Below are positions 1-64,000 of a stretch of 64,000 nt of DNA, one piece after another (the first letter of the stretch is position 1; each line of letters opens with the position of its first letter). The notes under the pieces were generated by a model. That model saw nothing but the letters and a program-made list of their open reading frames with translations. It made no database searches and was not told the origin of the DNA. A program made the translations under genes and the position numbers. The stretch comes from Candidatus Algichlamydia australiensis (lineage in GTDB: Bacteria > Chlamydiota > Chlamydiia > Chlamydiales > JAJFMI01): contig JAXCHI010000003.1 in the NCBI GenBank assembly GCA_033977065.1, positions 96,001 through 160,000 of the forward strand, in the 5' to 3' direction.

Positions 1-295
1 TTTCGACGGAAAACCGTGCAAAGCACTACTTCTTCCTCCTGCACCGCAATTTTTCAAAGCCAACCTGAAGCCATCGAGCGCATCGCGCGTTCATTCCCCA
101 CCCTCCACTTTGTTTCGGGAGGGGCCCCTTTCACGTCGCTTGCGCGGCTGTTTTATTTGTTTTGCAGAAAACTTTGCAAGGTCTAGACAGCTTTTTCAAT
201 CACATACAATCGCTTTACTTTTCACGTTTGGGATCCATTTTTATGCGAAGGCTTTCACGTTAAAAAGAATAGCAAAATTTTCTGATACGGAGCAC
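1..295. mobile_element. Partial copy (cut by window edge) of the ~405-bp non-coding miniature element B
   Basis: Near-identical reverse complement of ~53646-53941; ends in a degenerate terminal repeat TTTTCTGATACGGAGCAC. Confidence 0.85.
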
Positions 296-457
296 TTGCT
301 ACGAAACAAAAATTATGGAATCGCTTCCTGAAAATCTAAAAGAAAGCTTGCCAACAACTGAAGAAATAGAAGCTGAACTTTCTCAACAAAACATCAAATA
401 ACATTCTTTCTTTACAATATCTTTCTTATTTTTTAAACTGAGTGCCTGGAGGAATTT

Positions 458-1615
458 ATGTATAAAACAATTCAAGGTCTATTTTTGGTAGGTGCTTCAC
501 TTTTGTTCTCAGAACAAATTCAAGAAACACCAACAGTCAGCGAAGTTGCTGATAAAAACGCTTATTGCGATTGGCAAGGAAAAGTTGGTAGCGCTTCTCC
601 CTGTTCTGGATTCTTTTTAGATTTATCTTATCTCTACCTTAGATCCGAACTCGATGGACTTTCCTACGGCCAAACTTTTGCCGTAACACCCGCAACGGCA
701 ACCACACCGGGAAGCATCATCTCAGAAACGAAGGAGCTAGATTTTGATTGGGACTCTGGTTTCAATTTAGGATTAGGCTATATTTTTCCAAATAGAGAGC
801 AGTGGCAACTCTCCGGCTACTGGACGTATTTACATTCAGATGCAGAAAACAGTGCTAGCTCAGACGATATCTCAGAAGAGTTCATCGCACCACAGTGGGC
901 GCATTTTTCAACTGGCTCAGCAGCAGATAGAGCCTCTGCAGACTGGACCTTAAATTTTAACGTCATGGACATTGCCATAAGCCGCAACGCCTTTTTTGGA
1001 AAATGGCTTTCTATAGAACCTCGAATGGGGATTCGCGCAGCTTGGATCAACCAAGATTACAATGCTAACTACCGCGGACTCTTCAGCTTTACAACAGGAG
1101 GAGTCGCTACAAACCTATTTAAGGATACAAGTTTCAAAGCTGATCAAGAATATTGGGGTGTAGGAACCCGAATGGGAACGGGGCTTCAATGGCATCTCAC
1201 AGATAGCTTTTCCATCTCAGGAGGAGTATTTGCTTCCCTGGTTTACGGTGGATTTACAATCAACGAAACCATCGTTGGTGGTGTCATAGAAGACGTTGGT
1301 GCTGGCCCAGCACTTCTAGAGGAAGTTCATAAAATTCGAAAAGAGTTTAATGCCTTAAGAGCGGCCCTCGAAACAGAAATTGGAATTCGCTGGCAGCACT
1401 TTTTTCAAGATCGTTCAAGCAGACTTCTCATCGGTCTTTACTACCAGTTTAACAACTGGTTTGATCAAAATGAGATTTTCAATCCCGTATTTTCAAACGA
1501 CTCTTCCGCGATAAACATCAATTCAAACCGCAATGATCTTGCCTTTAACAGTATTTATAGTAATGGAAACTTGCAGATGCAGGGCTTACGTGCTCAAGTC
1601 CGCTACGATTTCTAA
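458..1615 (+). CDS. MOMP-like (Lpg1974-type) outer-membrane beta-barrel protein
   Basis: Signal peptide; YLYL..DGL and GFNLGLG motifs; alternating beta-strands; C-terminal GNLQMQGLRAQVRYDF; paralog of the genes at 37-42 kb. Confidence 0.85.
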   Translation: MYKTIQGLFLVGASLLFSEQIQETPTVSEVADKNAYCDWQGKVGSASPCSGFFLDLSYLYLRSELDGLSYGQTFAVTPATATTPGSIISETKELDFDWDSGFNLGLGYIFPNREQWQLSGYWTYLHSDAENSASSDDISEEFIAPQWAHFSTGSAADRASADWTLNFNVMDIAISRNAFFGKWLSIEPRMGIRAAWINQDYNANYRGLFSFTTGGVATNLFKDTSFKADQEYWGVGTRMGTGLQWHLTDSFSISGGVFASLVYGGFTINETIVGGVIEDVGAGPALLEEVHKIRKEFNALRAALETEIGIRWQHFFQDRSSRLLIGLYYQFNNWFDQNEIFNPVFSNDSSAININSNRNDLAFNSIYSNGNLQMQGLRAQVRYDF

Positions 1616-1640
1616 TAACTAGAAAAACGGTCAAAATAGC

Positions 1641-1676
1641 AATTAGCAAGGTGCAATCACCTTGCTAATTTTTTTT
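1641..1676 (+). terminator. Intrinsic terminator
   Basis: AATTAGCAAGGTG-caat-CACCTTGCTAATT followed by a T run, 25 nt after the OMP stop. Confidence 0.85.
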
Positions 1677-1713
1677 CTAACTTTCAAAAACTACAGGCTC
1701 TGAATTGCGACAA

Positions 1714-1871
1714 GTGCAACTTCGGAATATTTTTTAGAGATTTTGCGCCCAGATTTTTTCCTTTGACGCTGTGCGGAGGATGAAGCCAACTTAATAAAGT
1801 TGGCAAGACCGAGCGCGAAGTCAAAAGAGAAAACGTAGGTCAAAACATCAAAAAATATTGCGAAATTGCAC
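1714..1871. repeat. ~158-bp imperfect palindromic element
   Basis: GTGCAA..AATATTTTT..TTTGAC arms pair with GTCAAA..AAAAATATT..TTGCAC; central hairpin GCCAACTT-aata-AAGTTGGC. Confidence 0.75.
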
Positions 1872-1875
1872 GCTA

Positions 1876-2122
1876 GGCAGTACGAATAGTACGGTGGAGA
1901 TCTTCGTTGCCCTTCTCACAAGGAAATTTTGGTGGGAAAAGCGAGCAATTTTCATATTTCCGACGACGGCAGTACGAGTAGTACGGCGGAGACCTTCGTT
2001 GCCCTTCTCACAAGGAAATTTTGGTGGGAAAAGCGAGCAATTTTCATATTTCCGACGACGGCAGTACGAGTAGTACGGCGGAGGAGAAAAGATGAAAAGT
2101 GCGAAGCTTTTCACCCAAAATT

Positions 2123-2123
<1 letters not shown>
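1876..2123. repeat. 92-bp tandem repeat (2 copies plus partial) merging into a palindrome that abuts tRNA-Phe
   Basis: Units start at 1876, 1968 and 2060; AAATTTTGGTGGGAAAAGC pairs with GCTTTTCACCCAAAATTT. Confidence 0.85.
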
Positions 2124-2195
<72 letters not shown>

Positions 2196-2206
2196 ATTAA
2201 ATTCCA

Positions 2207-2235
2207 AATATAGCAGCCTGAGCACTTTCTGACAA
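2207..2235 (-). promoter_or_regulatory. Sigma70/66-type promoter of tRNA-Phe
   Basis: TTGTCA-N17-TATATT just upstream of the tRNA. Confidence 0.6.
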
Positions 2236-2374
2236 TTAGAAATCGCATTTGCCTTTCTTTGCTAACAATTTTTTACGAGGAATTTTAAAAATTTCTGTTA
2301 AATGTGAATAGTATTAGAATGCCCTTGTGGAAACGCTGAGTAAGTGCTTCCATACAAAAAACGGTGGTGAACAA

Positions 2375-5300
2375 ATGATGTCTATAAATTGCGATCAAAA
2401 GGTACAGGACCCAAGAGTTCTTAATCCATTTTACTCAGAAAAAAAAACTGCATTTTTAAAATACTTACTTCAATACCAAAATTATAATGCTAACTATACA
2501 AGTGAGGAAAATAAGTACCTTGGATACCCAAACCCTATTGCTACCCCATACAGGAGTCACCATTATAGCCGATTCGCTTCTAAGCAATTTGCCCAGGCTC
2601 TGCCATTTAAAATAAAAGTCCCCTTTTTAATTTGTAATAAAGGCGCTATTTCAACCCTTAAAACGCTCTATCCAAATATTTCTATTCCCTCAAAGAGTGA
2701 AGGTCTTCTTGCAAAAGTTGAGAAAACTTGGGTCGCTCACATAGTACCTGTTCCAGAGGATTGCCCTGAAAAAGCTAAGGAAACAGCTTGGGTCGCTCAC
2801 CTTGATGCAGCACTTAACGAAAAATATTGCCCTGAAAAAGCTAAGAAAATTTGGGTCGCTCATCTTGAGATAGTACTTGCTCCAGAGGATTGCCCTGAAA
2901 AAGCTAAGAAAACTTGGGTCTCTCACCATGATACAGCACTTAACGAAAAATATTGCCCTGAAAAAACCGTTCAAGAAGCTGTGCAAAAATTCTTTAAAGA
3001 CAAAATTTTTCAACAGTCAAGTCAAAAAAACAAGATACAGTGCATTGCGACAGTTGAAATTGGGAACGTTGATTTTTCTCTTCTTTTTTCTGGGGCGGTA
3101 AATAAGGGAAAAAGTGGCTATAAAATAAAGTTCCAAAAATTGAGCAAAATATTTGATTCTAGCGTCGGTTCTCTAATTTCAAATACTGGGACATTCCCCG
3201 ACCGGATGGCACTCATTGATTTTGCACCTACTCTACCTCCAAATACTTCTTCTGAAGATTTGGAACAAAATTTTGTTTCGACTCGATATTGGGAGAGTGA
3301 AATCCGCCGTATCCGCAACAAAACTTTTAATTTCCATCCGGGCTGTGACCTCCTAAGATCTGTAGTTTTAAAATGGCATGACACTTTTTTTAGCGATCCA
3401 AAAATCCTTCGCTTTGCCAAACCTCTTTTGTCAACTCAGGTTGCTCCCTTTATGGATGAGCAAGCAGACATTGTTCAGTGGGCAAAGGCATACCAAAATC
3501 TCTGTGAGATAGTGGTTTTTTGTCTGGACACTTATCCAGAAGAGCTTGAGCACTTACGCTATGAAAAAAAAGTAGAAACTCTCCTTTCTAAATTTAATGT
3601 GCATGCTAGTGTCGGTCTTTTCCCCTATGCAATGACGGGAATTTTTTACTTTTTAAATCATATTCTTTCAACACTCCCCAGGATTGAAAAAGACAATTTT
3701 TCTGCACTATATCTCGGTAGTAACTATTTTGAAACAGTCGAAATAATTAAAAAAATGGTTCATGCCAGAAACTTCGATTCGAGAGAAATTTCCCTAATTG
3801 AAAATATTGATAAAATTCCTAATATTCTCATTGCTGACATTCATCCCAATAACGCTGCAAGGGCCAGACTTGTTCAAAACAGTTTTTCTTCTTTATGCGC
3901 AGTCTTAGAAAAGAATAAAAAGAAGCAATTGACCCTTATTTTAGATGTCACTTTGAACCATTTAGAAGATCCTCTTCTCAACAAAACTCTTACTATGCTA
4001 CTTCCTTTTATACAGAGAGGACAACTCACAATTCTTGGTATACAAAGCTTGGCAAAACTCATGCAATTTGGAGCGGATAATTTCTCTGGAGGACTCGCTT
4101 TTTGTCTTACAAGTAATGAAAAATCAGAAGCTATGCCAAAATTCACTTCTTCGATAAAGAGAAAGAGTGCTTTTTTTGCTTTGACTCACGACCTTTTCAC
4201 TTCAGAATCAAGCCAATATATTGATCTAGTTCGCTATAATACTCTCTTTACCTACAAACACCTACAAAAACTTTTTCTAGAAATTCAACAACAAAACACT
4301 CATAAAAGACACCCCTTTTGTGCAGCGTATTTGATTCAAAATACTGATGAAAACACCGTTTATGTAGCTATCAATTTGTCTCTCTTATTGGAAGCTTTTT
4401 ATCCTGAAAAAAGCGAGCGTAGTAGAGAAAGATGTGTAAATAAACTTCGAGAGTTATTACTTGCCTATTCACAACATCACAAACTACACATCACAGGCCG
4501 CCAAAGCTTTGGCTTTACCCTTTCAAATATGAGCAGTGTATGCGAAGCGATTCGATTCTCCGTTGGAATAGAGTCTGAAGAAGAGCTGATTTCACAGTGC
4601 GAACTAATAGCAACTTTCATTGATGCTCTCACTAAATATCACTGCAAATATGTTGTTGACACACCAAGTCTTAACGATTTTGAGCAGAAATTCCGCAAAG
4701 CACTCAGCCTTACTTACGGAACTGATTCCTTCTCAAAAGAGTACAACTTTTACGAAGAGAGATGCGATATTGATGGAAACGACGAACTCTATCGCTTGGG
4801 AAAAAGTAGCGTCAAATGTGAAAAAAATCAGGTCATCCTAAATGCTGAAGAAGACGAGAGTGGTAAGCAACATACTCACCTCCTTAAGCTCTCTTCTTTT
4901 GAACTTTTACTATTTAATTTTTCCTTAGTAGCAAATAAAAATAATAGCTGTTGGATGGCACTAAATCATTATACCGACAACAAACTTGCTCTTTTCCCAG
5001 AAGATCTGCCTTACCTCTTTTGCAGTGATGCATCAAGTTTTGAACAGTATTCAAAATTAGAAATCCAATATAACCCACTCACAATTAATCAATTTACTGC
5101 TAACCAGCTCTATATCATCGATGAAGAGTTTGGTGAAAAGCCTGTTCAAGTAGGGATGTTAAACAAACAGTCTCAAAATCGGATTTTTACAAAAATTCAT
5201 CGTTATCACATATGGTTACAAAAGTATGAACAAAACAGTGTACTGATCCATTTTCATAAAAGAAAGGAATTCATTAACTATAGTGAAAAAATCGAGTCTT

Positions 5301-6220
5301 TACTAGCCAAAGACCTGGACAAAGATTTTACCCCACTTGTCGATTGGCTAAATTCCTTAGACTTCGATCATCTCCCTCTGGAGCATGACGCTACTTGGCG
5401 TCAACTGAGCAATCCCAAAAACACTTTGAAAAAATTTTTACACTTGATTGCGCATGAAATCACTCCTCAATTTCATAAATTTTGGGGTAAGATAAAAGAG
5501 GTCGAACAACTTGAATTAAAAGTTTCCTTTTTGAAGGGCGTTCTCTCTTATCTAATGAACGAAACAACCTCTCTTTCCGATGATACTGTCTCAAAAATCA
5601 AAGACGCTTTCTCACCTGTACCTTTTTTAAAATGGGAATGTATCACATCTCTTACTAGCTGGATTCTTGGTAAGAAGATAGAAAAACAACCGCTCTCGAC
5701 CTTTGAAACGCTATTTCCTCTGATAAAACATGCTTTTTGCTCTTTGGGGCACTTTGAATCGATTGCAAATGCCAAAAAATTAAAAGAAATTGCAGAGGCA
5801 AAAAAGCACTCTCCAATCAATGACTATTTTTTTGAATTAGAGGCGATTTGCTTAGAAAATACAGAGAATCTCACTTTTCTGCTTGAGCTTTTTATTCGTT
5901 ATCCATTTACTGAAGAGCAGAAAGCAAAACTTATTCAGAGAGTCAAAAGTTTAAATATAGAAAAAATCGATAAATGGCTGCAATCCCCCAATTTTTTCTT
6001 CCACGGAATAGGTCAAGACCGATTAGACCTCGGCCATTCAAACTTTCCTGAATATGAAACAATGTTTTATGAAAGTGAGCAGGGAGATATCAATACTTTC
6101 CTATCCCAAACCGGACTGCTAAACCGACTTTTTTATCTCGCCGAAAACGAGAATATGTCGCTTAAAAGATGGTATGAAATCACAGAACATCCCAGCATGC
6201 ATTTAGCTATGCCCTTGTAG
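2375..6220 (+). CDS. Large protein with a central Cys/Met-metabolism-like PLP (fold type I) domain and N-terminal repeats
   Basis: ORF 2327-6220, likely ATG at 2375; motifs LILDVTLN, QSLAKLMQFGADNFSGG, RQSFGF, IRFSVGIESEEEL. Confidence 0.7.
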   Translation: MMSINCDQKVQDPRVLNPFYSEKKTAFLKYLLQYQNYNANYTSEENKYLGYPNPIATPYRSHHYSRFASKQFAQALPFKIKVPFLICNKGAISTLKTLYPNISIPSKSEGLLAKVEKTWVAHIVPVPEDCPEKAKETAWVAHLDAALNEKYCPEKAKKIWVAHLEIVLAPEDCPEKAKKTWVSHHDTALNEKYCPEKTVQEAVQKFFKDKIFQQSSQKNKIQCIATVEIGNVDFSLLFSGAVNKGKSGYKIKFQKLSKIFDSSVGSLISNTGTFPDRMALIDFAPTLPPNTSSEDLEQNFVSTRYWESEIRRIRNKTFNFHPGCDLLRSVVLKWHDTFFSDPKILRFAKPLLSTQVAPFMDEQADIVQWAKAYQNLCEIVVFCLDTYPEELEHLRYEKKVETLLSKFNVHASVGLFPYAMTGIFYFLNHILSTLPRIEKDNFSALYLGSNYFETVEIIKKMVHARNFDSREISLIENIDKIPNILIADIHPNNAARARLVQNSFSSLCAVLEKNKKKQLTLILDVTLNHLEDPLLNKTLTMLLPFIQRGQLTILGIQSLAKLMQFGADNFSGGLAFCLTSNEKSEAMPKFTSSIKRKSAFFALTHDLFTSESSQYIDLVRYNTLFTYKHLQKLFLEIQQQNTHKRHPFCAAYLIQNTDENTVYVAINLSLLLEAFYPEKSERSRERCVNKLRELLLAYSQHHKLHITGRQSFGFTLSNMSSVCEAIRFSVGIESEEELISQCELIATFIDALTKYHCKYVVDTPSLNDFEQKFRKALSLTYGTDSFSKEYNFYEERCDIDGNDELYRLGKSSVKCEKNQVILNAEEDESGKQHTHLLKLSSFELLLFNFSLVANKNNSCWMALNHYTDNKLALFPEDLPYLFCSDASSFEQYSKLEIQYNPLTINQFTANQLYIIDEEFGEKPVQVGMLNKQSQNRIFTKIHRYHIWLQKYEQNSVLIHFHKRKEFINYSEKIESLLAKDLDKDFTPLVDWLNSLDFDHLPLEHDATWRQLSNPKNTLKKFLHLIAHEITPQFHKFWGKIKEVEQLELKVSFLKGVLSYLMNETTSLSDDTVSKIKDAFSPVPFLKWECITSLTSWILGKKIEKQPLSTFETLFPLIKHAFCSLGHFESIANAKKLKEIAEAKKHSPINDYFFELEAICLENTENLTFLLELFIRYPFTEEQKAKLIQRVKSLNIEKIDKWLQSPNFFFHGIGQDRLDLGHSNFPEYETMFYESEQGDINTFLSQTGLLNRLFYLAENENMSLKRWYEITEHPSMHLAMPL
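2713..2966 (+). repeat. In-frame coding tandem repeat (WVAH...CPEKAK) x4, ABAB pattern
   Basis: Recurrent TTGCCCTGAAAAAGCTAAG..TTGGGTCGCTCAC with alternating linkers. Confidence 0.85.
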
Positions 6221-8146
6221 CCAAATCATATCTTTAATGATATTAACAGACTCTGTCATTTGCAGATCCTCTTCACCAAAGGAGAGACCCCCTTCCTCAG
6301 ATTTGACTGGTTTGTATTCGGGATCGCTCATTTTAAGAAAGGCTTGGAAATTGGGGTCGGAAGCGAGGCGCTTGGCGCTATTTGCCTTAAGAGTCGGCAT
6401 CATTTTGTTCCAGCGCGTCTCTTTGATGAGATAAGGCACGGGCGAATTTTGCTTGAAGCCGTTGGCCTTTTGCTCTTGAGCAATTTGACTATCAAAGAGA
6501 GAAAAACCGAGATTACTATTAGAAACGGGATATTCTAAAAATCTTTCGCCAATGTTGTAGGGCGCATACATTGAGGGCACCACGATATCTGATTTGACCC
6601 CCTCAAGCTGATTTGAGCGTCCGGAGACCGTGTAAAAACGACCGACTGTTACGGTGTAATAGCGAGAAGCGCGCTCATCTGTAATTGTCTGATATTGCAT
6701 AGTTCCTTTTCCAAAAGAACGAGTATCTCCCACAATCGGAGCGCGGCCATAATCTTGAAGAGCTTGCGCAACAATTTCTGAAGCTGAAGCGGAGAGTTTC
6801 GAAGTGAGAACAACAACTGGCCCGTCGTAGAAGCTTCGACCATCTAAATCGCGAAAATAGCGCACTTCTCCATCCGCATATTTTGAAATCACAATCACTC
6901 CACGAGGAACAAAGTACCCTGCTATTTTTACAGCTTGAGTAAGAAACCCGCCTGAGTTTTCGCGCAAATCCAAAACCATCCCATAGACAGGACCCATAGC
7001 CTCAATCTCTTGCATCGCTTTTTTTAAATCATTTTCCGCTGTAAGCCCTTTTCCATTATCGTAGAAACCAGGAAGAGTAATTTTTGCAATGTAACCATTT
7101 GCAAAAGGCTCTACTGTATAGCTAAGCCGCTCCTGATCCATCGTGATTTTTTGGCGTTTAAGGCTTACATTGACAAGCTGGCTGTCTCGCTTCAAAGTAA
7201 GTTTTACACTTGTGCCTACAGGTCCCTGCATCTCTTTGAGAGCCTCCTCATAAAAAAGACCTTCAATGGAATGGTCATCAATCGCGACGATTAAATCTCC
7301 TTTTTGAACATTACCATGCTTCTCTGCTGGGCCGCCAAGAACAAGGTCTGTAACAATTACACCATTAAATGTCTCTTGAAGAACCACTCCAACCCCATGA
7401 AACTCTTTTTGAAGAGAGGTGCGGAGAGAAATCGCCTCATCAGGTGAAAAATAGAGTGAGTGGGCATCAAGACTTCTGACCATCGCCTTTAAAATATGCT
7501 GTGTGAGGTAGTGTTCATTAATTTTGCTGCCTTCGCTAATATACTGCGCTTCTCGGTGGCGAAGCTTTCCTTCGTAAAAAGCAAACGCCTTCTCTTTTAA
7601 AGGTGTATTCCAATGAGTAATCTCCTGCTGACGGCCAGCTCGATTGGCATAGCGAATAAGCTGCTCCTTTGCCCGCCTTTTAAGCTCTGCTTCATTCGAG
7701 GCGTAATTTACGTAAGCACGGGGGTAGTTTTTGTCTGCCGGCAAACCTTGCATAGAGACAAATTCTGCCTCTGTCTCTGCGCGGAGGCGGCGAGAGCGAG
7801 AAATTGCGTTATCAAAAAGCTCTGATAGAGCGACGTAAGAAGAAAAATTTCCTCTATTATATTCTGCAATAATCTGCTCCACTCTATTTGGTGAGAGCTC
7901 AAGATAGGGTTTTACTTCTGAGTTGAGAAGGTAGACACGATCAGGATCGAATTGCTCGATAAAAATTTTAAAAGAGCGCTGAACAACAAGAGGATCAAGA
8001 GATTTATGCTCAACATGATAAGTAAAAATCTCCTCCATTGTTCTCTTGACATCTGAGGTTTTAAGCGGTCCGGGATCTGCAACAAGCAGAGCTGGTAAAT
8101 AAATTAGTAGTACGATTTTATTAAATTTTCTAATTAACGATGTCAT
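6203..8146 (-). CDS. tsp: Tail-specific protease (S41, PDZ)
   Basis: PDZ GVGVVL; DLRENSGG; SASASEIVA; SFGKGTMQ; divergent from rpsL as in Chlamydia. Confidence 0.92.
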   Translation of the reverse strand: MTSLIRKFNKIVLLIYLPALLVADPGPLKTSDVKRTMEEIFTYHVEHKSLDPLVVQRSFKIFIEQFDPDRVYLLNSEVKPYLELSPNRVEQIIAEYNRGNFSSYVALSELFDNAISRSRRLRAETEAEFVSMQGLPADKNYPRAYVNYASNEAELKRRAKEQLIRYANRAGRQQEITHWNTPLKEKAFAFYEGKLRHREAQYISEGSKINEHYLTQHILKAMVRSLDAHSLYFSPDEAISLRTSLQKEFHGVGVVLQETFNGVIVTDLVLGGPAEKHGNVQKGDLIVAIDDHSIEGLFYEEALKEMQGPVGTSVKLTLKRDSQLVNVSLKRQKITMDQERLSYTVEPFANGYIAKITLPGFYDNGKGLTAENDLKKAMQEIEAMGPVYGMVLDLRENSGGFLTQAVKIAGYFVPRGVIVISKYADGEVRYFRDLDGRSFYDGPVVVLTSKLSASASEIVAQALQDYGRAPIVGDTRSFGKGTMQYQTITDERASRYYTVTVGRFYTVSGRSNQLEGVKSDIVVPSMYAPYNIGERFLEYPVSNSNLGFSLFDSQIAQEQKANGFKQNSPVPYLIKETRWNKMMPTLKANSAKRLASDPNFQAFLKMSDPEYKPVKSEEGGLSFGEEDLQMTESVNIIKDMIWLQGHS

Positions 8147-8343
8147 AAATATGCCGCTTTTATTAAAGTTCTAATTTAATAATAGGGACTTTTTTAAAAG
8201 TTGTAATCGGACGATTTTTCCTAGTTTGTTGCAAAAAGTTTGAAATAATTGGGGGGAAAAGCTATGATGCTTTAATGACGCTAGTGCTAACAGCTTCTAT
8301 TAGAGCCAGTTTTGCTAGTATGTATTTAATATTTGAGGAATGA

Positions 8344-8715
8344 ATGCCCACAACAAGTCAATTAATTCGGAATAAGCGCCGTTCAAAGGTGAAAAGAAGC
8401 AAGTCACCTGCGCTTTCAAAATGTTCGCAGCGCCGCGGCGTCTGCCTCCAGGTGAAGACAAAAACACCTAAAAAACCGAACTCCGCCCTCCGCAAGGTGG
8501 CATGGGTTCGCCTCTCTAACGGCCAGGAAGTCATCGCCTACATCGGCGGGGAAGGTCACAACTTACAAGAACACAGCATTGTGCTCGTCCGTGGCGGCCG
8601 TGTACCCGATCTACCAGGTGTGCGCTACCACGTTGTACGGGGCGCTCTCGACTGTGCCGCGGTCAAAGATCGCAAACAATCTCGATCCAAATACGGGGCT
8701 AAAAAGCCTAAATAA
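8344..8715 (+). CDS. rpsL: 30S ribosomal protein S12
   Basis: [23 protein letters not shown]. Confidence 0.99.
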
Positions 8716-8727
8716 AAGGAATTAAGT

Positions 8728-9201
8728 ATGTCAAGAAGACGCCGTGCTCAAAAACGCCATATTGAAAATGACCCGCGCTACAACAGTTTGACTGTTGCCA
8801 AATTCATCAATCGCGTCATGCTCGATGGCAAAAAATCTGTTGCTCGCGAGCTCGTTTATGGGGCCATTGAAAAGTTCTCAAAAAAAATCAATGCCGAAGA
8901 TCCACTAGAAGCTTTTGAACAAGCTCTAGAAAATGCAAAGCCAACACTTGAAGTAAAATCTCGTCGTATTGGTGGAGCTACCTACCAGGTGCCTATTGAG
9001 ATCCCTGCCGACCGTCGCACATCGATGGCTATGAAATGGATCATCACCTTTTCACGCGATAAAGCGGGAAAATCAATGGTAGAGGGACTATCGCAAGAGC
9101 TTGCTGATTGTTTCAACAATCAAGGCGCTACTATCAAGAAAAAAGATGACACTCACCGCATGGCCGAAGCAAACAGAGCCTTTGCGCACTTCAAATTCTA
9201 G
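8728..9201 (+). CDS. rpsG: 30S ribosomal protein S7
   Basis: SRRIGGATYQVP; HRMAEANRAFAHF. Confidence 0.99.
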   Translation: MSRRRRAQKRHIENDPRYNSLTVAKFINRVMLDGKKSVARELVYGAIEKFSKKINAEDPLEAFEQALENAKPTLEVKSRRIGGATYQVPIEIPADRRTSMAMKWIITFSRDKAGKSMVEGLSQELADCFNNQGATIKKKDDTHRMAEANRAFAHFKF

Positions 9202-9213
9202 AGGAAAAGAAGC

Positions 9214-11304
9214 ATGTCCGAAACCGCACAGCAGCAAGAATTAAAAAATTTACGTAACATTGGCATCATGGCCCACATCGATGCAGGAAAGACAACCGTT
9301 ACAGAGCGGATCCTCTTCTATGCAGGCCGTCTCCATAAAATTGGGGAAGTACACGAGGGTGGTGCCACCATGGACTGGATGGAGCAAGAGAAAGAGCGTG
9401 GGATCACGATCACTTCTGCTTCCACCGCCGTCTTTTGGGGTGATAGTAAAATCAATATTATTGATACTCCCGGACACGTCGACTTTACCGTTGAGGTAGA
9501 GCGCTCTCTTCGCGTTCTCGATGGATCTGTCGCCGTATTTAGTGCCGTTGATGGTGTTCAGCCTCAGTCAGAAACAGTCTGGCGTCAAGCAGAAACTTAC
9601 GGTGTACCTCGTATCGCCTTCATTAACAAAATGGACCGCGTCGGTGCTGACTACTTCTACTGCATCGACAGCATGAAAGAAAAACTTGGCGCTAACGCCT
9701 TTGCTGTTCAATGCCCAATCGGAGCAGAAGGTGATTTCCAGGGAATGGTTGATCTTGTTGCCATGAAAGCCTACGTCTTTAAAGACGAAACAATGGGTGC
9801 TGAGTATGAAACTACAGAAATCCCTGCTGATCTTCTAGACAAGTGCCAAGAATTACGCACAGCTCTTCTTGATGAACTTGCAACCATTGATGAGAATGAT
9901 GAAGAGTTTATGATGAAAGTGCTAGAAGCACCTGACACTTTAACAGAAGATGAAATTCACACAGTCATCCGCAAAGGTGTCTGCGAGAATAAAATCAATC
10001 CCGTACTCTGCGGAACCGCCTTTAAAAATAAGGGTGTACAACCGCTGTTAGACGCAATTGTACGCTGGATGCCCTCTCCAATCGATATTGGAAACACCAA
10101 AGGTTCAAAACCTGATAGCGAAGAAGAGCTTGAGCTTGCTCCCGATCATGAAGCGCCATTCTCTGCACTCGCCTTTAAAGTCATGACTGACCCCTACGTG
10201 GGCCGTCTTACCTTTATCCGTATCTATTCCGGAACATTAAAAAAAGGAATGAATCTCCTCAACACGACAAAAGGAAAAAAAGAGCGTATCTCTCGTATCT
10301 TGGAAATGCACGCGAACGATCGAAAAGATTGTGACGAAGCAGGCACAGGATCTATTGTCGCTGTTATTGGACTAAAAAATACAACAACAGGTGACACACT
10401 CTGCTCTCCTGACGCTCCCCTTATTCTTGAAAAGATGGAGTTTCCAGAGCCTGTTATCTCGATGGCGATTGAGCCAAAGTCAAAAGCGGACCGAGAAAAA
10501 CTCTCTGTAGCTCTAACTTCGCTTTCAGAAGAGGATCCTACCTTCCGCGTTTCAACAAACGAAGAGACTGGACAGACCATTATTGCAGGAATGGGTGAAC
10601 TGCACCTTGAAATTCTAAAAGATCGCATGATGCGTGAATTTAGCGTTGAGGCAAATGTTGGAGCCCCTCAGGTCTCTTACAAAGAAACCATCACTATTGC
10701 TGGAAAATCCAATACCAAGTTTGCAAAACAGTCCGGTGGTCGCGGTCAATACGCACACGTCTGCCTTGAGATTGAACCAAACGAAGCAGGTAAAGGAAAC
10801 GAAGTTGTCAGCAAAATTGTTGGGGGAGTTATTCCAAAAGAGTACATCCCCTCAACAATTAAAGGTGTCGAAGAGGGACTTGATAACGGTGTTCTTGCCG
10901 GATTCAACCTCGTTGATGTTAAAGTTGCCATCGTCTTTGGTTCCTATCACGAAGTAGACTCCTCTGAAATGGCCTTTAAGATCTGCGGATCGATGTCCCT
11001 AAGAGAAGCTGCAAAGACTTGTAAGCCGATCATCCTAGAACCGATCATGAAAGTGGTCGTTACAACTCCTGAAGATTTCTTGGGAGATGTAATGGGAGAT
11101 ATCAACCGTCGTCGCGGAAAGATCTTGAACCAGAAAAACCTAAAAGGTGTCGTCGTTTTTGAAGCGGAAGTACCGCTGAGTGAAATGTTCGGCTATTCAA
11201 CACAACTCCGCTCCCTAAGCTCTGGGCGCGCAACATTTACAATGGAACCAAGTCATTTCAGTGCTGTTCCAAAAAAAATCCAAGAAGAATTATTGAAAGG
11301 ATAA
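9214..11304 (+). CDS. fusA: Elongation factor G
   Basis: [33 protein letters not shown]. Confidence 0.99.
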
Positions 11305-11307
11305 ATC

Positions 11308-11652
11308 ATGGCCAAGCAAACAAAAAAACCAGCGCCTGCGAAACCAGCGCAAAAAAAGATTCGCATCCGCCTCAAAGGCTATGATCAGCGCGTACTTGAC
11401 CGCTCTACAGCCGATATCGTAGAGGTAGCAAAACGTACAGGAGCCCGTGTTATTGGGCCAATTCCTCTACCTACAAGAAGAGAGATCTTTACTGTGCTTC
11501 GCTCTCCTCACGTGCACCGCAAATCACGCGAGCAGTTTGAGATGCGCACACACATCCGCCTTCTTGAGATCATGAACCCTACCCTGGACACTGTTGATAA
11601 ACTCAAAGTTCTTCCAGTTGCTGCTGGTGTAGACATCAAAATCAAGGCGTAA
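11308..11652 (+). CDS. rpsJ: 30S ribosomal protein S10
   Basis: [30 protein letters not shown]. Confidence 0.98.
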
Positions 11653-11661
11653 AAGTATTCT

Positions 11662-11916
11662 ATGACACAAGGAACCCGCCCCCCTAGTGAGTCAACACGC
11701 CTAAACGATCAATACGCGATAACAGGCGAGGATGACGGTTGCTGCAATACAATTTGTAAAATTGCAGAAAAACTGTTTGTGAGCGGAGCAAACACACCCC
11801 CACCAAGCAGAAGAAAGATCCCTGCAGGGGGTGGTTCAGATTACAGAAACGGCAATGCCTACTTTGATAATCAAGATGAACAACCCTCTTCCTCAAATGA
11901 TTGCGTTATTATGTAA
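11662..11916 (+). CDS. Small hydrophilic orphan protein ending in the CaaX motif CVIM
   Basis: ATG 9 nt after the rpsJ stop; fills the gap to a convergent gene. Confidence 0.6.
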   Translation: MTQGTRPPSESTRLNDQYAITGEDDGCCNTICKIAEKLFVSGANTPPPSRRKIPAGGGSDYRNGNAYFDNQDEQPSSSNDCVIM

Positions 11917-11923
11917 CAAAGAG

Positions 11924-12235
11924 CTAAGAAAGCCCATTCAGCAAGATAGCCGCATCATCGACTAGCTGCCGGTAGGCAGCGCGGTCTTCTTCTACAGTAA
12001 GATAGTGCTCTAAATCTGAGCTAAAAACCGTGTAGTCCGCAAAAATTTGCCCCCCAATCCCCTGAGCCATCTTTTTTAGACGATCGTGGTCTAAACGAAT
12101 CTTTTCTAACATTTTAGGCACTTGCTCCTCACGAGGATTATCTTCTAACTTCTTAATTCGCAACATGAGGTCCTGCAAAACTTTGTGCATCTCGGCTTTT
12201 TCAGCTGTAAGTCCGTCTCTATCTAATTCTTCCAT
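11924..12235 (-). CDS. Hypothetical helical protein
   Basis: 103-aa ORF co-oriented with and 9 nt from the upstream gene. Confidence 0.65.
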   Translation of the reverse strand: MEELDRDGLTAEKAEMHKVLQDLMLRIKKLEDNPREEQVPKMLEKIRLDHDRLKKMAQGIGGQIFADYTVFSSDLEHYLTVEEDRAAYRQLVDDAAILLNGLS

Positions 12236-12244
12236 ACGATTATC

Positions 12245-12580
12245 CTAGTAGTTAGGGTAAATATCATCTGTATTAATCTGCTCATAGCCGGGTGGGTTGG
12301 CAAACTTGACATACTTGCCCACAACACGTCCATCACGCACCACAATATAGTAACGCTTTACTTGAACAACAGTTACTCCCATACTCAAGTGCTCAAAGTA
12401 TTCATAAATATCGCAGTCATTGCCGCGAGATCGCACTGAGTAGGGCTTACCATAATTATTGACAACGTGTTCAATTGACTCCCCAATATTGATAGAGGCA
12501 AACTCTTCGCGCGTCATCGGTTTTCCGCCTGTTGCACAGGCCGCAAAGAATAAAAATAAAATTGCTGTTTTCTTCATCAT
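12245..12580 (-). CDS. Small lipoprotein, SmpA/BamE-like
   Basis: Lipobox FAAC; INIGESIEHVVNNYGKP motif. Confidence 0.65.
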   Translation of the reverse strand: MMKKTAILFLFFAACATGGKPMTREEFASINIGESIEHVVNNYGKPYSVRSRGNDCDIYEYFEHLSMGVTVVQVKRYYIVVRDGRVVGKYVKFANPPGYEQINTDDIYPNY

Positions 12581-13701
12581 TAGAACATATACCTACGGGT
12601 ATAGATACTCTGTAGGATACCGAGTGCCGCCATCGCAGTCAAGCTTGACGTTCCTCCATAGCTGACTAAAATTAAAGGTATGCCTGTAATAGGAAGTAGT
12701 GAGCACATCATTCCTAAATTCAAAATAATATGCACCCCCAAATAGACAGAAATTCCAGCCGCAAGCAGACGACCGTATGGATCAGGTGCTACCGCTGTTA
12801 CTCGAAACCCCGCGTAAAGCAGCAAACTAAACGCCAGAAGCATAAAAAGTGCTCCCATCAACCCAAACTCTTCAGTAAAAGCGGGAAAGATTGAATCTGT
12901 TGCTGCTTCTGGTAACCAGTTTTGTCCTGTATAACTACTTTTGCGATATCCCTTACCCTTCACTCCCCCAAGCGCAATCGCTGTTTGTGCCGCCCTTTGG
13001 TGGTATGTATCGGGATTCAGGCGCTCGTACTGGTACTCTTTAATAAATTTAGTTGCAAGCGGCTTCGCATCGGCGTGTGAAATCAGTCCCAAGTAGATGG
13101 TCAAAACAGCAGCTGTCCCCAGGCAAGCGCACCAAGCAACCGCTCTCACAACTTTTGGCATCACACCGCCAAAATAGAGCATCACAAGAGCAACGGGAAA
13201 AAGAACAAGGGCGGTACCCAAATCGGGCTGCTTTAAAATCAATACAAAGGGAATCATAACAAGGCCCATCGCCTGAAAAAATGTTTGCAAAGAGTGACGC
13301 TGATGCAATTTTTTTTCTAAAAAACTACTTAGGGTCAAAACCATAATGGGCTTTGCAAACTCTGAGGGCTGGAAATAAAAATTCACAACAGGTAGCCGGT
13401 ACCAGCGATGCACTCCATGCAAAGCAGGTAGAAAGTAAAGCCCGAGCAGAGAGAGCGTAATAAAAAAATAGAGAAACCAACTCCAAAACCGCAGCTTGCG
13501 GTAATCATAGCAAGCAAAAAAGAGAAAAACAGCCCAGCCCAAAACAAACGATTGCATCTGACTTTTCACCCTAGGCGTAAAAAAAGTCGTTCCCAACTGT
13601 CCCGTCGTTGCAGAAATAGCCATCAGACTCAAAACCATCAGAATAAGAATAATGGCGCACATACGAAAATCGAGTTTGCGCACCATTGTAAAATCGATCA
13701 T
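12580..13701 (-). CDS. rodA: Rod shape-determining SEDS protein
   Basis: FQPSEFAK; QPDLGTA; LPEAATDSIF; LPITGIPLILVSYGGTS. Confidence 0.93.
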   Translation of the reverse strand: MIDFTMVRKLDFRMCAIILILMVLSLMAISATTGQLGTTFFTPRVKSQMQSFVLGWAVFLFFACYDYRKLRFWSWFLYFFITLSLLGLYFLPALHGVHRWYRLPVVNFYFQPSEFAKPIMVLTLSSFLEKKLHQRHSLQTFFQAMGLVMIPFVLILKQPDLGTALVLFPVALVMLYFGGVMPKVVRAVAWCACLGTAAVLTIYLGLISHADAKPLATKFIKEYQYERLNPDTYHQRAAQTAIALGGVKGKGYRKSSYTGQNWLPEAATDSIFPAFTEEFGLMGALFMLLAFSLLLYAGFRVTAVAPDPYGRLLAAGISVYLGVHIILNLGMMCSLLPITGIPLILVSYGGTSSLTAMAALGILQSIYTRRYMF

Positions 13702-13732
13702 AATCTAAATACTATCTGGAAGGAGTGTTGCA

Positions 13733-14413
13733 GTGCAAGTTGAGAAAATTCTCTTTGAAACTATTGATTCGACAAACAAGTGGGCAAAAGAGCATTTAAC
13801 AGAGCTCAAACCGGACACACTCTATGTTGTGCGCGCAGAAGAGCAAACCATGGGATATGGGCGCCGCGGTCATGATTGGATCTCCCCCAAAGGAAAAAAT
13901 CTCCTCCTAACCCTTGCTCTTTTACCAGAATCCCCAGCTCTTCTCACACACAGAATGTGTCTTAGCTTAGCGAAAACATTAGAGGAGTACTCTCTTCAGC
14001 CAAGAATCAAGTGGCCTAATGACCTCTTTTTAAACGGAAAAAAAATTGCAGGCGTTCTCTGTGAGATCCAAAATGGCATTGCTTACTTAGGTCTTGGTCT
14101 CAACGTTAATATGGAAAAGCAAGTTGACTTTGCCGCAACCTCACTACTAATTGAAACAGGTAAAGAGTTTGACCGAGATGAAGTAGAGCAAAAAATCATC
14201 GCAAATTTTCTGAAAACTGCGTTTGAAAAAACCCCCTATGAAGAGCGCATGATCTTTCTCAATCAGACAATCACCATCGAAGATGAGGGAAAATGGAAAA
14301 AAGGTATTTGTAAAGGGATCAATGAAAATGGAGCGCTACTTCTAATGATTGGCGAGAAGACACTGCCAGTTTTCACAGGTCGGGTGTTACCACCAAGTCA
14401 GGGTGGACTTTAG
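13733..14413 (+). CDS. birA: Biotin-protein ligase (no HTH)
   Basis: IDSTN; GYGRRG..WISP; IKWPND; KKIAGVL. Confidence 0.93.
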   Translation: MQVEKILFETIDSTNKWAKEHLTELKPDTLYVVRAEEQTMGYGRRGHDWISPKGKNLLLTLALLPESPALLTHRMCLSLAKTLEEYSLQPRIKWPNDLFLNGKKIAGVLCEIQNGIAYLGLGLNVNMEKQVDFAATSLLIETGKEFDRDEVEQKIIANFLKTAFEKTPYEERMIFLNQTITIEDEGKWKKGICKGINENGALLLMIGEKTLPVFTGRVLPPSQGGL

Positions 14414-15089
14414 CGCGCAAAATTCCTTGAATTGCAGAGAGCGTGGAGCCCGTAGCTGCATAGCAAGTAACGCAAGCACCTTGATATGTGATCACAACCT
14501 CCCGATCCTCTTTCAAGTTTTTGACTTCCACTCCACCAGCGTCAAGCTCTACATAAGGAGCGACCTCTTCAGCGATCACATTTTTGATTAAGTCAATTTT
14601 TCCTTTGCTGTCCAGTAAGCCCCACTCTGGATGCGGCCCTTCACTTTCTAAATTTTCAACAGGAGATGTTTGAATGGGCCCTTCAACCTCAATGTCGTGG
14701 CAAAATTTTAATGCCTCATCAAGAAGAGAAAGAGAGAGGTTGATCTGCCCTGCCCCCTCCTCAGGAAATTCCCCGTAAAAATGTTCCAGCAATTTGCTAC
14801 TAATTCTTCCCGCTTGCACCACATTTTTGCGAATCGCAAGTTGACAGAGCGCTTCCAAAGCTGCAATGTGCAGGGGATCTCCCTGGCAAAGATAGCGCGC
14901 ATCTGCAATCACTCCATCCTCTTCATCAACCAAAAGAGAGAGCTTGGCATGAATAAAGCCTTCTTTCTCTTCTGCTTGTACAAGACGCATACAGCGCTTC
15001 TTTGCGCTCTCTTCTGAAAATGAGCCATAGCAGCGAGGCTGCAAAACTCGCTCTTTTAATTTTTTAGAAAATAGGCGCCAATTTAGCAT
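14373..15089 (-). CDS. nifU: NifU-like Fe-S scaffold protein
   Basis: C-terminal NifU domain PYVELDAGGV..YQGACVTC; follows the nifS-like gene. Confidence 0.85.
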   Translation of the reverse strand: MLNWRLFSKKLKERVLQPRCYGSFSEESAKKRCMRLVQAEEKEGFIHAKLSLLVDEEDGVIADARYLCQGDPLHIAALEALCQLAIRKNVVQAGRISSKLLEHFYGEFPEEGAGQINLSLSLLDEALKFCHDIEVEGPIQTSPVENLESEGPHPEWGLLDSKGKIDLIKNVIAEEVAPYVELDAGGVEVKNLKEDREVVITYQGACVTCYAATGSTLSAIQGILRAKVHPDLVVTPDL

Positions 15090-16132
15090 GGAGAGAGTTT
15101 TCCTAATTTAGTGCAACACTCCTGAATACGGTCAACTGCCTCTTCAATATCCTCTTCGCTCATCTCAGCTGTTATCGTAAAGCTCAGCGCATTTTTTTCT
15201 GGGAAAAGGGTTGCATAAAGTTTGTTATCGACAAGATAGTAGAGAAGCGCCTCTGCGTGAACTCCAGGAAATCGCATACAGCTTACCTGAGGTAAGCGCT
15301 CACTCTCTGCATAGAGCTTTTCTGCTTTTGGTAGCTGCTCCTCAAGCAAATTGCGCAAACGCGCCATCTCAAGAGAGGCAAATTCTGAGCGCTTGCGCAA
15401 CTCAAAAATCGCCTCTCCTATCGCAATAAGTTCTGCGGGACTTGCTGGAATTTTTGAAAGAGCAACATGAATAGGAGTGATAAATTTTTGAAAAAGTGCC
15501 CCTGTTCCCTTCGGTGCACCAATTGCCTGCCCCTCAAAACTCAAAAAATCTATCGGCAAATCTTCAAAACGAAAGAACATCTTTCCTAAAATCGCACTCG
15601 CATCTACATGCACATAGACGCCTTGATCGCGTGCAACTTTGGCGATCTCCCAAATGGGATAGATCACACCCGTTTTCTCATCTGCCCAAGGCAGAGAGAG
15701 TAAACAAGTGCGCGGCGAAATTGCTTTGGCAACCTGCTCAGGCGTAATCAACCCCTCTTCATTTGGCTCTACAATTTTTGTGACAACACCCGCTTTTGCA
15801 AATGGCTCAAACACCTTAGCATGAACGCGGGTTGTCAAAATATGATTGCGACCTGTCGGCTGAATCAAATCGAGGTAGAGCGCCTGACCAATTGCGTTTA
15901 GCGCCTCTTCAGTTGAAGAGATGAAAAAAAGTTGATCTTTTTTGCTCGCGCAGACGAAGCGGTGAACCTCATCAAACGTCTCTTCAATCAAGCGCCCCTC
16001 TCGCCCTTGCAAAGAGTAGGGCTGATCGAGCGCTTGAAAGTGGTCGCGCGAAAACGAAAGTAGAGCGTCGAGCGCCGCCCGATTGGGCTTCTGCGCTCCA
16101 TCAAAAAAAAGAGGCTTCATGTCTTTATCCAA
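15083..16132 (-). CDS. Cysteine desulfurase-like (class V aminotransferase fold), active-site residues degenerate
   Basis: TGVIYPI..IAK; VHVDAS; GAPKGTGAL; lacks the HK lysine and the GSAC cysteine. Confidence 0.75.
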   Translation of the reverse strand: MDKDMKPLFFDGAQKPNRAALDALLSFSRDHFQALDQPYSLQGREGRLIEETFDEVHRFVCASKKDQLFFISSTEEALNAIGQALYLDLIQPTGRNHILTTRVHAKVFEPFAKAGVVTKIVEPNEEGLITPEQVAKAISPRTCLLSLPWADEKTGVIYPIWEIAKVARDQGVYVHVDASAILGKMFFRFEDLPIDFLSFEGQAIGAPKGTGALFQKFITPIHVALSKIPASPAELIAIGEAIFELRKRSEFASLEMARLRNLLEEQLPKAEKLYAESERLPQVSCMRFPGVHAEALLYYLVDNKLYATLFPEKNALSFTITAEMSEEDIEEAVDRIQECCTKLGKLSPC

Positions 16133-16803
16133 TCCCCATTCCGGTACTCATAAATCAAGGGGTGACCGGTAGGAATTTCCAACTCAAGAACTTCCTTTTC
16201 ACTTAAAGAATCGAGTTGCATTACAATCGATCGAAGGGAGTTCCCGTGTGCAGATATTAAAACATTTTTTCCCTTTTTTAGGTAAGGTAGAACCTTTTCT
16301 TGAAAGTAGGGCAACGTACGCTCTGCACAAATTTTTAAGCTCTCTCCGCCAGGTGGTGGCACATCATAACTGCGCCTCCAAATTTTTACTTGTTTCTCAC
16401 CAAATTTGGCGCGCATCTCATCCTTATTGCACCCCTGCAACTCGCCATACATGCGCTCATTCAAATGCCAGCTGCTCAAGACAGGAATCGTGGTCGCCTC
16501 ACTCGCCTCACTATAGATTTTCCCCCACTCCCCCATCTTCTCTTCGCCCTCATGAAGCAAACGAGGGATCTTGCCACTCTCGTGCACACTCATCGCCAGC
16601 ATCGCTGTTAGCGAAGCGCGCATCAGCTTAGAAATAAAGATGACATCAAAGGGAATATGAGCGATTTCACGCCCTGCCTGCAAAGCCTCTTCAATACCCT
16701 TAGGGCTAAGCGGAATGTCGACCCACCCCGTAAATAAATTGTTTTTATTCCACTCCGACTGACCGTGTCGTAGCAAGACTAGTTTAGGAAAATTTTGACT
16801 CAT
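16117..16803 (-). CDS. gpmA: 2,3-BPG-dependent phosphoglycerate mutase
   Basis: LLRHGQSEWN..FTGW; LNERMYG; AHGNSLR. Confidence 0.96.
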   Translation of the reverse strand: MSQNFPKLVLLRHGQSEWNKNNLFTGWVDIPLSPKGIEEALQAGREIAHIPFDVIFISKLMRASLTAMLAMSVHESGKIPRLLHEGEEKMGEWGKIYSEASEATTIPVLSSWHLNERMYGELQGCNKDEMRAKFGEKQVKIWRRSYDVPPPGGESLKICAERTLPYFQEKVLPYLKKGKNVLISAHGNSLRSIVMQLDSLSEKEVLELEIPTGHPLIYEYRNGDWIKT

Positions 16804-16836
16804 ACCTTGAAATGTACGAGTAAGAATCTTTTTATG

Positions 16837-17412
16837 CTATTCGTTTTGCGATTTCCCTCGCAAAATACCTAAATACGACTCTGGGATTTCAATGGAATTC
16901 ATCTCATTTAACTGAGGAAGTCTTTCTTGGGGATGGAAACGAAGGTTGCTAATATTTAAAACCTTTCCTAAAGCAGACTCTGTCGAGCCGGTAAATTGTG
17001 TACTCAACTTGTCCTTCAGGAAACGATCTAAAGATCTCTCTACTAAACCAGCAACTTTAAAACTTTTTGGAAAAATTTGCTGTAATTTCTCTATAGGAAA
17101 ATCTGATTGCAATCTCTCTAAAGTATTCAAATAACTCTGTTGTTTCTTTAGATCCTGGAGCAATACTCCCAAATAATTTGCGTAGACAACCATAGCCAAA
17201 TCTTCACCAGAAAATGAAGCCAATCGCTTTTGGTTATCTTGAATTACTCTCCGAAAAAAATCTTCAGGAGCCGATTCTTCTTTATAAGAAAAATTAAGTG
17301 AAGAGAGCGCAACCTTATTTAGCTCGCGACTCTCTGCAACAGTTTGAAATACCGAGTAAAAACTTTCCTCATCGCCGTGAACCTTATTTGGTGTATTTAG
17401 AGCTATTCCCAT
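16837..17412 (-). CDS. Hypothetical protein
   Basis: 191-aa ORF; no recognised motif. Confidence 0.6.
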   Translation of the reverse strand: MGIALNTPNKVHGDEESFYSVFQTVAESRELNKVALSSLNFSYKEESAPEDFFRRVIQDNQKRLASFSGEDLAMVVYANYLGVLLQDLKKQQSYLNTLERLQSDFPIEKLQQIFPKSFKVAGLVERSLDRFLKDKLSTQFTGSTESALGKVLNISNLRFHPQERLPQLNEMNSIEIPESYLGILRGKSQNE

Positions 17413-17458
17413 CGCAACTTCCTTATTTAATTATCACCTGTTTTGAAAGAACGGAATT

Positions 17459-18350
17459 GTGTCTGCATCTAATTTTGCAAATAGCAACCCTGATCTAAGT
17501 GAGCAAAACCGACACTCTTTTGATAGTAGCCATAATAGCGTGGTCTCTCTTAACGCAATCTCTAAAGCTAAAGGGATAAAGGGTTCCCTTCTTAGCTCCG
17601 CCAAAGGTGGAATTAGCGTTGGAATTGAAGAGCCTGTTCATGGAGGCGGTCTACTACAATTTTTCTTAGAAAGAAACAGCGAAGAAATTGAGAGTGAGTT
17701 AGCAAGCCTCTATCTAAAGTATTTCTCTTTACTCACTCGAACAACTCTAGTAGCAACTGCAAGGAAAAATGTCCTTTTGCAAAACGAAGATTTTATTCAC
17801 AAAGTTTCCGAAAGAACACATTTTACAGCACTTTTTATTTTGCAAGATATCGAAGTCGAGGGAGATGAAAGAGATAGTATTAGATAGCGTCGTCAAAAGC
17901 ATACAACCATCTTATTTTTCATGTTTGGGCTCCATTTTTGTGCTCAAATGAAGCGGAATTTACAAATTCAGCTTCAATTTCCGCACAAAAATAAGCTGCA
18001 AACATGAAAAATAATCTGATTATAGCCTTTTGACGACACTATCTAGTGGATGTCGAGAAACATCAAGAAGCTTCATTCCCCCTGAAAAAATATATAGAAT
18101 ACTTGTAAGTCAAAGGTTTGAGCAATCCCTCCATCCCCTTCAAGAAAAAGTTGTTTTTGTTCCAAGCATTAAAGAAAAGGTCGAATTTTCTTACAAGGAC
18201 GAACATGGAAATCCCCAAACTTTTTCTATTCCAAATCTATCCATTCCAAACTATCAAAGTATATTAGAAGAACTCTTTCAAAATCGTGTTTGTCAAGACC
18301 AACCTATTTATACTCATATGACAAGACTTCCTCTCCCTGAAAGTGAATAA
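17459..18350 (+). pseudogene. Hypothetical gene split by miniature element A
   Basis: Removing 17883-18045 fuses ORFs 17459-17887 and 18030-18350 in frame (..ERDSI-SGCRET..). Confidence 0.7.
17883..18043. mobile_element. 161-bp MITE-like element A with TA duplication
   Basis: TIRs GATAGCGTCGTCAAAAG / CTTTTGACGACACTATC; TA on both sides; second copy at 53189-53348. Confidence 0.88.
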
Positions 18351-18398
18351 TTTACTTACTATCTTTTTTTACCCCGAAATGGTAAAATCAAATGCCTA

Positions 18399-19103
18399 AT
18401 GGAACAGATGAGACTTGCCAAAGCTTTGGCCAAAGCAGGTGTCGCCTCAAGGCGCGCCGCAGAAGAGATGATCTTTCAAGGACTTGTGAAAGTCGATGGT
18501 AGGGTTGTGAAGATTCCCCAGACACCTGTGGCGTTTGGAGAAAACCGCATTGAAGTTCAGGGTAAAGTAGTCAAAAACGAAGAAAAAAAATTTTACTTCA
18601 TCCTCCACAAACCTAAAGGCTTTGTCTGCTCTAGTGCCGATCCTCATGCTAAAAAACTCGTTATCGATCTATTTGCCCATATTCCCGCTCGCCTCTTTAC
18701 TGTAGGCCGCCTCGATCGAGACAGTGTAGGCCTACTGATCGTAACCAATGATGGCACCTTTTCCAACAAGATCATTCATCCTTCAAGCAATGTTTTGAAA
18801 GAGTACATTGTGAAAGTCAAAGAGTTTGTTTCAGAAGAAGAACTTGCTGTGATGGCAAAAGGTTGTTTTGTCGATGGCAAATTTGTTCGCCCTGTTCATG
18901 TAAAAAAATTACGCACGAATCAAGTTAAGGTTGTTGTGCGTGAAGGAAAAAAGCGCGAGGTACGCTGCTTTGTGCAAAAGGCAGGGCTCACTATCGTCGA
19001 ACTCAAACGTACAGCAATTGGTGCCCTAAAACTGGGCCGCCTTCCTCATGGCCACTTTCGCGAAATGACGGCGCGCGAGATGGAATTGATCTTCGAACGT
19101 TAG
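18399..19103 (+). CDS. rluB: rRNA pseudouridine synthase (RsuA/RluB family)
   Basis: S4 domain RLAKALA..SRRAAE; VGRLDRDSVGL; EGKKREVR. Confidence 0.88.
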   Translation: MEQMRLAKALAKAGVASRRAAEEMIFQGLVKVDGRVVKIPQTPVAFGENRIEVQGKVVKNEEKKFYFILHKPKGFVCSSADPHAKKLVIDLFAHIPARLFTVGRLDRDSVGLLIVTNDGTFSNKIIHPSSNVLKEYIVKVKEFVSEEELAVMAKGCFVDGKFVRPVHVKKLRTNQVKVVVREGKKREVRCFVQKAGLTIVELKRTAIGALKLGRLPHGHFREMTAREMELIFER

Positions 19104-19193
19104 TCATTCTTTCCCGCTTCCTTATCGGGTTTAATTCAAAAATACACCAAATATAATTCAATAAAATAAATAAACAAAAACAAAAAAACTACC

Positions 19194-19222
19194 TTGTTTA
19201 ATTTGAATAATAATTGTATAAT
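19194..19222 (+). promoter_or_regulatory. Putative promoter in an AT-rich tract
   Basis: TTGTTT-N17-TATAAT upstream of 19245. Confidence 0.45.
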
Positions 19223-19244
19223 TAAATAAAAAATATTTTTATTT

Positions 19245-20312
19245 ATGATTACAACAAGAAACCTAATTAGACACCTTCCCGCTACAACTGTATTTCAAAA
19301 AAGATGGAATAGTGGCGATAAAAAAATTAAAGGAGTTATGGAGGAGAGTGGCTTTTTATACCAAAGTCCCTCTGAAAAACTAAAAACATTAGCAATGCAT
19401 TCTCGTGAAACTTATCAAGATGCAGGAATTAATGCTAAAAGATTAGAAACTTGTGAATTATTATTTCAAAAGAGGTTAGCACAGAGCGCACCACATATGC
19501 CAATTAAACCTTCTTTGATTTCTGAAAATCCAACATCTGAATTTTGGCACCGACACCATAAAGTACATGCACCGTTTAAAGATAGGACAGTAGAGTGCTT
19601 TCACACCGACAAAGAGCACGCAGTCCAAAATTTATCTAACCTTTTTAAGGAAGGAAAACTATGCATAGAAACCCCAAATGCTTATATCATTACACACGGT
19701 TGTGATAATAACGATGCTGGGCTAAAGGTGCGACTAAACTTAGAAGAGCTTTCAGTTAAAACTCATGGGATTGCCCTTGATATTTCGCTACACGCTTTGT
19801 CAATGTCAAGAGGGTTAGATACCCTTGTAAATGATGTAATGCCTACTTTTTCAAAATCGGATATTGTATTCCATGATCTCTATTCGGAAAACTCTAATAT
19901 TCACTTTCCCTCAAATTTTCAAAAGCTTGCATTAGCCTTTAGACTAACAGCCATATCTCCTATTCAGACGATTGTCTCCCTCACCAAAAAAATTATTTCA
20001 AGTAGTGACTTCTCTATAATAGCTTTTTTATCAGATGATGCTCTTACTATCAGCTCAATAATTGAAAGAGGTTACAAAAAAAAACGGGGAAGTGCTAATC
20101 TATCTGAGAATTTGGTCCTCCCCTACTATCAAGCAAACCAAGGTAGTACTCTGGGAGTGTGGGACGCAGGAAATATTTATAAGCTAGTGGATTTATGTGA
20201 TGGCAAAATCATTACAATGGACTCAGTTCGAGCATCTGACGACCATAACAATCCGATCAACGTAGTGTACGTAATAGTAGAAAATATCAACACAGTAGAA
20301 AGAAAAAGATGA
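19245..20312 (+). CDS. Hypothetical protein with a mitochondrial-presequence-like N-terminus
   Basis: 355-aa AT-rich ORF; MITTRNLIRHLPATTVFQKRWNS. Confidence 0.75.
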   Translation: MITTRNLIRHLPATTVFQKRWNSGDKKIKGVMEESGFLYQSPSEKLKTLAMHSRETYQDAGINAKRLETCELLFQKRLAQSAPHMPIKPSLISENPTSEFWHRHHKVHAPFKDRTVECFHTDKEHAVQNLSNLFKEGKLCIETPNAYIITHGCDNNDAGLKVRLNLEELSVKTHGIALDISLHALSMSRGLDTLVNDVMPTFSKSDIVFHDLYSENSNIHFPSNFQKLALAFRLTAISPIQTIVSLTKKIISSSDFSIIAFLSDDALTISSIIERGYKKKRGSANLSENLVLPYYQANQGSTLGVWDAGNIYKLVDLCDGKIITMDSVRASDDHNNPINVVYVIVENINTVERKR

Positions 20313-20719
20313 TTCAGTACCCAATTAGATTCCTTAGATCATTTAGCAGAGCATACTCTTCTGTGCGGCAAGTGCCGTTAGAGGCTTTTACAAAAAACCG
20401 TTCCGATCTAAATAAGCAAGATAAGTTTTTTCCACCTACTGAGCAAAGGAGAGAAGAGAGCAAAACAACTGAAAAAGAGTGGAATAGATTTATAAAAAAA
20501 CAGCGCGCCAGTATTGATGAAGCCTTTTATTCTCTAAATCCTTCGTCAAAAGAAAAACCTCCAAAATTTTTTCTTAAATCTGCCCCACCAACCTCTGTAA
20601 CCCGGCAAGACACACTTTTTCCATCTGCTGAGCAGCTCGAAGCAGCGGCAAACGATCCAGAAGCCGGAAAAAGTATCCGGGAATGGAATGCGTTTCTCCG
20701 AAAATTAGGTTCTGAATAA
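20309..20719 (+). CDS. Hypothetical protein with a mitochondrial-presequence-like N-terminus and an internal repeat
   Basis: ATGA overlap with the upstream gene; MIQYPIRFLRSFSRAYSS; two FP..EQ...EWN.F..K units. Confidence 0.72.
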   Translation: MIQYPIRFLRSFSRAYSSVRQVPLEAFTKNRSDLNKQDKFFPPTEQRREESKTTEKEWNRFIKKQRASIDEAFYSLNPSSKEKPPKFFLKSAPPTSVTRQDTLFPSAEQLEAAANDPEAGKSIREWNAFLRKLGSE

Positions 20720-20776
20720 GAAACAGGCTCTTAACTCGAGAAAGCTCCTAGACAAAAATTTGATTTAGAAAGGATA

Positions 20777-21460
20777 ATGAAGTCTATGCGAACCATAGCA
20801 CGTCTCTTCGGTAAATCTCCCTTTGCCCCGCTGCAATCTCACATGAAGAAGGTCTCTTCTTGCATTAAAAAATTGAGCGAGATCATCCTTGCGCTCAAAG
20901 AGCAGGAGCAGCAAAAAATCAACCAGTTGGTTTCAGAGCTCTGCGATTTGGAACATGAAGCAGATCTGACCAAAAATGATATTCGCAACCATCTCCCCCG
21001 CTCTCTTTTTCTTCCCATTGATCGCTCTCAAGTCCTAGACATCCTGGCTCTGCAAGACGATATTGCAGATAAGGCAGAAGATATTGGAAACATCCTCGCT
21101 GTGCGACCTCTCCCAAAGATGAAAGAGATGGTCGGCCAGTTCACACAATTTTTTGAAAAAAATATTGAGGCTTTCTGGGATGTCCGCAATATCTTAAAAG
21201 AGATGGGCGAACTTTTAGAATCCTCTTTTGGTGGTGCTGAAGCCCAAAAGGTAAAAAAGATGGTGGAAAACACCTCTTTTAAAGAGCATGAAGCAGATGT
21301 AATGAAACGCCAAATATTAAAAGAATTTTTCGGCTTTGCCGACACATTAAAACCCACCGACTTCTACCTCTGGATCAACTTGATCGAAGAAGTCGGATCT
21401 CTCTCTCACCTGTCAGAGAGCTTAGCAAACCGCATTCGTATGATCCTGGAGCTAAAATAA
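20777..21460 (+). CDS. DUF47/TIGR00153 phosphate transport regulator
   Basis: LFGKSPFAPLQSH; LEHEAD; QDDIADKAED; precedes pit. Confidence 0.9.
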   Translation: MKSMRTIARLFGKSPFAPLQSHMKKVSSCIKKLSEIILALKEQEQQKINQLVSELCDLEHEADLTKNDIRNHLPRSLFLPIDRSQVLDILALQDDIADKAEDIGNILAVRPLPKMKEMVGQFTQFFEKNIEAFWDVRNILKEMGELLESSFGGAEAQKVKKMVENTSFKEHEADVMKRQILKEFFGFADTLKPTDFYLWINLIEEVGSLSHLSESLANRIRMILELK

Positions 21461-21469
21461 TTTCACGCT

Positions 21470-22906
21470 ATGCCCTTTGAGCTCTTGCTTACAATTCTCG
21501 TCTTAGCCGTCGGTTTCTACATGGCGTGGAACATCGGGGCAAACGATGTAGCCAATGCAATGGGAACCTCTGTTGGTTCAGGTGCACTTACCTTGGCAAA
21601 GGCGGTTTTCATCGCGGGAATTTTAGAATTTTGTGGTGCCTATTTTCTGGGCTCCAGCGTTTCTGAAACAATGCAGCGAGGCATTGTCGACCCCCAACTC
21701 TTTGCAAACGATCCCAAAACTTTCCTTTTTGGCATGCTGGCCGCCCTTCTTGCAACGGCTGTTTGGCTCCAAATCGCCTCCTATTTTGGCTGGCCTGTCT
21801 CCACAACTCACGCTATCGTTGGTGCAATTCTTGGATTTGGAGCAATTGTAGCAGGTTTCCATACAGTTAAATGGAGTGTTGTTGGGTCGATTGCCCTGAG
21901 TTGGGTCATCTCTCCACTTATTTCGGGTATCATCGCCTTTTTGATCTTCTCGCTTATTCAACGCAACGTTCTCTATGCGATGAAACCCTTTCATGCCGCA
22001 AGAGTTTTGATTCCCTACCTTCTGTTTTTTACTTTCTTCACTTTCTCTTTTAGCTCCCTTTCTGACGGAATTAAGAATTTAAATTTGCATTTTACCCTCC
22101 TCTCTACACTATTCATTGCGCTAGGTATTGGCCTGCTTGCTTTCCTCATCGGACTTATTTTTCTTCGGGGGAAAAAACCTCCAGAGAGTCATGCAGAAGT
22201 CCCCCACTTGCGCTATGCTTACCAAGCGACCTCTCTTGCCAAAGCTGCTAAACATCTGGGACGCGTTAAGCTATCGAGCTCTGGAGAGACCCGTGATGAG
22301 CTTGAGCAACTGCATGAGCGCGTGAGAGCAATGCGCAAAGAACTTTCAGAAAAATCGCAAACACGCTCCCACAGTTCGGAGTACACCTCAGTTGAAAAAA
22401 TGTTTGCCTATTTGCAAATCATTAGCGCCTGCTTTGTCGCCTTTGCTCACGGCACAAATGATGTGGCCAACGCCATCGGTCCTGTTGCTGCTATCTTAGA
22501 AGTTGTACGTACAGGAGGCGTTGCCATCTCAGGTCAAATTCCTTCCTGGCTTCTTGCCTTTGGCGGATTTGGAATTGTAGTCGGACTTGCTACTTGGGGG
22601 TGGCGCGTGATTGAAACCATCGGCCGAAAAATCACAGAGCTCACTCCTACTCGCGGCTTTTCAGCAGAATTTGGTGCCGCTTCTACAATCTTGATCGCTT
22701 CAAAAATGGGCTTACCTGTCTCTACCACGCACTGCATTGTTGGGGCTGTTCTCGGTGTTGGCCTTGCTCGAGGAATCTCAGCTCTTAATCTCCGCATGCT
22801 GCGCGACATTGTCCTCTCTTGGATTGTCACACTGCCATCAAGCGCTCTTGCCTGTATCGTCTTTTATTATGTGATAAAAGCTCTCTTCACTCCGCTATTT
22901 TCATAG
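21470..22906 (+). CDS. pit: Inorganic phosphate transporter, PiT family
   Basis: GANDVANAMG; PVSTTH twice; HGTNDVANA. Confidence 0.95.
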   Translation: MPFELLLTILVLAVGFYMAWNIGANDVANAMGTSVGSGALTLAKAVFIAGILEFCGAYFLGSSVSETMQRGIVDPQLFANDPKTFLFGMLAALLATAVWLQIASYFGWPVSTTHAIVGAILGFGAIVAGFHTVKWSVVGSIALSWVISPLISGIIAFLIFSLIQRNVLYAMKPFHAARVLIPYLLFFTFFTFSFSSLSDGIKNLNLHFTLLSTLFIALGIGLLAFLIGLIFLRGKKPPESHAEVPHLRYAYQATSLAKAAKHLGRVKLSSSGETRDELEQLHERVRAMRKELSEKSQTRSHSSEYTSVEKMFAYLQIISACFVAFAHGTNDVANAIGPVAAILEVVRTGGVAISGQIPSWLLAFGGFGIVVGLATWGWRVIETIGRKITELTPTRGFSAEFGAASTILIASKMGLPVSTTHCIVGAVLGVGLARGISALNLRMLRDIVLSWIVTLPSSALACIVFYYVIKALFTPLFS

Positions 22907-23036
22907 TGTTAATTATTTTAACATTTGAAAACTAGTGGCTTGCGATTTTCACCCCTCTGCACAAAATATGCTATTTCTAGATATTGTGCAGAGCAAATTC
23001 TTGCTTTTCCAATCTTTATTAGGTAAAGCAGAGGGT

Positions 23037-25583
23037 ATGGACTCTCTTACGCAGCTACAAGGCGAAAACTTTATTCATAAGATTAAACACTACCTCATTA
23101 CGACGATGGGAGTAACAAGCAATGAAGCGACAGATCAAGAATTCTATCGCGCTTTTTGCCAAGCTTTTCGCGAAGAGATCATGATTAACTGGACGGCGAA
23201 TAAACACACGTTTATGAAGACGCGCTGTCGCAGAGTATTCTATATTTCCATGGAGTATATGCCGGGACGGCAGCTCTCAAATAACATCGTGAACATTTGC
23301 TCATCTGACATTGTTCGCTACGTTTTGAAAAAGATGGATCGCGATCTAGGAAAGTTAATGCGCATGGAGAGCGACATTGGCATTGGCAACGGAGGGTTAG
23401 GACGGCTAGCATCGTGCTTTATGGATTCCCTAGCAACGCAGCAGTACCCCGCCCTTGGATATGGGATGCGCTATCAATATGGAATTTTTGAACAGGAGGT
23501 CTGGTGTGGCGTACAAGTTGAGAGGCCTGACTGCTGGCTCTTATATGAAAACCCCTGGGAGTTCCGACGTGATAATCATGCGGTAGCGATTAAGTTTGAT
23601 GGTCGAATAACTGGAAAAAAAAATAAAGCCGGTGAAGAGGTGTTTGATATCTCTGATCATGAAGAGGTACGCGCACTCCCCTTTGATCTACCGATTATCG
23701 GCTACCGCGAATCCCCCGATTTTTCTGTTCTCACTTTGCGCATCTGGTCGACTAAAGAATCGCCTCGCAACTTTGAACTGCAGCGCTTTAATGCAGGACA
23801 GCTAGGACCTGCAGGAGAAAATACAGCCTTAACTGACGTTCTCTACCCTAATGATAACCACGAATTAGGCAAGCGCATGCGTCTTAAGCAGGAGTTTTTA
23901 CTCTCTTCTGCATCATTGCAAGATATCATCGGTATCCATCTACACACGTTTGGCAATATGGATCAGTTTGCCGACAAAACACGTGTGCAAATTAATGATA
24001 CACACCCTGCTCTTTGCGTCGGTGAGCTCATGCGCCTTCTGATGCACCACCATGATTTTTCGTGGAAGGCAGCTTTTGAGGCGACATCTGAAGTCCTAAG
24101 CTACACCAACCATACGGTGTTAAAAGAGGCGTTAGAAGAGTGGAATATCGATCGTGTGCGCACTCTTTTGCCAAGGCAGTACCAAATTATTGAGCGCCTC
24201 AACGAACAATTTGTCACAAAGGTGCGCTCCCGCTTCCCCGGGGATGAAGAGCGAGTTCGTCGTATGTCCTTTATCGAGAGTGGCCAGATTCGCATGGCCA
24301 ACCTCTCTATTTACGGTTCACACCATGTGAATGGTGTTGCCAAACTTCATACAGAAATCTTAAAAGCGGACATGTTTCAAGACTTTTATGAGATGATGCC
24401 CGAAAAGTTTTTAGCCGTAACCAATGGTGTGACACAGAGGCGTTGGCTTCTTCTCTGCAATCCAGAACTCTCTCACTTCATTATAAAACGCATCGGCTCT
24501 GGATGGATTCAAAATTTTGAAGAGATTGCTAAACTGGCCGATTTTGCAGACAAGGAAGAGGATCAAAAAGAGTTTTTAGAGATCAAGAAAAAGCGCAAAG
24601 AGCTTTTTTTAGAGCATCTGACCCAAGAGATGGAAAAGCGTCACTGGTCAGGGTTTGAAAGCAATCATTTGCTTGGAACAGACGCCCTCTTTGATGTACA
24701 AATCAAACGCTTTCATGAGTACAAACGTCAATTGATGAATGTTTTGCACACACTCATCCTCTACCAAGAACTTGCAGAAAACCCCGAAGCGCGAACCGTT
24801 CCGCGGATGGTCTTTATTGGCGGAAAAGCAGCACCAGGTTATGAAACAGTCAAACATGTCTTGCGCCTGATTTACTGCGTAGCACGCAAGATCAATCAAA
24901 GTGAAATTGTGCGTAAAAAGTTGCGCCTCATCTTTGTAGAAAACTATAACGTCTCAAATGCGGAAATGATCATCCCCGCCTCCGATCTCTCTGAACAGAT
25001 CTCTACTGCGGGTATGGAAGCCTCAGGAACAGGAAATATGAAACTCTCCATAAACGGCTCTCTTACAATCGGCACCGATGATGGAGCCAACGTAGAGATG
25101 CACGCAGCAGTTACCGATCAGTGGTGGCCTTTCCAGTTTGGAGCTAGCGCTGCAGAGAATACGCGGGCTCTTCAAGAAGGGAGTTACGATCCACAAGAAA
25201 TTATTATGCACAACCCGCATATCCAAAAGGCTTTAGACGCTCTTCTTGATGGATCATTAACAGAAAACGACGCTGAAGCGGAAAACTTGCGCCACCTCCA
25301 CCACCTTTTAACACAAAGCGATCGCTACTTTGTCCTAAAAGATCTTGTTCCCTACTACGAAACGCAAAAACGCGTCGAAGAACTTTTTCAAACTCCCCTA
25401 AAATGGGCACAGTACGCACTACATAATATTGCTGGCATGGGCTCGTTCTCTTCAGATGAGTCGATCCGCAACTATGCAGAAAAGATTTGGCAAGTTGAGC
25501 CAGTACCTGTAGATCTAGAAGAACTCAAGCGCGTCCGTGAAGAGTATAGCGAGCACGACAAGTGCCGTATTCTTCCAGGATAA
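23037..25583 (+). CDS. glgP: Glycogen phosphorylase
   Basis: GNGGLGRLASCF; INDTHP; KRFHEYKRQ; EASGTGNMK; start set at ATG 23037. Confidence 0.97.
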   Translation: MDSLTQLQGENFIHKIKHYLITTMGVTSNEATDQEFYRAFCQAFREEIMINWTANKHTFMKTRCRRVFYISMEYMPGRQLSNNIVNICSSDIVRYVLKKMDRDLGKLMRMESDIGIGNGGLGRLASCFMDSLATQQYPALGYGMRYQYGIFEQEVWCGVQVERPDCWLLYENPWEFRRDNHAVAIKFDGRITGKKNKAGEEVFDISDHEEVRALPFDLPIIGYRESPDFSVLTLRIWSTKESPRNFELQRFNAGQLGPAGENTALTDVLYPNDNHELGKRMRLKQEFLLSSASLQDIIGIHLHTFGNMDQFADKTRVQINDTHPALCVGELMRLLMHHHDFSWKAAFEATSEVLSYTNHTVLKEALEEWNIDRVRTLLPRQYQIIERLNEQFVTKVRSRFPGDEERVRRMSFIESGQIRMANLSIYGSHHVNGVAKLHTEILKADMFQDFYEMMPEKFLAVTNGVTQRRWLLLCNPELSHFIIKRIGSGWIQNFEEIAKLADFADKEEDQKEFLEIKKKRKELFLEHLTQEMEKRHWSGFESNHLLGTDALFDVQIKRFHEYKRQLMNVLHTLILYQELAENPEARTVPRMVFIGGKAAPGYETVKHVLRLIYCVARKINQSEIVRKKLRLIFVENYNVSNAEMIIPASDLSEQISTAGMEASGTGNMKLSINGSLTIGTDDGANVEMHAAVTDQWWPFQFGASAAENTRALQEGSYDPQEIIMHNPHIQKALDALLDGSLTENDAEAENLRHLHHLLTQSDRYFVLKDLVPYYETQKRVEELFQTPLKWAQYALHNIAGMGSFSSDESIRNYAEKIWQVEPVPVDLEELKRVREEYSEHDKCRILPG

Positions 25584-25606
25584 CGGCTTTAAAAATAGAC
25601 AATTAT

Positions 25607-26350
25607 CTACTGTTTTTCAGGAATGAGATCCCACTTTGCAAGAAGCTTTTTAAAGTTGCTCTCGTGCTGGAGTTTATCTAGGCCGCGGTTGAAGCGATAC
25701 ATAAGCTCGGGCTCCTCATCTTTAAGTGTCACAAGGCGAAGACCGTCGTTGCCAAAAGGGCCTAATACTATTTTGAGTTGTCCCTTGTAAAGATCTTCAA
25801 TATAGCCAATGGCAGCAAGGTTTGGTACCATCACTCCATCGTAATGACCGAATTCTACTTTGCTTAACGCTTCGGGAAGAGATTCAAAAAAGCGGATAAG
25901 TACATCTTTATGCGATTCCACAATCTGTGCTGCTTCTGTGTGCATCTCAACTGCCACAGATTTGCCCTTCATATCTTTCCAAGACTTCACTTTCTCTTTC
26001 TGCCGCACAATCAGCACAGAGCCCGTATTGATGATACGGTCGGAAAAAGAGAATTCATCTTTTGTGATGAGATTGACCGGAAGACCGGAAAGAATCCCCT
26101 CATAGAGTCCTTTTTGCAAACCATCCACAACATTATCCCAACTCATTGTGATGCGAACAAATTCGATTCTCTCTTTTCTTCCTATTTTTTTTAGTAAATC
26201 ATTTGTAAAAGCGAATACATTATAATCTTTTCCTAAAAGTTCAAGAGGAAAGAAACTAGGATCTACCCCAATACGATAGACTTTTCCTCTTGGTGAGCAG
26301 GAAAAAGTCACGAGTAGAAGAAGTAATAAAGATAATGTAATTCGTTTCAT
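25607..26350 (-). CDS. Amino-acid ABC substrate-binding lipoprotein (SBP family 3)
   Basis: Lipobox TFSC; RIGVDPSFFP; no adjacent permease. Confidence 0.85.
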   Translation of the reverse strand: MKRITLSLLLLLLVTFSCSPRGKVYRIGVDPSFFPLELLGKDYNVFAFTNDLLKKIGRKERIEFVRITMSWDNVVDGLQKGLYEGILSGLPVNLITKDEFSFSDRIINTGSVLIVRQKEKVKSWKDMKGKSVAVEMHTEAAQIVESHKDVLIRFFESLPEALSKVEFGHYDGVMVPNLAAIGYIEDLYKGQLKIVLGPFGNDGLRLVTLKDEEPELMYRFNRGLDKLQHESNFKKLLAKWDLIPEKQ

Positions 26351-26401
26351 AATCTTATTTTGCACAGTAACATAGGCATACCTCTTTCGAAAAGTGGATT
26401 G

Positions 26402-26431
26402 TTGACAAGGAGATTCAAAAATCAGTACGAT
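26402..26431 (+). promoter_or_regulatory. Putative promoter of fcl-gmd
   Basis: TTGACA-N18-TACGAT, 32 nt before the fcl ATG. Confidence 0.45.
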
Positions 26432-26463
26432 GCCTCATTAAAGCTTAAAGTCGAAGGCTTGAA

Positions 26464-27450
26464 ATGAAAAAGTTTATTCTAGGGTTGATCGTATTCGCAT
26501 TTCCCCTAATTGCAGGTGAAATCCCACGCGACGCAAAGGTTTATGTTGCTGGTCATAGAGGTCTTGTGGGCAGCGCTATTATGCGTCATCTGAAAGAGGA
26601 AGGATTTACAAATATTATAACCCGTACTTCAAGCGAACTCGATTTGCGCGACCAAAAGGCTGCTAATGATTTTTTTGCAAAAGAGAAGCCTGAGTACGTC
26701 TTTCTTGCAGCAGCTAAAGTAGGCGGAATTTTGGGAAATTGTTCTGCGCAAGCCGAATTTCTCTATAACAACTTGATGATTGCGACGAGCACTATCAAAG
26801 CAGCTCATAATCATGGTGTAAAGCGCTTTATTAACCTCGGCTCCTCTTGCATCTATCCCCGCATGTGCCCGCAACCAATTAAAGAAGAGTACTTACTAAC
26901 AGGCGCTTTGGAAGAGACTAACTACGGCTATGCCATTGCAAAAATTGCAGCGATCAAACTTTGCAAAGCACTAAATGTGGAAAATAAAACGCGTTTTATC
27001 TCAATTATGCCGTGTAACTTATATGGTCCAAACGACAACTATGACCCCAAGACAAGCCATCTCTTTCCTGCAATGATTCGTAAAATTGTCGAGGCAAAAG
27101 AGAATGGGGATCCTACTTTTGTTATGTGGGGAACAGGAAGTCCAAAGCGCGAATTTATGCACTCTGATGATGTAGCACGCGCTTCTCTCTTTTTAATGGA
27201 AAATTACGATGGCGATGAGATTGTAAACATTGGCTGGGGAAAAGATATCTCTGTGCTCGACTTCACCAATATGGTCAAAGAAGCTGTTGGGTATGAGGGC
27301 GAAATTGTTCTTGATCCCACAAAGCCTGATGGAACTCCACGAAAAATCATGGATGTCTCTCGCTTAAAATCTTTAGGTTTTGAGCCGAAAATTTCTTTGA
27401 GAGAGGGCATTGAGAGAACTGTACAAGATTTTCTTAAGGAGCATCGATGA
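26464..27450 (+). CDS. fcl: GDP-L-fucose synthase with an N-terminal signal-peptide-like extension
   Basis: [39 protein letters not shown]. Confidence 0.95.
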
Positions 27451-28535
27451 GAAAGGTTTGGCTTTTCTTTCTTCTCCCTCTTGCTCTTTTTGCACAGAAA
27501 AAGGCGATCATCTTCGGTATTACAGGCCAAGATGGCGCCTATCTAGCAGAATTTCTATTAGAAAAGGGCTACGAAGTGCACGGTGTAAAGCGCCGTGCCT
27601 CTTTTCGTAATACACAGCGCGTTGACCATATTTACGAAGAGCCGCAGGCAAAATCAAGGCACTTCTATCTCCACTATGGGGATGTTACAGATGCCCTTGG
27701 TATTGCAAAACTCGTTCATCAAATTGAACCCGATGAGATCTACAACCTAGCAGCCCAAAGCCATGTGCGCCTCTCATTTGAGATCCCTGACTACACAAAT
27801 GATGTCAATGCAGGCGGTCCTTTGCGCATACTAGAAGCGATCCACGCTCTGGGAATGGAAGATAAAGTCCGTTTTTATCAAGCTTCTACAAGCGAGATGT
27901 TTGGAGCCGCGTCTCCTCCTCAAAACGAGCAGACGCTTTTTTATCCAAGATCCCCTTATGCTGTTAGCAAACTTGCTGGGCACTGGCACACAATCAATTA
28001 CCGTGAAGCTTACGGTATCTTTGCTTGCAGTGGGATTCTGTTTAATCACGAATCACCAAGACGTGGCGAGACCTTTCTCTCTCACAAAGTGACAAAAGCT
28101 GCTGCACGCATTAGTAAAGGCCTGCAAGAAAAACTCTATATCGGCAATCTCAATGCGCGCCGCGACTGGGGATATGCACTGGATTATGTCGAAGCCATGT
28201 GGTTGATGCTCCAGCAAAATAATCCTGACGACTATGTGATTGCAACAGGAGAATCGCACTCTGTTCGCGAATTTTGTGAACTCGCTTTTTCATTTGTAGG
28301 TATTGATCTTGCCTGGAAAGGAGAAGGTCTTGATGAAGTGGGTTACGACCGCAAAACAGGACGAATTATTATCGAGATTGATGAGCGCTACTTCAGACCA
28401 ACAGAGGTTGATTTCTTACGCGGTGACCCTTCTAAAGCAATCAAAAAACTCGGTTGGAATCCACAAAAAACTTCGTTTAAAGAGCTTGTGGAGTTAATGG
28501 TGCGACATAATTTAGAAGAGATTGTAGACGTATAA
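27447..28535 (+). CDS. gmd: GDP-mannose 4,6-dehydratase with an N-terminal signal-peptide-like extension
   Basis: [48 protein letters not shown]. Confidence 0.96.
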
Positions 28536-28561
28536 ATTATTTTTTTGATAGTTTGGGGCCG

Positions 28562-29515
28562 ATGTTAAAAAAAATATTATATATTGGTCTATTTGCTCTT
28601 TTTACTACAGGGTGCGCGAAAAAGGAGGGGTTTGCCGTACGTAAAATCACCTCTTCCCATGCGCCAAATGAAAAGTGGGAAACCGAAGCCATTAGCGGTG
28701 ATCAGCTCGAAGAGCTGAAAACTCTTTTTGACGAGCCTTTTTACTACTTGGCAAAAGGGTGCCAATCCTACGCTTTTGTCTCAGCAGATGGGAAAACAGT
28801 TCTCAAGTTTTTTCGCCAGCGTCGCTTGGGGCGCCACACATGGCAAAACGCGCTTCCTCTTCCTCACTCCTTAATGAAAGGGTATGCGAAAAAATTTGAG
28901 GAGGGTCTTGCGCAGAGGGAAAAAGAGTTTTCTGGTTATAAAGAGGCTTTTGAAAACTTGCGAGATGAGACGGGACTTGTCTACCTCCATTTAAATCCTA
29001 CTCACGAGCTCTTAAACAAAAAAGTAACCCTTTATTATAAAAATAAGCGCGTTGACGTAATCGATATCGACAAGTTTGAATTTGTTTTACAAAAGCGCGC
29101 TATACTTGGCTTTGATCATTTAGAAGATCTCATGAAGAGAGGAGAACAGAGGCGCGCTCTTAACTCTATCTGTTCGTTTGTCAACCTGATCATCAACCGC
29201 TGCCAAAAAGGTTATGCTGACTATGACCAACAATTCTCTAAAAATTTTGGTTTTATAAATGACCAAGCAATTGAAATTGATATTGGCTACCTAGAAAAAG
29301 ACCCCTCCATGAAAAGTGCGGATAAATGCCAGACTGAAGTAGAATCGGTAACCGAGTGGGTTTTAAATTGGTTTTATGAAAATCATCCCGAAACCCTACC
29401 AAGAGTAAAAGAGATCATCAAAAGAACCGTTAATGAAAAATGCGCTTGTCAAGGGAGCGATCTCTCTACACAAACTCTGCCAACCCAAGAGGAATCCTCT
29501 TCACAATCCGACTAG
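28562..29515 (+). CDS. Lipoprotein with a protein-kinase-like fold
   Basis: Lipobox TTGC; LAKGCQSYAF..VLKFF; D-x5-N (DQQFSKN) and IDIG motifs. Confidence 0.6.
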   Translation: MLKKILYIGLFALFTTGCAKKEGFAVRKITSSHAPNEKWETEAISGDQLEELKTLFDEPFYYLAKGCQSYAFVSADGKTVLKFFRQRRLGRHTWQNALPLPHSLMKGYAKKFEEGLAQREKEFSGYKEAFENLRDETGLVYLHLNPTHELLNKKVTLYYKNKRVDVIDIDKFEFVLQKRAILGFDHLEDLMKRGEQRRALNSICSFVNLIINRCQKGYADYDQQFSKNFGFINDQAIEIDIGYLEKDPSMKSADKCQTEVESVTEWVLNWFYENHPETLPRVKEIIKRTVNEKCACQGSDLSTQTLPTQEESSSQSD

Positions 29516-30455
29516 CCCTCGTATACTCATATTTTCTACAACAGGGGTAGGTGATACTCTCTGGGGAACGCCAGCTATCCGCGCTATAAAAAAAACTTTT
29601 CCAGAAGGAAACATAACTGTTGTCACAAGCAAAGCGGGAAAAGAGCTTCTTTTGCACAATCCCTATGTAGATCAAATTATTCCCTTTGACGCACCACACT
29701 TAAAAAAAACTATCCAATCATTGAATGCGGACACCGCTCTGATTTTTCACATCTCACAGCGTATCATGATGCCATTGAGCTACTTCTCAAATGCGAGCCG
29801 TATCGTAGGATCTGCTGGCATCAATAAGGGACTAGATAGTCTACTCACACACTGCTTAGAGAAAAAATATGAACATGAAATTCAGCGCCGCCTGAGACAA
29901 GCTGAACTAATAGGAGCTTCCCCTGATGGAAGTGAAATGGAAATTTTTCTTACAGATACAGAACGCTCTCACGCACCTGCCCTCCCAAAACCTCTTATTG
30001 CAATTCACCCAGGAAGTAAAGATCTTTTTAAACAGTACCCCCCTCACCTATTTGCCGAAGTGGGGAAAAAATTATCTGGAACAGTTGTAATTACAGGAGG
30101 AAAAGACGAAGTCGCCCTTTGTGAAGAGGTTGCTAACGCTATTCCTGGTAGCACTTCTCTAGCAGGAAAATTCTCTTTACGAGAGCTTGCCGCCCTCATC
30201 GAAAAATGCAATCTTTTTATTACAAATGATACAGGACCTATGCATATCGCCTGTGCAATGAAAACAAAAACCATCGCTCTTTTTGGGCCCACTGATCCAA
30301 AACTCTGCGGTCCCTATCAAAATGAAAATACAACTGTTTTGCAGCGCTCGCCAACCTGCACGCCCTGCCTAAGAAAAAAATGTTTGGATCCTTTTTGTAT
30401 GCATCAAATTTCGCCATATGATGTGGTAAATGAGATTTCATCACTTATAGGGTAA
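29433..30455 (+). CDS. Glycosyltransferase family 9 (heptosyltransferase-like)
   Basis: GVGDTL..TPAIRAIK; IHPGS; TNDTGPMHIA; ALFGPT. Confidence 0.9.
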   Translation: MKNALVKGAISLHKLCQPKRNPLHNPTSPRILIFSTTGVGDTLWGTPAIRAIKKTFPEGNITVVTSKAGKELLLHNPYVDQIIPFDAPHLKKTIQSLNADTALIFHISQRIMMPLSYFSNASRIVGSAGINKGLDSLLTHCLEKKYEHEIQRRLRQAELIGASPDGSEMEIFLTDTERSHAPALPKPLIAIHPGSKDLFKQYPPHLFAEVGKKLSGTVVITGGKDEVALCEEVANAIPGSTSLAGKFSLRELAALIEKCNLFITNDTGPMHIACAMKTKTIALFGPTDPKLCGPYQNENTTVLQRSPTCTPCLRKKCLDPFCMHQISPYDVVNEISSLIG

Positions 30456-31084
30456 TTCTTTAAAGTTTCCATAACTCTTTCATTTGAGAAATACCAAATT
30501 GAGCTAATATCATCATTAGGGCAGGAAGAAATCTCTTCTTGATAAGCGCCAAAAGGAACGCTTCGCTCTTGGAAAAGTTGTAAAATGTCTTTATGAGAGT
30601 AAAACCAAGCCTGTCCAATATCTCTTTCTGCTGGCAGATGACCCACATCCATCATTGCACGTACATTTTCAGTTTGTCCCTTTTTCACCGACCAGTGAAA
30701 AGTCTCTTCTCTACTGATTGTTGGACGTGAAATAATCGAAAGTGAGCCAAAAATTCCCACCCCTATAAGTGTAAACAGAGTTAATTTGAGTAAGTGGGCA
30801 GCAACTAAGAGAGTTCCTGCCGCCACAACTGCGGAGACTAAAGAGGGTCCCACAATGAGCAGAGCGATTGAAAAGGCGGCTGTAAGAGCTACAGACGTGA
30901 GAAAAAAATAGAATTGAGGATCACTTGCCATTTTCCGCAAATGAATAGGGGTGTAAACACGCAATTTTTCCTTAATAGTTGCATGGGGAGCTTTTGGCAC
31001 TGGAATCTTCGGTATTTCAACTTCTTCCGGAGGAGCTCCTGTAACCCACTGTGGTTCAGCTGTATAAGTTTCTGTTCTATTCAT
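30404..31084 (-). CDS. Membrane protein with a long hydrophobic hairpin and an ankyrin-like motif (Inc-like)
   Basis: ~60-aa hydrophobic block followed by TFHWSVKKGQTENVRAMMDVG. Confidence 0.55.
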   Translation of the reverse strand: MNRTETYTAEPQWVTGAPPEEVEIPKIPVPKAPHATIKEKLRVYTPIHLRKMASDPQFYFFLTSVALTAAFSIALLIVGPSLVSAVVAAGTLLVAAHLLKLTLFTLIGVGIFGSLSIISRPTISREETFHWSVKKGQTENVRAMMDVGHLPAERDIGQAWFYSHKDILQLFQERSVPFGAYQEEISSCPNDDISSIWYFSNERVMETLKNYPISDEISFTTSYGEI

Positions 31085-31153
31085 TTTCTTTCTCTATTAT
31101 ACTGACTACTGGGTCCATTGTAGCATAAAAATTTTTAATTATAAAGGTTTTAT

Positions 31154-32107
31154 TTGATCTCTGTTGTTATTCTCAATTGGAATGGTAAAAATGATACTCT
31201 CGCATGTTTACAGTCGCTTGATAACGCTGATTATCAGCAACTTAAAACCTATGTGGTTGATAATGGCTCAACAGATAACTCGATTCAAGCTATTCAAGCG
31301 CAATTTCCCAACGTTGAGTTAATAGAGACAGGGGAAAATCTGGGGTTTGCAGGAGGCAATAATGTGGCTCTTCGCAAAATCTTACAAACAGAGACAGACT
31401 ATATTTTTCTTCTAAATAATGACACTGTTGTAAGGCCGGACATTTTTAAAAGCTTTGTTGCAAGAGCTGAAAAAGAACCGAATAGCGTCTGGGGAGGAAA
31501 ACTCTGTCTCTATGACCTTCCTGACACCCTCGATCATCTTGGAGGAATTTGGGATGAGAAGCACGCCTCTTTCCGATTAGTAGGAAATCGTGAAAAGAGT
31601 GCGCTTTTTTCAGAGCCAATCGAAATGGACTATATCTGCGGAGCTGCTCTTTTTGCGCCAAAGAGAGTTTTTGAGAAAGTTGGCTTACTAGAAGAGAAGT
31701 ACTTTTTAGTTTGGGAAGAAGCGGACTGGTGCACGCGAGCAAAGCGCGCCGGTTTTAAAATGCTTCTTTGTCCTGAAGCCACTCTTTTTCATAAAGTCTC
31801 CGCCTCTTTTCAAGACAGGGCGCACCAATCCTACTTCTCTTTTCGCAATCGCCTTCTCTTTATTGAAAGAAATTTTGAGTTAAAAGAGCGATGCAAATAC
31901 CTCTTTCGTATTTTCACAAAAGAGGTAAGCAAAAATTATAAGCACTATCAAATTCGTCTCTTTACTAGACGTGTCGGTATTGCTCTACGTAGAGATAAAC
32001 CGGAAAGAGCTGAGAAAATAAAAAAATTACGCGCACGTCTTTGCGCTTTTCGCGACTATACTTTGAGAAGATTTGGTAATTGTCCTAATTGGCTATATAA
32101 AAAATAG
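31154..32107 (+). CDS. Glycosyltransferase family 2 (rhamnosyltransferase-like)
   Basis: VVILNWNG; VVDNGSTD; NLGFAGGNN; LLNND; EEADWC. Confidence 0.92.
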   Translation: MISVVILNWNGKNDTLACLQSLDNADYQQLKTYVVDNGSTDNSIQAIQAQFPNVELIETGENLGFAGGNNVALRKILQTETDYIFLLNNDTVVRPDIFKSFVARAEKEPNSVWGGKLCLYDLPDTLDHLGGIWDEKHASFRLVGNREKSALFSEPIEMDYICGAALFAPKRVFEKVGLLEEKYFLVWEEADWCTRAKRAGFKMLLCPEATLFHKVSASFQDRAHQSYFSFRNRLLFIERNFELKERCKYLFRIFTKEVSKNYKHYQIRLFTRRVGIALRRDKPERAEKIKKLRARLCAFRDYTLRRFGNCPNWLYKK

Positions 32108-32143
32108 ACCTCGATTGTTATAATCAGGACAAAACGGGTGTAA

Positions 32144-33064
32144 ATGATTTTGAAAAGAGTTTTTTCTTGTCTGTTTCTTTTGCTTCTCTTTGCAGGATGC
32201 GAAAAGAACCAAGCAGTTATCACAAATGTTGAAGAGCGTGAAGCAAATGTTGTCGTTGTTTTCTTAGAGAGCAAAGGAATTCCGGCAATGAAAGTCAAAG
32301 CTGCCTCTTCTGAAGGAGCTGCTGCCGGCGATAGCACAAAGTCCATGTTCAACATTATTGTTCCCGAGACACAAGCTGTTGATGCAATGTCTTATCTCAA
32401 CCAAGCGGGTCTACCAAGAAAGCAGGGAACAAACCTCTTGCAACTCTTTTCTAAACAGGGACTGATGTCTTCGGATAAAGAGGAGACGATTCGCTACCAA
32501 GCGGGTCTTGCGCAGCAAATTACAAATATCATTTTGCGCATGGATGGCGTGCTCGACGCATCTGTGCAGATCTCTTTTCCTCCGCAAGAGACTCTTCCTG
32601 GAGAAGAGCAGACAGAGCAGATCACAGCAGCTGTCTACGTAAAGCATCAAGGGATTTTTGAAGATCCCAACATGCAGATGGAGAGCAAGATCAAGCGTCT
32701 AGTTTCAGGAAGCGTGTCAGGTCTTGATATCAATGATGTGACCGTTGTCAGTGATAAAGCGCGTTACACAGATATTGCGATCGATCAGCAAGCTGAGTGG
32801 CTCTCTGATCAACCCCGTGAATATGTGAGCATCTGGTCAGTTGTTATGAGCCAGAGCTCTGCAGGCCGTTTTCGCTTTATTTTCTTTACACTCCTCTTCT
32901 TTACATTCACATTTGTCATTTTGGCGGGTTGGATGGCGTGGAAGCTCTATCCCGTAATTAAAAGAAAAGGATTTAAAGAGATTTTGAATCCCAAACCAAT
33001 TTTGATGAAAGAGCTGCAGCCAGAAGAGCAGCCTGCTCCTGAACCTCCTGAAAGCGAGGGATAG
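32144..33064 (+). CDS. sctJ: T3SS inner-membrane ring lipoprotein
   Basis: Lipobox FAGC; EREAN; GLP; MDGVLDASVQI; C-terminal TM helix. Confidence 0.93.
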   Translation: MILKRVFSCLFLLLLFAGCEKNQAVITNVEEREANVVVVFLESKGIPAMKVKAASSEGAAAGDSTKSMFNIIVPETQAVDAMSYLNQAGLPRKQGTNLLQLFSKQGLMSSDKEETIRYQAGLAQQITNIILRMDGVLDASVQISFPPQETLPGEEQTEQITAAVYVKHQGIFEDPNMQMESKIKRLVSGSVSGLDINDVTVVSDKARYTDIAIDQQAEWLSDQPREYVSIWSVVMSQSSAGRFRFIFFTLLFFTFTFVILAGWMAWKLYPVIKRKGFKEILNPKPILMKELQPEEQPAPEPPESEG

Positions 33065-33070
33065 AGGCTC

Positions 33071-33880
33071 ATGGATTTTGTCCTAGCTCACTATCTGCAA
33101 ACTCTTACAGAAGAGCAGCGCAGCAAGCTTGCTTCTTATTATGAAGGGCAAATTCCAACTGTTGAAGATGCAGAAAAGCTCCCCCTCACAGAAGATATTT
33201 TGCGAAGCATTCATCCGAGTTGGCTAGAGCCTATTATTCATAATTTTAGCTATGGAGATAAGAGAGCTTTTCTTTCTGTGTTAACAGAAGAACAATCCAA
33301 AACAATAAAAGAGGAACTGCGTATCGAAGAGCCTCTAAAAGAGCCCTCTTCTCTTTTAACAAAGTTTCTTCTGCAAACATTGGCAAAAGCACTTTTAGAA
33401 GATGCGCCCCCCCTAGCTCCGCTAATTCCTAAGGCTCCTTTGAATGAACTTCTCAACCTGACAGAGCAGCAGTTGGAACAAGTATGTTCCTTTTTAGGAT
33501 TACACGATCTCGCATCAGACATAAAAAAAATCATTCAATCGGATAAGCTAAAAAGAATTGAAGAAATCCTTTCAGCTGATGAGAAGAAGCACTTAAAAGA
33601 GCTATTAAAAACAAAAGAAATTGTTACTTTTGGCTCTCTTAATTTACAAAATTGGGATGGAAAAGCAGAGAGTCTGCGTGAAGTCTTGCGAGCGCGGGGT
33701 CTAAATCGACTCGCTAAGGCGCTTTACAATGCATGCCCTACTTTGATCTGGCTTTTGACACACCGCATGGAAAAATCTCATGCAGAAATGTTGCAAAAGC
33801 TCTGCGTTGATCCAAAAAATGTGATGGCACAAGAGGCACTGCAGGAGCAAGTGATGACAATCATCAAGGAGTACTCATGA
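33071..33880 (+). CDS. T3SS-associated protein between sctJ and sctL (SctK position)
   Basis: Position; IHPSWL and FLGLHDLA motifs. Confidence 0.7.
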   Translation: MDFVLAHYLQTLTEEQRSKLASYYEGQIPTVEDAEKLPLTEDILRSIHPSWLEPIIHNFSYGDKRAFLSVLTEEQSKTIKEELRIEEPLKEPSSLLTKFLLQTLAKALLEDAPPLAPLIPKAPLNELLNLTEQQLEQVCSFLGLHDLASDIKKIIQSDKLKRIEEILSADEKKHLKELLKTKEIVTFGSLNLQNWDGKAESLREVLRARGLNRLAKALYNACPTLIWLLTHRMEKSHAEMLQKLCVDPKNVMAQEALQEQVMTIIKEYS

Positions 33881-34506
33881 AACTCTTTTCTCTAATTGAA
33901 GATGGTGAAATCCACCTAGAAGAGGGAAAAAAAATTCTTACACAAGAGGAGTTTGCCACACTTTTAGACGCTAAAGGCGTTCTCGATAAAGCGAAAAAAG
34001 ATGCTGAGACCTATATGAAGGGTGTCAAGACGCGCGCAGCAAAACTACGCGTATCGGCAAAAGAGGAGGGTTTTGCTGAAGGACTTAACCGTATAAATGC
34101 TCAAATTGTCGCTCTTGATCAAAAAGTAAAAGAGATCGAGCATGAAATGCAAAAAAAGATCCTCCCTTTAGCATTAAAAGCAGCTAAGAAAATTTTTGGC
34201 CGTGAGCTTAATCTCTCTTCTGAAGCAATTGTCGACATTGTATTGCAAACATTAAAGCCTGTAAAAGAGAGTCACAAAATAAAAATTTTGGTGAACAAGG
34301 AAGACTTAAAAACTTTAGAGAAAGAGAAAGCAAAACTACGCGAAATGTTAGAATATGTAGAAATTCTCACACTTGAAGAGCGGAGTGATTTGGAAAAGGG
34401 AGATTGTATCATCGAAACAGAAGGTGGCATTATCAATGCGACACTAGAAAATCAGTGGCGCGCATTGGAGTCTGCATTTAAAACGTATCTAGAGCCGAAG
34501 AAATGA
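33877..34506 (+). CDS. sctL: T3SS stator protein
   Basis: AKEEGFAEG; GDCIIETEGGIINA. Confidence 0.92.
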   Translation: MKLFSLIEDGEIHLEEGKKILTQEEFATLLDAKGVLDKAKKDAETYMKGVKTRAAKLRVSAKEEGFAEGLNRINAQIVALDQKVKEIEHEMQKKILPLALKAAKKIFGRELNLSSEAIVDIVLQTLKPVKESHKIKILVNKEDLKTLEKEKAKLREMLEYVEILTLEERSDLEKGDCIIETEGGIINATLENQWRALESAFKTYLEPKK

Positions 34507-35300
34507 GTAAAAAGATTCCTCTCTTTCTCTTTTTTGCCGTAATCCTCTTTACTTTCGCTCTTCCTGGTCAGGAGGAACTTCTCCCTGGCGCGCAAGATCT
34601 TTTGGCGCAGACAACAGGTAGTGACCCCTCTGAAGCGATGCCCAATGTGGTTTCACAAATGGCAATCCTCTTTGGATTCGCTATTCTTCCATTTGCGATC
34701 ATGCTTCTCACCTCATTTTTGAAGATGGTCATCGTCATGTCGCTCATGAGAAGTGCCCTTGGCGTGCAAAACTCTCCTCCTAACCAAGCGATTATTGGAA
34801 TTTCTCTGCTCCTAACTATCTATGTAATGGCTCCTACTGGAATTGCCATGTGGGAAGCCTCAGAAGAGCTACGAGAAAAAGCGCCCCCTGAGCTCTTTTC
34901 AGGTAAGTCTGCTGGATTTATGATCGCCATGGTGGATGTAACAAAAGAGCCTCTACGGCAATTTTTAGAACGCAATACCTACCCGCAGCACGAACGCTAC
35001 TTCTATCAACTTGCGTATAAAAATTTCCCTGAAAGTGTAAGGAAAAACCTTAAACTTAACGACTTTATCGTCCTGATGCCCTCCTTTATTACGACACAAA
35101 TTAAAGCGGCATTTGAAATAGGCGTCTTGATTTATCTCCCATTTTTTGTCATCGACCTTGTCACTTCCAACATTCTCCTTGCTATGGGAATGATGATGCT
35201 CTCCCCTCTCACAATCTCCCTACCCTTAAAGCTACTTCTTCTTGTGATGGTAGATGGCTGGACACTCGTAGTAAGAGGACTTGTTCTTACATATAGGTAA
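34503..35300 (+). CDS. sctR: T3SS export apparatus protein
   Basis: TSFLK..ALGVQNSPPNQ; AFEIGVLIYLPFFVIDL; DGW. Confidence 0.95.
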   Translation: MSKKIPLFLFFAVILFTFALPGQEELLPGAQDLLAQTTGSDPSEAMPNVVSQMAILFGFAILPFAIMLLTSFLKMVIVMSLMRSALGVQNSPPNQAIIGISLLLTIYVMAPTGIAMWEASEELREKAPPELFSGKSAGFMIAMVDVTKEPLRQFLERNTYPQHERYFYQLAYKNFPESVRKNLKLNDFIVLMPSFITTQIKAAFEIGVLIYLPFFVIDLVTSNILLAMGMMMLSPLTISLPLKLLLLVMVDGWTLVVRGLVLTYR

Positions 35301-35306
35301 TAAGAG

Positions 35307-35576
35307 ATGTTTCAAAGTGAAATTTATCAACTATCGTATCAAGCGCTTCTCTTGATTCTTGTTCTTTCAGGACCACCTATCTTAATTAGCATGACCTTTG
35401 GACTATTTGTTGCCGTTTTTCAAGCTGCAACGCAAATCCAAGAGCAAACTCTCTCTTTTACAGTAAAACTCTTTGCTGTCTTTCTTACGATCATGATCAT
35501 GGGAGGATTTTTAAGTTCACAGATCATGCAGTTTGCGGCAACTATTTTTGAAAATTTCTTTCGATGGGGAACTTAA
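35307..35576 (+). CDS. sctS: T3SS export apparatus protein
   Basis: QAATQIQEQTLSFTVKL. Confidence 0.95.
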   Translation: MFQSEIYQLSYQALLLILVLSGPPILISMTFGLFVAVFQAATQIQEQTLSFTVKLFAVFLTIMIMGGFLSSQIMQFAATIFENFFRWGT

Positions 35577-36418
35577 TACCTGCAGAGAGCGGCTGGCTCT
35601 ACGCCATTTTTTCTAATCCCGTGATGACACCAAGTGGCGTTCTCACCATGTACCTTTTGATCTTTGCGCGCTTTGTCCCTGTTGTTTCGCAATGTCCTTT
35701 TTTGGGAGCAAAAGTTGCGCCAGCTCCTATTCGCATCGGCTTTGCTTTCTCCCTTGCCGCAGTTATTCTTCCTTTTTCTATTGCAGGAGCGACAAAGGAT
35801 GTGCCCTTCAATGCGAGTTTTGTTGGGTTAATTTCTAAAGAGATTATTATAGGTTTTGTTCTCGGTTATCTCTCATCTATACCATTTTATATGGTGCAGT
35901 CCTCAGGGATCTTAATCGACTTTCAGCGCGGCTCCTCCTCAATGATGCAGCAGGACCCTACTTTGCAAGGACAATCCTCACCTCTTGGAATACTATTTAA
36001 TAACATACTCATCGTAATCTTTTTTCAAATTGGCGGGGCATTCTATTTTATGAGTGCCATCTTTCAATCATTTGAAATTGTCCCTCCCAATGGATGGATA
36101 AGCGCAGCATTTTTCTCAGCTAAAATGCCGATCTGGCAAGAAATAACTGGGCTTATGCACCAAATCGTTGCGATATCCATACAGCTTGCTGCTCCCTCTC
36201 TCGTGGCAATACTAATGGCAGAAGCCTTTTTAGGAATCGCAAACCGTCTCGCACCACAAGTACAAATCGCTTTCCTTGGAATGTCCCTGCGCTCGCTCCT
36301 TGGCTTAGCGCTCCTCTTCTTAGGCTGGGCCTTTATCCTCAAACAGATGGGCTATGTGACTCTTGATTGGTTAAAAGAGCTTTTAAAACAGCTGATAAAT
36401 GTGAATCTTTCTTTCTAA
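35564..36418 (+). CDS. sctT: T3SS export apparatus protein
   Basis: GILIDFQRG; FLGIANRLAPQVQI. Confidence 0.93.
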   Translation: MGNLIPAESGWLYAIFSNPVMTPSGVLTMYLLIFARFVPVVSQCPFLGAKVAPAPIRIGFAFSLAAVILPFSIAGATKDVPFNASFVGLISKEIIIGFVLGYLSSIPFYMVQSSGILIDFQRGSSSMMQQDPTLQGQSSPLGILFNNILIVIFFQIGGAFYFMSAIFQSFEIVPPNGWISAAFFSAKMPIWQEITGLMHQIVAISIQLAAPSLVAILMAEAFLGIANRLAPQVQIAFLGMSLRSLLGLALLFLGWAFILKQMGYVTLDWLKELLKQLINVNLSF

Positions 36419-36467
36419 ATGGATTACCTAAGATATTTAAGGTAGTTTAAAATTAGACCGGTAAAAC

Positions 36468-36502
36468 AAAAAAAAGCCTGGGCGATTTCTACCCAGGCTT
36501 TT
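36468..36502. terminator. Bidirectional intrinsic terminator
   Basis: A8-GCCTGGG..CCCAGGC-TTTT between convergent sctT and 36543-37043. Confidence 0.85.
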
Positions 36503-36542
36503 AGATTTTTAAGCAATTAAGCAAGAAAATTTAGTCGCAAGC

Positions 36543-37043
36543 TTAAGCTGCGTCATCTTCTTTTGGTTTATTTGCTTCGTCTGCTTTTTCTTTTTCATTA
36601 GCTAATCTAGCTTCAGCACTAACTATTCTATCATCTGCAGCTTTAACTTCTTCTTCTGAAGCATCTTCTGCCAAGTCAGCCCTCGCTTGTTCAGCTGCTG
36701 CTAATTCCTCTTCTGCCTTTTTGACTGGATCTTCAGTTTTATCTCCTTCTTTTGTCTTCGCAAGACCTCCTAATCCTGGAATTGATGCAACTGCGTTTAT
36801 TACTTTAGTCGCAAGTCTGCTCACAAGTGATGCGTCCTCTTTTTCATCAGACAAATTTTTAGTTACGGCATCGGCTATTTCTTTAGGATCAGGTTTAGCT
36901 GTCCATCTTCCCAAAACAAATCCTGCAAAAAATGTCAGGCCTATTCCTACCACTAGAATTGTTGTTCCTTTTGGGTTCTCTGTAAAAAGCTTAATTGCAT
37001 GGTTGTTTGCATCTCCTATTGATTTCAACGCTGCTGAAGCCAT
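36543..37043 (-). CDS. Single-TM protein with an acidic Ala/Glu/Lys coiled-coil tail
   Basis: TM ILVVGIGLTFFAGFVLG; strong promoter, AGGAG RBS and own terminator. Confidence 0.8.
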   Translation of the reverse strand: MASAALKSIGDANNHAIKLFTENPKGTTILVVGIGLTFFAGFVLGRWTAKPDPKEIADAVTKNLSDEKEDASLVSRLATKVINAVASIPGLGGLAKTKEGDKTEDPVKKAEEELAAAEQARADLAEDASEEEVKAADDRIVSAEARLANEKEKADEANKPKEDDAA

Positions 37044-37074
37044 ATGTATCTCCTGGTTTAGGTTTTAAGAGATG

Positions 37075-37103
37075 ATTATATAAAGAAAAAATCAAAGCGT
37101 CAA
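37075..37103 (-). promoter_or_regulatory. Near-consensus sigma70/66 promoter
   Basis: TTGACG-N17-TATAAT. Confidence 0.75.
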
Positions 37104-37162
37104 CATTTTTTCGTTAATAAATGAGAATAAGTTTGCTTTTGCAAACAGGGAAACTTTTGAGC

Positions 37163-37192
37163 AAAAAAAAACCTGGACATTACTGTCCAGGT
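37163..37192 (-). terminator. Intrinsic terminator of the OMP gene
   Basis: ACCTGGACA/TGTCCAGGT stem followed by a T tract on the minus strand. Confidence 0.85.
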
Positions 37193-37222
37193 CTCTATTC
37201 AAACCTTAAGCAAGGCTAAGAA

Positions 37223-38404
37223 TTAGAATCCAAAGCGGAACTTCAAAGTAAACCCTTGGATATTTAGATTTCCGTGGTTACCTTCTTCGTAGATTCCGTA
37301 GAATTGGTTCATATTCCACCATGCTTGCTCTTCCCATCCAGCTTGGATTTGGAAGTGGTAAGCATCGTCACATGACCACATTTCCCAACGTAGTCCTAAA
37401 CCTAGCTCTAGCACAGGAATGATTGTGTGGAATTCATTTTCTGTGTAGAAGTTTGTGTACGCTGCTGTGTTATCAGCTATGTTATCGTCACTTGTGTCAC
37501 GACGGCATGTTTGGAACTGACTCCATAGAGCAGATAGTGCTACGTTACCGTAGATTGCCCAACTTTTTGTGAAGTACCATGCAGTATCGAATCCTGTACG
37601 GATACCAAAACCCCAATAGTCCATCTCTTGCTTGATGCGAGTCAACTCTTCAACACCACCCTGTCCATCTGTAGTAGTATAAGAGTTCTCATATCTTTGT
37701 GACTGCCAGGTTCCTTTGAAACCGAAGTGTGGTCTCATTGAAAGATACTGACTTACAAAGAAGTTACGTCCAAGATTCAAATCAATTGTTTGGAAGTGTA
37801 GGTCCCAAGTAGTTGAAGCAGCTGTCAACACGCTGTCCGGAGCAAATAAGTTACCTGGTCCTACTGCACCAGCCTGGCGTGTAAACCAGTTTGGTCCAAG
37901 TCTTGAGGTATCAAAATCGGTAAAGCTTGTTGAATCTTTTGCATCATCTGTGAACAACCATGTGTACTCAGCTTTTACATCCCATGCATCGTGGTCAAGC
38001 ATCAAAGCTAGGTCCACTTTGAAACCAGGATCAAAACCAAAGTCAGGATGCTTTACGCTTCCTTTTGGAATTGTTGTGTTAGCTGTGCGATCGTTTACGC
38101 TTGCCCAGTTAGTCGCAGCATAAGCAAGACCCTCTTGACGAGCTGTCCAGTAAATAAAGTCCGCTGAGATAGCTAGGTCAACACCACAAGCTACTCTTGG
38201 TCCTGCTGGTGGCAGGAATGCCATGTTTAAGCAAAGTCCAGGCATGCCATAAGCTTCTTCGTCGCAAGGAGCGCAAGTTGGCGGTGGTGGACATTTTGGC
38301 GGACAACTCGGTGTACCACAGCCGGAAGAACCGCTGTTGTAATCACCGTTTAGGCCTGCACCTGTTAAAAGGAGCAAACCCGCTAAAGGTAACATTTTTT
38401 TCAT
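37223..38404 (-). CDS. MOMP-like beta-barrel with a Cys/Pro-rich N-terminus
   Basis: Signal peptide; DFIYWTARQEGL; PGFKV; GWEEQAWW; ends FRFGF. Confidence 0.88.
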   Translation of the reverse strand: MKKMLPLAGLLLLTGAGLNGDYNSGSSGCGTPSCPPKCPPPPTCAPCDEEAYGMPGLCLNMAFLPPAGPRVACGVDLAISADFIYWTARQEGLAYAATNWASVNDRTANTTIPKGSVKHPDFGFDPGFKVDLALMLDHDAWDVKAEYTWLFTDDAKDSTSFTDFDTSRLGPNWFTRQAGAVGPGNLFAPDSVLTAASTTWDLHFQTIDLNLGRNFFVSQYLSMRPHFGFKGTWQSQRYENSYTTTDGQGGVEELTRIKQEMDYWGFGIRTGFDTAWYFTKSWAIYGNVALSALWSQFQTCRRDTSDDNIADNTAAYTNFYTENEFHTIIPVLELGLGLRWEMWSCDDAYHFQIQAGWEEQAWWNMNQFYGIYEEGNHGNLNIQGFTLKFRFGF

Positions 38405-38513
38405 TCTGTACTCCAACCCTATATGGTTTATTTTAATGTAATCTCCATGATTAACCTAAACAATTGATGCTGTCAACACCTTTTTTGTTTTGGCTATCAT
38501 TTTCGGAGACATC

Positions 38514-38791
38514 GAATAATGCATTCACCAACATTCTGGCCGAAAAATTCTTGAGAGCCCTATTTTTAATCTCTACCAATTTCAAAATATGTTGGTCGAG
38601 ATTTCCGACTAGCGCTTTTTGGACTTTTCAGCTCACCCTGTTGACAAAACAGTTGTTCAATGGCTCCTTCGCAAGCATTCTTGCAAATCTTGCGTAAGTA
38701 TTCACCAGGAGTCCTGGAATTATTTCCAGGTAGTCTACTTCCTGGAGAACACTTACGCGCAGAAAAAAGCAAAAAACCTTCTCCTGCCATT
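38514..38791. repeat. Two adjacent imperfect palindromic elements (38514-38658, 38659-38791)
   Basis: Centres ATCTC.ACCAA..TTGGT.GAGAT and CCTGGAA-ttat-TTCCAGG; arms GCGTAAGT/ACTTACGC and AATGGC/GCCATT. Confidence 0.65.
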
Positions 38792-38815
38792 CAGGACCAT
38801 ACTAGCATAGTTGAA

Positions 38816-39898
38816 TTAAAAGTCTATACGAATTTTTGCTGTGAGACCATTCAGAGATAGATTTCCATGAGATGTTGGTTCATAAACGCGATAGAATTCG
38901 TTCATGTCCCACCAGTATTGCAGCTCCCATCCTAACTGAAATTGGTAGTGAAAGCGTTTTGTACATGAGAATCCTTGTGCACGAAGACCGAGCCCAATTT
39001 CTAATGCCGGAATCACAGTGTGAAACTCATTTTCCGTATAAAGTGACGTAGTTTCAGGCAGCGAGGGTACTGCAATATTTGCAAAGCGATCTCTTCGCAC
39101 TACCTCAAATTGTCCCCAAAGTGCTGAGAGTGCAAAGTTCCCATATAGGCTGACTGGCTTTGAAAAAAACCAATTTGTATTCAACCCCGCTCGCGGACCA
39201 AATCCCCAAAACTCTAAATCTTGCGTTATGCGCCACTGCCTCTGATCAGCAACGCCAAGAAGGCGACGGTAGCGTATCGAAAGATCTTGATCTTGCCAGG
39301 TTCCCTTAAACCCAAAAAATGGCCTTGTTGTGAGCCAGCTGCTCACAAAAAAGTTGCGGCCTAACTCGAAGTCGAGTGTTTGGTAGTGCAGACACCATCT
39401 GCCCCGCGCTTCGTTAAGGAGAGGATCGTCAGGTGTGAGTGGAAAGAGTCCTTGAGGAAACCAAGTGGCAGCAATCGCTGCATCTTCAATGGAGTTTGCC
39501 GAGATAGAGTTTTTCTGATCTCCTGTATAAAACCATGTATATTGAAAGTAAACATCCCAAAAGTCGTGATCTAGGTTAACTCCGAAGCCTGCTTTGAACC
39601 CAGGATCAAAGTCAAAACCGGGATGCACAACTTTTCCCTTTTTAACAGACTGTGTGGGATTTGCTCTCCATCCACTCGCTGCAAAGCCTAATCCATCTTG
39701 ATCCGCACGCCAGTAGATGAAATCTCCTGTAAAATAGATGTCTACTGGACAGCGTACGCGGGGACCCGCAGGAGCTGTTGATCTCTCATAGCGATGCTCG
39801 TGATACTCATCAATTTTACCGGGTGCAGGCATAGGAGGATGATCTTGATAAGCCATCATAAGTATCGGAAAAAAAGTAATGAGGCGCGAAAGTTTCAT
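38816..39898 (-). CDS. MOMP-like beta-barrel
   Basis: GDFIYWRADQDGL; PGFKAG; ELGRNFF; ends IRIDF. Confidence 0.88.
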   Translation of the reverse strand: MKLSRLITFFPILMMAYQDHPPMPAPGKIDEYHEHRYERSTAPAGPRVRCPVDIYFTGDFIYWRADQDGLGFAASGWRANPTQSVKKGKVVHPGFDFDPGFKAGFGVNLDHDFWDVYFQYTWFYTGDQKNSISANSIEDAAIAATWFPQGLFPLTPDDPLLNEARGRWCLHYQTLDFELGRNFFVSSWLTTRPFFGFKGTWQDQDLSIRYRRLLGVADQRQWRITQDLEFWGFGPRAGLNTNWFFSKPVSLYGNFALSALWGQFEVVRRDRFANIAVPSLPETTSLYTENEFHTVIPALEIGLGLRAQGFSCTKRFHYQFQLGWELQYWWDMNEFYRVYEPTSHGNLSLNGLTAKIRIDF

Positions 39899-39901
39899 CT
39901 A

Positions 39902-40990
39902 TTAAAAGTCTAACCTCAGCTGAAAAGTCAACCCCTGCATGGTAAGGTCTCCCTGGTTTCCCTGTTCATAAACACGATAAAATTGGTTCATCTCCCACCA
40001 TACTTGGTGTTCCCATCCTAATTGCATCATGTAGTTATAGAGATTTTCATTAAAGCGTTTCTCCCAGCGTAGCCCTAAAAAGAGCTCAAGCACTGGGACG
40101 AGAGTGTGGAATGAGTTGCATGTGCGAAATGAAGAGAGCTCAGGTGCACTCCCATCTGTAGGAGCAAATCGATCGTTACGCTCTACATCAAATTCACTCC
40201 ATAATCCTGAAACAGCTGCTTTTCCAAGCAATCTAAACCAGCGATTGAGATGAAACGCTGCATCAAAACCCGTGCGTATTCCAAATCCCCAGTAGTCTAG
40301 TTGCTGTGTCATTCTGCGGAAAGTATTGTTTGCAACGTTTGGCAAGGCTTCATATGCCACTAAAAGGTGTTGCTTTTGCCAACTCCCTTTAAATCCGAAA
40401 TGGGGCCGTAGATCAAGTTTTCTACTTGCTCTTGATGTACGGGCAAACTCTAAGTCTATGGCGTTAAAATGTAAATCCCAACGGCTACGTGCTGATAAAA
40501 GGAGGGGGAAATCGGGCTCTAAAAGAGATCCTGGTGCTCCTTCTCTCATAAACCAGGTAGCTCCATCGCTTGTTGTCAAAGAGTTTGGGCTCTCCGTACT
40601 CGATCTCTTATCACCTGTATGTAGCCACGTATATTTCGACTCAATTTCCCAAGCATCATGTGGAATGCGTATTCCAAGCCCGACTTTAAAACCGGGTTCA
40701 AATGCAAAATCAGGGTGCTTAACACTGCCTCTGTTTGGGTCTTCTCCCAAAGCGTTACGCCACTTAGAAGCTGTATACCCCAAGCCATCAACGCGTGCTG
40801 TCCAATAAATGAAATCACCTGAAAGGTTGAAGGTCCAGCACTCCTCCTTCAAAGGGCTTCCACAAAAAAGAAGTGAAGGTCCTCCTGTTTCACAGATAGG
40901 ATCGGGAGGTGAAGGAGGTTCACAATGGTTGTATGCATTTTCTGCATGCAAAAAAGCAGAAAAGAGTAAAAACAGTAAACCTTTTTTCAT
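39902..40990 (-). CDS. MOMP-like beta-barrel
   Basis: Signal peptide; GDFIYWTARVDGL; PHFGFKG; ends LRLDF. Confidence 0.88.
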   Translation of the reverse strand: MKKGLLFLLFSAFLHAENAYNHCEPPSPPDPICETGGPSLLFCGSPLKEECWTFNLSGDFIYWTARVDGLGYTASKWRNALGEDPNRGSVKHPDFAFEPGFKVGLGIRIPHDAWEIESKYTWLHTGDKRSSTESPNSLTTSDGATWFMREGAPGSLLEPDFPLLLSARSRWDLHFNAIDLEFARTSRASRKLDLRPHFGFKGSWQKQHLLVAYEALPNVANNTFRRMTQQLDYWGFGIRTGFDAAFHLNRWFRLLGKAAVSGLWSEFDVERNDRFAPTDGSAPELSSFRTCNSFHTLVPVLELFLGLRWEKRFNENLYNYMMQLGWEHQVWWEMNQFYRVYEQGNQGDLTMQGLTFQLRLDF

Positions 40991-40998
40991 ATTATCCC

Positions 40999-42093
40999 TC
41001 AAAAGTCAAACCTCAGCCGCAATGTAAATCCCTGCATTACAAGTGATCCATGATCTGTCTCCTCTAACACGCGATAAAGTTTGTTCATCTGGAACCAGCG
41101 CTGCTCTTCCCAAAGCATATCTATGGAGAGATGGTACAGACTGTTAAAAAACCAGACCTCACCACGTAATCCTGTTGCAAACTCCAAAACAGGTTGGATC
41201 GTATGAGTGCCGTTTTCCGTTCTAAAACGTACAAAATCGACTCCATTTGTTCCAATTCTGTCAGACCTTTGGACATCAAAGTAGCTCCATAAGCCTGAAA
41301 AGGCAACGTCTCCAATAAATGACCAATACTTATTAAAATGCCACGCACCATCAAACCCTGTACGCATTCCCAATCCGTAAGAGTCCTGTGTAATATGCAT
41401 GCGCTCTTCTTGCATCACTCCCAAATTTGTAACAGAGTCGTAATGGACAACATAATCTTGCTGCTGCCAAGTACCTTTCAATCCAAAATGGGGACGAAAA
41501 GAGAGATACTTACTAAAAAAAGAGTTACGTCCCAGTTCCAACTCAACTACTTGAAACTGCAACTTCCATTCAGCATTTGCTTTATAGGGAATAAAGTCCG
41601 AGTTGATACTCCCACCAATGTACCACGTGCGCTGCAGGTCAGTAGTCGCGCTATCGCGTGTGACAAATCTCTTTGTTCCTTTCGGTTGAATCCATGTGAC
41701 TTGTCCAAAAAGGTCCCAATCATCATGCTCAAGTGAAACTCCTAACCCAAACTTAAAGCCCGAATAGTATCGAAAATCAGGTTCGAAAACCTCTCCACGT
41801 TTTTCTGGTTCTATCCCGAAGTTTTGCACACCGCTTGTTACAAACTCAAGACCTGATTCACGCCCTGTCCAATAGAGGTAGGAGCCGGTCATAAAATACC
41901 CAGCTCCGCCTTTTACGCGTGGACCTGCGGAGGGAGTTGCGTAATATTCTAGCATTGCATCGCACGGTCTATGTAAAGCGACAGAACTTTCCCATGGGCA
42001 GCCACAAGCTGAGCCCGTTTGGCTCAAGCTTTGTTCGGAGTCTTTTTGTGCAAAAAGACAGACAGGAATTAGCAGAAAAAGTTTTCGAAACAT
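40999..42093 (-). CDS. MOMP-like beta-barrel
   Basis: Signal peptide MFRKLFLLIPVCLFA; YLYWTGRESGL; ends LRFDF. Confidence 0.88.
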   Translation of the reverse strand: MFRKLFLLIPVCLFAQKDSEQSLSQTGSACGCPWESSVALHRPCDAMLEYYATPSAGPRVKGGAGYFMTGSYLYWTGRESGLEFVTSGVQNFGIEPEKRGEVFEPDFRYYSGFKFGLGVSLEHDDWDLFGQVTWIQPKGTKRFVTRDSATTDLQRTWYIGGSINSDFIPYKANAEWKLQFQVVELELGRNSFFSKYLSFRPHFGLKGTWQQQDYVVHYDSVTNLGVMQEERMHITQDSYGLGMRTGFDGAWHFNKYWSFIGDVAFSGLWSYFDVQRSDRIGTNGVDFVRFRTENGTHTIQPVLEFATGLRGEVWFFNSLYHLSIDMLWEEQRWFQMNKLYRVLEETDHGSLVMQGFTLRLRFDF

Positions 42094-42168
42094 ACGGCAG
42101 TAGACCTTACTGTAGATGAGCAAAAACAATTTTTGCAAGACCAACATTTAATATAGGGAAAGAGAAAT

Positions 42169-42382
42169 AAAAAAAATGGCCACCATACCGAGTCGGGGTG
42201 CGCGTACCGACGCACCCCCGCTCCCCCTTGAGTTTCACCTCGCCATGCCAAATCGCGTGCTCGTCGGAGGGGCGTGCACAGCACTACCCCGTCCTCCTGC
42301 GCTGCAATTTTTCAGTGCCGATCTGAAACCGCGGAGCGTTCGGTCGCGCTTCGCGTCATCCCTCACGCGGCTAATTTTTTTT
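42169..42382. repeat. Diverged GC-rich copy of the element-B core
   Basis: Collinear similarity to 1-160 and to the reverse complement of ~53780-54016 (CATGCCAAAT, GTGCA.AGCACTAC, CAATTTTTCA, ATCTGAA). Confidence 0.75.
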
Positions 42383-42517
42383 ATTGAAGCGCGAAGCGAT
42401 TAACTGTTTTCAAAAAGTGTGGTATATGCGCGAAGCGGCGTGACGGCTTCATATCGCAAAGCAAAATCGGATTTTAGACGTCGTGGCAGTACTGCGTACG
42501 GCGTGGTGGCTGAGAGG

Positions 42518-42674
42518 GAGGCTTCGAATTGCTTTCATTCACAAAAAGAAAGATTTTTTTACAGAAAAAGTTTCTGCAGAGCGGAGCAAACTTTTTAAAG
42601 TTTGTATAGCTCGAAGAGCTTTTACTGGGGAAAAAGATGATTTTTGTGAGTGGAATGAATTTGAAGGCAGCCTC
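42518..42674. repeat. ~157-bp imperfect palindromic element
   Basis: GAGGCT/AGCCTC; TCACAAAAA/TTTTTGTGA; centre CAAACTTT-tt-AAAGTTTG. Confidence 0.7.
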
Positions 42675-42713
42675 GTAAATTTGATTTGGCGCAGCGAGAT
42701 GGAGACGAATATT

Positions 42714-43961
42714 TTAAAAAGATAATTCAGGCTGAAGTAAGAGCATTGTTTCTTTTAGCACTTCGGCAAACGTATCTACCTCTTCAGGCGTAGAATAAAT
42801 ACCAAATGATATGCGAGCAAGTGAAGTAATACCAAAACGTTTGAGAGTAGGCTGCGCACAAAGATGTCCCGTCCGTAGCGCAACTCCTTTAAGGCCCATA
42901 AGCGTTCCAATATCAAGGGCATGAAGACCCTCAACGGTAAAAGAGATGATCCCCCCTTTTTCTGGTGCTGCCCCCCAAATCTTCACCTCATCAATAGCCT
43001 GAAGCGCTTTTGTCGCTTTGAGGAGGAGTCTCTGCTCCCAATCGCGAATCTCTTCAAGCCCCCAGCGTGTGAGAAAATCGATTGCTTCACCGAGACCAAT
43101 TACCTGAGCAATAAGAGGTGTTCCTGCTTCAAACTTAAGTGGTGCACCTTGAAAAGTAGTCCCCTCAATGGAGACACGCTCAATCATATCTCCGCCACCT
43201 TGATAAGGAGGAAGCTCTTCTAAAAGTTCGCGTTTACCATAGAGAATTCCTACTCCTGTTGGCCCATACATTTTATGGCCTGAAAAGGCGTAGAAATCAC
43301 AATTGATTTTTTGCATGTCCAGCGGAATATGGCCTGCTGCCTGCGCCCCATCAATCATTACTTTTGCACCTACCGCATGCGCTGCACGGACAATCTCCTC
43401 GATAGGATTGCAAGTACCGGTGGTATTGGCAATGTGTGCAAGACTTACAATTTTGGTTTTAGGTGTCAGAAGTTTTTGAAATTTTCCCCAATCTAATTCG
43501 CCAGACTCTGTCATGGGAACCCACTTTAAAGTCGCACCGCGCTCTTTTGCCATAAGCTGCCACGGCACAATATTGGAGTGATGTTCCATCTCCGAGATCA
43601 GAATCTCATCGCCCTCTCTAATAAATTTTTTGCCAAATGAAGAGGCAACAAGATTAATTGAATCTGTTGTTCCACTGGTAAAAATAATCTCCTCTTCTTC
43701 TTTCGCATGAATCAGCTTCTGCACTTTGCGCCGCACTACAGAGTAGGTCTCTGTTGCTTTTGCAGCAATTTCATAAATAGCGCGGTGGACTGTTGCATAC
43801 TCTTCTGCGTAGAAATGACTCATAGCATCAATTACGCATGTAGGCTTGTGGCTTGTGGCAGCCGTATCGAAATAGATGAGAGGCCTGCCACTCATCTGCT
43901 TTTTTAAAATAGGGAATTCACGGCGCACCTCAGAGATGTCAAAATCATGTCTTGCATTCAT
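42714..43961 (-). CDS. sufS: Cysteine desulfurase, SufS
   Basis: YFDTAATS; EHHSNIVPW; FSGHKMYGPTG; RTGHLCAQP. Confidence 0.96.
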   Translation of the reverse strand: MNARHDFDISEVRREFPILKKQMSGRPLIYFDTAATSHKPTCVIDAMSHFYAEEYATVHRAIYEIAAKATETYSVVRRKVQKLIHAKEEEEIIFTSGTTDSINLVASSFGKKFIREGDEILISEMEHHSNIVPWQLMAKERGATLKWVPMTESGELDWGKFQKLLTPKTKIVSLAHIANTTGTCNPIEEIVRAAHAVGAKVMIDGAQAAGHIPLDMQKINCDFYAFSGHKMYGPTGVGILYGKRELLEELPPYQGGGDMIERVSIEGTTFQGAPLKFEAGTPLIAQVIGLGEAIDFLTRWGLEEIRDWEQRLLLKATKALQAIDEVKIWGAAPEKGGIISFTVEGLHALDIGTLMGLKGVALRTGHLCAQPTLKRFGITSLARISFGIYSTPEEVDTFAEVLKETMLLLQPELSF

Positions 43962-45067
43962 AAAGACTCCGCTACAACTTTTTGCAGTGCCGTATCTTCA
44001 AAGAGTGTAAGAAGAAATCCTTTGAGGAGCATCTGCTTGCCTAATTTTTTTTCGATTCCACGTGTTTGTAAGTAGTGTAGGTAGCGCTTATCCACTTCGC
44101 TGACTGTTGCTCCGTGGGAAGCTTTAACATCATCCGCAAAAATCTCAAGATTAGGCTTGCTAAAAGCGCTTGCCTTAGGGTCTAAGAGAAGGTGGTTAGT
44201 GAGCTGGTAGGCGTCGGTAAGCAGAGCCTCTTTTTCAACATAAATTTTCCCTTCAAAGCTTGCTCGCGATCTGCCAGATAAAATATTTTTAAAGTGCTGG
44301 TGAGAAGTTGTTTTAGGAGCGATATGGTGAGCCAAAACGTTCACATGATGCTGCGCATCATCAGCTAATTGTGCAGCTCCTTTAAGCATTGCATCTGCTC
44401 TTTCTCCACGCAACTCTACGTTCACCTCTTCGCGTGCAATCCCTTCACCTGTTCTGAAGGAGTGGTTTTGTAGCCGCGCATTTTCATGGATACGCGCTTG
44501 CATTGTACCAAAAAAACGAGCTTGTTTCTCTAGGTGCAGGTGCTCCTCGATTAAAAGCTCCGCTCCCTTCTCAAGGGCGATCTCTGTTGACGAGAAGGTC
44601 CAACCACTCACTATTGTATTGCGATGCAGTTTTACTCTAGCTCCCTCTCCTAAAAAAATTGTGAGATGAGGAAACGCATTTTTGAGAAATGTTTTTGATA
44701 AATCCAGAGGCGCGTCCAGCTCCACTCGGGGAGGAATATAGAGGAAGAGCCCCTCTCCTGAAAGAGCCTTTGAAAGTTTTAGGAAGGAGCTCTCCCTTCT
44801 TTGGGAAAAGAAGAGCGAACCATACTGTTTTTTAGCTTGGGAGAGTGGAAGAGCAACTACAGGTTTTGGAAAAGAGAAATCGTAGTTAAGAGTCTCAAAA
44901 TCAGAAAGAGTCTCTTCATAGAGACTCTCAAGCGGAAAGTAGCGAAATGCATCCTCTTTTGGGTTGGGCAAACCTTGCTCTATAAAAGCCTCCCAACTAC
45001 GCCTCTGTTCGCTATCACGCTCCTCTTTTTCAAAAAGAGAGAACAAACTTTTCTCAAGAGCTGACAT
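43958..45067 (-). CDS. sufD: Fe-S assembly protein SufD
   Basis: KPNLEIFADDVKASHGAT; YLQTRGI. Confidence 0.9.
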   Translation of the reverse strand: MSALEKSLFSLFEKEERDSEQRRSWEAFIEQGLPNPKEDAFRYFPLESLYEETLSDFETLNYDFSFPKPVVALPLSQAKKQYGSLFFSQRRESSFLKLSKALSGEGLFLYIPPRVELDAPLDLSKTFLKNAFPHLTIFLGEGARVKLHRNTIVSGWTFSSTEIALEKGAELLIEEHLHLEKQARFFGTMQARIHENARLQNHSFRTGEGIAREEVNVELRGERADAMLKGAAQLADDAQHHVNVLAHHIAPKTTSHQHFKNILSGRSRASFEGKIYVEKEALLTDAYQLTNHLLLDPKASAFSKPNLEIFADDVKASHGATVSEVDKRYLHYLQTRGIEKKLGKQMLLKGFLLTLFEDTALQKVVAESL

Positions 45068-45794
45068 GCACATACCCCTCTCTTTCAAGCTCTAATGCGA
45101 GGCTAGCATCACCACTTTTTACAATTTTTCCATCAGCTAAGACGTGTACAAAATCGGGCTTGATGTAGTTAAGCAGACGCTGGTAGTGGGTAATCAAAAT
45201 GAGCCCTTTTTCCGGCTTCATTAGCTTATTAACCCCCTCTGATACAACTTTTAACGCATCGATATCAAGTCCTGAGTCTGTCTCATCTAAAATAGAAAAT
45301 TTGGGGTCTAAAATCGCCATTTGCAAGATCTCATTGCGCTTCTTCTCTCCTCCAGAAAAGCCTGTATTGAGGTCGCGCTCTAAAATGGTTGTGCGAAAAC
45401 CAAGATCCTTTGCCACATCCTCTGCTCTTTCTCGAAATTCTTCTGCTGAAAGAGGCTCTTCGCCCTTAGCTTTGCGATGCGCGTTGAAGGCTTGGTGTAA
45501 AAACTCAATATTTTGAATTCCTGGAATCTCGATTGGATATTGAAAACCCATAAAAAGTCCAAGGTGGGCGCGCTCGTCTGGTTCAAGCTCTAAAATATTC
45601 TGGCCCTCAAAAAGAATTTCTCCGCTTGTTACTTCATATTCAGGATCGCCTGAAATAATTTTAGCAAGCGTCGATTTGCCCGCTCCATTTGGACCCATAA
45701 TTGCGTGAATCTCACCAGGGTTAACACTTAGAGAGATCCCTTTCAAAATAGGTGTTTCTTCAATTTCTACGTGGAGATCTTTGATAATTAACAT
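45054..45794 (-). CDS. sufC: Fe-S assembly ATPase
   Basis: GPNGAGKST; FSGGEKKRNE; LDETDSGLD. Confidence 0.97.
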   Translation of the reverse strand: MLIIKDLHVEIEETPILKGISLSVNPGEIHAIMGPNGAGKSTLAKIISGDPEYEVTSGEILFEGQNILELEPDERAHLGLFMGFQYPIEIPGIQNIEFLHQAFNAHRKAKGEEPLSAEEFRERAEDVAKDLGFRTTILERDLNTGFSGGEKKRNEILQMAILDPKFSILDETDSGLDIDALKVVSEGVNKLMKPEKGLILITHYQRLLNYIKPDFVHVLADGKIVKSGDASLALELEREGYVHVSS

Positions 45795-45795
45795 A

Positions 45796-47235
45796 TTAGC
45801 CTACGGAGTTTTCCAGTTTTAAAGTTAAAAGTTTCTCAGCTTCAACGGCAAACTCCAGAGGGAGTTCTTTGTAAACCTGCTTGCAAAAGCCGCTTAAAAT
45901 CAGCTGAATCGCATCCTCGTGAGAAAAGCCTCTCGAGCGTAAATAAAAGATTTGTTCCTCATTCATCTTGGACGTCGACGCCTCATGCTCTACTTCAGCT
46001 TGATCTGTAAACGTTTCAATATAGGGAAAAGTATTAGCAGAACACTCACACCCAACTAGCATCGAATCACACTGCGTGTAGTTGCGCGCTCCCTCCGCCT
46101 TCGCCCCCATCTTTACAAGACCTCGATAGGTATTATGCGATTGATCTGCCGAGATCCCTTTCGAAATAATTGTCGACTTTGTCTTCTTCCCTACATGATA
46201 CATCTTAGTACCTGTGTCTGCCTGCATTTTGCCGCTAGTTAGGGCCACAGAGTAGAACTCTCCGACTGACTCATCCCCTTGCAGAATACAGCTTGGATAC
46301 TTCCACGTAATTGCCGCACCTGCTTCGACTTGTGTCCAAGAAATCTTGGAACGAAACCCTGCGCAGCGTCCCCTCTTTGTGACAAAATTATAAATGCCAC
46401 CCTTGCCTGTCTTTGGATCACCTGAGTACCAGTTCTGAACGGTTGAATATTTAATTTCGGCACTTTTTTTTGCTACAAGTTCTACAACAGCTGCGTGAAG
46501 CTGATTCTCATCATAAGCGGGTGCTGTGCACCCTTCCAAATAGCTGACATAGGAATCTTCTTCCGCCACAATTAGCGTACGCTCAAACTGTCCGGTCTCC
46601 CGCTCATTGATGCGGAAATAGGTGGAAAGCTCAATGGGAGAACGCACTCCTTTTGGAACGTAGACAAAAGAGCCGTCTGAAAAAACAGCAGAATTTAAAG
46701 CGGCAAAAAAGTTATCTCCAATTGGCACCACTGTACCAAGATGCTCCTCAATAAGTTCGGGGTATTTTTGTACCGCTTCACTCATAGAGCAGAGTACAAC
46801 TCCCGCCTCTTCTAATGTTTTTTTAAACGTTGTTCCAAGCGAAACGGAGTCAAAAACAACATCGACTGCAACATTGGCTAAACGCTTCTGCTCGTCAAGC
46901 GGAATTCCCAATTTTTCAAACGTACGCAAGAGCTCAGGATCGACCTCATCTAAACTGCTAAGTTGTGGCTTCCCTTTTGGCTCAGAGTAGTAACGAATAT
47001 TTTGGAAATCTATAGGATCAATTTTAAGATTGGCCCACGAAGGCTCCTTCATCTTTTGCCACTTTTGAAAAGCTTTCAAACGAAAATCCAAAAGAAATTT
47101 TGGCTCATTCTTTTTTTGAGAAATGGCGCGAATAATCTCCTCATTTAGCCCTTTTTCAAAGGTCTCAGACTCAATATCTGTCACAAAGCCATACTTATAA
47201 TCGGCTCTCTCATCAAGAAGTTCTTGTGTTGTCAT
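45796..47235 (-). CDS. sufB: Fe-S assembly protein SufB
   Basis: [29 protein letters not shown]. Confidence 0.97.
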
Positions 47236-47285
47236 AAAAAAATCCTATGTGTAAAGGATACGTGGATGGTGAATCGAAGTCAACT

Positions 47286-47996
47286 CTAACTACCCCAAAG
47301 AGTAGCATAGATTTTCTCTAATTTTATGAAATCATTTTTTGTATCGATTCCAAGAGCTTCCCCATCAGTCTTGTTAACACAAATTTTTAATCCATTCTCC
47401 AAAAATCGAAGCTGTTCAAGATGCTCAGCCTTTTCGAGAGAAGAAGGGGGGAAATGCGCAAGCTTTCGCAAGGTCTCTTCTGTGTAAGCATAGATTCCAA
47501 GATGCTGAAAAAAAGTACTTCCATTATGAGGAATGGGGCAGCGCGAGAAGTAGAGAGCATGTCCTTGTCGATCTGTCACAACTTTCACCTTGTTAGGATC
47601 TGTAATCTGCTCTTTTTTTCTAATTCTTTTTTTTAATGTCCAGACATCTCCTCTACCCTGAAGGAGATCCTCGATCATTTTGGGAGTAATTAAGGGCTCA
47701 TCCGCTTGCCAATTGATGATCACATCACCTGAAATTTTTCCCCTCTCTACAAGTTCGGCAATACGCATTGTTCCACTAGAGCAGTTTTTGCAGGTGAGAA
47801 TCGCCTTAGCACCAAAAGAGCGAACAAGATCAAGAGTCTCCTCCGCATCAACTGCTACTACAATCTCGTCAAACGGGCATTTTTTTGCTGCCTCGTACGT
47901 CCACTGCAATAAAGATTTTCCTTGTAGCTCGGCAAGAATTTTTTTGGGAAATCGTGTTGAGTTTAACCTCGCTGGAATCACACAAACTTTACGCAT
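47286..47996 (-). CDS. kdsB: CMP-Kdo synthetase
   Basis: IPARLNSTRFPKK; SGTMR; QADEP; LEQLRFLENG. Confidence 0.93.
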   Translation of the reverse strand: MRKVCVIPARLNSTRFPKKILAELQGKSLLQWTYEAAKKCPFDEIVVAVDAEETLDLVRSFGAKAILTCKNCSSGTMRIAELVERGKISGDVIINWQADEPLITPKMIEDLLQGRGDVWTLKKRIRKKEQITDPNKVKVVTDRQGHALYFSRCPIPHNGSTFFQHLGIYAYTEETLRKLAHFPPSSLEKAEHLEQLRFLENGLKICVNKTDGEALGIDTKNDFIKLEKIYATLWGS

Positions 47997-48005
47997 AAGC
48001 GCTCA

Positions 48006-49004
48006 TTATACCTCAACTGTTTCGCTTAGTCGAGCCTCCCACCAGCGAATTGTCTCCTTTAATCCTTCGCGAAAAGGTTTTTCAGGCCTCCAGTCTAAAG
48101 AAAATATTTTAGTCGGGTCGATTGCGTACCGAAAATCGTGTCCTGGGCGATCTTTTACATAGATAATACGCCCCTCTTTTTTACTACCTCGCACTTCACC
48201 AAAAAGCTCCACAAGTAGGTGGATCAGATCGCGGTTACTCCACTCATTTTCTCCTCCAATATTGTAAACTTCACCCGCACGCCCCTTCTCAAGAATCGCA
48301 TGCACAGCTTTTGCATGATCTTCGACAAAGATCCAATCCCGTACATTTTCTCCATTTCCATAAAGCGTTAATGGTTCATCGTTGATCAAGCGCTTGATCA
48401 TTTGAGGGATCAGCTTCTCTTCATGCTGTCCGGGGCCAAAATTGTTAGAGCTGTGCGAAACCGTTGCAGATATCCCGTAAGTTTTTATATAGCTGCGCAC
48501 AAGATGGTCTGAAGCTGCCTTCGATGCGCTATAGGGAGAGTTAGGACGATAGGGCGACTCTTCAGTAAAAACTCCTTCCGGGCCTAAAGCTCCGTAGACT
48601 TCATCGGTTGAGATGTGGTGAAAATGGATCTTTGGATGACGGCGCACAATTTCAAGAAGATTTGACGTTCCAATAACATTTGTCAGTAGAAAATCTTTCG
48701 GGCCCTCGATGCTGCGATCAACGTGACTCTCTGCTGCAAAATGCACAATAAAATCAAACTGCTCCTCGCGAAAAAGCGTAAAAAGTAAATATTCATCTTG
48801 AATATTCCCTTTTACGAAACGGTAGTGCTCCCCCTCTTCAATCCCATTTAAATTTTGCAAATCCGCAGCGTAGGTCATAGCATCAAGATTAATAATACGG
48901 CCAGAAAAATCTTTATCCTGCAACAAATGCTTTATGAAGGCAGAGCCCATAAAACCCGCACCGCCCGTTACTAAAATTTTAGCTTTTGATAAGTTCCTGC
49001 ACAT
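48006..49004 (-). CDS. rmlB: dTDP-glucose 4,6-dehydratase
   Basis: TGGAGF; HFAAESHVDRSI; STDEVYG; YSASK; DRPGHDFRY. Confidence 0.96.
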   Translation of the reverse strand: MCRNLSKAKILVTGGAGFMGSAFIKHLLQDKDFSGRIINLDAMTYAADLQNLNGIEEGEHYRFVKGNIQDEYLLFTLFREEQFDFIVHFAAESHVDRSIEGPKDFLLTNVIGTSNLLEIVRRHPKIHFHHISTDEVYGALGPEGVFTEESPYRPNSPYSASKAASDHLVRSYIKTYGISATVSHSSNNFGPGQHEEKLIPQMIKRLINDEPLTLYGNGENVRDWIFVEDHAKAVHAILEKGRAGEVYNIGGENEWSNRDLIHLLVELFGEVRGSKKEGRIIYVKDRPGHDFRYAIDPTKIFSLDWRPEKPFREGLKETIRWWEARLSETVEV

Positions 49005-49818
49005 AATCTGACAGCCCCTCTTTCCAATCTCGCGCTACTATGAACTCTTGCGCTTTTTTTGTCGACAGAACAGAAAACTCCGGTCTTGCTGCTGCTGTCG
49101 GATACTCTTCAGATCGAATCTTCTCGATCGTCTCACATATTAAACTCTCTTCCGGTAACAGCTCCGCAATCACCTCTGCAAAACCGTGCCAGGAAATTTC
49201 TCCCTTTCCTGCAACATGATAAATCCCCTCCTGCTCTAATAAATCAAGCGTTGCTTTCGCCAAGTCATCCGCATAAGTGGGTTTTCCAACCTGATCTCCT
49301 ACAACACGCAAAGATTTTTTTTCCTGCAGTAGTCTGACCATTGTCTTCACAAAATTCCCTCGCCCTCGCCCAAAAAGCCAAGAAGTACGGATGATCAAAT
49401 TATGAGCGGAGATTTCTAAAGCGGCCTTTTCCCCTTCCCATTTGCTCTTACCATAAACAGAGAGTGGAGAGGGAGGATCACTCTCCAGATAAGGTTTTCT
49501 CTTTTTGCCATCAAAGACAAAATCTGTAGAAAAGTGGACCAACTTGGCGCTATTTTTCTTTGCAGCTAAAGCTAAATTGCGTACGCCTTCACAATTGACT
49601 TGATACGCTCTCTCTTCTTCCGATTCCGCTTTATCCACATCCGTGTAAGCTGCGCAATTAAAAACATGCGTATACCCAGTGATCGCATTTACAGCCTTCT
49701 CATTGCAAATATTGACCTCTTGCTCACCTGTTACAAAATAGTCAACAGAGAGCTTTGCAAACAGCTTTTCAAAACTATTTGCCAACATCCCCGACTTTCC
49801 AACAAGCCAAATCCTCAT
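48979..49818 (-). CDS. rmlD: dTDP-4-dehydrorhamnose reductase
   Basis: NCAAYTDVDKAE; STDFVFDG; YGKSK; DQVGKPT. Confidence 0.95.
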   Translation of the reverse strand: MRIWLVGKSGMLANSFEKLFAKLSVDYFVTGEQEVNICNEKAVNAITGYTHVFNCAAYTDVDKAESEEERAYQVNCEGVRNLALAAKKNSAKLVHFSTDFVFDGKKRKPYLESDPPSPLSVYGKSKWEGEKAALEISAHNLIIRTSWLFGRGRGNFVKTMVRLLQEKKSLRVVGDQVGKPTYADDLAKATLDLLEQEGIYHVAGKGEISWHGFAEVIAELLPEESLICETIEKIRSEEYPTAAARPEFSVLSTKKAQEFIVARDWKEGLSDYVQELIKS

Positions 49819-50369
49819 CCAAGAGCTTTTCTGAAAGAAGGACAAGCGAGATCACGATCAGAAACGACAACATGATCTATTGGCCAGCTAATACCGACCT
49901 CAGGATCATCGTAGCGAAAACCACGCTCCTCTTTTGGATCGTAATAATTGCTCACCTTGTACGTTACAATCGCCTCCTCACTTAGCACACAATAACCATG
50001 CGCAAAGCCTGCAGGAATAAAGAGCGATTTATGCTCCTGGTCATCTAAAAAGACCGCAAACCAGCGTCCAAAAGTTGGAGAGTCTTTTCGAATATCAACA
50101 GCAACATCGTAGATTTTTCCCTTAGCAACAGAGACAAGCTTTGCCTGTCCTGGTGAGCCCTGGTAGTGCATCCCACGAATGGTTCCTTTTCTTGACATTG
50201 CCCGATTATCTTGTACAAAGTCGCAATCAATCCCCCCTTCAGCCAACAACTCTCTGCGGTAACTCTCTAAAAAATAGCCGCGATGGTCTTTAAAAACCTT
50301 TGGCACTAGGATTTTTAAGCCTTGAAGGGCGAGGTCATGCACCTCTATCGTCTCTTCACACGTATTCAT
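49815..50369 (-). CDS. rmlC: dTDP-4-dehydrorhamnose 3,5-epimerase
   Basis: DHRGYF; RGMHYQ; DVAVDIR..SPTFG; GFAHG. Confidence 0.96.
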   Translation of the reverse strand: MNTCEETIEVHDLALQGLKILVPKVFKDHRGYFLESYRRELLAEGGIDCDFVQDNRAMSRKGTIRGMHYQGSPGQAKLVSVAKGKIYDVAVDIRKDSPTFGRWFAVFLDDQEHKSLFIPAGFAHGYCVLSEEAIVTYKVSNYYDPKEERGFRYDDPEVGISWPIDHVVVSDRDLACPSFRKALG

Positions 50370-50411
50370 AATACCCTAACAAATCAGTAATATGAATTTA
50401 ATCTACAACCC

Positions 50412-51146
50412 CTAGTATTTAATGCCAATGATTGAAGCGTTTCTTCCTGTTTTTTTTTCATCTCGGCGAAACGAAAAACAGAGATCTGGGTTGTCGTAAG
50501 AACAGATGCGCGAAAAGTGCAGGTGCTTTTCTTGCAAACCTAACTCTAACAGCTGCCACTTTGCAACGGCCCATAAATCAAAGTAGTTGGGTTTCACTTG
50601 AAATTGCCAAAAACTCTCCGGAAGTTCGCTTCGGTAATTTACAAATTCTCCTCGATTTTGCCCCAAACTTGGAGAGATGGAAACGCGCAAATCTGTAGGA
50701 GAACTTCCAAAAACCTCTTTCATCCTACGCACTATTTTCGCATAAATGTTTTGACACTGCCCTCGCCAACCTGCATGAGCCACTCCCACCGCTCTTCTCA
50801 CTGGATCATAGAAAAGTGCAACCTGACAATCAGCCCATGTCATCATCAGAGCAATCCCAGGAATATCTGTAATCAAACCATCGCAGTTTCCTACAAACTC
50901 AGTCGAATCTTCCTTGACGTGTGCAATGGTTGCACCATGAACAACTCCTCCCGTGATCCATCTTGAAAATCCTAAAGCTTCCGCCGCACGCCTGCGATTT
51001 TTCAAAACATTTTCCTTATCATCACCCACGTTTAAAGAGAAGTTTCCCTCGCTACGAAAAAAGTGTCCATGAGGCACTTCCATCTCCCTAGAGTGCGTGA
51101 ATTTTTTATTTATCACTTTGAAACCTATTTCTAATTGCGGTACCAT
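50412..51146 (-). CDS. pgeF: YfiH/PgeF family protein (start uncertain)
   Basis: DGLITD; ADC; HAGWRG; FSFRRD..TGR. Confidence 0.88.
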   Translation of the reverse strand: MVPQLEIGFKVINKKFTHSREMEVPHGHFFRSEGNFSLNVGDDKENVLKNRRRAAEALGFSRWITGGVVHGATIAHVKEDSTEFVGNCDGLITDIPGIALMMTWADCQVALFYDPVRRAVGVAHAGWRGQCQNIYAKIVRRMKEVFGSSPTDLRVSISPSLGQNRGEFVNYRSELPESFWQFQVKPNYFDLWAVAKWQLLELGLQEKHLHFSRICSYDNPDLCFSFRRDEKKTGRNASIIGIKY

Positions 51147-51172
51147 TGATGCATCTTAAGCAAAAAACTAAC

Positions 51173-53173
51173 ATGGGACTATCAACTTATTCAAGCATTG
51201 CCACTCCGTTTCTCTCCATTAGAATGTACGAAAGAGAGAGAACAATCCGCGCCGGAGGAAACCGCTACCTCCCGCTCCTTATGCAAATTTTGCAACTATC
51301 TACGGTAATCAATTTTGTAAACGAATCCGATGTCTTAACCCCACTTTTTGGCAGAGCCGTCAAACTAAATTCTGGCTATTTCATAATGGCAGAGATTGCA
51401 TTCGGGGTTTTTCTCCATCTATCCCCCATTAATAAACAGCTTAAAACACCTACAATTGTACCGGAAAAAACGATCAAAGGGGTAGATTTAGAAAATAAAA
51501 AATTTGTTGTTGTTATTCCCTCTCATAAAAAAAATCCTACTCGTGTTTCCAATGCTCTCTCAAGAGCCATTACACCTCTTGCGAATCAATTCGATGAGAG
51601 CACACCTGTATCTCGGACTGCGCTTCGGATTTTTAACAACATCTCAAATTTTAGCATGATCGTTTTATTCGCTACATCTTTCGGTCTTATTGCAAAGGGA
51701 GAACGAAGAAAAGGCGCTACAATTCTCGGAATTTTTGCCGCAAAAGGCGCCATAGAAACCGCCAACTCATTAGATAGAATTGCAGAGGTGTTTCGAGATC
51801 ATAAGTTTACATCTACTGGGGATCGAATAAAAAGCTTTTCAGATGCAATTGCTATTCCCCTTTCTCGTATTCGTTACCACTTCAACTCAATCTCAAAGAG
51901 AATCAGCGTCGTAAGAGCATATACAACACTCTATACAGGAGACGAATTAGAGAAGTTTTTTTCTGTTTTAGATTTAGCAAATGATCACTTTGGAAATCTA
52001 GTCTATCGCATTTACAAGTGGAGCCAAGGTGAGAAAAAAGATGCATACGTCAAGCAAAAACTCTACTCACCTGTAGAAAACCTTAACCACTGCGAAGTCG
52101 ATGAAACACACATTCAACAGGCAATCATTCTCCCCCCAGAGCCTGATCTTAATCTTGAAAAATCTCTTATTGAGCTCTACGATAAGACAACTTTTTCAGA
52201 TCAAATCTGCTTGGATAACCAGGAAGATAAAAAATTAATGAAAAAAATCATGGAGGGTGTGGTTAAAAACACTCCTGAATCCATACGAGCCTATGCTAAA
52301 GATGGAATCCGTTTGTTTATTCGAGGAGTGATTTGGCAGAAACCTATCGCTGGAAAAATGCGTTCTCAAATGGACTATGACAGAGTCCGCATTATGACAA
52401 AATGCCTTGTAGAAAAATTCCAAAACTCTAAAGATCCAAAACAAAAACCCTACATAGATCGAGCACTCTTCACGTTAGGCCTTCTAGGCCACTACTGTTC
52501 AGCGGGGTATTTTCGAGTTCTTGAACCTCTCTATTCAAGTTTTGTTGAGTCTAAATCGACAGATAGAAAAACAAAAATTCTCAACCTTTTAAGAAACACA
52601 AGACACAATATCCTTGATGGTAATTTTCTACAAAAAACCAATCCCTTACAAGCCTCGGTAGAAGACCCTAACGATATTGATTACCGAAATCAAACCCTTC
52701 TTGAAGACTACTGGCTTGCAAACGAACCTCCCACCTTTGGAGCACAAGCTGAATATGGAAATAACCTTAGCTGGATAAGCGTTGGAGTGCGCTATTTACA
52801 GTTCAAACCGTTGGAGAATCGAAGGAAACTCTACACTCCCCAAACTATCTGTGAAGCAATTAATGAAGATTTAGCTAATGAGCGGATAGTAAAAAAAGAA
52901 GAAACCGAAGAGATTCAAAGAAGTCAAGTGCCCATGGACGACTACCTGGAGTGGTTTGTTATGTGGCTCATGATAAGAAAAAACTATAAAAATAGAGATG
53001 ATGCCGTCAAGTTTTTTAACGATAACATCAAAATTGAAGAAGAGATCGCGCCCAACAATGAGGGAGAAGATTGGCAATATCGATACACAATTAAAGAGAA
53101 TTATCTTCGATTGATGCTTGTCGAGTTGGGAATCTTAAAAGTCCCAGAAGACTCTCCTTATCTGAAAAAATAA
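51173..53173 (+). CDS. Hypothetical membrane-associated protein, paralog 1
   Basis: Collinear paralog of 54391-56340; N-terminal hydrophobic segments; GHYC..G.FRV motif. Confidence 0.8.
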   Translation: MGLSTYSSIATPFLSIRMYERERTIRAGGNRYLPLLMQILQLSTVINFVNESDVLTPLFGRAVKLNSGYFIMAEIAFGVFLHLSPINKQLKTPTIVPEKTIKGVDLENKKFVVVIPSHKKNPTRVSNALSRAITPLANQFDESTPVSRTALRIFNNISNFSMIVLFATSFGLIAKGERRKGATILGIFAAKGAIETANSLDRIAEVFRDHKFTSTGDRIKSFSDAIAIPLSRIRYHFNSISKRISVVRAYTTLYTGDELEKFFSVLDLANDHFGNLVYRIYKWSQGEKKDAYVKQKLYSPVENLNHCEVDETHIQQAIILPPEPDLNLEKSLIELYDKTTFSDQICLDNQEDKKLMKKIMEGVVKNTPESIRAYAKDGIRLFIRGVIWQKPIAGKMRSQMDYDRVRIMTKCLVEKFQNSKDPKQKPYIDRALFTLGLLGHYCSAGYFRVLEPLYSSFVESKSTDRKTKILNLLRNTRHNILDGNFLQKTNPLQASVEDPNDIDYRNQTLLEDYWLANEPPTFGAQAEYGNNLSWISVGVRYLQFKPLENRRKLYTPQTICEAINEDLANERIVKKEETEEIQRSQVPMDDYLEWFVMWLMIRKNYKNRDDAVKFFNDNIKIEEEIAPNNEGEDWQYRYTIKENYLRLMLVELGILKVPEDSPYLKK

Positions 53174-53188
53174 TTTTTTGTTAGTCTA

Positions 53189-54050
53189 GATAGTGTCGTC
53201 AAAAGGCTATAATCAGATTATTTTTCATGTTTGCAGCTTATTTTTGTGCAGAAATTGAAGCTGAATTTGTAAATTCCGCTTCATTTGAGCACAAAAATGG
53301 AGCCCAAACGTAAAAACAGGGTGATCAAAAGGATTTAACGACACTGTTTAGAACATGCAAAGTTTTCTGCAAAACAAAAAAAACAGCCGCGCAAGCGACG
53401 TGAAAGGGACCCTACCCAAAACGAAGTGGAGGGTGGGGAATGAACGCGCGATGCGCTCGATGGCTTCAGATTGGCTTTGAAAAATTGCGGTGCAGGAGGA
53501 AGAAGTAGTGCTTTGCACGGTTTTCCGACGAAACGCAATTTGGCATGCCAAGATGAAGCTCAAAGGGCAGCGGGGATTTGCCCGACTGTCTCTATTGGCT
53601 GTTTTTTTTAAATTAAACACTAATATTTTCTGTTACAGAGTACTAGTACTCTGTAACAGAAAATTTTGCTATTCTTTTTAACGTCAAAGCCTTCGCATAA
53701 AAATGGATCCCAAACGTGAAAAGTAAAGCGATTGTATGTGATTGAAAAAGCTGTCTAGACCTTGCAAAGTTTTCTGCAAAACAAAAAAAAACAGCCGCGC
53801 AAGCGACGTGAAAGGGGCCCCTCCCGAAACAAAGTGGAGGGTGGGGAATGAACGCGCGATGCGCTCGATGGCTTCAGATTGGCTTTGAAAAATTGCGGTG
53901 CAGGAGGAAGAAGTAGTGCTTTGCACGGTTTTCCGACGAAACGCAATTTGGCATGCCAAGATGAAGCTCAAAGGGCAGCGGGGATTTGCCCGACTGTCTC
54001 TATTGGCTGTTTTTTTAAATTAAACACTAAGATTTTCTGTTACAGAGTAC
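53189..54050. mobile_element. Composite stack of miniature elements (A 53189-53348, partial B 53351-53643, complete B 53646-54050)
   Basis: Modules separated by TA; B has perfect TIRs GTACTCTGTAACAGAAAA / TTTTCTGTTACAGAGTAC; empty site seen at 56351-56360. Confidence 0.88.
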
Positions 54051-54052
54051 TA

Positions 54053-54185
54053 GGGAAGTGATTCAGGAACTTTTCCCCAACGAGAAGATTGGCTCTTATC
54101 TAGCAGGCTCCTTTGCACAAAAGGGCGACAGTGAAAAACAGCATTACTACCTTGTTACAGGCAAAGAGCGATAAACTCTTCTTTT
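54053..54185 (+). pseudogene. Duplicated 5-prime fragment of the aldehyde dehydrogenase gene
   Basis: Close copy of ~56356-56487 (IQELFPNEKIGSYLAGSFAQKGD), ending in a TAA stop. Confidence 0.85.
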
Positions 54186-54267
54186 CATTTTAGAACCGCC
54201 GAAAAAATGCCCGTGAGGAGTTTTTATCAACCCTGTTCCTGTAAATTCAATTTTTGTATTTGCGATA

Positions 54268-54296
54268 TTGACCATCAATCATCCCTATGATAAAAT
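54268..54296 (+). promoter_or_regulatory. Sigma70/66 promoter with extended -10
   Basis: TTGACC-N17-TAAAAT with TG before the -10 box. Confidence 0.6.
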
Positions 54297-54390
54297 CTAC
54301 GCAAATTAAAATAAAAAACAAACAGGAAAAGCTGAATAATTGCCCTCCTTAAAACTTTTTCGAAAGGAGCAGTTATTCAGAGTTTATGAT

Positions 54391-56340
54391 ATGAATCTCT
54401 CAGCCTTTTCAAGCATTGCTGAACCCCTAACATTTGTAAATGATTGTCAGGAAGAAAACACTTACCGTACAGGCCGATCCTACTATCTTCCTCTGATTTT
54501 TCAAGGCATAATTGCTTACAACACGATCACCTATGTTAACAGCACGGACTCACTTAAACTTCTTTTTGGTAGAACTGTAGAAATCCAATTCCGCTATTTT
54601 CTTATTACGCAAATTGCTATTGCTACTCTTTTAAATCTACCCAGTTGGAATAACTTCCTCAAAGCTCCTCGTATCGGACCGAAGGAAATTTATCATAATG
54701 GGGTTCCTACGATTTATACAAATGTCACCGAGAAAAAAGATCCTGGACCAACCGCTAAAAAGATTTCAAAGGTGATTTCACCTCTATCTAGTCAAATGGA
54801 GGGAAGCACACGACTTTCCAAAACTGTTTTCTTTATCCACGATAACATTCCAAGGGCTGCAAGAGTTGCAATGATTGCGAGCTCTGTAGGTCTGATTGCA
54901 AACGGATATCGTGTGAAAGGGGCTTCAGCACTGAGTGTGTTTGCACTAGAAGAAATAATTCATTTTTTGTACTCACTCGAGGAAATTGCGCAAAAATGCG
55001 ATCAGTACGGCTTGAATGCATTTGCAGAGAGAACAAGGGGATTTTCAAAAAAAATTGCTCCCCTACTTTCACAGTTTCGATTTAGGTTTTACAACCTTGC
55101 AAATAACATTGAGACATTAAACAACTATTATAAGGTTTATTCTGGAACAGGAGAAGGAAGACTTATCTCTTTGATTATGTTACTTGATAGGCATTTAGGA
55201 AATACAATTTACCAAGTTTACAAGTACGCTCAAGGCGAGCAAGAAGAGACTAGAATAGAGCAAAAATTGCATTCTCCTATTGAGGATATTGACGAATATC
55301 ACTGTGAGATAAATGAAGCACATATTCGTCCAATCTACTTGCCAAATGAGCCCAATTTAGATCTAAAAGACTCTCTAAACTCTCTTTATAAAAGAAGCAC
55401 GTACTCAGATGAGTTCTGCAAAATAAAAGCAAATGAAGATGATGTTTTAAAAGTAAAAATCCGAAAAGGAGAAGTAGAAAACTCTCCTAAAGCGATCAGA
55501 GAATACCTAGGAAAAGGCTTTGAAAAATTTGTAAATGCTGCCGTTAACCATAAACTTCAAGCAGGTGAACTCCGCACGCAAAAAGATTATGACAACCTAC
55601 GTATAATGATAAAATGCTGTGTAGAAAAGTGGTTAGAAAGCTCAAAAGAAAATGTTCCCGTTGAAATTCAAGATGCCTTATTCAATATTGGTCTTGTCGG
55701 TCACTACTGTGTAGATGGTCTCTTTCGTGTTGTAGAGAGTTACTACGCTTCGTTCGTAGATTCCAAAGCAATAGGAATTGATGCGAAGCTCTCGCATCTT
55801 CTGCGCACAATGCGACGCAACGTTCTTGATGGAGTGCTGACGGAGAAAACTAAGCCTGCAGCACGAGCTCTGCTCAACCCAGATGATATTCACTTAAGAA
55901 ACGAAATAATCTCTGAATTTTACTGGCTCGCAGGAGAACCTCTGACTTTTGGAGCTCAAGCATTCAGTGGAAATAAGATTAGCTGGTTCAGTGCCATCTT
56001 CTATCACACCTTTTACCACCCACTGGAAAAAAGACGGCAGCGCTACACTCCAAAAACCATCTGTGAAGCGATCAATGAAGATCTTCATAACGGTCAAAAC
56101 GCTACCATTCCATTTGATGAATACACGAAATGGTTTGGAAGATGGCTGGCTGAAAAACATAAAATCTCACAAACAGAAGGAGAGAACCGCTTCTATTCTG
56201 AATTTGTAGTTGAAAAAGAACTTGGCGATCCAGAAAACCCTGACTATCGCTACTCCATCAAAGAGAGTGCTCTCCTAATGATGCTTGTCGAGTTGGGAAT
56301 CTTAAAAGTCCCAGAAGACTCTCCTTATCTGAAAAAATAA
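54391..56340 (+). CDS. Hypothetical membrane-associated protein, paralog 2
   Basis: Start aligned with paralog 1 (MNLSAFSSIA vs MGLSTYSSIA); identical C-terminus. Confidence 0.8.
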   Translation: MNLSAFSSIAEPLTFVNDCQEENTYRTGRSYYLPLIFQGIIAYNTITYVNSTDSLKLLFGRTVEIQFRYFLITQIAIATLLNLPSWNNFLKAPRIGPKEIYHNGVPTIYTNVTEKKDPGPTAKKISKVISPLSSQMEGSTRLSKTVFFIHDNIPRAARVAMIASSVGLIANGYRVKGASALSVFALEEIIHFLYSLEEIAQKCDQYGLNAFAERTRGFSKKIAPLLSQFRFRFYNLANNIETLNNYYKVYSGTGEGRLISLIMLLDRHLGNTIYQVYKYAQGEQEETRIEQKLHSPIEDIDEYHCEINEAHIRPIYLPNEPNLDLKDSLNSLYKRSTYSDEFCKIKANEDDVLKVKIRKGEVENSPKAIREYLGKGFEKFVNAAVNHKLQAGELRTQKDYDNLRIMIKCCVEKWLESSKENVPVEIQDALFNIGLVGHYCVDGLFRVVESYYASFVDSKAIGIDAKLSHLLRTMRRNVLDGVLTEKTKPAARALLNPDDIHLRNEIISEFYWLAGEPLTFGAQAFSGNKISWFSAIFYHTFYHPLEKRRQRYTPKTICEAINEDLHNGQNATIPFDEYTKWFGRWLAEKHKISQTEGENRFYSEFVVEKELGDPENPDYRYSIKESALLMMLVELGILKVPEDSPYLKK

Positions 56341-56360
56341 TTTTTTGTTAGTCTAGGGAA

Positions 56361-57794
56361 ATGATTCAGGAACTTTTCCCTAATGAGAAGATCGGCTCTT
56401 ATCTAGCAGGCTCCTTTGCACAAAAGGGCGACATTGAAAAACAGCATAATTCCCTAGTTACGGGAAAAGAGTTAAAAACTCTTCTTTTTGTCTCCGACAA
56501 ACAAATTGATGAAGCGCTGCAAGCAGCAAAGCTCGGCCATGAGAAGATGCGCTCTAAAACTGCTTTTGAACGGGCTAACATATTGGAAGAAATTGCCACG
56601 CTCTTAGAGCAGTATCGCGATTCACTTGCAAATTTGATTACGCACGAGATGGGCAAACCAATTAAACAAGCCAAGGGTGAAGTAGATTATACGATTGGAT
56701 ATTTTCGCTTTTTTGCTCAAGAGGCAACGCGCATTTTTGGTTTAGAAATCCCCTCTTCCAATCCATGTAAAAAATTGCGTACGCGCTTTGAGCCAATTGG
56801 CCCTTGTGCTGTGATCACACCCTGGAACTTTCCTCTTGCGATGGCGGGACGCAAAATTGCCTCTGCGATTGCTGCTGGCTGCGCTGTTATTGCAAAACCC
56901 AGTTCAACATCCCCTCTTTCACTGCTAGCTCTTGGTACGCTCTCTGCTCACTCATCTTTGCCAAAAGAGGCCCTCTCCATCTTGATTGGCGACACAGAAA
57001 AGATTAGTCACGCTCTTACTTCTTCATCGATCATTCGAAAACTCTCTTTTACAGGAAGCTGCGAGGCAGGAGAGTCTCTATACAGAGCGTGCGCAAAAAC
57101 AATGAAGAAATTGACTTTAGAGCTGGGTGGTCACGCTCCTTTTCTTGTTTTTGCCGACTGTGATATTAAAAAAGCAGCTATTGAGGCGGTTCAAGCAAAG
57201 TTTCGCAATGGTGGGCAGACCTGCATTTGCGCCAACCGCTTTTTAATCGAGCGCAAAGTGTATGAGAGCTTTGCAGAGCAGTTCACAAAGCAAACAAAAA
57301 AACTCCATGTTGGTGACCCTCTTGATGAGAGAACCGATCTTTCCTTTCATCTGCATCCCACATCCGTAAAAAAAGTGCCTCTTCATATCGAAAACGCTCT
57401 TGGCCACGGCGCAAAGTCATTGATGAGAAGCGGCCACCCCTACGAACCTGAAATTCTTCTCGACGCCAAACCCGAAATGCAGATTTTCCAAGAGGAGACC
57501 TTTGGCCCCGTTGCACCACTAATGCCTTTTGATCGTGAAGAAGAGGCGATTCATTTAGCAAACGATACACCTTACGGTCTTGCGGCCTATCTTTTTACCA
57601 ATAATCTGCAACGTGCAGAGCGCATAAGCGCTGCCCTAAACTTTGGAATTATTGGTCTTAATGATGGAGCGCCCAGCACTCCAAATGCTCCTTTTGGAGG
57701 AGTCAAAGCCTCCGGCTTTGGTCGAGAAGGCGGTCCATCAGGAATTTATGAATATTTAATGGAAAAAACAATTAGTTATGGAAATCTTGATTAA
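56361..57794 (+). CDS. gabD: NAD(P)-dependent succinate-semialdehyde dehydrogenase-like aldehyde dehydrogenase
   Basis: ITPWNFP; SFTGS; LELGGHAP; FRNGGQTCIC; EETFGP; PFGGVKASGFGREG. Confidence 0.85.
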   Translation: MIQELFPNEKIGSYLAGSFAQKGDIEKQHNSLVTGKELKTLLFVSDKQIDEALQAAKLGHEKMRSKTAFERANILEEIATLLEQYRDSLANLITHEMGKPIKQAKGEVDYTIGYFRFFAQEATRIFGLEIPSSNPCKKLRTRFEPIGPCAVITPWNFPLAMAGRKIASAIAAGCAVIAKPSSTSPLSLLALGTLSAHSSLPKEALSILIGDTEKISHALTSSSIIRKLSFTGSCEAGESLYRACAKTMKKLTLELGGHAPFLVFADCDIKKAAIEAVQAKFRNGGQTCICANRFLIERKVYESFAEQFTKQTKKLHVGDPLDERTDLSFHLHPTSVKKVPLHIENALGHGAKSLMRSGHPYEPEILLDAKPEMQIFQEETFGPVAPLMPFDREEEAIHLANDTPYGLAAYLFTNNLQRAERISAALNFGIIGLNDGAPSTPNAPFGGVKASGFGREGGPSGIYEYLMEKTISYGNLD

Positions 57795-58656
57795 TAATCC
57801 TCTGCAAAGCTTGACCTTTGCTCTTATGATTTTTGCCCTCCTTAGCCTCTGGATTCACAAGAATTCCTACCTCTGGGGGACACTCTTTGGTACCTCCTAT
57901 CTGCTTGGCTCTATCGCGGGAATTCTCCAGCTTAACTCTCTTTTTGCTATCGTTCTTCTTCTTGGATCGTATCTCTTTCTCACAACAGAAGATCCCAAAG
58001 GCTGGCTGCGCCTCATTCCTACATCCATCATCACTCTCATCTCCTTCGGTTTCATCTTCCATCGCATTCCTGGCTTTACGAATTGGCTCCTCCTTCGCGA
58101 AGTTCAAGTTAGTCCTAACTCCTACCCTCACACCATTTTTTGGAATTACGACAAAGCCCTCTTAGGACTCTTTCCCCTAGCATTTACAATTCCCCTACTC
58201 AAAACCAAAGCCTCCATTAAAAAAATTCTCCCAAAAACACTTTTACTATCGGCTATTTCTATCGTCGTTCTTCTAGGCTTAAGTCTCTTTTTTCGATTTA
58301 TCTCCTTTGATCCGAAGTGGCCTCCCTACTTTCTTTATTGGGTAGTGGCCAATTTCTTCTTCGTCTGTGTTACTGAAGAAGCCTTCTTTCGCGGCTTTTT
58401 ACAAAAAGAGATCACGGAAGCTCTTCCTCACCGTCACTCCGCTTGGTTTGCCATCTTCTTTGTTTCTCTTCTCTTTGCCTTAGCACATCTCCCTTTCTTG
58501 CAAGATTTTCGCTACCTCATTCTTGTTTTCGTTGCCAGCTTTCTCTACGGCACGACCTATCACCTAACAGAGGCGATCGAGAGCAGCATCTTTGCACACT
58601 TCCTCGTCAACCTGCTACATATTCTAATTTTTACTTACCCTACGATGAAGCCATAA
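57778..58656 (+). CDS. CPBP/Abi intramembrane glutamic protease
   Basis: EEAFFRG; FALAH; AHFLVN; multi-TM. Confidence 0.88.
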   Translation: MEILINNPLQSLTFALMIFALLSLWIHKNSYLWGTLFGTSYLLGSIAGILQLNSLFAIVLLLGSYLFLTTEDPKGWLRLIPTSIITLISFGFIFHRIPGFTNWLLLREVQVSPNSYPHTIFWNYDKALLGLFPLAFTIPLLKTKASIKKILPKTLLLSAISIVVLLGLSLFFRFISFDPKWPPYFLYWVVANFFFVCVTEEAFFRGFLQKEITEALPHRHSAWFAIFFVSLLFALAHLPFLQDFRYLILVFVASFLYGTTYHLTEAIESSIFAHFLVNLLHILIFTYPTMKP

Positions 58657-58664
58657 GCATCGAA

Positions 58665-58730
58665 AGTTATAGCAAGTTATACATAGTTATAGTAAGATTC
58701 TGCTATAACTGCTTATAACTTGCTATAACT
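58665..58730. repeat. 10-bp direct repeats arranged as an inverted pair of triplets
   Basis: AGTTATAGCA AGTTATACAT AGTTATAGTA agattc TGCTATAACT GCTTATAACT TGCTATAACT. Confidence 0.85.
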
Positions 58731-59006
58731 CAACTCAGGCCATGGACGAAATCAAAAATCCTTTGCCCTTCTTACGGACATATCGCATTCACAGTACCAT
58801 TATTTGACCAGTTCATGATAAGAACTATGCAAGACTGGAACCAGAATGAAATAATCTAGTAACTCAAATTGCTACCCCCTTCCCCCTCTGGAGAAGCTGG
58901 GCAGCAACTTCTAATTTAATTTTTACTTACCTCATAACCAGGTAAAATAAGTTGTATTAAATTGGTCATTAATGTAAAATATTCTTAATTAACGAGTGTT
59001 TTTGTA

Positions 59007-59537
59007 ATGAATAAAATAAGTACTGCACTTTCCTATGTTCCGTTTTGGGGATGGAATCCAGCTAAATCTGGAGCAAGACTTATTTTACCTGGACATATCA
59101 ACCGCTTAGATACTTGCGGAAGTACTCTTCTTAGCCCCGACTACCTGCCTCTCTATCTCGGAACTGCCGCGTTGATTCAAACTTTTGTTGCAATTCCTTT
59201 TCTTGTTGCTCACGATCAAATTGAAAAGTTGGATAAGGATGTTTCAAGGGAATTACAGAAAAGTACAAAGATTCTTATCCCTTCGCCTCTATCCACTGCT
59301 GGAAAATGTGTTGCTGCAACTTCATTTGGCGTTTATGTTCTTGCTCATGTGCTCTTCTACCCCGGAAAAGCTAGAGGAATAATTGCTTTCCTCTCTCGCT
59401 TTAGTTTGGCTTTGGGGTTAGAACTTGCTTCTGTGGGTAGTTCAAAAAAAGATAAGCTGATTGGGATTAGCTGCACATCGTCTCTCTTCGTTGCGTGCGA
59501 AATTTGGATGCGCGTTTTTAAGAAAGATCTTACTTAA
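59007..59537 (+). CDS. Hypothetical multi-TM protein
   Basis: 176 aa with 3-4 hydrophobic segments; AT-rich upstream region. Confidence 0.6.
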   Translation: MNKISTALSYVPFWGWNPAKSGARLILPGHINRLDTCGSTLLSPDYLPLYLGTAALIQTFVAIPFLVAHDQIEKLDKDVSRELQKSTKILIPSPLSTAGKCVAATSFGVYVLAHVLFYPGKARGIIAFLSRFSLALGLELASVGSSKKDKLIGISCTSSLFVACEIWMRVFKKDLT

Positions 59538-59880
59538 TAATCGTGAGGCCTTTGTGTTTCTTTTTTCCCGCAGGCGGAGCTGTTGGTGCTGTCCCACGAC
59601 TCTCCGTTAAGACTTGTTCAATTGCTTCATCTGGTGTAAGGCCTGTACTCGAAAGCTCCATCGCTTTGGCACGCTGCTCATTTGTAAATTGTCCGCAAAA
59701 GATTTGTTGGTGAGTAGCACTAAGAAGAGAAGCAAAGGCCTTTTGGTTCTCTGGAAGATATTCACACGCTGCAGATGTTCCTGGGCCCGATGGCTGATCC
59801 CCTTTTTTCAAAGGACAATCTGCTAGCAATGCACTTACTAAACTGACTAGTAATAAAATATTTCTCATAAAACTTCTCAA
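59530..59880 (-). CDS. Small secreted hypothetical protein
   Basis: Signal peptide ..LVSALLA-D; FASLLS..HQQIFCGQF..EQRAKAM..TPDEA. Confidence 0.7.
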   Translation of the reverse strand: MRSFMRNILLLVSLVSALLADCPLKKGDQPSGPGTSAACEYLPENQKAFASLLSATHQQIFCGQFTNEQRAKAMELSSTGLTPDEAIEQVLTESRGTAPTAPPAGKKKHKGLTIIK

Positions 59881-59949
59881 TATCTTTCCCCTGATATAGC
59901 ATACAAATAGAGAGTGAACAATAGCTCTTTTTTGAAAAAATTTGGCCTT

Positions 59950-60450
59950 ATGTCGAGACCGTACGAGTGCAACAGTTGCAAAAAACCTATTAGTGTTTTC
60001 TATAAAGAGATTACGGGAGAAAGCATTACACAGACAGAGATGTGTAAAGAGTGCCCCATTTTAGAGAAGAAGTTAAATCATGAAGCGTCGGCTGTTGCGC
60101 ACACGCAAGATCTCACTTGCCACTGCTGCCACACAAAATTTTCTGATGTGCGCATGGGCAGTGAGTTAGGATGTCCTGATTGCTACAACGCGTTTGAAGA
60201 TCTGCTTGCAGAAGAGTTGAAGGCGCGAGATCTTTTGCCTGCATCAGTTTGTGGAGCTCTGCAAACACGACCTAAAGCGCAGCTACACCAAGGGAAATGC
60301 CCTGAGAGATCAGAAGAGACGCCTCTACCCCAAAAACTGCAGGAGATGAATCAGGCGCTCAATCGCGCGATTGGGGAAGAAAAGTTTGAAGAGGCAGCTT
60401 TCTTAAGAGATCAGATCAAAAGTTTGATGGAGAAACAAAATGGAGAGTAA
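59950..60450 (+). CDS. mcsA: McsA-like Zn/UVR-domain protein
   Basis: CxxC motifs; GCPDCY; EKFEEAAFLRDQI. Confidence 0.88.
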   Translation: MSRPYECNSCKKPISVFYKEITGESITQTEMCKECPILEKKLNHEASAVAHTQDLTCHCCHTKFSDVRMGSELGCPDCYNAFEDLLAEELKARDLLPASVCGALQTRPKAQLHQGKCPERSEETPLPQKLQEMNQALNRAIGEEKFEEAAFLRDQIKSLMEKQNGE

Positions 60451-61465
60451 ACTTCCCAATTTTTTTCTGGAAAACACGCCCTGGCAAAACGCGGAAAATT
60501 CTATTTGGCTCTCTACTCTTTTAACGCTGCGCCGTAATATTATTGGCTATCCTTTTTCAAAAAAATGCACTGCTTCTCAAAAGGCGCAATTAGAAGATGT
60601 TTTGGTCCCTTCTCTTTTGCAACTTCCTGAATTTGAAAATGGAAGAAAATGGTTGTTTAGTGCACTATCTCCTTTAGAAAAAGAGCTATTATTTGAACAA
60701 AAAGTATACCCAAGCAGTCCCAAGGATTCTGAAGAGAGTACGCTTGTTTTTGGAAGTAATGCACACGCTCTTTTGCACCATTTTGACCACCTCACTCTTT
60801 GCTTGAGAAGCAAAAGCTTTCATGAACTTGGACAGAGTTTGCAACGTGTTGAGGAAGCTTTTGAAAAGAGTTTGCCTTTCGCCTTTCATCCGCGCTTTGG
60901 CTATCTCACTGCAAAAATGCACGAATGTGGAAGCGGGCTCAAGATTAAGACTTTTATGCACTTGCCCGCTATGATCCACTTAAAAGAGGAGCTGCCTTCC
61001 CATCTTCACCTGTCAAATTTTACGGGGAGTAAAGAGGGCTTTCCTGGTGATGTGGTCGTAGTAAGCAACCATTTTACTCTAGGGCTTACGGAAGAGGAGA
61101 TACTCAAGGAGCTTTTTACAACATGTACTCACCTTAAAACAAAAGAGGAGCAGCTAAGAGAGAATTTAAATGGAGCACAAGAGTCGCATATCAAGGATCT
61201 TGTTACTCGAAGTATCGGGCTCTTAAAACACTCTTATGAATTGCACATTGAAGAGACTTTAGAAGCGTTGAGTCACGTAAAATTGGGACTGGGAATGAAG
61301 TGGATTTCAGGCATTGAAGAGAGTGTTGTCAACGATCTGCTCTTCCGCTGTCAAAAAGCGCATCTCTCTCTTACTCTTTCAATAGGTACAAATATGAGCG
61401 AGCTAACGCAAAAACGCGCTGCCTATCTCCATGAAAAAATGCACTCTGTAGAGTCAAGAATATGA
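60440..61465 (+). CDS. mcsB: McsB-like ATP:guanido phosphotransferase, divergent
   Basis: LRRNIIGYPF; FAFHPRFGYLT; HLPA; SNHFTLG; follows mcsA. Confidence 0.82.
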   Translation: MESKLPNFFLENTPWQNAENSIWLSTLLTLRRNIIGYPFSKKCTASQKAQLEDVLVPSLLQLPEFENGRKWLFSALSPLEKELLFEQKVYPSSPKDSEESTLVFGSNAHALLHHFDHLTLCLRSKSFHELGQSLQRVEEAFEKSLPFAFHPRFGYLTAKMHECGSGLKIKTFMHLPAMIHLKEELPSHLHLSNFTGSKEGFPGDVVVVSNHFTLGLTEEEILKELFTTCTHLKTKEEQLRENLNGAQESHIKDLVTRSIGLLKHSYELHIEETLEALSHVKLGLGMKWISGIEESVVNDLLFRCQKAHLSLTLSIGTNMSELTQKRAAYLHEKMHSVESRI

Positions 61466-62802
61466 AAAAAATTGCTGCAATTATTTTAATGGGCGGTGCG
61501 GGCAAGCGTTTTGGCTCAAGTATACCTAAACAGTTTCAACGTCTCTCTGGAAAGCCTCTCTATCTCCATACTTTAGAGAAATTTCTCTCTATAAATCTTT
61601 TCTCGGAAATTATTCTTGTCTGCCACCCCAATTGGATAGAAAAAGTGATCGCTCCAGAAGGAGTGCGGGTAGTTTCTGGCGGTAAAACCCGCCAAGAATC
61701 CTCCTTTTTAGGAGTTAGTGCAACCAAAAACACCATTGAAGCTGTTGTGATTCATGATGCGGTACGACCGCTCATTTCTGAAGAGATTTTACAAGAAAAT
61801 GTAACAGCTCTGCAGAAGTATGAGGCTGTGGATACTTGCATTCCCTCTACTGACACAATTGTCCATGCAAAAGGAGAGCAAATTGTTGCCATTCCTAAAC
61901 GTTCTGAATATTTGCGCGGACAGACACCCCAAAGTTTTTCAAAAAAACTTTTTTTAGAGGCGCATAAAAAGGCGCAGCGTGTGGGAATGGTAAATGCAAG
62001 CGATGACTGCCAGCTCATACTGCGATTGGGCAAAGCGGTACACGTGGTAGAGGGTGCGGAAGAAAATATTAAAATCACAACTCCCCTCGATCTCTATGTT
62101 GGTGAACAGCTGATGCGTCAGGCAATTCCATCTACAAGCTCTAAAGAGAGTCTTTCTGGAAAGCGCTTTGTGATTGCAGGTGGTAGTGGCGGTATTGGGA
62201 AAGAGATTTGTAAAAAATTAGAGCGGCTGGGTGCAATTGTGATTCCTCTTGCTCGCTCTACAACCCCCTTTTCAGCTGATCTAAGAAGATTTGAAGAGTG
62301 CCGCAAGGTCTTTACTCAAATTGGCGAGATTGATGGTCTAGTGCACGCTGTAGGCAATCTGCTAGTAAAACCTTTTGTTGAGTTTGATGAGACTGAAATT
62401 GAAGAGTTGTTAAAGGTCAATTTCAAAAGTATTCTCTACTGTGCGCGCTTTGCTCAAATCAAGAGCGGTGGAGACTTTTTGACCATTGCATCCTCCTCCT
62501 ATTACCGAGGACGAAAGGGTTACGGTATTTACTCTGCAGCAAAGGCTGCAGCTGTTAACTTCACGCAGAGTTTTGCAGAAGAGCGGCCCGATCTCAATGT
62601 CAATATTTGCCTTCCTTCCCGTACAAATACAGAGCTTCGAAGAAAAAACTTTCCCGATGAGAACGTAGAAGAGTTACTAGAACCACGCTTTGTCGCAGAA
62701 GAAGTGGTAAAAATATTAAAAAGAAAAGGTTCCATGGGAACATGGAACCTAAGCGGGACCCTGAATAACTCATGTACCGATTTCTCGGCTGAGAAATGCT
62801 AA
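61462..62802 (+). CDS. Bifunctional IspD/TarI-type cytidylyltransferase fused to an SDR reductase (Bcs1/Acs1-like)
   Basis: GGAGKRFG..PKQF; IHDAVRP; GQTPQ; NIKITT, then GGSGGIG and YSAAKAA. Confidence 0.85.
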   Translation: MKKIAAIILMGGAGKRFGSSIPKQFQRLSGKPLYLHTLEKFLSINLFSEIILVCHPNWIEKVIAPEGVRVVSGGKTRQESSFLGVSATKNTIEAVVIHDAVRPLISEEILQENVTALQKYEAVDTCIPSTDTIVHAKGEQIVAIPKRSEYLRGQTPQSFSKKLFLEAHKKAQRVGMVNASDDCQLILRLGKAVHVVEGAEENIKITTPLDLYVGEQLMRQAIPSTSSKESLSGKRFVIAGGSGGIGKEICKKLERLGAIVIPLARSTTPFSADLRRFEECRKVFTQIGEIDGLVHAVGNLLVKPFVEFDETEIEELLKVNFKSILYCARFAQIKSGGDFLTIASSSYYRGRKGYGIYSAAKAAAVNFTQSFAEERPDLNVNICLPSRTNTELRRKNFPDENVEELLEPRFVAEEVVKILKRKGSMGTWNLSGTLNNSCTDFSAEKC

Positions 62803-62908
62803 AAAAGATCATTTTCGACCTCCAATAACTGTTCACAGTTATTTACAGCCTCCAAATGAGCTTTTTTAGCATTTTCAACCCGAGCCATCAGCACAGCAGC
62901 TATCCAGG
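62760..62908. repeat. ~150-bp palindromic element overlapping the 3-prime end of the IspD-SDR gene
   Basis: CCTGAATA..CTCGG..ATGCTAAAAAAG / CTTTTTTAGCAT..CCGAG..TATCCAGG; centre AATAACTGT-tc-ACAGTTATT. Confidence 0.75.
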
Positions 62909-62921
62909 CTCTCCTCAAGTA

Positions 62922-62994
62922 TGAGGCTTGATGGGCTCGAACCATCGACCCTCTCCTTAAAAGGGAGATGCTCTACCAACTGAGCTAAAGCCTC
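62922..62994 (-). tRNA. tRNA-Lys (TTT)
   Basis: GAGGCTTTAGCTCAGTTGGTAGAGCATCTCCCTTTTAAGGAGA...GGTTCGAGCCC. Confidence 0.97.
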
Positions 62995-63000
62995 AAAAGC

Positions 63001-63075
63001 TGACCCCAAGGGGATTCGAACCCCTGTTATCAGGATGAAAACCTGGTGTCCTAGGCCTGGCTAGACGATGGGGCC
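63001..63075 (-). tRNA. tRNA-Glu (TTC)
   Basis: GGCCCCATCGTCTAGCC...GGTTTTCATCC...GGTTCGAATCCCCTTGGGGTCA. Confidence 0.97.
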
Positions 63076-63148
63076 ATAAGTAGAGAGCATTATCTAACGC
63101 TCTCATACGTAGGATGCAACTCAGTATAGCGCACCCTAGCATTTTTGA

Positions 63149-63691
63149 TCAAACAACCAGAATATCTTTTTCTTTGGACTTTACCAATTCGTCTGCTTCT
63201 TTGCAGCATTTATCAGTAAGTTCTTGAATTTTCTTCTCTAGTCGCTTCTGATCATCTTCGGAAATGTCGCCACTGCTCTTCTGCTTACGCACAAGATCAT
63301 TCCCGTCACGGCGAATATTTCGAATGGAAACTTTTGCTTTTTCACCCTTCTCTTTTGCTTGCTTCGCCATATCTTTGCGCACCTCTTCACTCATTGGAGG
63401 AATGGGAACGCGTACAATATTGCCCTCTAAAATGGGTTGCAAACCGAGGGAGGATTTTTCAATCGCCTTCGAGATAGGTCCCGCTGTTTGCGCATCATAT
63501 GCTGTGACAACAAGCTGTCTATCGGCAACCGCAACAGATCCCAAATCGCGGATCTTCATGTTAGATCCATACACTTCGACAACTATTGAATCGAGCATAC
63601 CCGGATTCGGGCGATTGGTGCGCAAGTTGCGCAAATCTTCCTGAAGATGCCCGAGGGCATCTTCCATCTTTTTTTGAATCTCTTTTTCCAT
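63149..63691 (-). CDS. frr: Ribosome recycling factor
   Basis: LRTNRPNP; VYG; IPPMSEEVR; SIRNIRRD. Confidence 0.96.
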   Translation of the reverse strand: MEKEIQKKMEDALGHLQEDLRNLRTNRPNPGMLDSIVVEVYGSNMKIRDLGSVAVADRQLVVTAYDAQTAGPISKAIEKSSLGLQPILEGNIVRVPIPPMSEEVRKDMAKQAKEKGEKAKVSIRNIRRDGNDLVRKQKSSGDISEDDQKRLEKKIQELTDKCCKEADELVKSKEKDILVV

Positions 63692-63696
63692 GGCTA

Positions 63697-64000
63697 TTAC
63701 ATCCCCAACTGCCAGCGCAAGAATGAGGTAAGCTCTAAAGTCTTTCCTTTTTTCTTCGCTTCAGCTGCCACAAATTTCTCCACACTCTGTGAAGGGTCTT
63801 TGATGTACTTCTGGTTAACAAGACACATTGCATCGATTGTAGAGCGGATTTTACCCTGCACAATCTTTTCTGCAATTTCTGGTGGCTTGTTGCCAGGAAC
63901 CTGGCTCATGGCAATCTCTTTTTCCTTCTCAATAACTTCGGCAGGTACAGCTGCATGATTGAGGTATTCAGGAGATTCAGCCGCAATGTGCATCGCAATT
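63697..64000 (-). CDS. tsf: Elongation factor Ts, C-terminal part (cut by window edge)
   Basis: AMHIAAESP; KEKEI; KPPEIAEKIVQGK; FLRWQLG. Confidence 0.93.
   Translation of the reverse strand, partial: IAMHIAAESPEYLNHAAVPAEVIEKEKEIAMSQVPGNKPPEIAEKIVQGKIRSTIDAMCLVNQKYIKDPSQSVEKFVAAEAKKKGKTLELTSFLRWQLGM

Follow-up and report, generated by a model that had tools for sequence, protein, structure and literature searches.

An inserted two-gene cassette of Candidatus Algichlamydia australiensis: a diverged methyltransferase-fold protein and its predicted small partner, both with candidate targeting leaders

Two overlapping genes of Candidatus Algichlamydia australiensis, placed between rluB and DUF47 in the window (the 64,000-nucleotide stretch of contig JAXCHI010000003.1 that was analyzed here), raise the question of what their products are and where they would act. 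Both begin with short, acid-free peptides, which the original prediction read as mimics of mitochondrial presequences on a module of two orphan genes. ORF1 (19245..20312, plus strand) is an open reading frame of 355 amino acids with the N-terminus MITTRNLIRHLPATTVFQKRWNS, and ORF2 (20309..20719, plus strand) encodes 136 amino acids with the N-terminus MIQYPIRFLRSFSRAYSSVRQ, a pI of 9.8 and no family match. The overlap by ATGA that had been described is there (20309..20312, plus strand), the stop codon of ORF1 sharing letters with the start codon of ORF2, and this geometry fits translational coupling of the two genes.

The pair interrupts housekeeping synteny, as had been proposed. The distance from the rluB stop codon to the DUF47 start codon is 18 nt in a relative of the same genus (G001) and 17 nt in one of the same family (G002), compared to 1673 nt here. 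With rluB about 18 nt from DUF47 in these genus and family relatives, it is this species that has gained the cassette. The insert has a GC content of 0.32-0.38 versus about 0.44-0.48 in the flanks, and no flanking repeats marking the ends of the insertion were found. Contigs from two sequencing runs of one study, one run possibly being the source of this DNA, span rluB-ORF1-ORF2-DUF47 with 0 differences. A single identical 210-nt piece was seen in one run of another study, a small share from which nothing is concluded. There were no RNA data sets among the sequencing runs listed as carrying the locus. On the other side of rluB lies a second low-GC insertion (16804..18398). It contains an ORF of 191 amino acids on the minus strand (16837-17412) and a gene that a MITE has divided in two (17459-17887 and 18030-18350), and the intact homologue of this split gene adjoins the ORF1/ORF2 pair in a distant chlamydia, G339. 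A tblastn search for the cassette in plasmids and phages gave no match, and PADLOC reported nothing on the locus.

Between the rluB stop codon and the ORF1 start codon is a spacer of 141 nt (19104..19244, plus strand), which is indeed AT rich, with a GC content of 0.32-0.33 in windows across it. The promoter that had been placed there is less clear. By eye, a perfect TATAAT at 19217-19222 and a TTGTTT at 19194-19199, with 17 nt between them, form a possible promoter for the pair, but a consensus scan listed no promoter in the spacer because the -35 hexamer has only 3/6 matches. The consensus scan also listed no terminator 3' of rluB. No Shine-Dalgarno-like sequence was found 5' of the ATG at 19245, and an alternative in-frame start, Met32 (19338..19340, plus strand), has an AAGGAG upstream with a spacer of only 2 nt. 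If Met32 is used, ORF1 would be without its leader. Pairwise phmmer alignments of ORF1 to its relatives start at query residues 32-36; all of the homologues have 35-47 residues ahead of the point equivalent to Met32, and residues 21-34 of ORF1 are modeled by AF2 as a helix with a pLDDT of 81-93. Judged from these features, translation of ORF1 may start at either Met1 or Met32.

The two genes are not the orphans that they were taken for: ORF1 has relatives and a methyltransferase fold, and ORF2 has a homologue in G339. A phmmer search of 1.84 billion representatives returned 16 proteins at an E value of ≤0.001 including ORF1, which leaves 15 distant relatives, with 10 matches at ≤1e-10 and 4 at ≤1e-30, and the ORF1 family profile, run against 400 other genomes from this order, matches 4 of them. 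A word-index search with ORF1 retrieved only the query itself (1 of 1897 candidates), a single-protein search of 40 relatives gave 0 of 40, and the genome and metagenome contigs scanned returned no family members. One candidate, P0017, was rejected as spurious, being an 840-amino-acid repeat protein that matched at an E value of 1.6e-5 in 8 stretches, and was kept out of the alignments. Fragments P0011, P0012, and P0016 were also excluded, and P0010 (truncated, 196 amino acids) is a row of alignment A1 and absent from A3.

In G339, a C-terminal ORF1 remnant of 81 amino acids is followed by the ORF2 homologue, the two being joined by the same ATGA overlap (GTATGA), and the pairing and its coupling geometry are conserved in these two distant genomes. 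Together with database fragments of the ORF1 family of 72-97 amino acids, the remnant indicates that the cassette also decays. It could be argued from this that the copy studied here is decaying or nonfunctional DNA as well, with frames that are open and genes that are unexpressed or useless, and the low GC content, the codon scores below the median (ORF2 has a low one, 0.097, which noncoding shadow frames also reach in their upper tail), and the MITE that splits the neighboring inserted gene would be in line with such a view. However, both frames are intact, the codon score of ORF1 is 0.17, within the range of long genes, with all five alternative frames negative, family-invariant residues are retained in ORF1, and the ORF1 model is confident. 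With the coupling geometry shared by two distant genomes in addition, decay seems to us very improbable as an explanation of this copy.

The AF2 model of ORF1 with 16 sequences had a pLDDT of 86.7 and a pTM of 0.85; without an alignment, the pLDDT was 34, and the model was not usable. A disordered tip (residues 1-12) is followed by a helical N-domain (about residues 13-120) and a class I SAM-methyltransferase fold at about residues 93-354 (19521..20306, plus strand), a domain delimited from the AF2 model, fold matches, and alignment A3. The top Foldseek match was AzeJ (8ryf_B; E value, 1.2e-9), and VIA-align gave AzeJ 8rye_A (Z, 17.1; rmsd, 3.2; 215 aligned), EgtD 4pio_B (Z, 16.1; rmsd, 3.1; 225 aligned), and METTL6 7ezg (Z, 15.8; rmsd, 3.8; 218 aligned), with CcbJ, NNMT, ChlM, and TehB also among the structural matches. 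Independently, the ESM Atlas search with ORF1 listed only class I methyltransferase clusters, and an EgtD-like cluster aligns with residues 16-351 at a TM score of 0.66. Pfam at an E value of ≤1 had 0 families for ORF1 and no methyltransferase family for any of the 16 members, NCBIfam had 0 families for ORF1, and a PDB sequence search with ORF1 gave nothing below an E value of 0.5. The model and its matches indicate that ORF1 has a class I (Rossmann-type) SAM-methyltransferase fold, highly diverged and with a helical N-domain of its own.

ORF1 has the same alpha/beta Rossmann-type fold over about residues 93-354 as the class I SAM-dependent methyltransferases AzeJ (8rye/8ryf), EgtD (4pio), and METTL6 (7ezg), but its identity to them is 8-15%, G-C-D-N-N-[ED]-A replaces the glycine-rich motif I, and it has its own helical N-domain, a signal-like leader, and a predicted, obligate-looking small partner. 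Canonical motif I reads E/D-x-G-x-G-x-G after strand 1. The usual place of this motif is occupied by the loop G152-C153-D154-N155-N156, which is G-C-D-N-N-[ED]-A in the close family and E-G-C-D-[ND]-[GA] in a distant subfamily, and since many methyltransferases depart from the canonical motif, the loop decides neither for nor against SAM binding. The acidic residue that ends strand 2 of class I methyltransferases binds ribose; here, the modeled strand 2 (residues 172-179) ends in D179, which the close subfamily retains and which is Asn in the five distant homologues. R233 and D333 are invariant across the family. The fold suggests that ORF1 may be catalytically active, and we leave its catalysis putative because of the atypical motif I, the Asn at the end of strand 2 in the distant subfamily, and the absence of a curated sequence match.

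ORF2 is a small basic protein consisting of a duplicated F-P...E-W-N-x-F motif. Its internal repeat 1 (residues 40-64; 20426..20500, plus strand; FFPPTEQ...EKEWNRFIKK) is partly within the predicted interface with ORF1 described below, and repeat 2 (residues 103-132; 20615..20704, plus strand; LFPSAEQ...IREWNAFLRK) is the only one that the G339 homologue retains. BLASTP of the two halves (E value, 7e-07; 12/36 identical) points to an internal duplication. A profile search with ORF2 returned itself and the G339 protein, the one homologue known, and a word-index search returned only the query (1 of 7 candidates); neither Pfam (E value of ≤1) nor NCBIfam had a family for it. In the ESM Atlas, the best score was 0.84, and eukaryotic/mitochondrial rows scored 0.79-0.80, all of which is below the level of shuffled proteins. 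Two marginal matches among 40 relatives were rejected as chance (a flavoprotein reductase domain and a sequence with an internal stop), and six further profile matches among 399 other genomes (E values of 0.001-0.006) were taken as noise, several of them having internal stops. For small ORFs next to distant ORF1 homologues in G167, G282, and G295, homology to ORF2 was not supported, with an hhalign probability of 0.15% and a BLASTP E value of 12. These ORFs start with MIR or MLR and resembled ORF2 by eye.

The predicted complex of ORF1 and ORF2 had a score of 0.90 in each of three runs, and the best of 3 controls had 0.00. Among 157 solved complexes, 116 score this high, and among 215 mismatched pairs, 2 do, a calibration that is only rough here because our own alignments were supplied, that for ORF2 having two rows. 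The runs share at least 73% of contacts, and the pLDDT of the partner is at least 60. The interface is predicted between residues 57-133 of ORF2 and residues 72-132, 209, 233-237, 262-277, and 297-341 of ORF1, the contacts of lowest expected error being those of ORF2 residues 123-131, and both leaders are outside it. The model suggests that the two proteins bind each other, and this prediction, with the pairing and ATGA overlap that recur in G339, supports the two-gene module that had been proposed.

In such a complex, ORF2 would wrap over the lid of ORF1 and over the side that, in class I methyltransferases, receives the cofactor and the substrate. Its role could be that of a subunit, of a regulator or inhibitor, or even of the methylated substrate. 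A class I methyltransferase bound by a small protein is known from the Trm112-methyltransferase holoenzymes (PMC5372719, PMC6144793), which the predicted pair resembles in this respect. A Trm112 complex (6f5z_B; Z, 14.6) is among the fold matches of ORF1. ORF2 itself is unlike Trm112: it has no match to the Trm112 family of Pfam at an E value of ≤1, and it is predicted to lie over the lid and the active-site face. Trm112 extends the methyltransferase sheet at one edge.

Methyltransferases activated by a small partner, such as Trm112, are also in favor of a different answer, namely, that both proteins stay in the bacterium. ORF1 would then be a cytoplasmic methyltransferase acting on a small molecule, RNA, or protein, ORF2 would be its regulatory subunit, inhibitor, or substrate, and the leaders would be ordinary extensions (for example, amphipathic helices that bind membranes, or a piece of the folded domain). 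The best structural matches of ORF1 are cytoplasmic small-molecule or tRNA methyltransferases, and residues 13-34 are modeled as a helix joined to the domain.

Both N-terminal peptides are present as originally described. The ORF1 leader (residues 1-23, MITTRNLIRHLPATTVFQKRWNS; 19245..19313, plus strand) has 3 Arg, 1 Lys, and 0 Asp/Glu, and the ORF2 leader (residues 1-24, MIQYPIRFLRSFSRAYSSVRQVPL; 20309..20380, plus strand) has 4 Arg, 0 Lys, 0 Asp/Glu, and R14-A15-Y16-S17. There is no acid before position 25 in either, the first acidic residue being at that position in both, and the net charge of both is +3. The proteome was scanned for this N-terminal class, as the original prediction had suggested. 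An acid-free N-terminus by itself carries little weight in this proteome and is not rare, since 306 of 1608 crude ORFs of the genome (19%) have no acid before position 25, a proportion that also favors ordinary extensions. A narrower class, which requires residues 1-22 to lack D/E, residues 1-25 to include 3 or more Arg, Arg to outnumber Lys, and hydrophobic stretches to be absent, contains 23 of 1519 crude ORFs (1.5%). Ribosomal proteins or starts set too far upstream make up many of the 23, and no other credible pair of neighboring genes besides ORF1 and ORF2 is among them. Because the class was defined after the two peptides were known, it does not provide a clean test.

In 11 ORF1 family members (326 leader residues, compared to the rest of the same proteins), Asp plus Glu make up 1.8% of the leaders versus 12.8% of the remainder, a seven-fold depletion, and the Arg:Lys ratio is reversed, at 30:16 in the leaders versus 4.2%:9.3% in the remainder. 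Arg (9.2%), Ser plus Thr (19%), Phe plus Tyr (17%), and Cys (3.7%) are enriched, and Ala plus Leu are depleted (10% versus 18-19%). The acid depletion and the reversed Arg:Lys ratio are confined to the sequence-variable leader, which argues for a signal and not a folded element and hence against proteins that stay in the bacterium. The same is true of the disorder modeled for ORF1 residues 1-12, of the position of both leaders outside the predicted interface, and of a patchy lateral spread (4 of 400 genomes) in obligate intracellular bacteria, which would be typical of host-facing accessory genes. We consider a life of both proteins inside the bacterium possible but clearly short of an even chance.

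Type III secretion signals comprise about 20 disordered N-terminal residues that are rich in Ser, Thr, Asn, and Ile and poor in Leu and acid. The leader composition of the ORF1 family agrees with this description, as do the disordered residues 1-12 of ORF1, and a type III secretion signal would account for the same leader features. The genome encodes a type III secretion system, as shown by SctV/FHIPEP (725.8 bits) and three secretin-domain genes, and it also has several nucleotide transporters. The Tat pathway was considered since homologues read A-R-R-S-F, F-R-R-C-F, and I-R-R-T-F-L, and a Tat signal was rejected: the search for TatC gave no match in this genome, which is 93% complete, and a match in 11 of 14 control genomes. 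Over 15 residues, hydropathy peaks at 0.17 in one leader and 0.04 in the other, which speaks against a hydrophobic h-region.

We give about even chances to the reading that this is a laterally acquired coupled cassette of a diverged methyltransferase-fold protein, ORF1, and its partner, ORF2, with leaders that act as signals for export or targeting. What we observed are the two reading frames and their insertion, a family with a modeled fold, a pairing conserved in G339, and the makeup of the leaders; we infer that the two proteins bind, that ORF1 may be active, that either protein may be secreted, and where it might finally be located. The cassette would be a mobile methyltransferase-plus-partner module, sporadic among environmental chlamydiae and gained laterally. 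A free leader of about 23 residues would precede the interacting parts of each protein, and these acid-free, arginine-rich leaders would direct the two subunits to one common destination, in the simplest case the host cell, which they would enter as type III secretion substrates. It counts against this reading that the folds closest to ORF1 belong to methyltransferases of small molecules, enzymes that usually stay in the cytoplasm. Classical secretion chaperones are unlike ORF2, which is basic. A type III-delivered chlamydial methyltransferase has a precedent in the C. trachomatis effector NUE, which methylates histones through a SET domain (PMC2904774). It differs from ORF1 in having a SET rather than a Rossmann fold, a nuclear target, and no partner subunit.

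The original prediction was more specific about the destination. The leaders would be cleavable mitochondrial matrix presequences, and both proteins would enter the host organelle via TOM/TIM23, be cut by MPP/Icp55 at R-W/N-S and R-A-(Y)/S-S (slashes marking the cuts), and reassemble there. Presequence motifs of the MPP/Icp55 type are R-x-[FYL]-[SA] or R-x-x. The R-A-Y-S of ORF2 fits the first of these, a specific motif; the R-W-N-S of ORF1 fits R-x-x only, which is very loose. R-x-[FYL]-[SAT] ahead of the first acidic residue occurs in 22 of 1608 crude ORFs. Amphipathicity divides the two leaders in the same manner, that of ORF2 being an extremely amphipathic basic helix with a hydrophobic moment of 0.92 in an 11-residue window and 0.68 in an 18-residue window (100th and 99th percentiles of 1519 crude N-termini) and that of ORF1 being at the 76-78th percentile of proteome N-termini, which is only average; for the leaders of nine ORF1 homologues, the percentiles extend from the 4th to the 92nd. 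Acid-free over 24 residues and with Arg but no Lys, the ORF2 leader has with these values and its R-A-Y-S every textbook feature, and the case for a mitochondrial presequence is possibly stronger for ORF2 than for ORF1.

The family adds some weight to this destination, as the leaders are 21-38 residues long and, in 9 of 10 ORF1 family members, acid-poor, Arg-enriched leaders end in [RK]-x-[FYL]-[STC] (e.g., RSYS, RSFC, RCFS, RFLS, and RHFT). Furthermore, two unrelated proteins predicted to bind each other both have such a leader outside their interface, as import of two subunits into one compartment would require. Against a mitochondrial presequence, a profile of the leader/motif region of the homologues did not pick out the ORF1 N-terminus among 1519 N-termini, the ORF1 motif lies inside a modeled helix (residues 13-34) that continues into the folded domain, and the family leaders, low in Ala and Leu and high in Phe, Tyr, and Cys, are unlike canonical presequences.

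The C. trachomatis proteins CT529, CT618, and CT642 are type III substrates with functional mitochondrial targeting sequences, and 5 of 22 tested chlamydial proteins with predicted presequences reached mitochondria upon ectopic expression (Dimond et al., bioRxiv 10.1101/2022.08.30.505961). The three proteins show that a mitochondrial-effector mechanism exists in the phylum, with working presequences in the type III substrates CT529 and CT618 speaking for such a role here and the base rate of 5 in 22 for C. trachomatis proteins speaking against it. They are likewise chlamydial, and their N-termini, positively charged and poor in acid, serve type III secretion as well, but they are of the inclusion-membrane type and their leaders are enriched for Ala, Arg, Leu, and Ser, whereas ORF1 and ORF2 are soluble, one of them methyltransferase-like, have leaders rich in Phe, Tyr, and Ser, and show no sequence relation to them. 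Import into the mitochondria of the host has also been reported for a bacterial effector of Anaplasma phagocytophilum, Ats-1 (PMC2824752). It differs from ORF1 and ORF2 in being a type IV substrate of an unrelated family. The Ats-1 presequence is reportedly cleaved on import. On this evidence, we regard matrix presequences on both proteins as unlikely. A combination of the two routes is a still slimmer prospect. A two-subunit methyltransferase effector would then have dual-purpose leaders, used at first for type III secretion and later, as organelle presequences that end in R-x-[FY]-S and are cleaved off, for import. The chlamydia would inject the two chains separately, the host would import and trim them, and the enzyme would reassemble in the host mitochondrion and methylate an organellar target.

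Environmental chlamydiae carry many lineage-specific genes without known function, and two of these now form a concrete module. ORF1 appears to be a very diverged methyltransferase fold that sequence libraries missed, and ORF2 is a new small partner predicted on its active face. If both leaders are targeting signals, the pair would represent an enzyme of more than one subunit whose chains are individually delivered into a eukaryotic host and possibly into an organelle. If they are not, it would still constitute a new methyltransferase-regulator or enzyme-substrate family.

The overlapping pair ORF1/ORF2 lies in a real, lineage-specific insertion. The distance between the rluB stop and the DUF47 start is 18 nt in a genome of the same genus (G001) and 17 nt in one of the same family (G002), and in both gpmA abuts rluB on its other flank, whereas in Candidatus Algichlamydia australiensis (G000; 1.8 Mb in 7 contigs, with the window at C3:96001-160000) rluB is separated from DUF47 by 1673 nt holding ORF1 and ORF2 and from gpmA by 1595 nt. 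The GC content of the two blocks is 0.32 to 0.39, compared to about 0.44 to 0.48 in the flanks. This bears out the original observation that the pair interrupts housekeeping sequence. A single study had two runs whose contigs span rluB, ORF1, ORF2, and DUF47 with 0 differences, and this DNA may derive from one of those runs. A genome of another family (G009) has a 400-aa permease-like gene at the same junction (L011, G009:C6 6501-7703, minus strand), so the site is variable and holds different cargo in different lineages.

The other low-GC insertion, between gpmA and rluB, contains a 191-aa ORF (16837-17412, minus strand) that has no match in Pfam or NCBIfam and is not present at this junction in G001 or G002. 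The 5' end of this ORF (17378-17398) shows a 21-nt inverted match of 86% to the beginning of the ORF1 upstream spacer (19140-19160), which may be due to chance given the 13 inverted pairs of 72 to 94% complementarity in the 4.2 kb. It is also this insertion, and not the ORF1/ORF2 block, that carries a gene split into an N-terminal (17459-17887) and a C-terminal (18030-18350) half, both matching one 265-aa protein (E 6e-20 and 2e-20) of G339, a genome from another family of the order, where the intact homologue adjoins the ORF1/ORF2 pair. The split gene has no family match. Inserted between its halves is a hairpin element of ~166 nt (17881-18045; 69-nt arms, 78% complementary), a high-copy MITE, and by our own reading its removal at the TA rejoins the frame (…D-S-S-G-C-R-E-T-S…). 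A partial copy is found at 53186-53316, and the genome has at least 35 near-full-length copies with 95 to 100% identity and 5 partial or diverged ones, a lower bound since 40 of 60 candidates were scored. In one run the read depth was 977 over the element, compared to 11, and contigs are interrupted there.

ORF1 (19245..20312, 355 aa) and ORF2 (20309..20719, 136 aa), both on the plus strand, share the ATGA overlap originally noted, at 20309-20312. Both start with exactly the peptides originally quoted, and in each of them position 25 holds the first acidic residue, in agreement with the claim that none occurs earlier. As to the AT-rich promoter that had been proposed, the 141-nt spacer after rluB is AT rich in the GC profile and by eye contains TTGTTT, a 17-nt spacer, and TATAAT, with 22 nt between the end of TATAAT and the ATG of ORF1, but a consensus scan called no promoter in this spacer and no terminator after rluB. 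The codon score of ORF1 (0.17) is in the range of long genes, that of ORF2 (0.097) is low and overlaps the upper tail of shadow frames, and all remaining frames over the two genes scored negative; that the pair is decaying DNA is very improbable.

The description of both genes as orphans does not hold. For ORF1, neither word-index searches nor a search of 40 relatives with the single protein returned anything but the query; exhaustive phmmer searching retrieved 16 proteins at E<=0.001, counting ORF1, the best relative having an E value of 3.9e-43 and 31% identity and none of them being informatively named. Two database fragments, P0011 and P0016 (81 and 72 aa), match the C-terminal part. Among 400 other genomes of the order, 4 matched the family profile, each from a different family, and G295 has three paralogues (L015, L018, and L019). 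Beside each distant homologue (these three, L016 in G167, and L014 in G282) lies a convergent or divergent small ORF of 84 to 140 aa that starts with MIR or MLR and has an Arg-rich N terminus free of acidic residues, and homology of these ORFs to ORF2 was unsupported (hhalign probability, 0.15%). An ORF adjoining the L015 paralogue (G295:C27 776-1126, plus strand) may resemble a type I-E Cas2.

The AF2 model of ORF1 from a 16-row alignment (pLDDT, 86.7; pTM, 0.85) has a disordered tip (residues 1-12), helices at 13-34, 42-59, 67-81, and 96-103, and then an alpha/beta domain. Foldseek matched it to AzeJ (E 1.2e-9), and VIA-align superposed it on AzeJ with Z 17.1 and rmsd 3.2 (215 aligned), on EgtD with Z 16.1 and rmsd 3.1 (225 aligned), and on METTL6 with Z 15.8 and rmsd 3.8 (218 aligned). 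The ESM Atlas agrees, and the domain as modelled is a class I SAM-methyltransferase fold. The loop at the place of motif I reads G-C-D-N-N-[ED]-A, and D179 ends strand 2, with Asn at that position in a distant subfamily. While the fold is that of class I methyltransferases, ORF1 differs from them in this atypical motif I and fails every curated sequence model (no sequence match in Pfam, NCBIfam, PADLOC, or the PDB), and we therefore name it a methyltransferase-fold protein and not a proven enzyme.

ORF2 (pI 9.8) has no family match, is not a Trm112, and shows an internally duplicated motif, F-P...E-W-N-x-F-[IL]-[KR]-K (E 7e-07). Its sole homologue, intact in G339, follows a remnant of the last 81 residues of ORF1 with a GTG start (L013, G339:C91 1453-1698), to which it is coupled by the same ATGA overlap. 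Complex prediction for ORF1 and ORF2, with an ORF2 alignment of two rows, gave 0.90 in each of 3 runs, compared to 0.00 for the best of 3 controls. Among solved complexes 116 of 157 attained the 0.90 mark, as did 2 of 215 mismatched pairs, although this calibration is rough here with our own alignments supplied. The runs agreed in at least 73% of contacts, with an ORF2 pLDDT of at least 60, which supports binding of the two proteins as modelled. The predicted interface comprises residues 57-133 of ORF2, including both repeats, and, in ORF1, the pre-core lid (72-132), residues 209, 233-237, and 262-277 after strands 3 to 5, and the C-terminal sheet (297-341), with the family-invariant R233 and D333 inside it and both leaders outside. 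The part of ORF1 kept in the G339 remnant belongs to this predicted surface. We read ORF2 as a partner that would clasp the active face of ORF1, be it as a subunit, as a regulator or inhibitor, or as the substrate; that the pair is a cytoplasmic enzyme with its regulator is somewhat unlikely.

The leaders, acid-free Arg-rich N termini of ~23 residues, were originally read as mimics of mitochondrial presequences. An acid-free start is common in the proteome (306 of 1608 crude ORFs, 19%), and a tighter class, defined after the peptides were seen, has 23 members among 1519 crude ORFs, with ribosomal proteins or over-extended starts accounting for many of the 23. Comparison within the ORF1 family is stronger evidence than the acid-free start by itself: in the leaders of 11 members (21 to 38 residues each, 326 in total), Asp and Glu make up 1.8%, compared to 12.8% outside the leaders, and Arg:Lys is 30:16, compared to 4.2%:9.3%, with 19% Ser and Thr, 17% Phe and Tyr, 3.7% Cys, and only 10% Ala and Leu. 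Type III signals likewise have Ser-rich, Leu-poor, and acid-poor N termini. Import of both proteins into mitochondria would fit the family motif, in that the leaders of nine close homologues end in [RK]-x-[FYL]-[STC], after which I-x-K-I-N usually comes, and it would fit the ORF2 leader, which carries R-A-Y-S and is a basic helix of extreme amphipathicity (99-100th percentile). However, the leader composition, the average amphipathicity of the ORF1 leader (76-78th percentile; family members, 4th to 92nd), and the position of its motif inside a modelled helix make such import unlikely.

A profile of the family motif failed to recover the ORF1 N terminus and pairwise homology begins at residue 32 to 36, so Met32 stays a possible start from the sequence, with AAGGAG ahead of it at an unfavourable spacing of 2 nt. 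Against this, all homologues extend 35 to 47 residues N-terminal of this position, and residues 21-34 are folded in the AF2 model (pLDDT, 81 to 93). A Tat signal, suggested by R-R-x-F in several homologues, was rejected since the genome is without TatC and the leaders are without a hydrophobic region.

Genes for SctV, for three secretins, and for several nucleotide transporters (one broken) are present, so the genome is that of an obligately intracellular chlamydia equipped for type III secretion. The broken transporter (TLC; G000:C2:62034-63490, minus strand) is a two-piece match with 1 TAA and 2 TGA inside, and three others are intact. We give an about even chance to a module that is secreted, its leaders being generic or of type III, in which ORF1 and ORF2 would both bear export or targeting signals. 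Bacterial effectors with presequences are described for CT529 and CT618, in a report on Chlamydia trachomatis where, of 22 proteins predicted to have presequences and tested, 5 got to mitochondria (bioRxiv 10.1101/2022.08.30.505961), Ats-1 is reported to enter host mitochondria (PMC2824752), and NUE is described as a chlamydial methyltransferase effector (PMC2904774), so the kind is not new. New here are the ORF1 family, its ORF2 partner, and the concept of two subunits that each bear a leader.

Follow-up and report, generated by a model that had tools for sequence, protein, structure and literature searches.

Bacterial nucleotide-sugar, PAPS, and NADPH chemistry is generally placed in the cytoplasm, with lipid-linked donors used beyond it. 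In Escherichia coli, GDP-fucose synthesis belongs to the colanic acid operon (gmd-fcl-gmm-wcaI-manC-manB), which encodes the same two SDR enzymes considered here, with the same motifs and in coupled genes. In eukaryotes, too, GDP-fucose and PAPS are products of the cytosol; they are then imported into the Golgi, which includes lumenal SDR interconverters such as UDP-xylose synthase. Parasites offer further precedents. The chlorovirus PBCV-1 enzymes GMD (A118R) and GMER (A295L) act on host GDP-mannose, and the virus glycosylates its own surface (PMC9614988). In Chlamydia trachomatis, GlgA and GlgB are found in the inclusion lumen, supplied with host UDP-glucose through the recruited host transporter SLC35D2 (PMC6717882), and Sec/T2S substrates (CPAF, HtrA, CT311, CT795, and Ptr) reach the periplasm, the inclusion lumen, and the host cytosol (PMC6717882). 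In Chromulinavorax, 44% of proteins have signal sequences, a figure given without reference to glycosylation (PMC6561590).

The genome studied here (G000) comes from an environmental member of the Chlamydiales and is 1.80 Mb long and 93.4% complete. Its fcl and gmd genes lie in the window, by which we mean the whole 64,000-nt stretch of DNA that was analysed (Table 1). In contrast to the cytoplasmic Gmd and Fcl (WcaG) of E. coli, the chlamydial pair has 16- to 17-residue Sec-type leaders, the order fcl-gmd, no manC, gmm, flippase, or polymerase gene nearby, and Phe instead of Thr before the first glycine. The canonical cytoplasmic pathway combines leaderless enzymes with a ManC in the genome, and neither was found in G000. 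Like PBCV-1, the bacterium would be a parasite using Gmd and Fcl on host GDP-mannose, and its unnamed transferases have virus and phage look-alikes; however, the viral enzymes are made inside the host and need no export, whereas a bacterium must secrete across its own membrane. GlgA and GlgB are likewise nucleotide-sugar transferases of a chlamydia that use a host donor outside the bacterial cell, but they leave by type III secretion without a Sec leader and build a storage polymer, and neither exported donor-making enzymes nor sulfotransferases belong to that system. The Sec/T2S secretome shares the route, with GspD, GspE, and GspF present in G000, but the substrates listed for it are proteases or lack a known function, rather than being enzymes that depend on NAD(P)H or a nucleotide sugar. 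Likeness to the eukaryotic Golgi extends to GT6, GT11, GT32, GT34, GT92, STELLO, CAP59, LicD, and PAPS sulfotransferases lying beyond a membrane and using imported donors; the difference is that the chlamydial donor-making enzymes would themselves be exported.

A broader reading, which we consider more likely than not (probability roughly 0.65), is that many environmental Chlamydiales and Dependentiae moved whole activated-donor branches (GDP-fucose, PAPS, other NDP-sugar interconversions, and in some Dependentiae GDP-mannose synthesis), together with transferases, outside the cytoplasm by means of Sec signals. The result would be a host-fuelled Golgi making fucosylated, sulfated, and sometimes blood-group-like glycans without lipid carriers, with exported Gmd exchanged between the two phyla and with families common to giant viruses and phages.

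Leaders and catalytic domains of Fcl and Gmd

Both proteins begin with a Sec-type leader directly ahead of the Rossmann strand, as the sequence-only reading had claimed, and both score like the exported proteins of G000. Scores come from a position matrix, a custom classifier rather than SignalP, built from 29 G000 proteins that are clearly exported and whose cut sites were placed by hand. The reference set (n = 29) gave a median of 12.9 and a minimum of 5.4 in leave-one-out scoring; Fcl and Gmd outscore 98% of 1,453 ORFs, and 19 cytosolic or leaderless proteins of the window reach at most 8.0. The two leaders show the hallmarks of Sec/signal peptidase I signals, namely, a basic n-region, a hydrophobic core, a small residue at −1, and no lipobox. 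The same pattern occurs in outer membrane proteins (OMPs) of G000 and in proteins that we take to be TolB-, BamA-, and Skp-like. The OMP whose leader had been likened to that of Gmd was indeed found in the window, and RmlB, RmlC, and RmlD there start without a leader, as had been stated.

Table 1. Features of the fcl-gmd locus and its comparison gene, in window coordinates
Feature	Position	Strand	Details
Sigma-70-like promoter TTGACA-18-TACGAT, 5' of fcl	26402..26431	+	Consensus match only, 10/12
Shine-Dalgarno-like GAAGG	26453..26457	+	6 nt ahead of fcl ATG; from sequence
fcl, GDP-L-fucose synthase (epimerase/reductase)	26464..27450	+	328 aa; one copy in genome
Fcl Sec-type leader, residues 1-17	26464..26514	+	Predicted cut after Ala17; matrix score 15.5
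Shine-Dalgarno AAGGAG	27436..27441	+	5 nt ahead of gmd ATG; from sequence
gmd, GDP-mannose 4,6-dehydratase	27447..28535	+	362 aa; one copy in genome
Gmd Sec-type leader, residues 1-16	27447..27494	+	Predicted cut after Ala16; matrix score 16.5
OMP with leader likened to that of Gmd	41002..42093	−	

An artefact of start-site annotation was ruled out by the lack of an internal gmd start, the Shine-Dalgarno sequences at the leader ATGs, and conservation of the leader in 30 genomes. Between the Gmd leader start and the nucleotide-binding motif there is no ATG, GTG, or TTG; in the corresponding stretch Fcl has no ATG, and its single alternative is a TTG at codon 8, within the hydrophobic core. The absence of internal ATGs thus stands as originally described, as does the coupling of the two genes through an overlap of the gmd start with the fcl stop (ATGA). 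A search for promoters of the type seen ahead of fcl returned 3 sites against 4.5 expected in shuffled sequence and is not significant alone.

Downstream of the leaders, both frames are intact and the catalytic motifs are kept. Gmd passes the curated cut-off of TIGR01472 (551 bits versus 415). Fcl scores 434 bits against NF047922, below the curated cut-off of 500, although this is still by far its best family, and the cut-off is passed in just 1 of 14 chlamydial genomes with an Fcl match. The GxxGxDG (G24-G30), T148/E150, and Y171/K175 motifs of Gmd align with solved enzymes, with Phe23 standing where Thr is usual, and Fcl has GxxGxxG as well as S127-S128-C129, Y156/K160, and H199, its catalytic motifs aligning with solved enzymes too. 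We take these to be the GxxGxDG motif, Thr/Glu pair, and YxxxK of Gmd and the Ser-Ser-Cys, YxxxK, and catalytic His of Fcl. The proteins are 57% (Gmd) and 46% (Fcl, aligned over 319 of 321 aa) identical to their E. coli counterparts, and the closest solved structures are 7kf3, 1db3, 7ll6, and 1bsv. The AlphaFold prediction for Gmd (mean pLDDT, 90) puts the leader outside the fold as a low-confidence helix, with strand beta-1 beginning at residue 19. The closest named Gmd, from a Chlamydiales bacterium (84% identity), keeps the leader. No leaderless paralogue of Gmd or Fcl was found in G000. Leaderless GT9 and GT2 genes lie near gmd, and the window also holds what are presumably type III secretion genes, which together with the 84% match place the genome in the Chlamydiales.

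The leaders might instead be uncleaved anchors or weak signals that keep Gmd and Fcl at the inner membrane, facing the cytoplasm and supplied with imported GDP-mannose and NADPH. Such tethering would keep the chemistry where all of its cofactors normally reside, and it accords with the neighboring leaderless GT9 and GT2 genes, with the presence of basic residues beyond the hydrophobic stretch as well (KK, native to strand beta-1), and with an internal Met in some relatives that could yield a cytoplasmic isoform. The anatomy of the leaders makes it improbable. Cores of about 10 to 12 hydrophobic residues are too short to span a membrane, n-regions are basic, often just 0 to 3 residues separate the cut from strand beta-1, and 34 of 36 chlamydial Gmd leaders have Ala, Ser, or Gly at −1 (in part a product of the method). 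Exported G000 proteins show the same pattern, and the G000 Gmd has no internal start. A membrane-tethered cytoplasmic metabolon, offered in the sequence-only reading as an alternative to export, is accordingly a poor fit. Export and cleavage of both enzymes are, judging by these features, very probable.

Distribution and phylogeny of the leaders

The survey of N-termini that had been proposed covered 300 genomes of the order, 112 of them with Gmd. The loci read were those listed, minus one weak second match and plus one extra genome; 122 full-length Gmd genes were read, leaving aside three cut genes and one copy with stops, and were sorted by script and then corrected by eye. Leaders were present on 36 of the 122 genes (30 genomes, 14 family codes) and absent from 86. 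Across the order, the leader sequences are unrelated and the architecture is common to them. A matrix score of at least 5 was reached by 33 of the 36 leader-bearing Gmds versus 0 of 20 upstream extensions of those leaderless Gmds that have any upstream start.

Other enzymes agree with Gmd. Every Fcl gene of the leader-Gmd genomes (n = 15, of which 7 are unlinked to gmd) carries a leader, assigned by script for 13 and by eye for 2; none of the 18 Fcl-like genes beside a leaderless or cut gmd has one. In three of these Fcl proteins (G087, G035, and G108), the ancestral Met directly follows the predicted cut. Full-length PAPS synthases, which are fusions of ATP sulfurylase and APS kinase, are leader bearing in 8 of 8 leader genomes, as judged by script in five and by eye in three, compared with 1 of 5 genomes outside that group; in a crude screen, about 115 of their 120 closest homologues had leaders. 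Against the pathway proposed below counts the finding that only 14 of the 30 leader-Gmd genomes have an Fcl match. The leaders are real and conserved, and independent enzymes agree in carrying or lacking them. A host-fed, exported nucleotide-sugar pathway, as first suggested from the window, is supported by this concordance in Gmd, Fcl, and PAPS synthase, by the conservation of the leaders, and by the lack of a leaderless paralogue and of ManC in G000.

Outside the Chlamydiales, among named genomes, 1 of 77 readable Gmd loci had a leader, in an unclassified bacterium. Thirteen of 119 Gmd database matches were leader bearing, and the named ones belong to Chlamydiales, Simkaniaceae, and Babeliales; one cluster look-up gave names to just 1 of 10 leader-bearing Gmds. 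In Dependentiae, the phylum of the Babeliales genome G309, Gmd occurs in 77 of 151 genomes. Among the best 30 Gmd loci by score in that phylum, a sample that is not random, 17 of 33 genes had leaders by eye, and a leader-bearing ManC was present at 5 of 14 Dependentiae loci. Phe replaces Thr before the first glycine in 41 of 48 leader-bearing Gmds versus 0 of 193 leaderless ones. It is not a universal marker of leader-bearing Gmd, since leaders in Dependentiae occur also with Thr, Ile, Leu, or Val. No gain of cysteines, which would be a sign of an oxidising compartment, was seen (mean, 2.8 in leader-bearing Gmd versus 2.5; 3.3 in leaderless chlamydial Gmd).

In a FastTree phylogeny, 53 of 64 leader-bearing Gmds form one group in which Chlamydiales and Dependentiae are mixed (support, 94), which suggests exchange of exported Gmd between the two. 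The G000 Gmd falls outside this group, with P0003 and P0004 and with weak support (80), and the tree forces at least two changes of leader state; a single origin of all leaders is therefore not supported. Another tree of Gmd was similar. The 15 leader-bearing Fcl proteins form a group that also takes in a single leaderless Fcl, from Babeliales (support, 86).

Donor genes and the exported transferase set

Whether the genome encodes its own GDP-mannose supply had been named as a check on the export idea. No ManC was found in G000 with four queries (controls positive; genome 93.4% complete). Family searches with positive controls found neither APS kinase nor MetK, and no ATP sulfurylase of either type, GalU, or GalE over the cut-off was found in this 93.4%-complete genome. 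The wider comparison set 30 leader-Gmd genomes against 50 of 81 leaderless ones, hand-picked across families and including kin that are not independent. ManC-like genes occurred in 7 of 30 versus 40 of 50. The seven in leader genomes are leaderless themselves, and most lie in separate LPS-type clusters, that of G161 being 5 kb from gmd. With these seven, strict exclusion of ManC from leader genomes is rejected, and the lack of a ManC match in 10 of the 50 leaderless-Gmd genomes counts against the export model; loss of ManC is a trend among kin and not a rule. G000 does have leaderless Rml, KdsB, WaaA-like, and heptosyltransferase-like genes. It also encodes four nucleotide transporters and a T2SS core, with GspD-, GspE-, and GspF-like genes at G000:C3:291-296 kb; GspG and GspO were not found in G000 with E. 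coli queries.

A 22-kb cluster (G000:C3:406-428 kb) has 24 ORFs, and leaders were flagged on 20, including glycosyltransferases and sulfotransferases. It is flanked by topA and uvrD-like genes, an arrangement shared with G003 and, on the uvrD side, with G002. A Pfam scan of 79 G000 proteins, chosen from 146 candidates in 20 regions, identified 11 sulfotransferases (10 over cut-off), 6 GT2 proteins (5 over cut-off), 2 GT32, 1 GT6 with a D-A-D motif, 1 LicD, and 1 methyltransferase; later searches added three sulfotransferase-like genes. Judged by sequence, four of the GT2 proteins encoded there seem to have a membrane anchor and a stem. Two unnamed families have GT-B-like models, and their nearest clusters are viral, with virus and phage relatives. 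A PHROGs search named 0 of 14 unnamed proteins, and a single-sequence fold of one unnamed cluster protein reached a pLDDT of 33. Fusion partners of one unnamed GT-B family included GT11 in 1 of 25 cases (G232), too few to assign a function.

In relatives, gmd often lies among leader-bearing GT11, NodZ-like, GT4, GT25, GT34, STELLO, CAP59-like, and FkbM genes, and leader-bearing GT11 and GT6 occur, in three genomes adjacent or within about 2 kb. Leader-Gmd and leaderless genomes were compared for GT11 (17/30 versus 12/50), GT6 (10/30 versus 2/50), and sulfotransferases (16/30 versus 14/50). GT11 and GT6 occur together in 7 of the 29 other leader genomes; in G000, GT6 alone was found. A Parachlamydia GT6 has been assayed and adds GalNAc to fucosylated H antigen, a signal peptide going unmentioned in the sections consulted (PMC3516806). 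Over both genome groups, hydrophobic N-termini were seen at 24 of 30 GT11 loci, on 11 of 11 displayed GT6 proteins, and on 22 of 25 displayed sulfotransferases. That leader-bearing GT11 and sulfotransferases are also found in leaderless-Gmd genomes counts against the export model; it implies that exported transferases are order-wide and exported Gmd is an accessory.

No GT11, GT10, NodZ, or O-FucT was found in G000 by searches that detected GT11 in relatives and were silent in control genomes, so the consumers of GDP-fucose there are candidate families only. This bears on another explanation, that the G000 pair is left over from an exported pathway whose fucosyltransferase was lost, or makes a different product for an unrecognised enzyme. 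Both G000 enzymes deviate from consensus at several conserved positions, and no Gmd match was obtained in G001, a genome of the same genus (76% complete), as a relic would allow. This explanation is nonetheless very improbable given intact frames, preserved catalytic motifs, a leader retained in the 84%-identical relative, and several unnamed GT families that are possible consumers, one of them in the G232 fusion.

Compartment, novelty, and meaning

The leaders, their conservation and concordance, the intact motifs, the co-exported set, the missing donor genes, the T2SS core, and the transporters are established at the level of sequence. In the mechanism that we propose, the leaders are working Sec/signal peptidase I signals, and Gmd and Fcl would be exported unfolded, cleaved, and only then bind NADP(H) outside the cytoplasm. 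There they would convert host-derived GDP-mannose to GDP-L-fucose; from the evidence above, activity outside the cytoplasm on host donors is likely. GDP-L-fucose would feed further exported enzymes, namely, glycosyltransferases that use nucleotide sugars, sulfotransferases, and methyltransferases, with host PAPS supplying the sulfotransferases; that the pair belongs to a set of this size could not be seen in the sequence-only reading. This set would build fucosylated, sulfated glycans on the bacterial envelope or on secreted proteins, in the periplasm or, through the T2SS, in the vacuole lumen, release past the outer membrane by the T2SS having no known sequence signal. Glycan assembly would then proceed without lipid carriers or flippases, as in a host-fuelled bacterial Golgi. 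We consider the version with a periplasmic or vacuolar compartment and an envelope or secreted-protein acceptor somewhat better than an even bet.

Supply is the main difficulty for that version. Fcl requires stoichiometric NADPH, which counts against an extracytoplasmic site. Both GDP-mannose and NADPH exceed 520 Da. The C. trachomatis inclusion passes only molecules of <520 Da (PMC3104491), a limit at odds with passive supply in a vacuole of that kind. The two compounds would need host transporters, as UDP-glucose does, or a leakier vacuole. Chlamydiae do import host NAD+ and SAM (PMC3104491), so such molecules must reach the periplasm.

Delivery to the host cytosol, the strongest alternative, would answer the question of supply, although we think it unlikely. 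It would involve the same export, by Sec and the T2SS or by vesicles, and the enzymes would act as metabolic effectors. GDP-mannose, NADPH, ATP, and PAPS are abundant in the host cytosol, and exported enzymes dependent on NADPH, ATP, or GTP (Fcl, PAPS synthase, and Dependentiae ManC) need a cytosol-like pool. Sec/T2S substrates of C. trachomatis do reach this compartment (PMC6717882), and in the 16 of 30 leader genomes with Gmd and no Fcl match a host enzyme could complete the pathway. The enzymes might, less probably than not, divert host GDP-mannose, provide GDP-fucose for host proteins or the outer face of the vacuole, or coat progeny after rupture in the manner of giant viruses. Two unnamed transferases have viral closest relatives, and many relatives of one of them begin at the mature N-terminus. 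Babeliales are without most LPS genes (PMC4776705), yet leader-bearing enzymes are present in them. On the other hand, the four anchored GT2 proteins suit the envelope, a multi-step set of at least 20 enzymes would dilute in the cytosol, the position of the cluster is kept like that of a housekeeping envelope locus, and export would presumably be redundant in a host making its own GDP-fucose.

A literature search, which took in few subscription papers, returned no report of signal peptides on Gmd, Fcl, or PAPS synthase and none of exported glycosylation machinery in either Chlamydiae or Dependentiae. The parts are known and have functional precedents in chlorovirus GMD/GMER and secreted GlgA; no described system was found in which a bacterium uses Sec to export donor-making enzymes together with a full transferase set. 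If true, such a set breaks the rule that this chemistry is confined to the cytoplasm, and the space around intracellular bacteria would be metabolically continuous with the host cytosol. Genome-based metabolic reconstructions of both phyla would then misplace many enzymes. The set may also yield soluble transferases, so far uncharacterised, that belong to eukaryote-like families. With leaders on the GDP-fucose enzymes and on about 20 transferases, and with genes for the starting materials not found, this chlamydia probably relies on its host for the materials of a sugar coat that it assembles outside the bacterial cytoplasm. The proposed pathway would offer an explanation for the variable surface glycans that reduced intracellular bacteria produce in the absence of the usual donor pathways, and it predicts fucosylated and sulfated coats, possibly governing host recognition in protists.

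Leaders on PAPS synthase, transferases and other enzymes

Sec-type leaders were predicted from sequence on the bifunctional ATP sulfurylase-APS kinase (PAPS synthase, 558 to 590 aa) in nine Chlamydiales genomes, and a crude screen flagged hydrophobic leaders on ~115 of its 120 nearest homologues. In one relative (G301), a leader-bearing fcl lies ~300 bases from the PAPS synthase gene. Further leader-bearing NAD-dependent epimerase/dehydratases, assigned to family level, were observed within the exported-glycosyltransferase clusters of three genomes (G307, G114, and G161). GT11 and GT6 genes, both with leaders, either adjoin or lie at most ~2 kb apart in three genomes; together, this pair would produce an A/B blood-group-like trisaccharide. 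Two unnamed GT-B-fold families have members in giant viruses and phages too; the first has 462 relatives, with the leader flag on 39 of the best 150. In the Algichlamydia genome (G000), leaders were also observed on an S-adenosylmethionine decarboxylase, a GNAT acetyltransferase, and a protein whose motif suggests that it is superoxide-dismutase-like.

Loci and coordinates of the features described here (L, fetched loci; C, contigs of G000)
Feature	Location	Genome
PAPS synthase with leader	L326, L328, L331-L337	
NAD-dependent epimerase/dehydratases with leaders	L394:12967-13968, L396:13192-14214, L398:4457-5497	
GT11/GT6 neighbors with leaders	L350, L397, L398	G202, G257, G161
Unnamed GT-B-fold families	L144:11114-12172, L144:9051-10013, L145:1377-2423	
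S-adenosylmethionine decarboxylase with leader	L156:10821-11228	G000
GNAT acetyltransferase with leader	L147:10330-11007	G000
Superoxide-dismutase-like (presumed) with leader	C4:410067-410699	G000
Gmd with duplicated segment	L262, L261, L271	G142, G119, G192
Second tandem fcl	L294:2543-3541	G002
Lipoprotein-type gene	window 28553-29515	G000
Lipoprotein-type look-alikes	C2:386-393 kb	G000
OMP-like paralogues	window 37223-42147 (four), 458-1615 (fifth)	G000
~670-aa paralogous pair	window 51146-53173, 54340-56340	G000
Ugd-like and WcaJ-like genes	C4:383-386 kb	G000
ManC with leader	L366, L374, L385, L386, L389	Dependentiae

Unusual gmd and fcl copies and other genes

Three relatives carry an in-frame duplicate of Gmd's own N-terminal Rossmann segment ahead of Gmd, and another has a second, leader-bearing fcl in tandem, its active-site region altered and containing a deletion. 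Immediately 3' of gmd in the window lies a lipoprotein-type gene that matched no Pfam or NCBIfam family; leader-bearing genes resembling it, elsewhere in the genome, gave the impression of being possibly kinase-like. The window also holds OMP-like paralogues, four in tandem and a fifth at its start, and a pair of paralogous proteins with near-identical C termini. Contig C1 (87 kb; GC, 37.6% versus ~42%) carries many leader-bearing genes that resemble F-type conjugation genes.

Donor supply

In the 30 best-scoring Dependentiae loci, 5 of 14 ManC copies bear a leader, as judged by eye; given these leaders, the entire pathway from mannose-1-phosphate onward may be exported in that phylum. The Algichlamydia genome encodes Ugd-like and WcaJ-like genes and gave no match to GalU, a gene content that suggests that UDP-glucose is imported.
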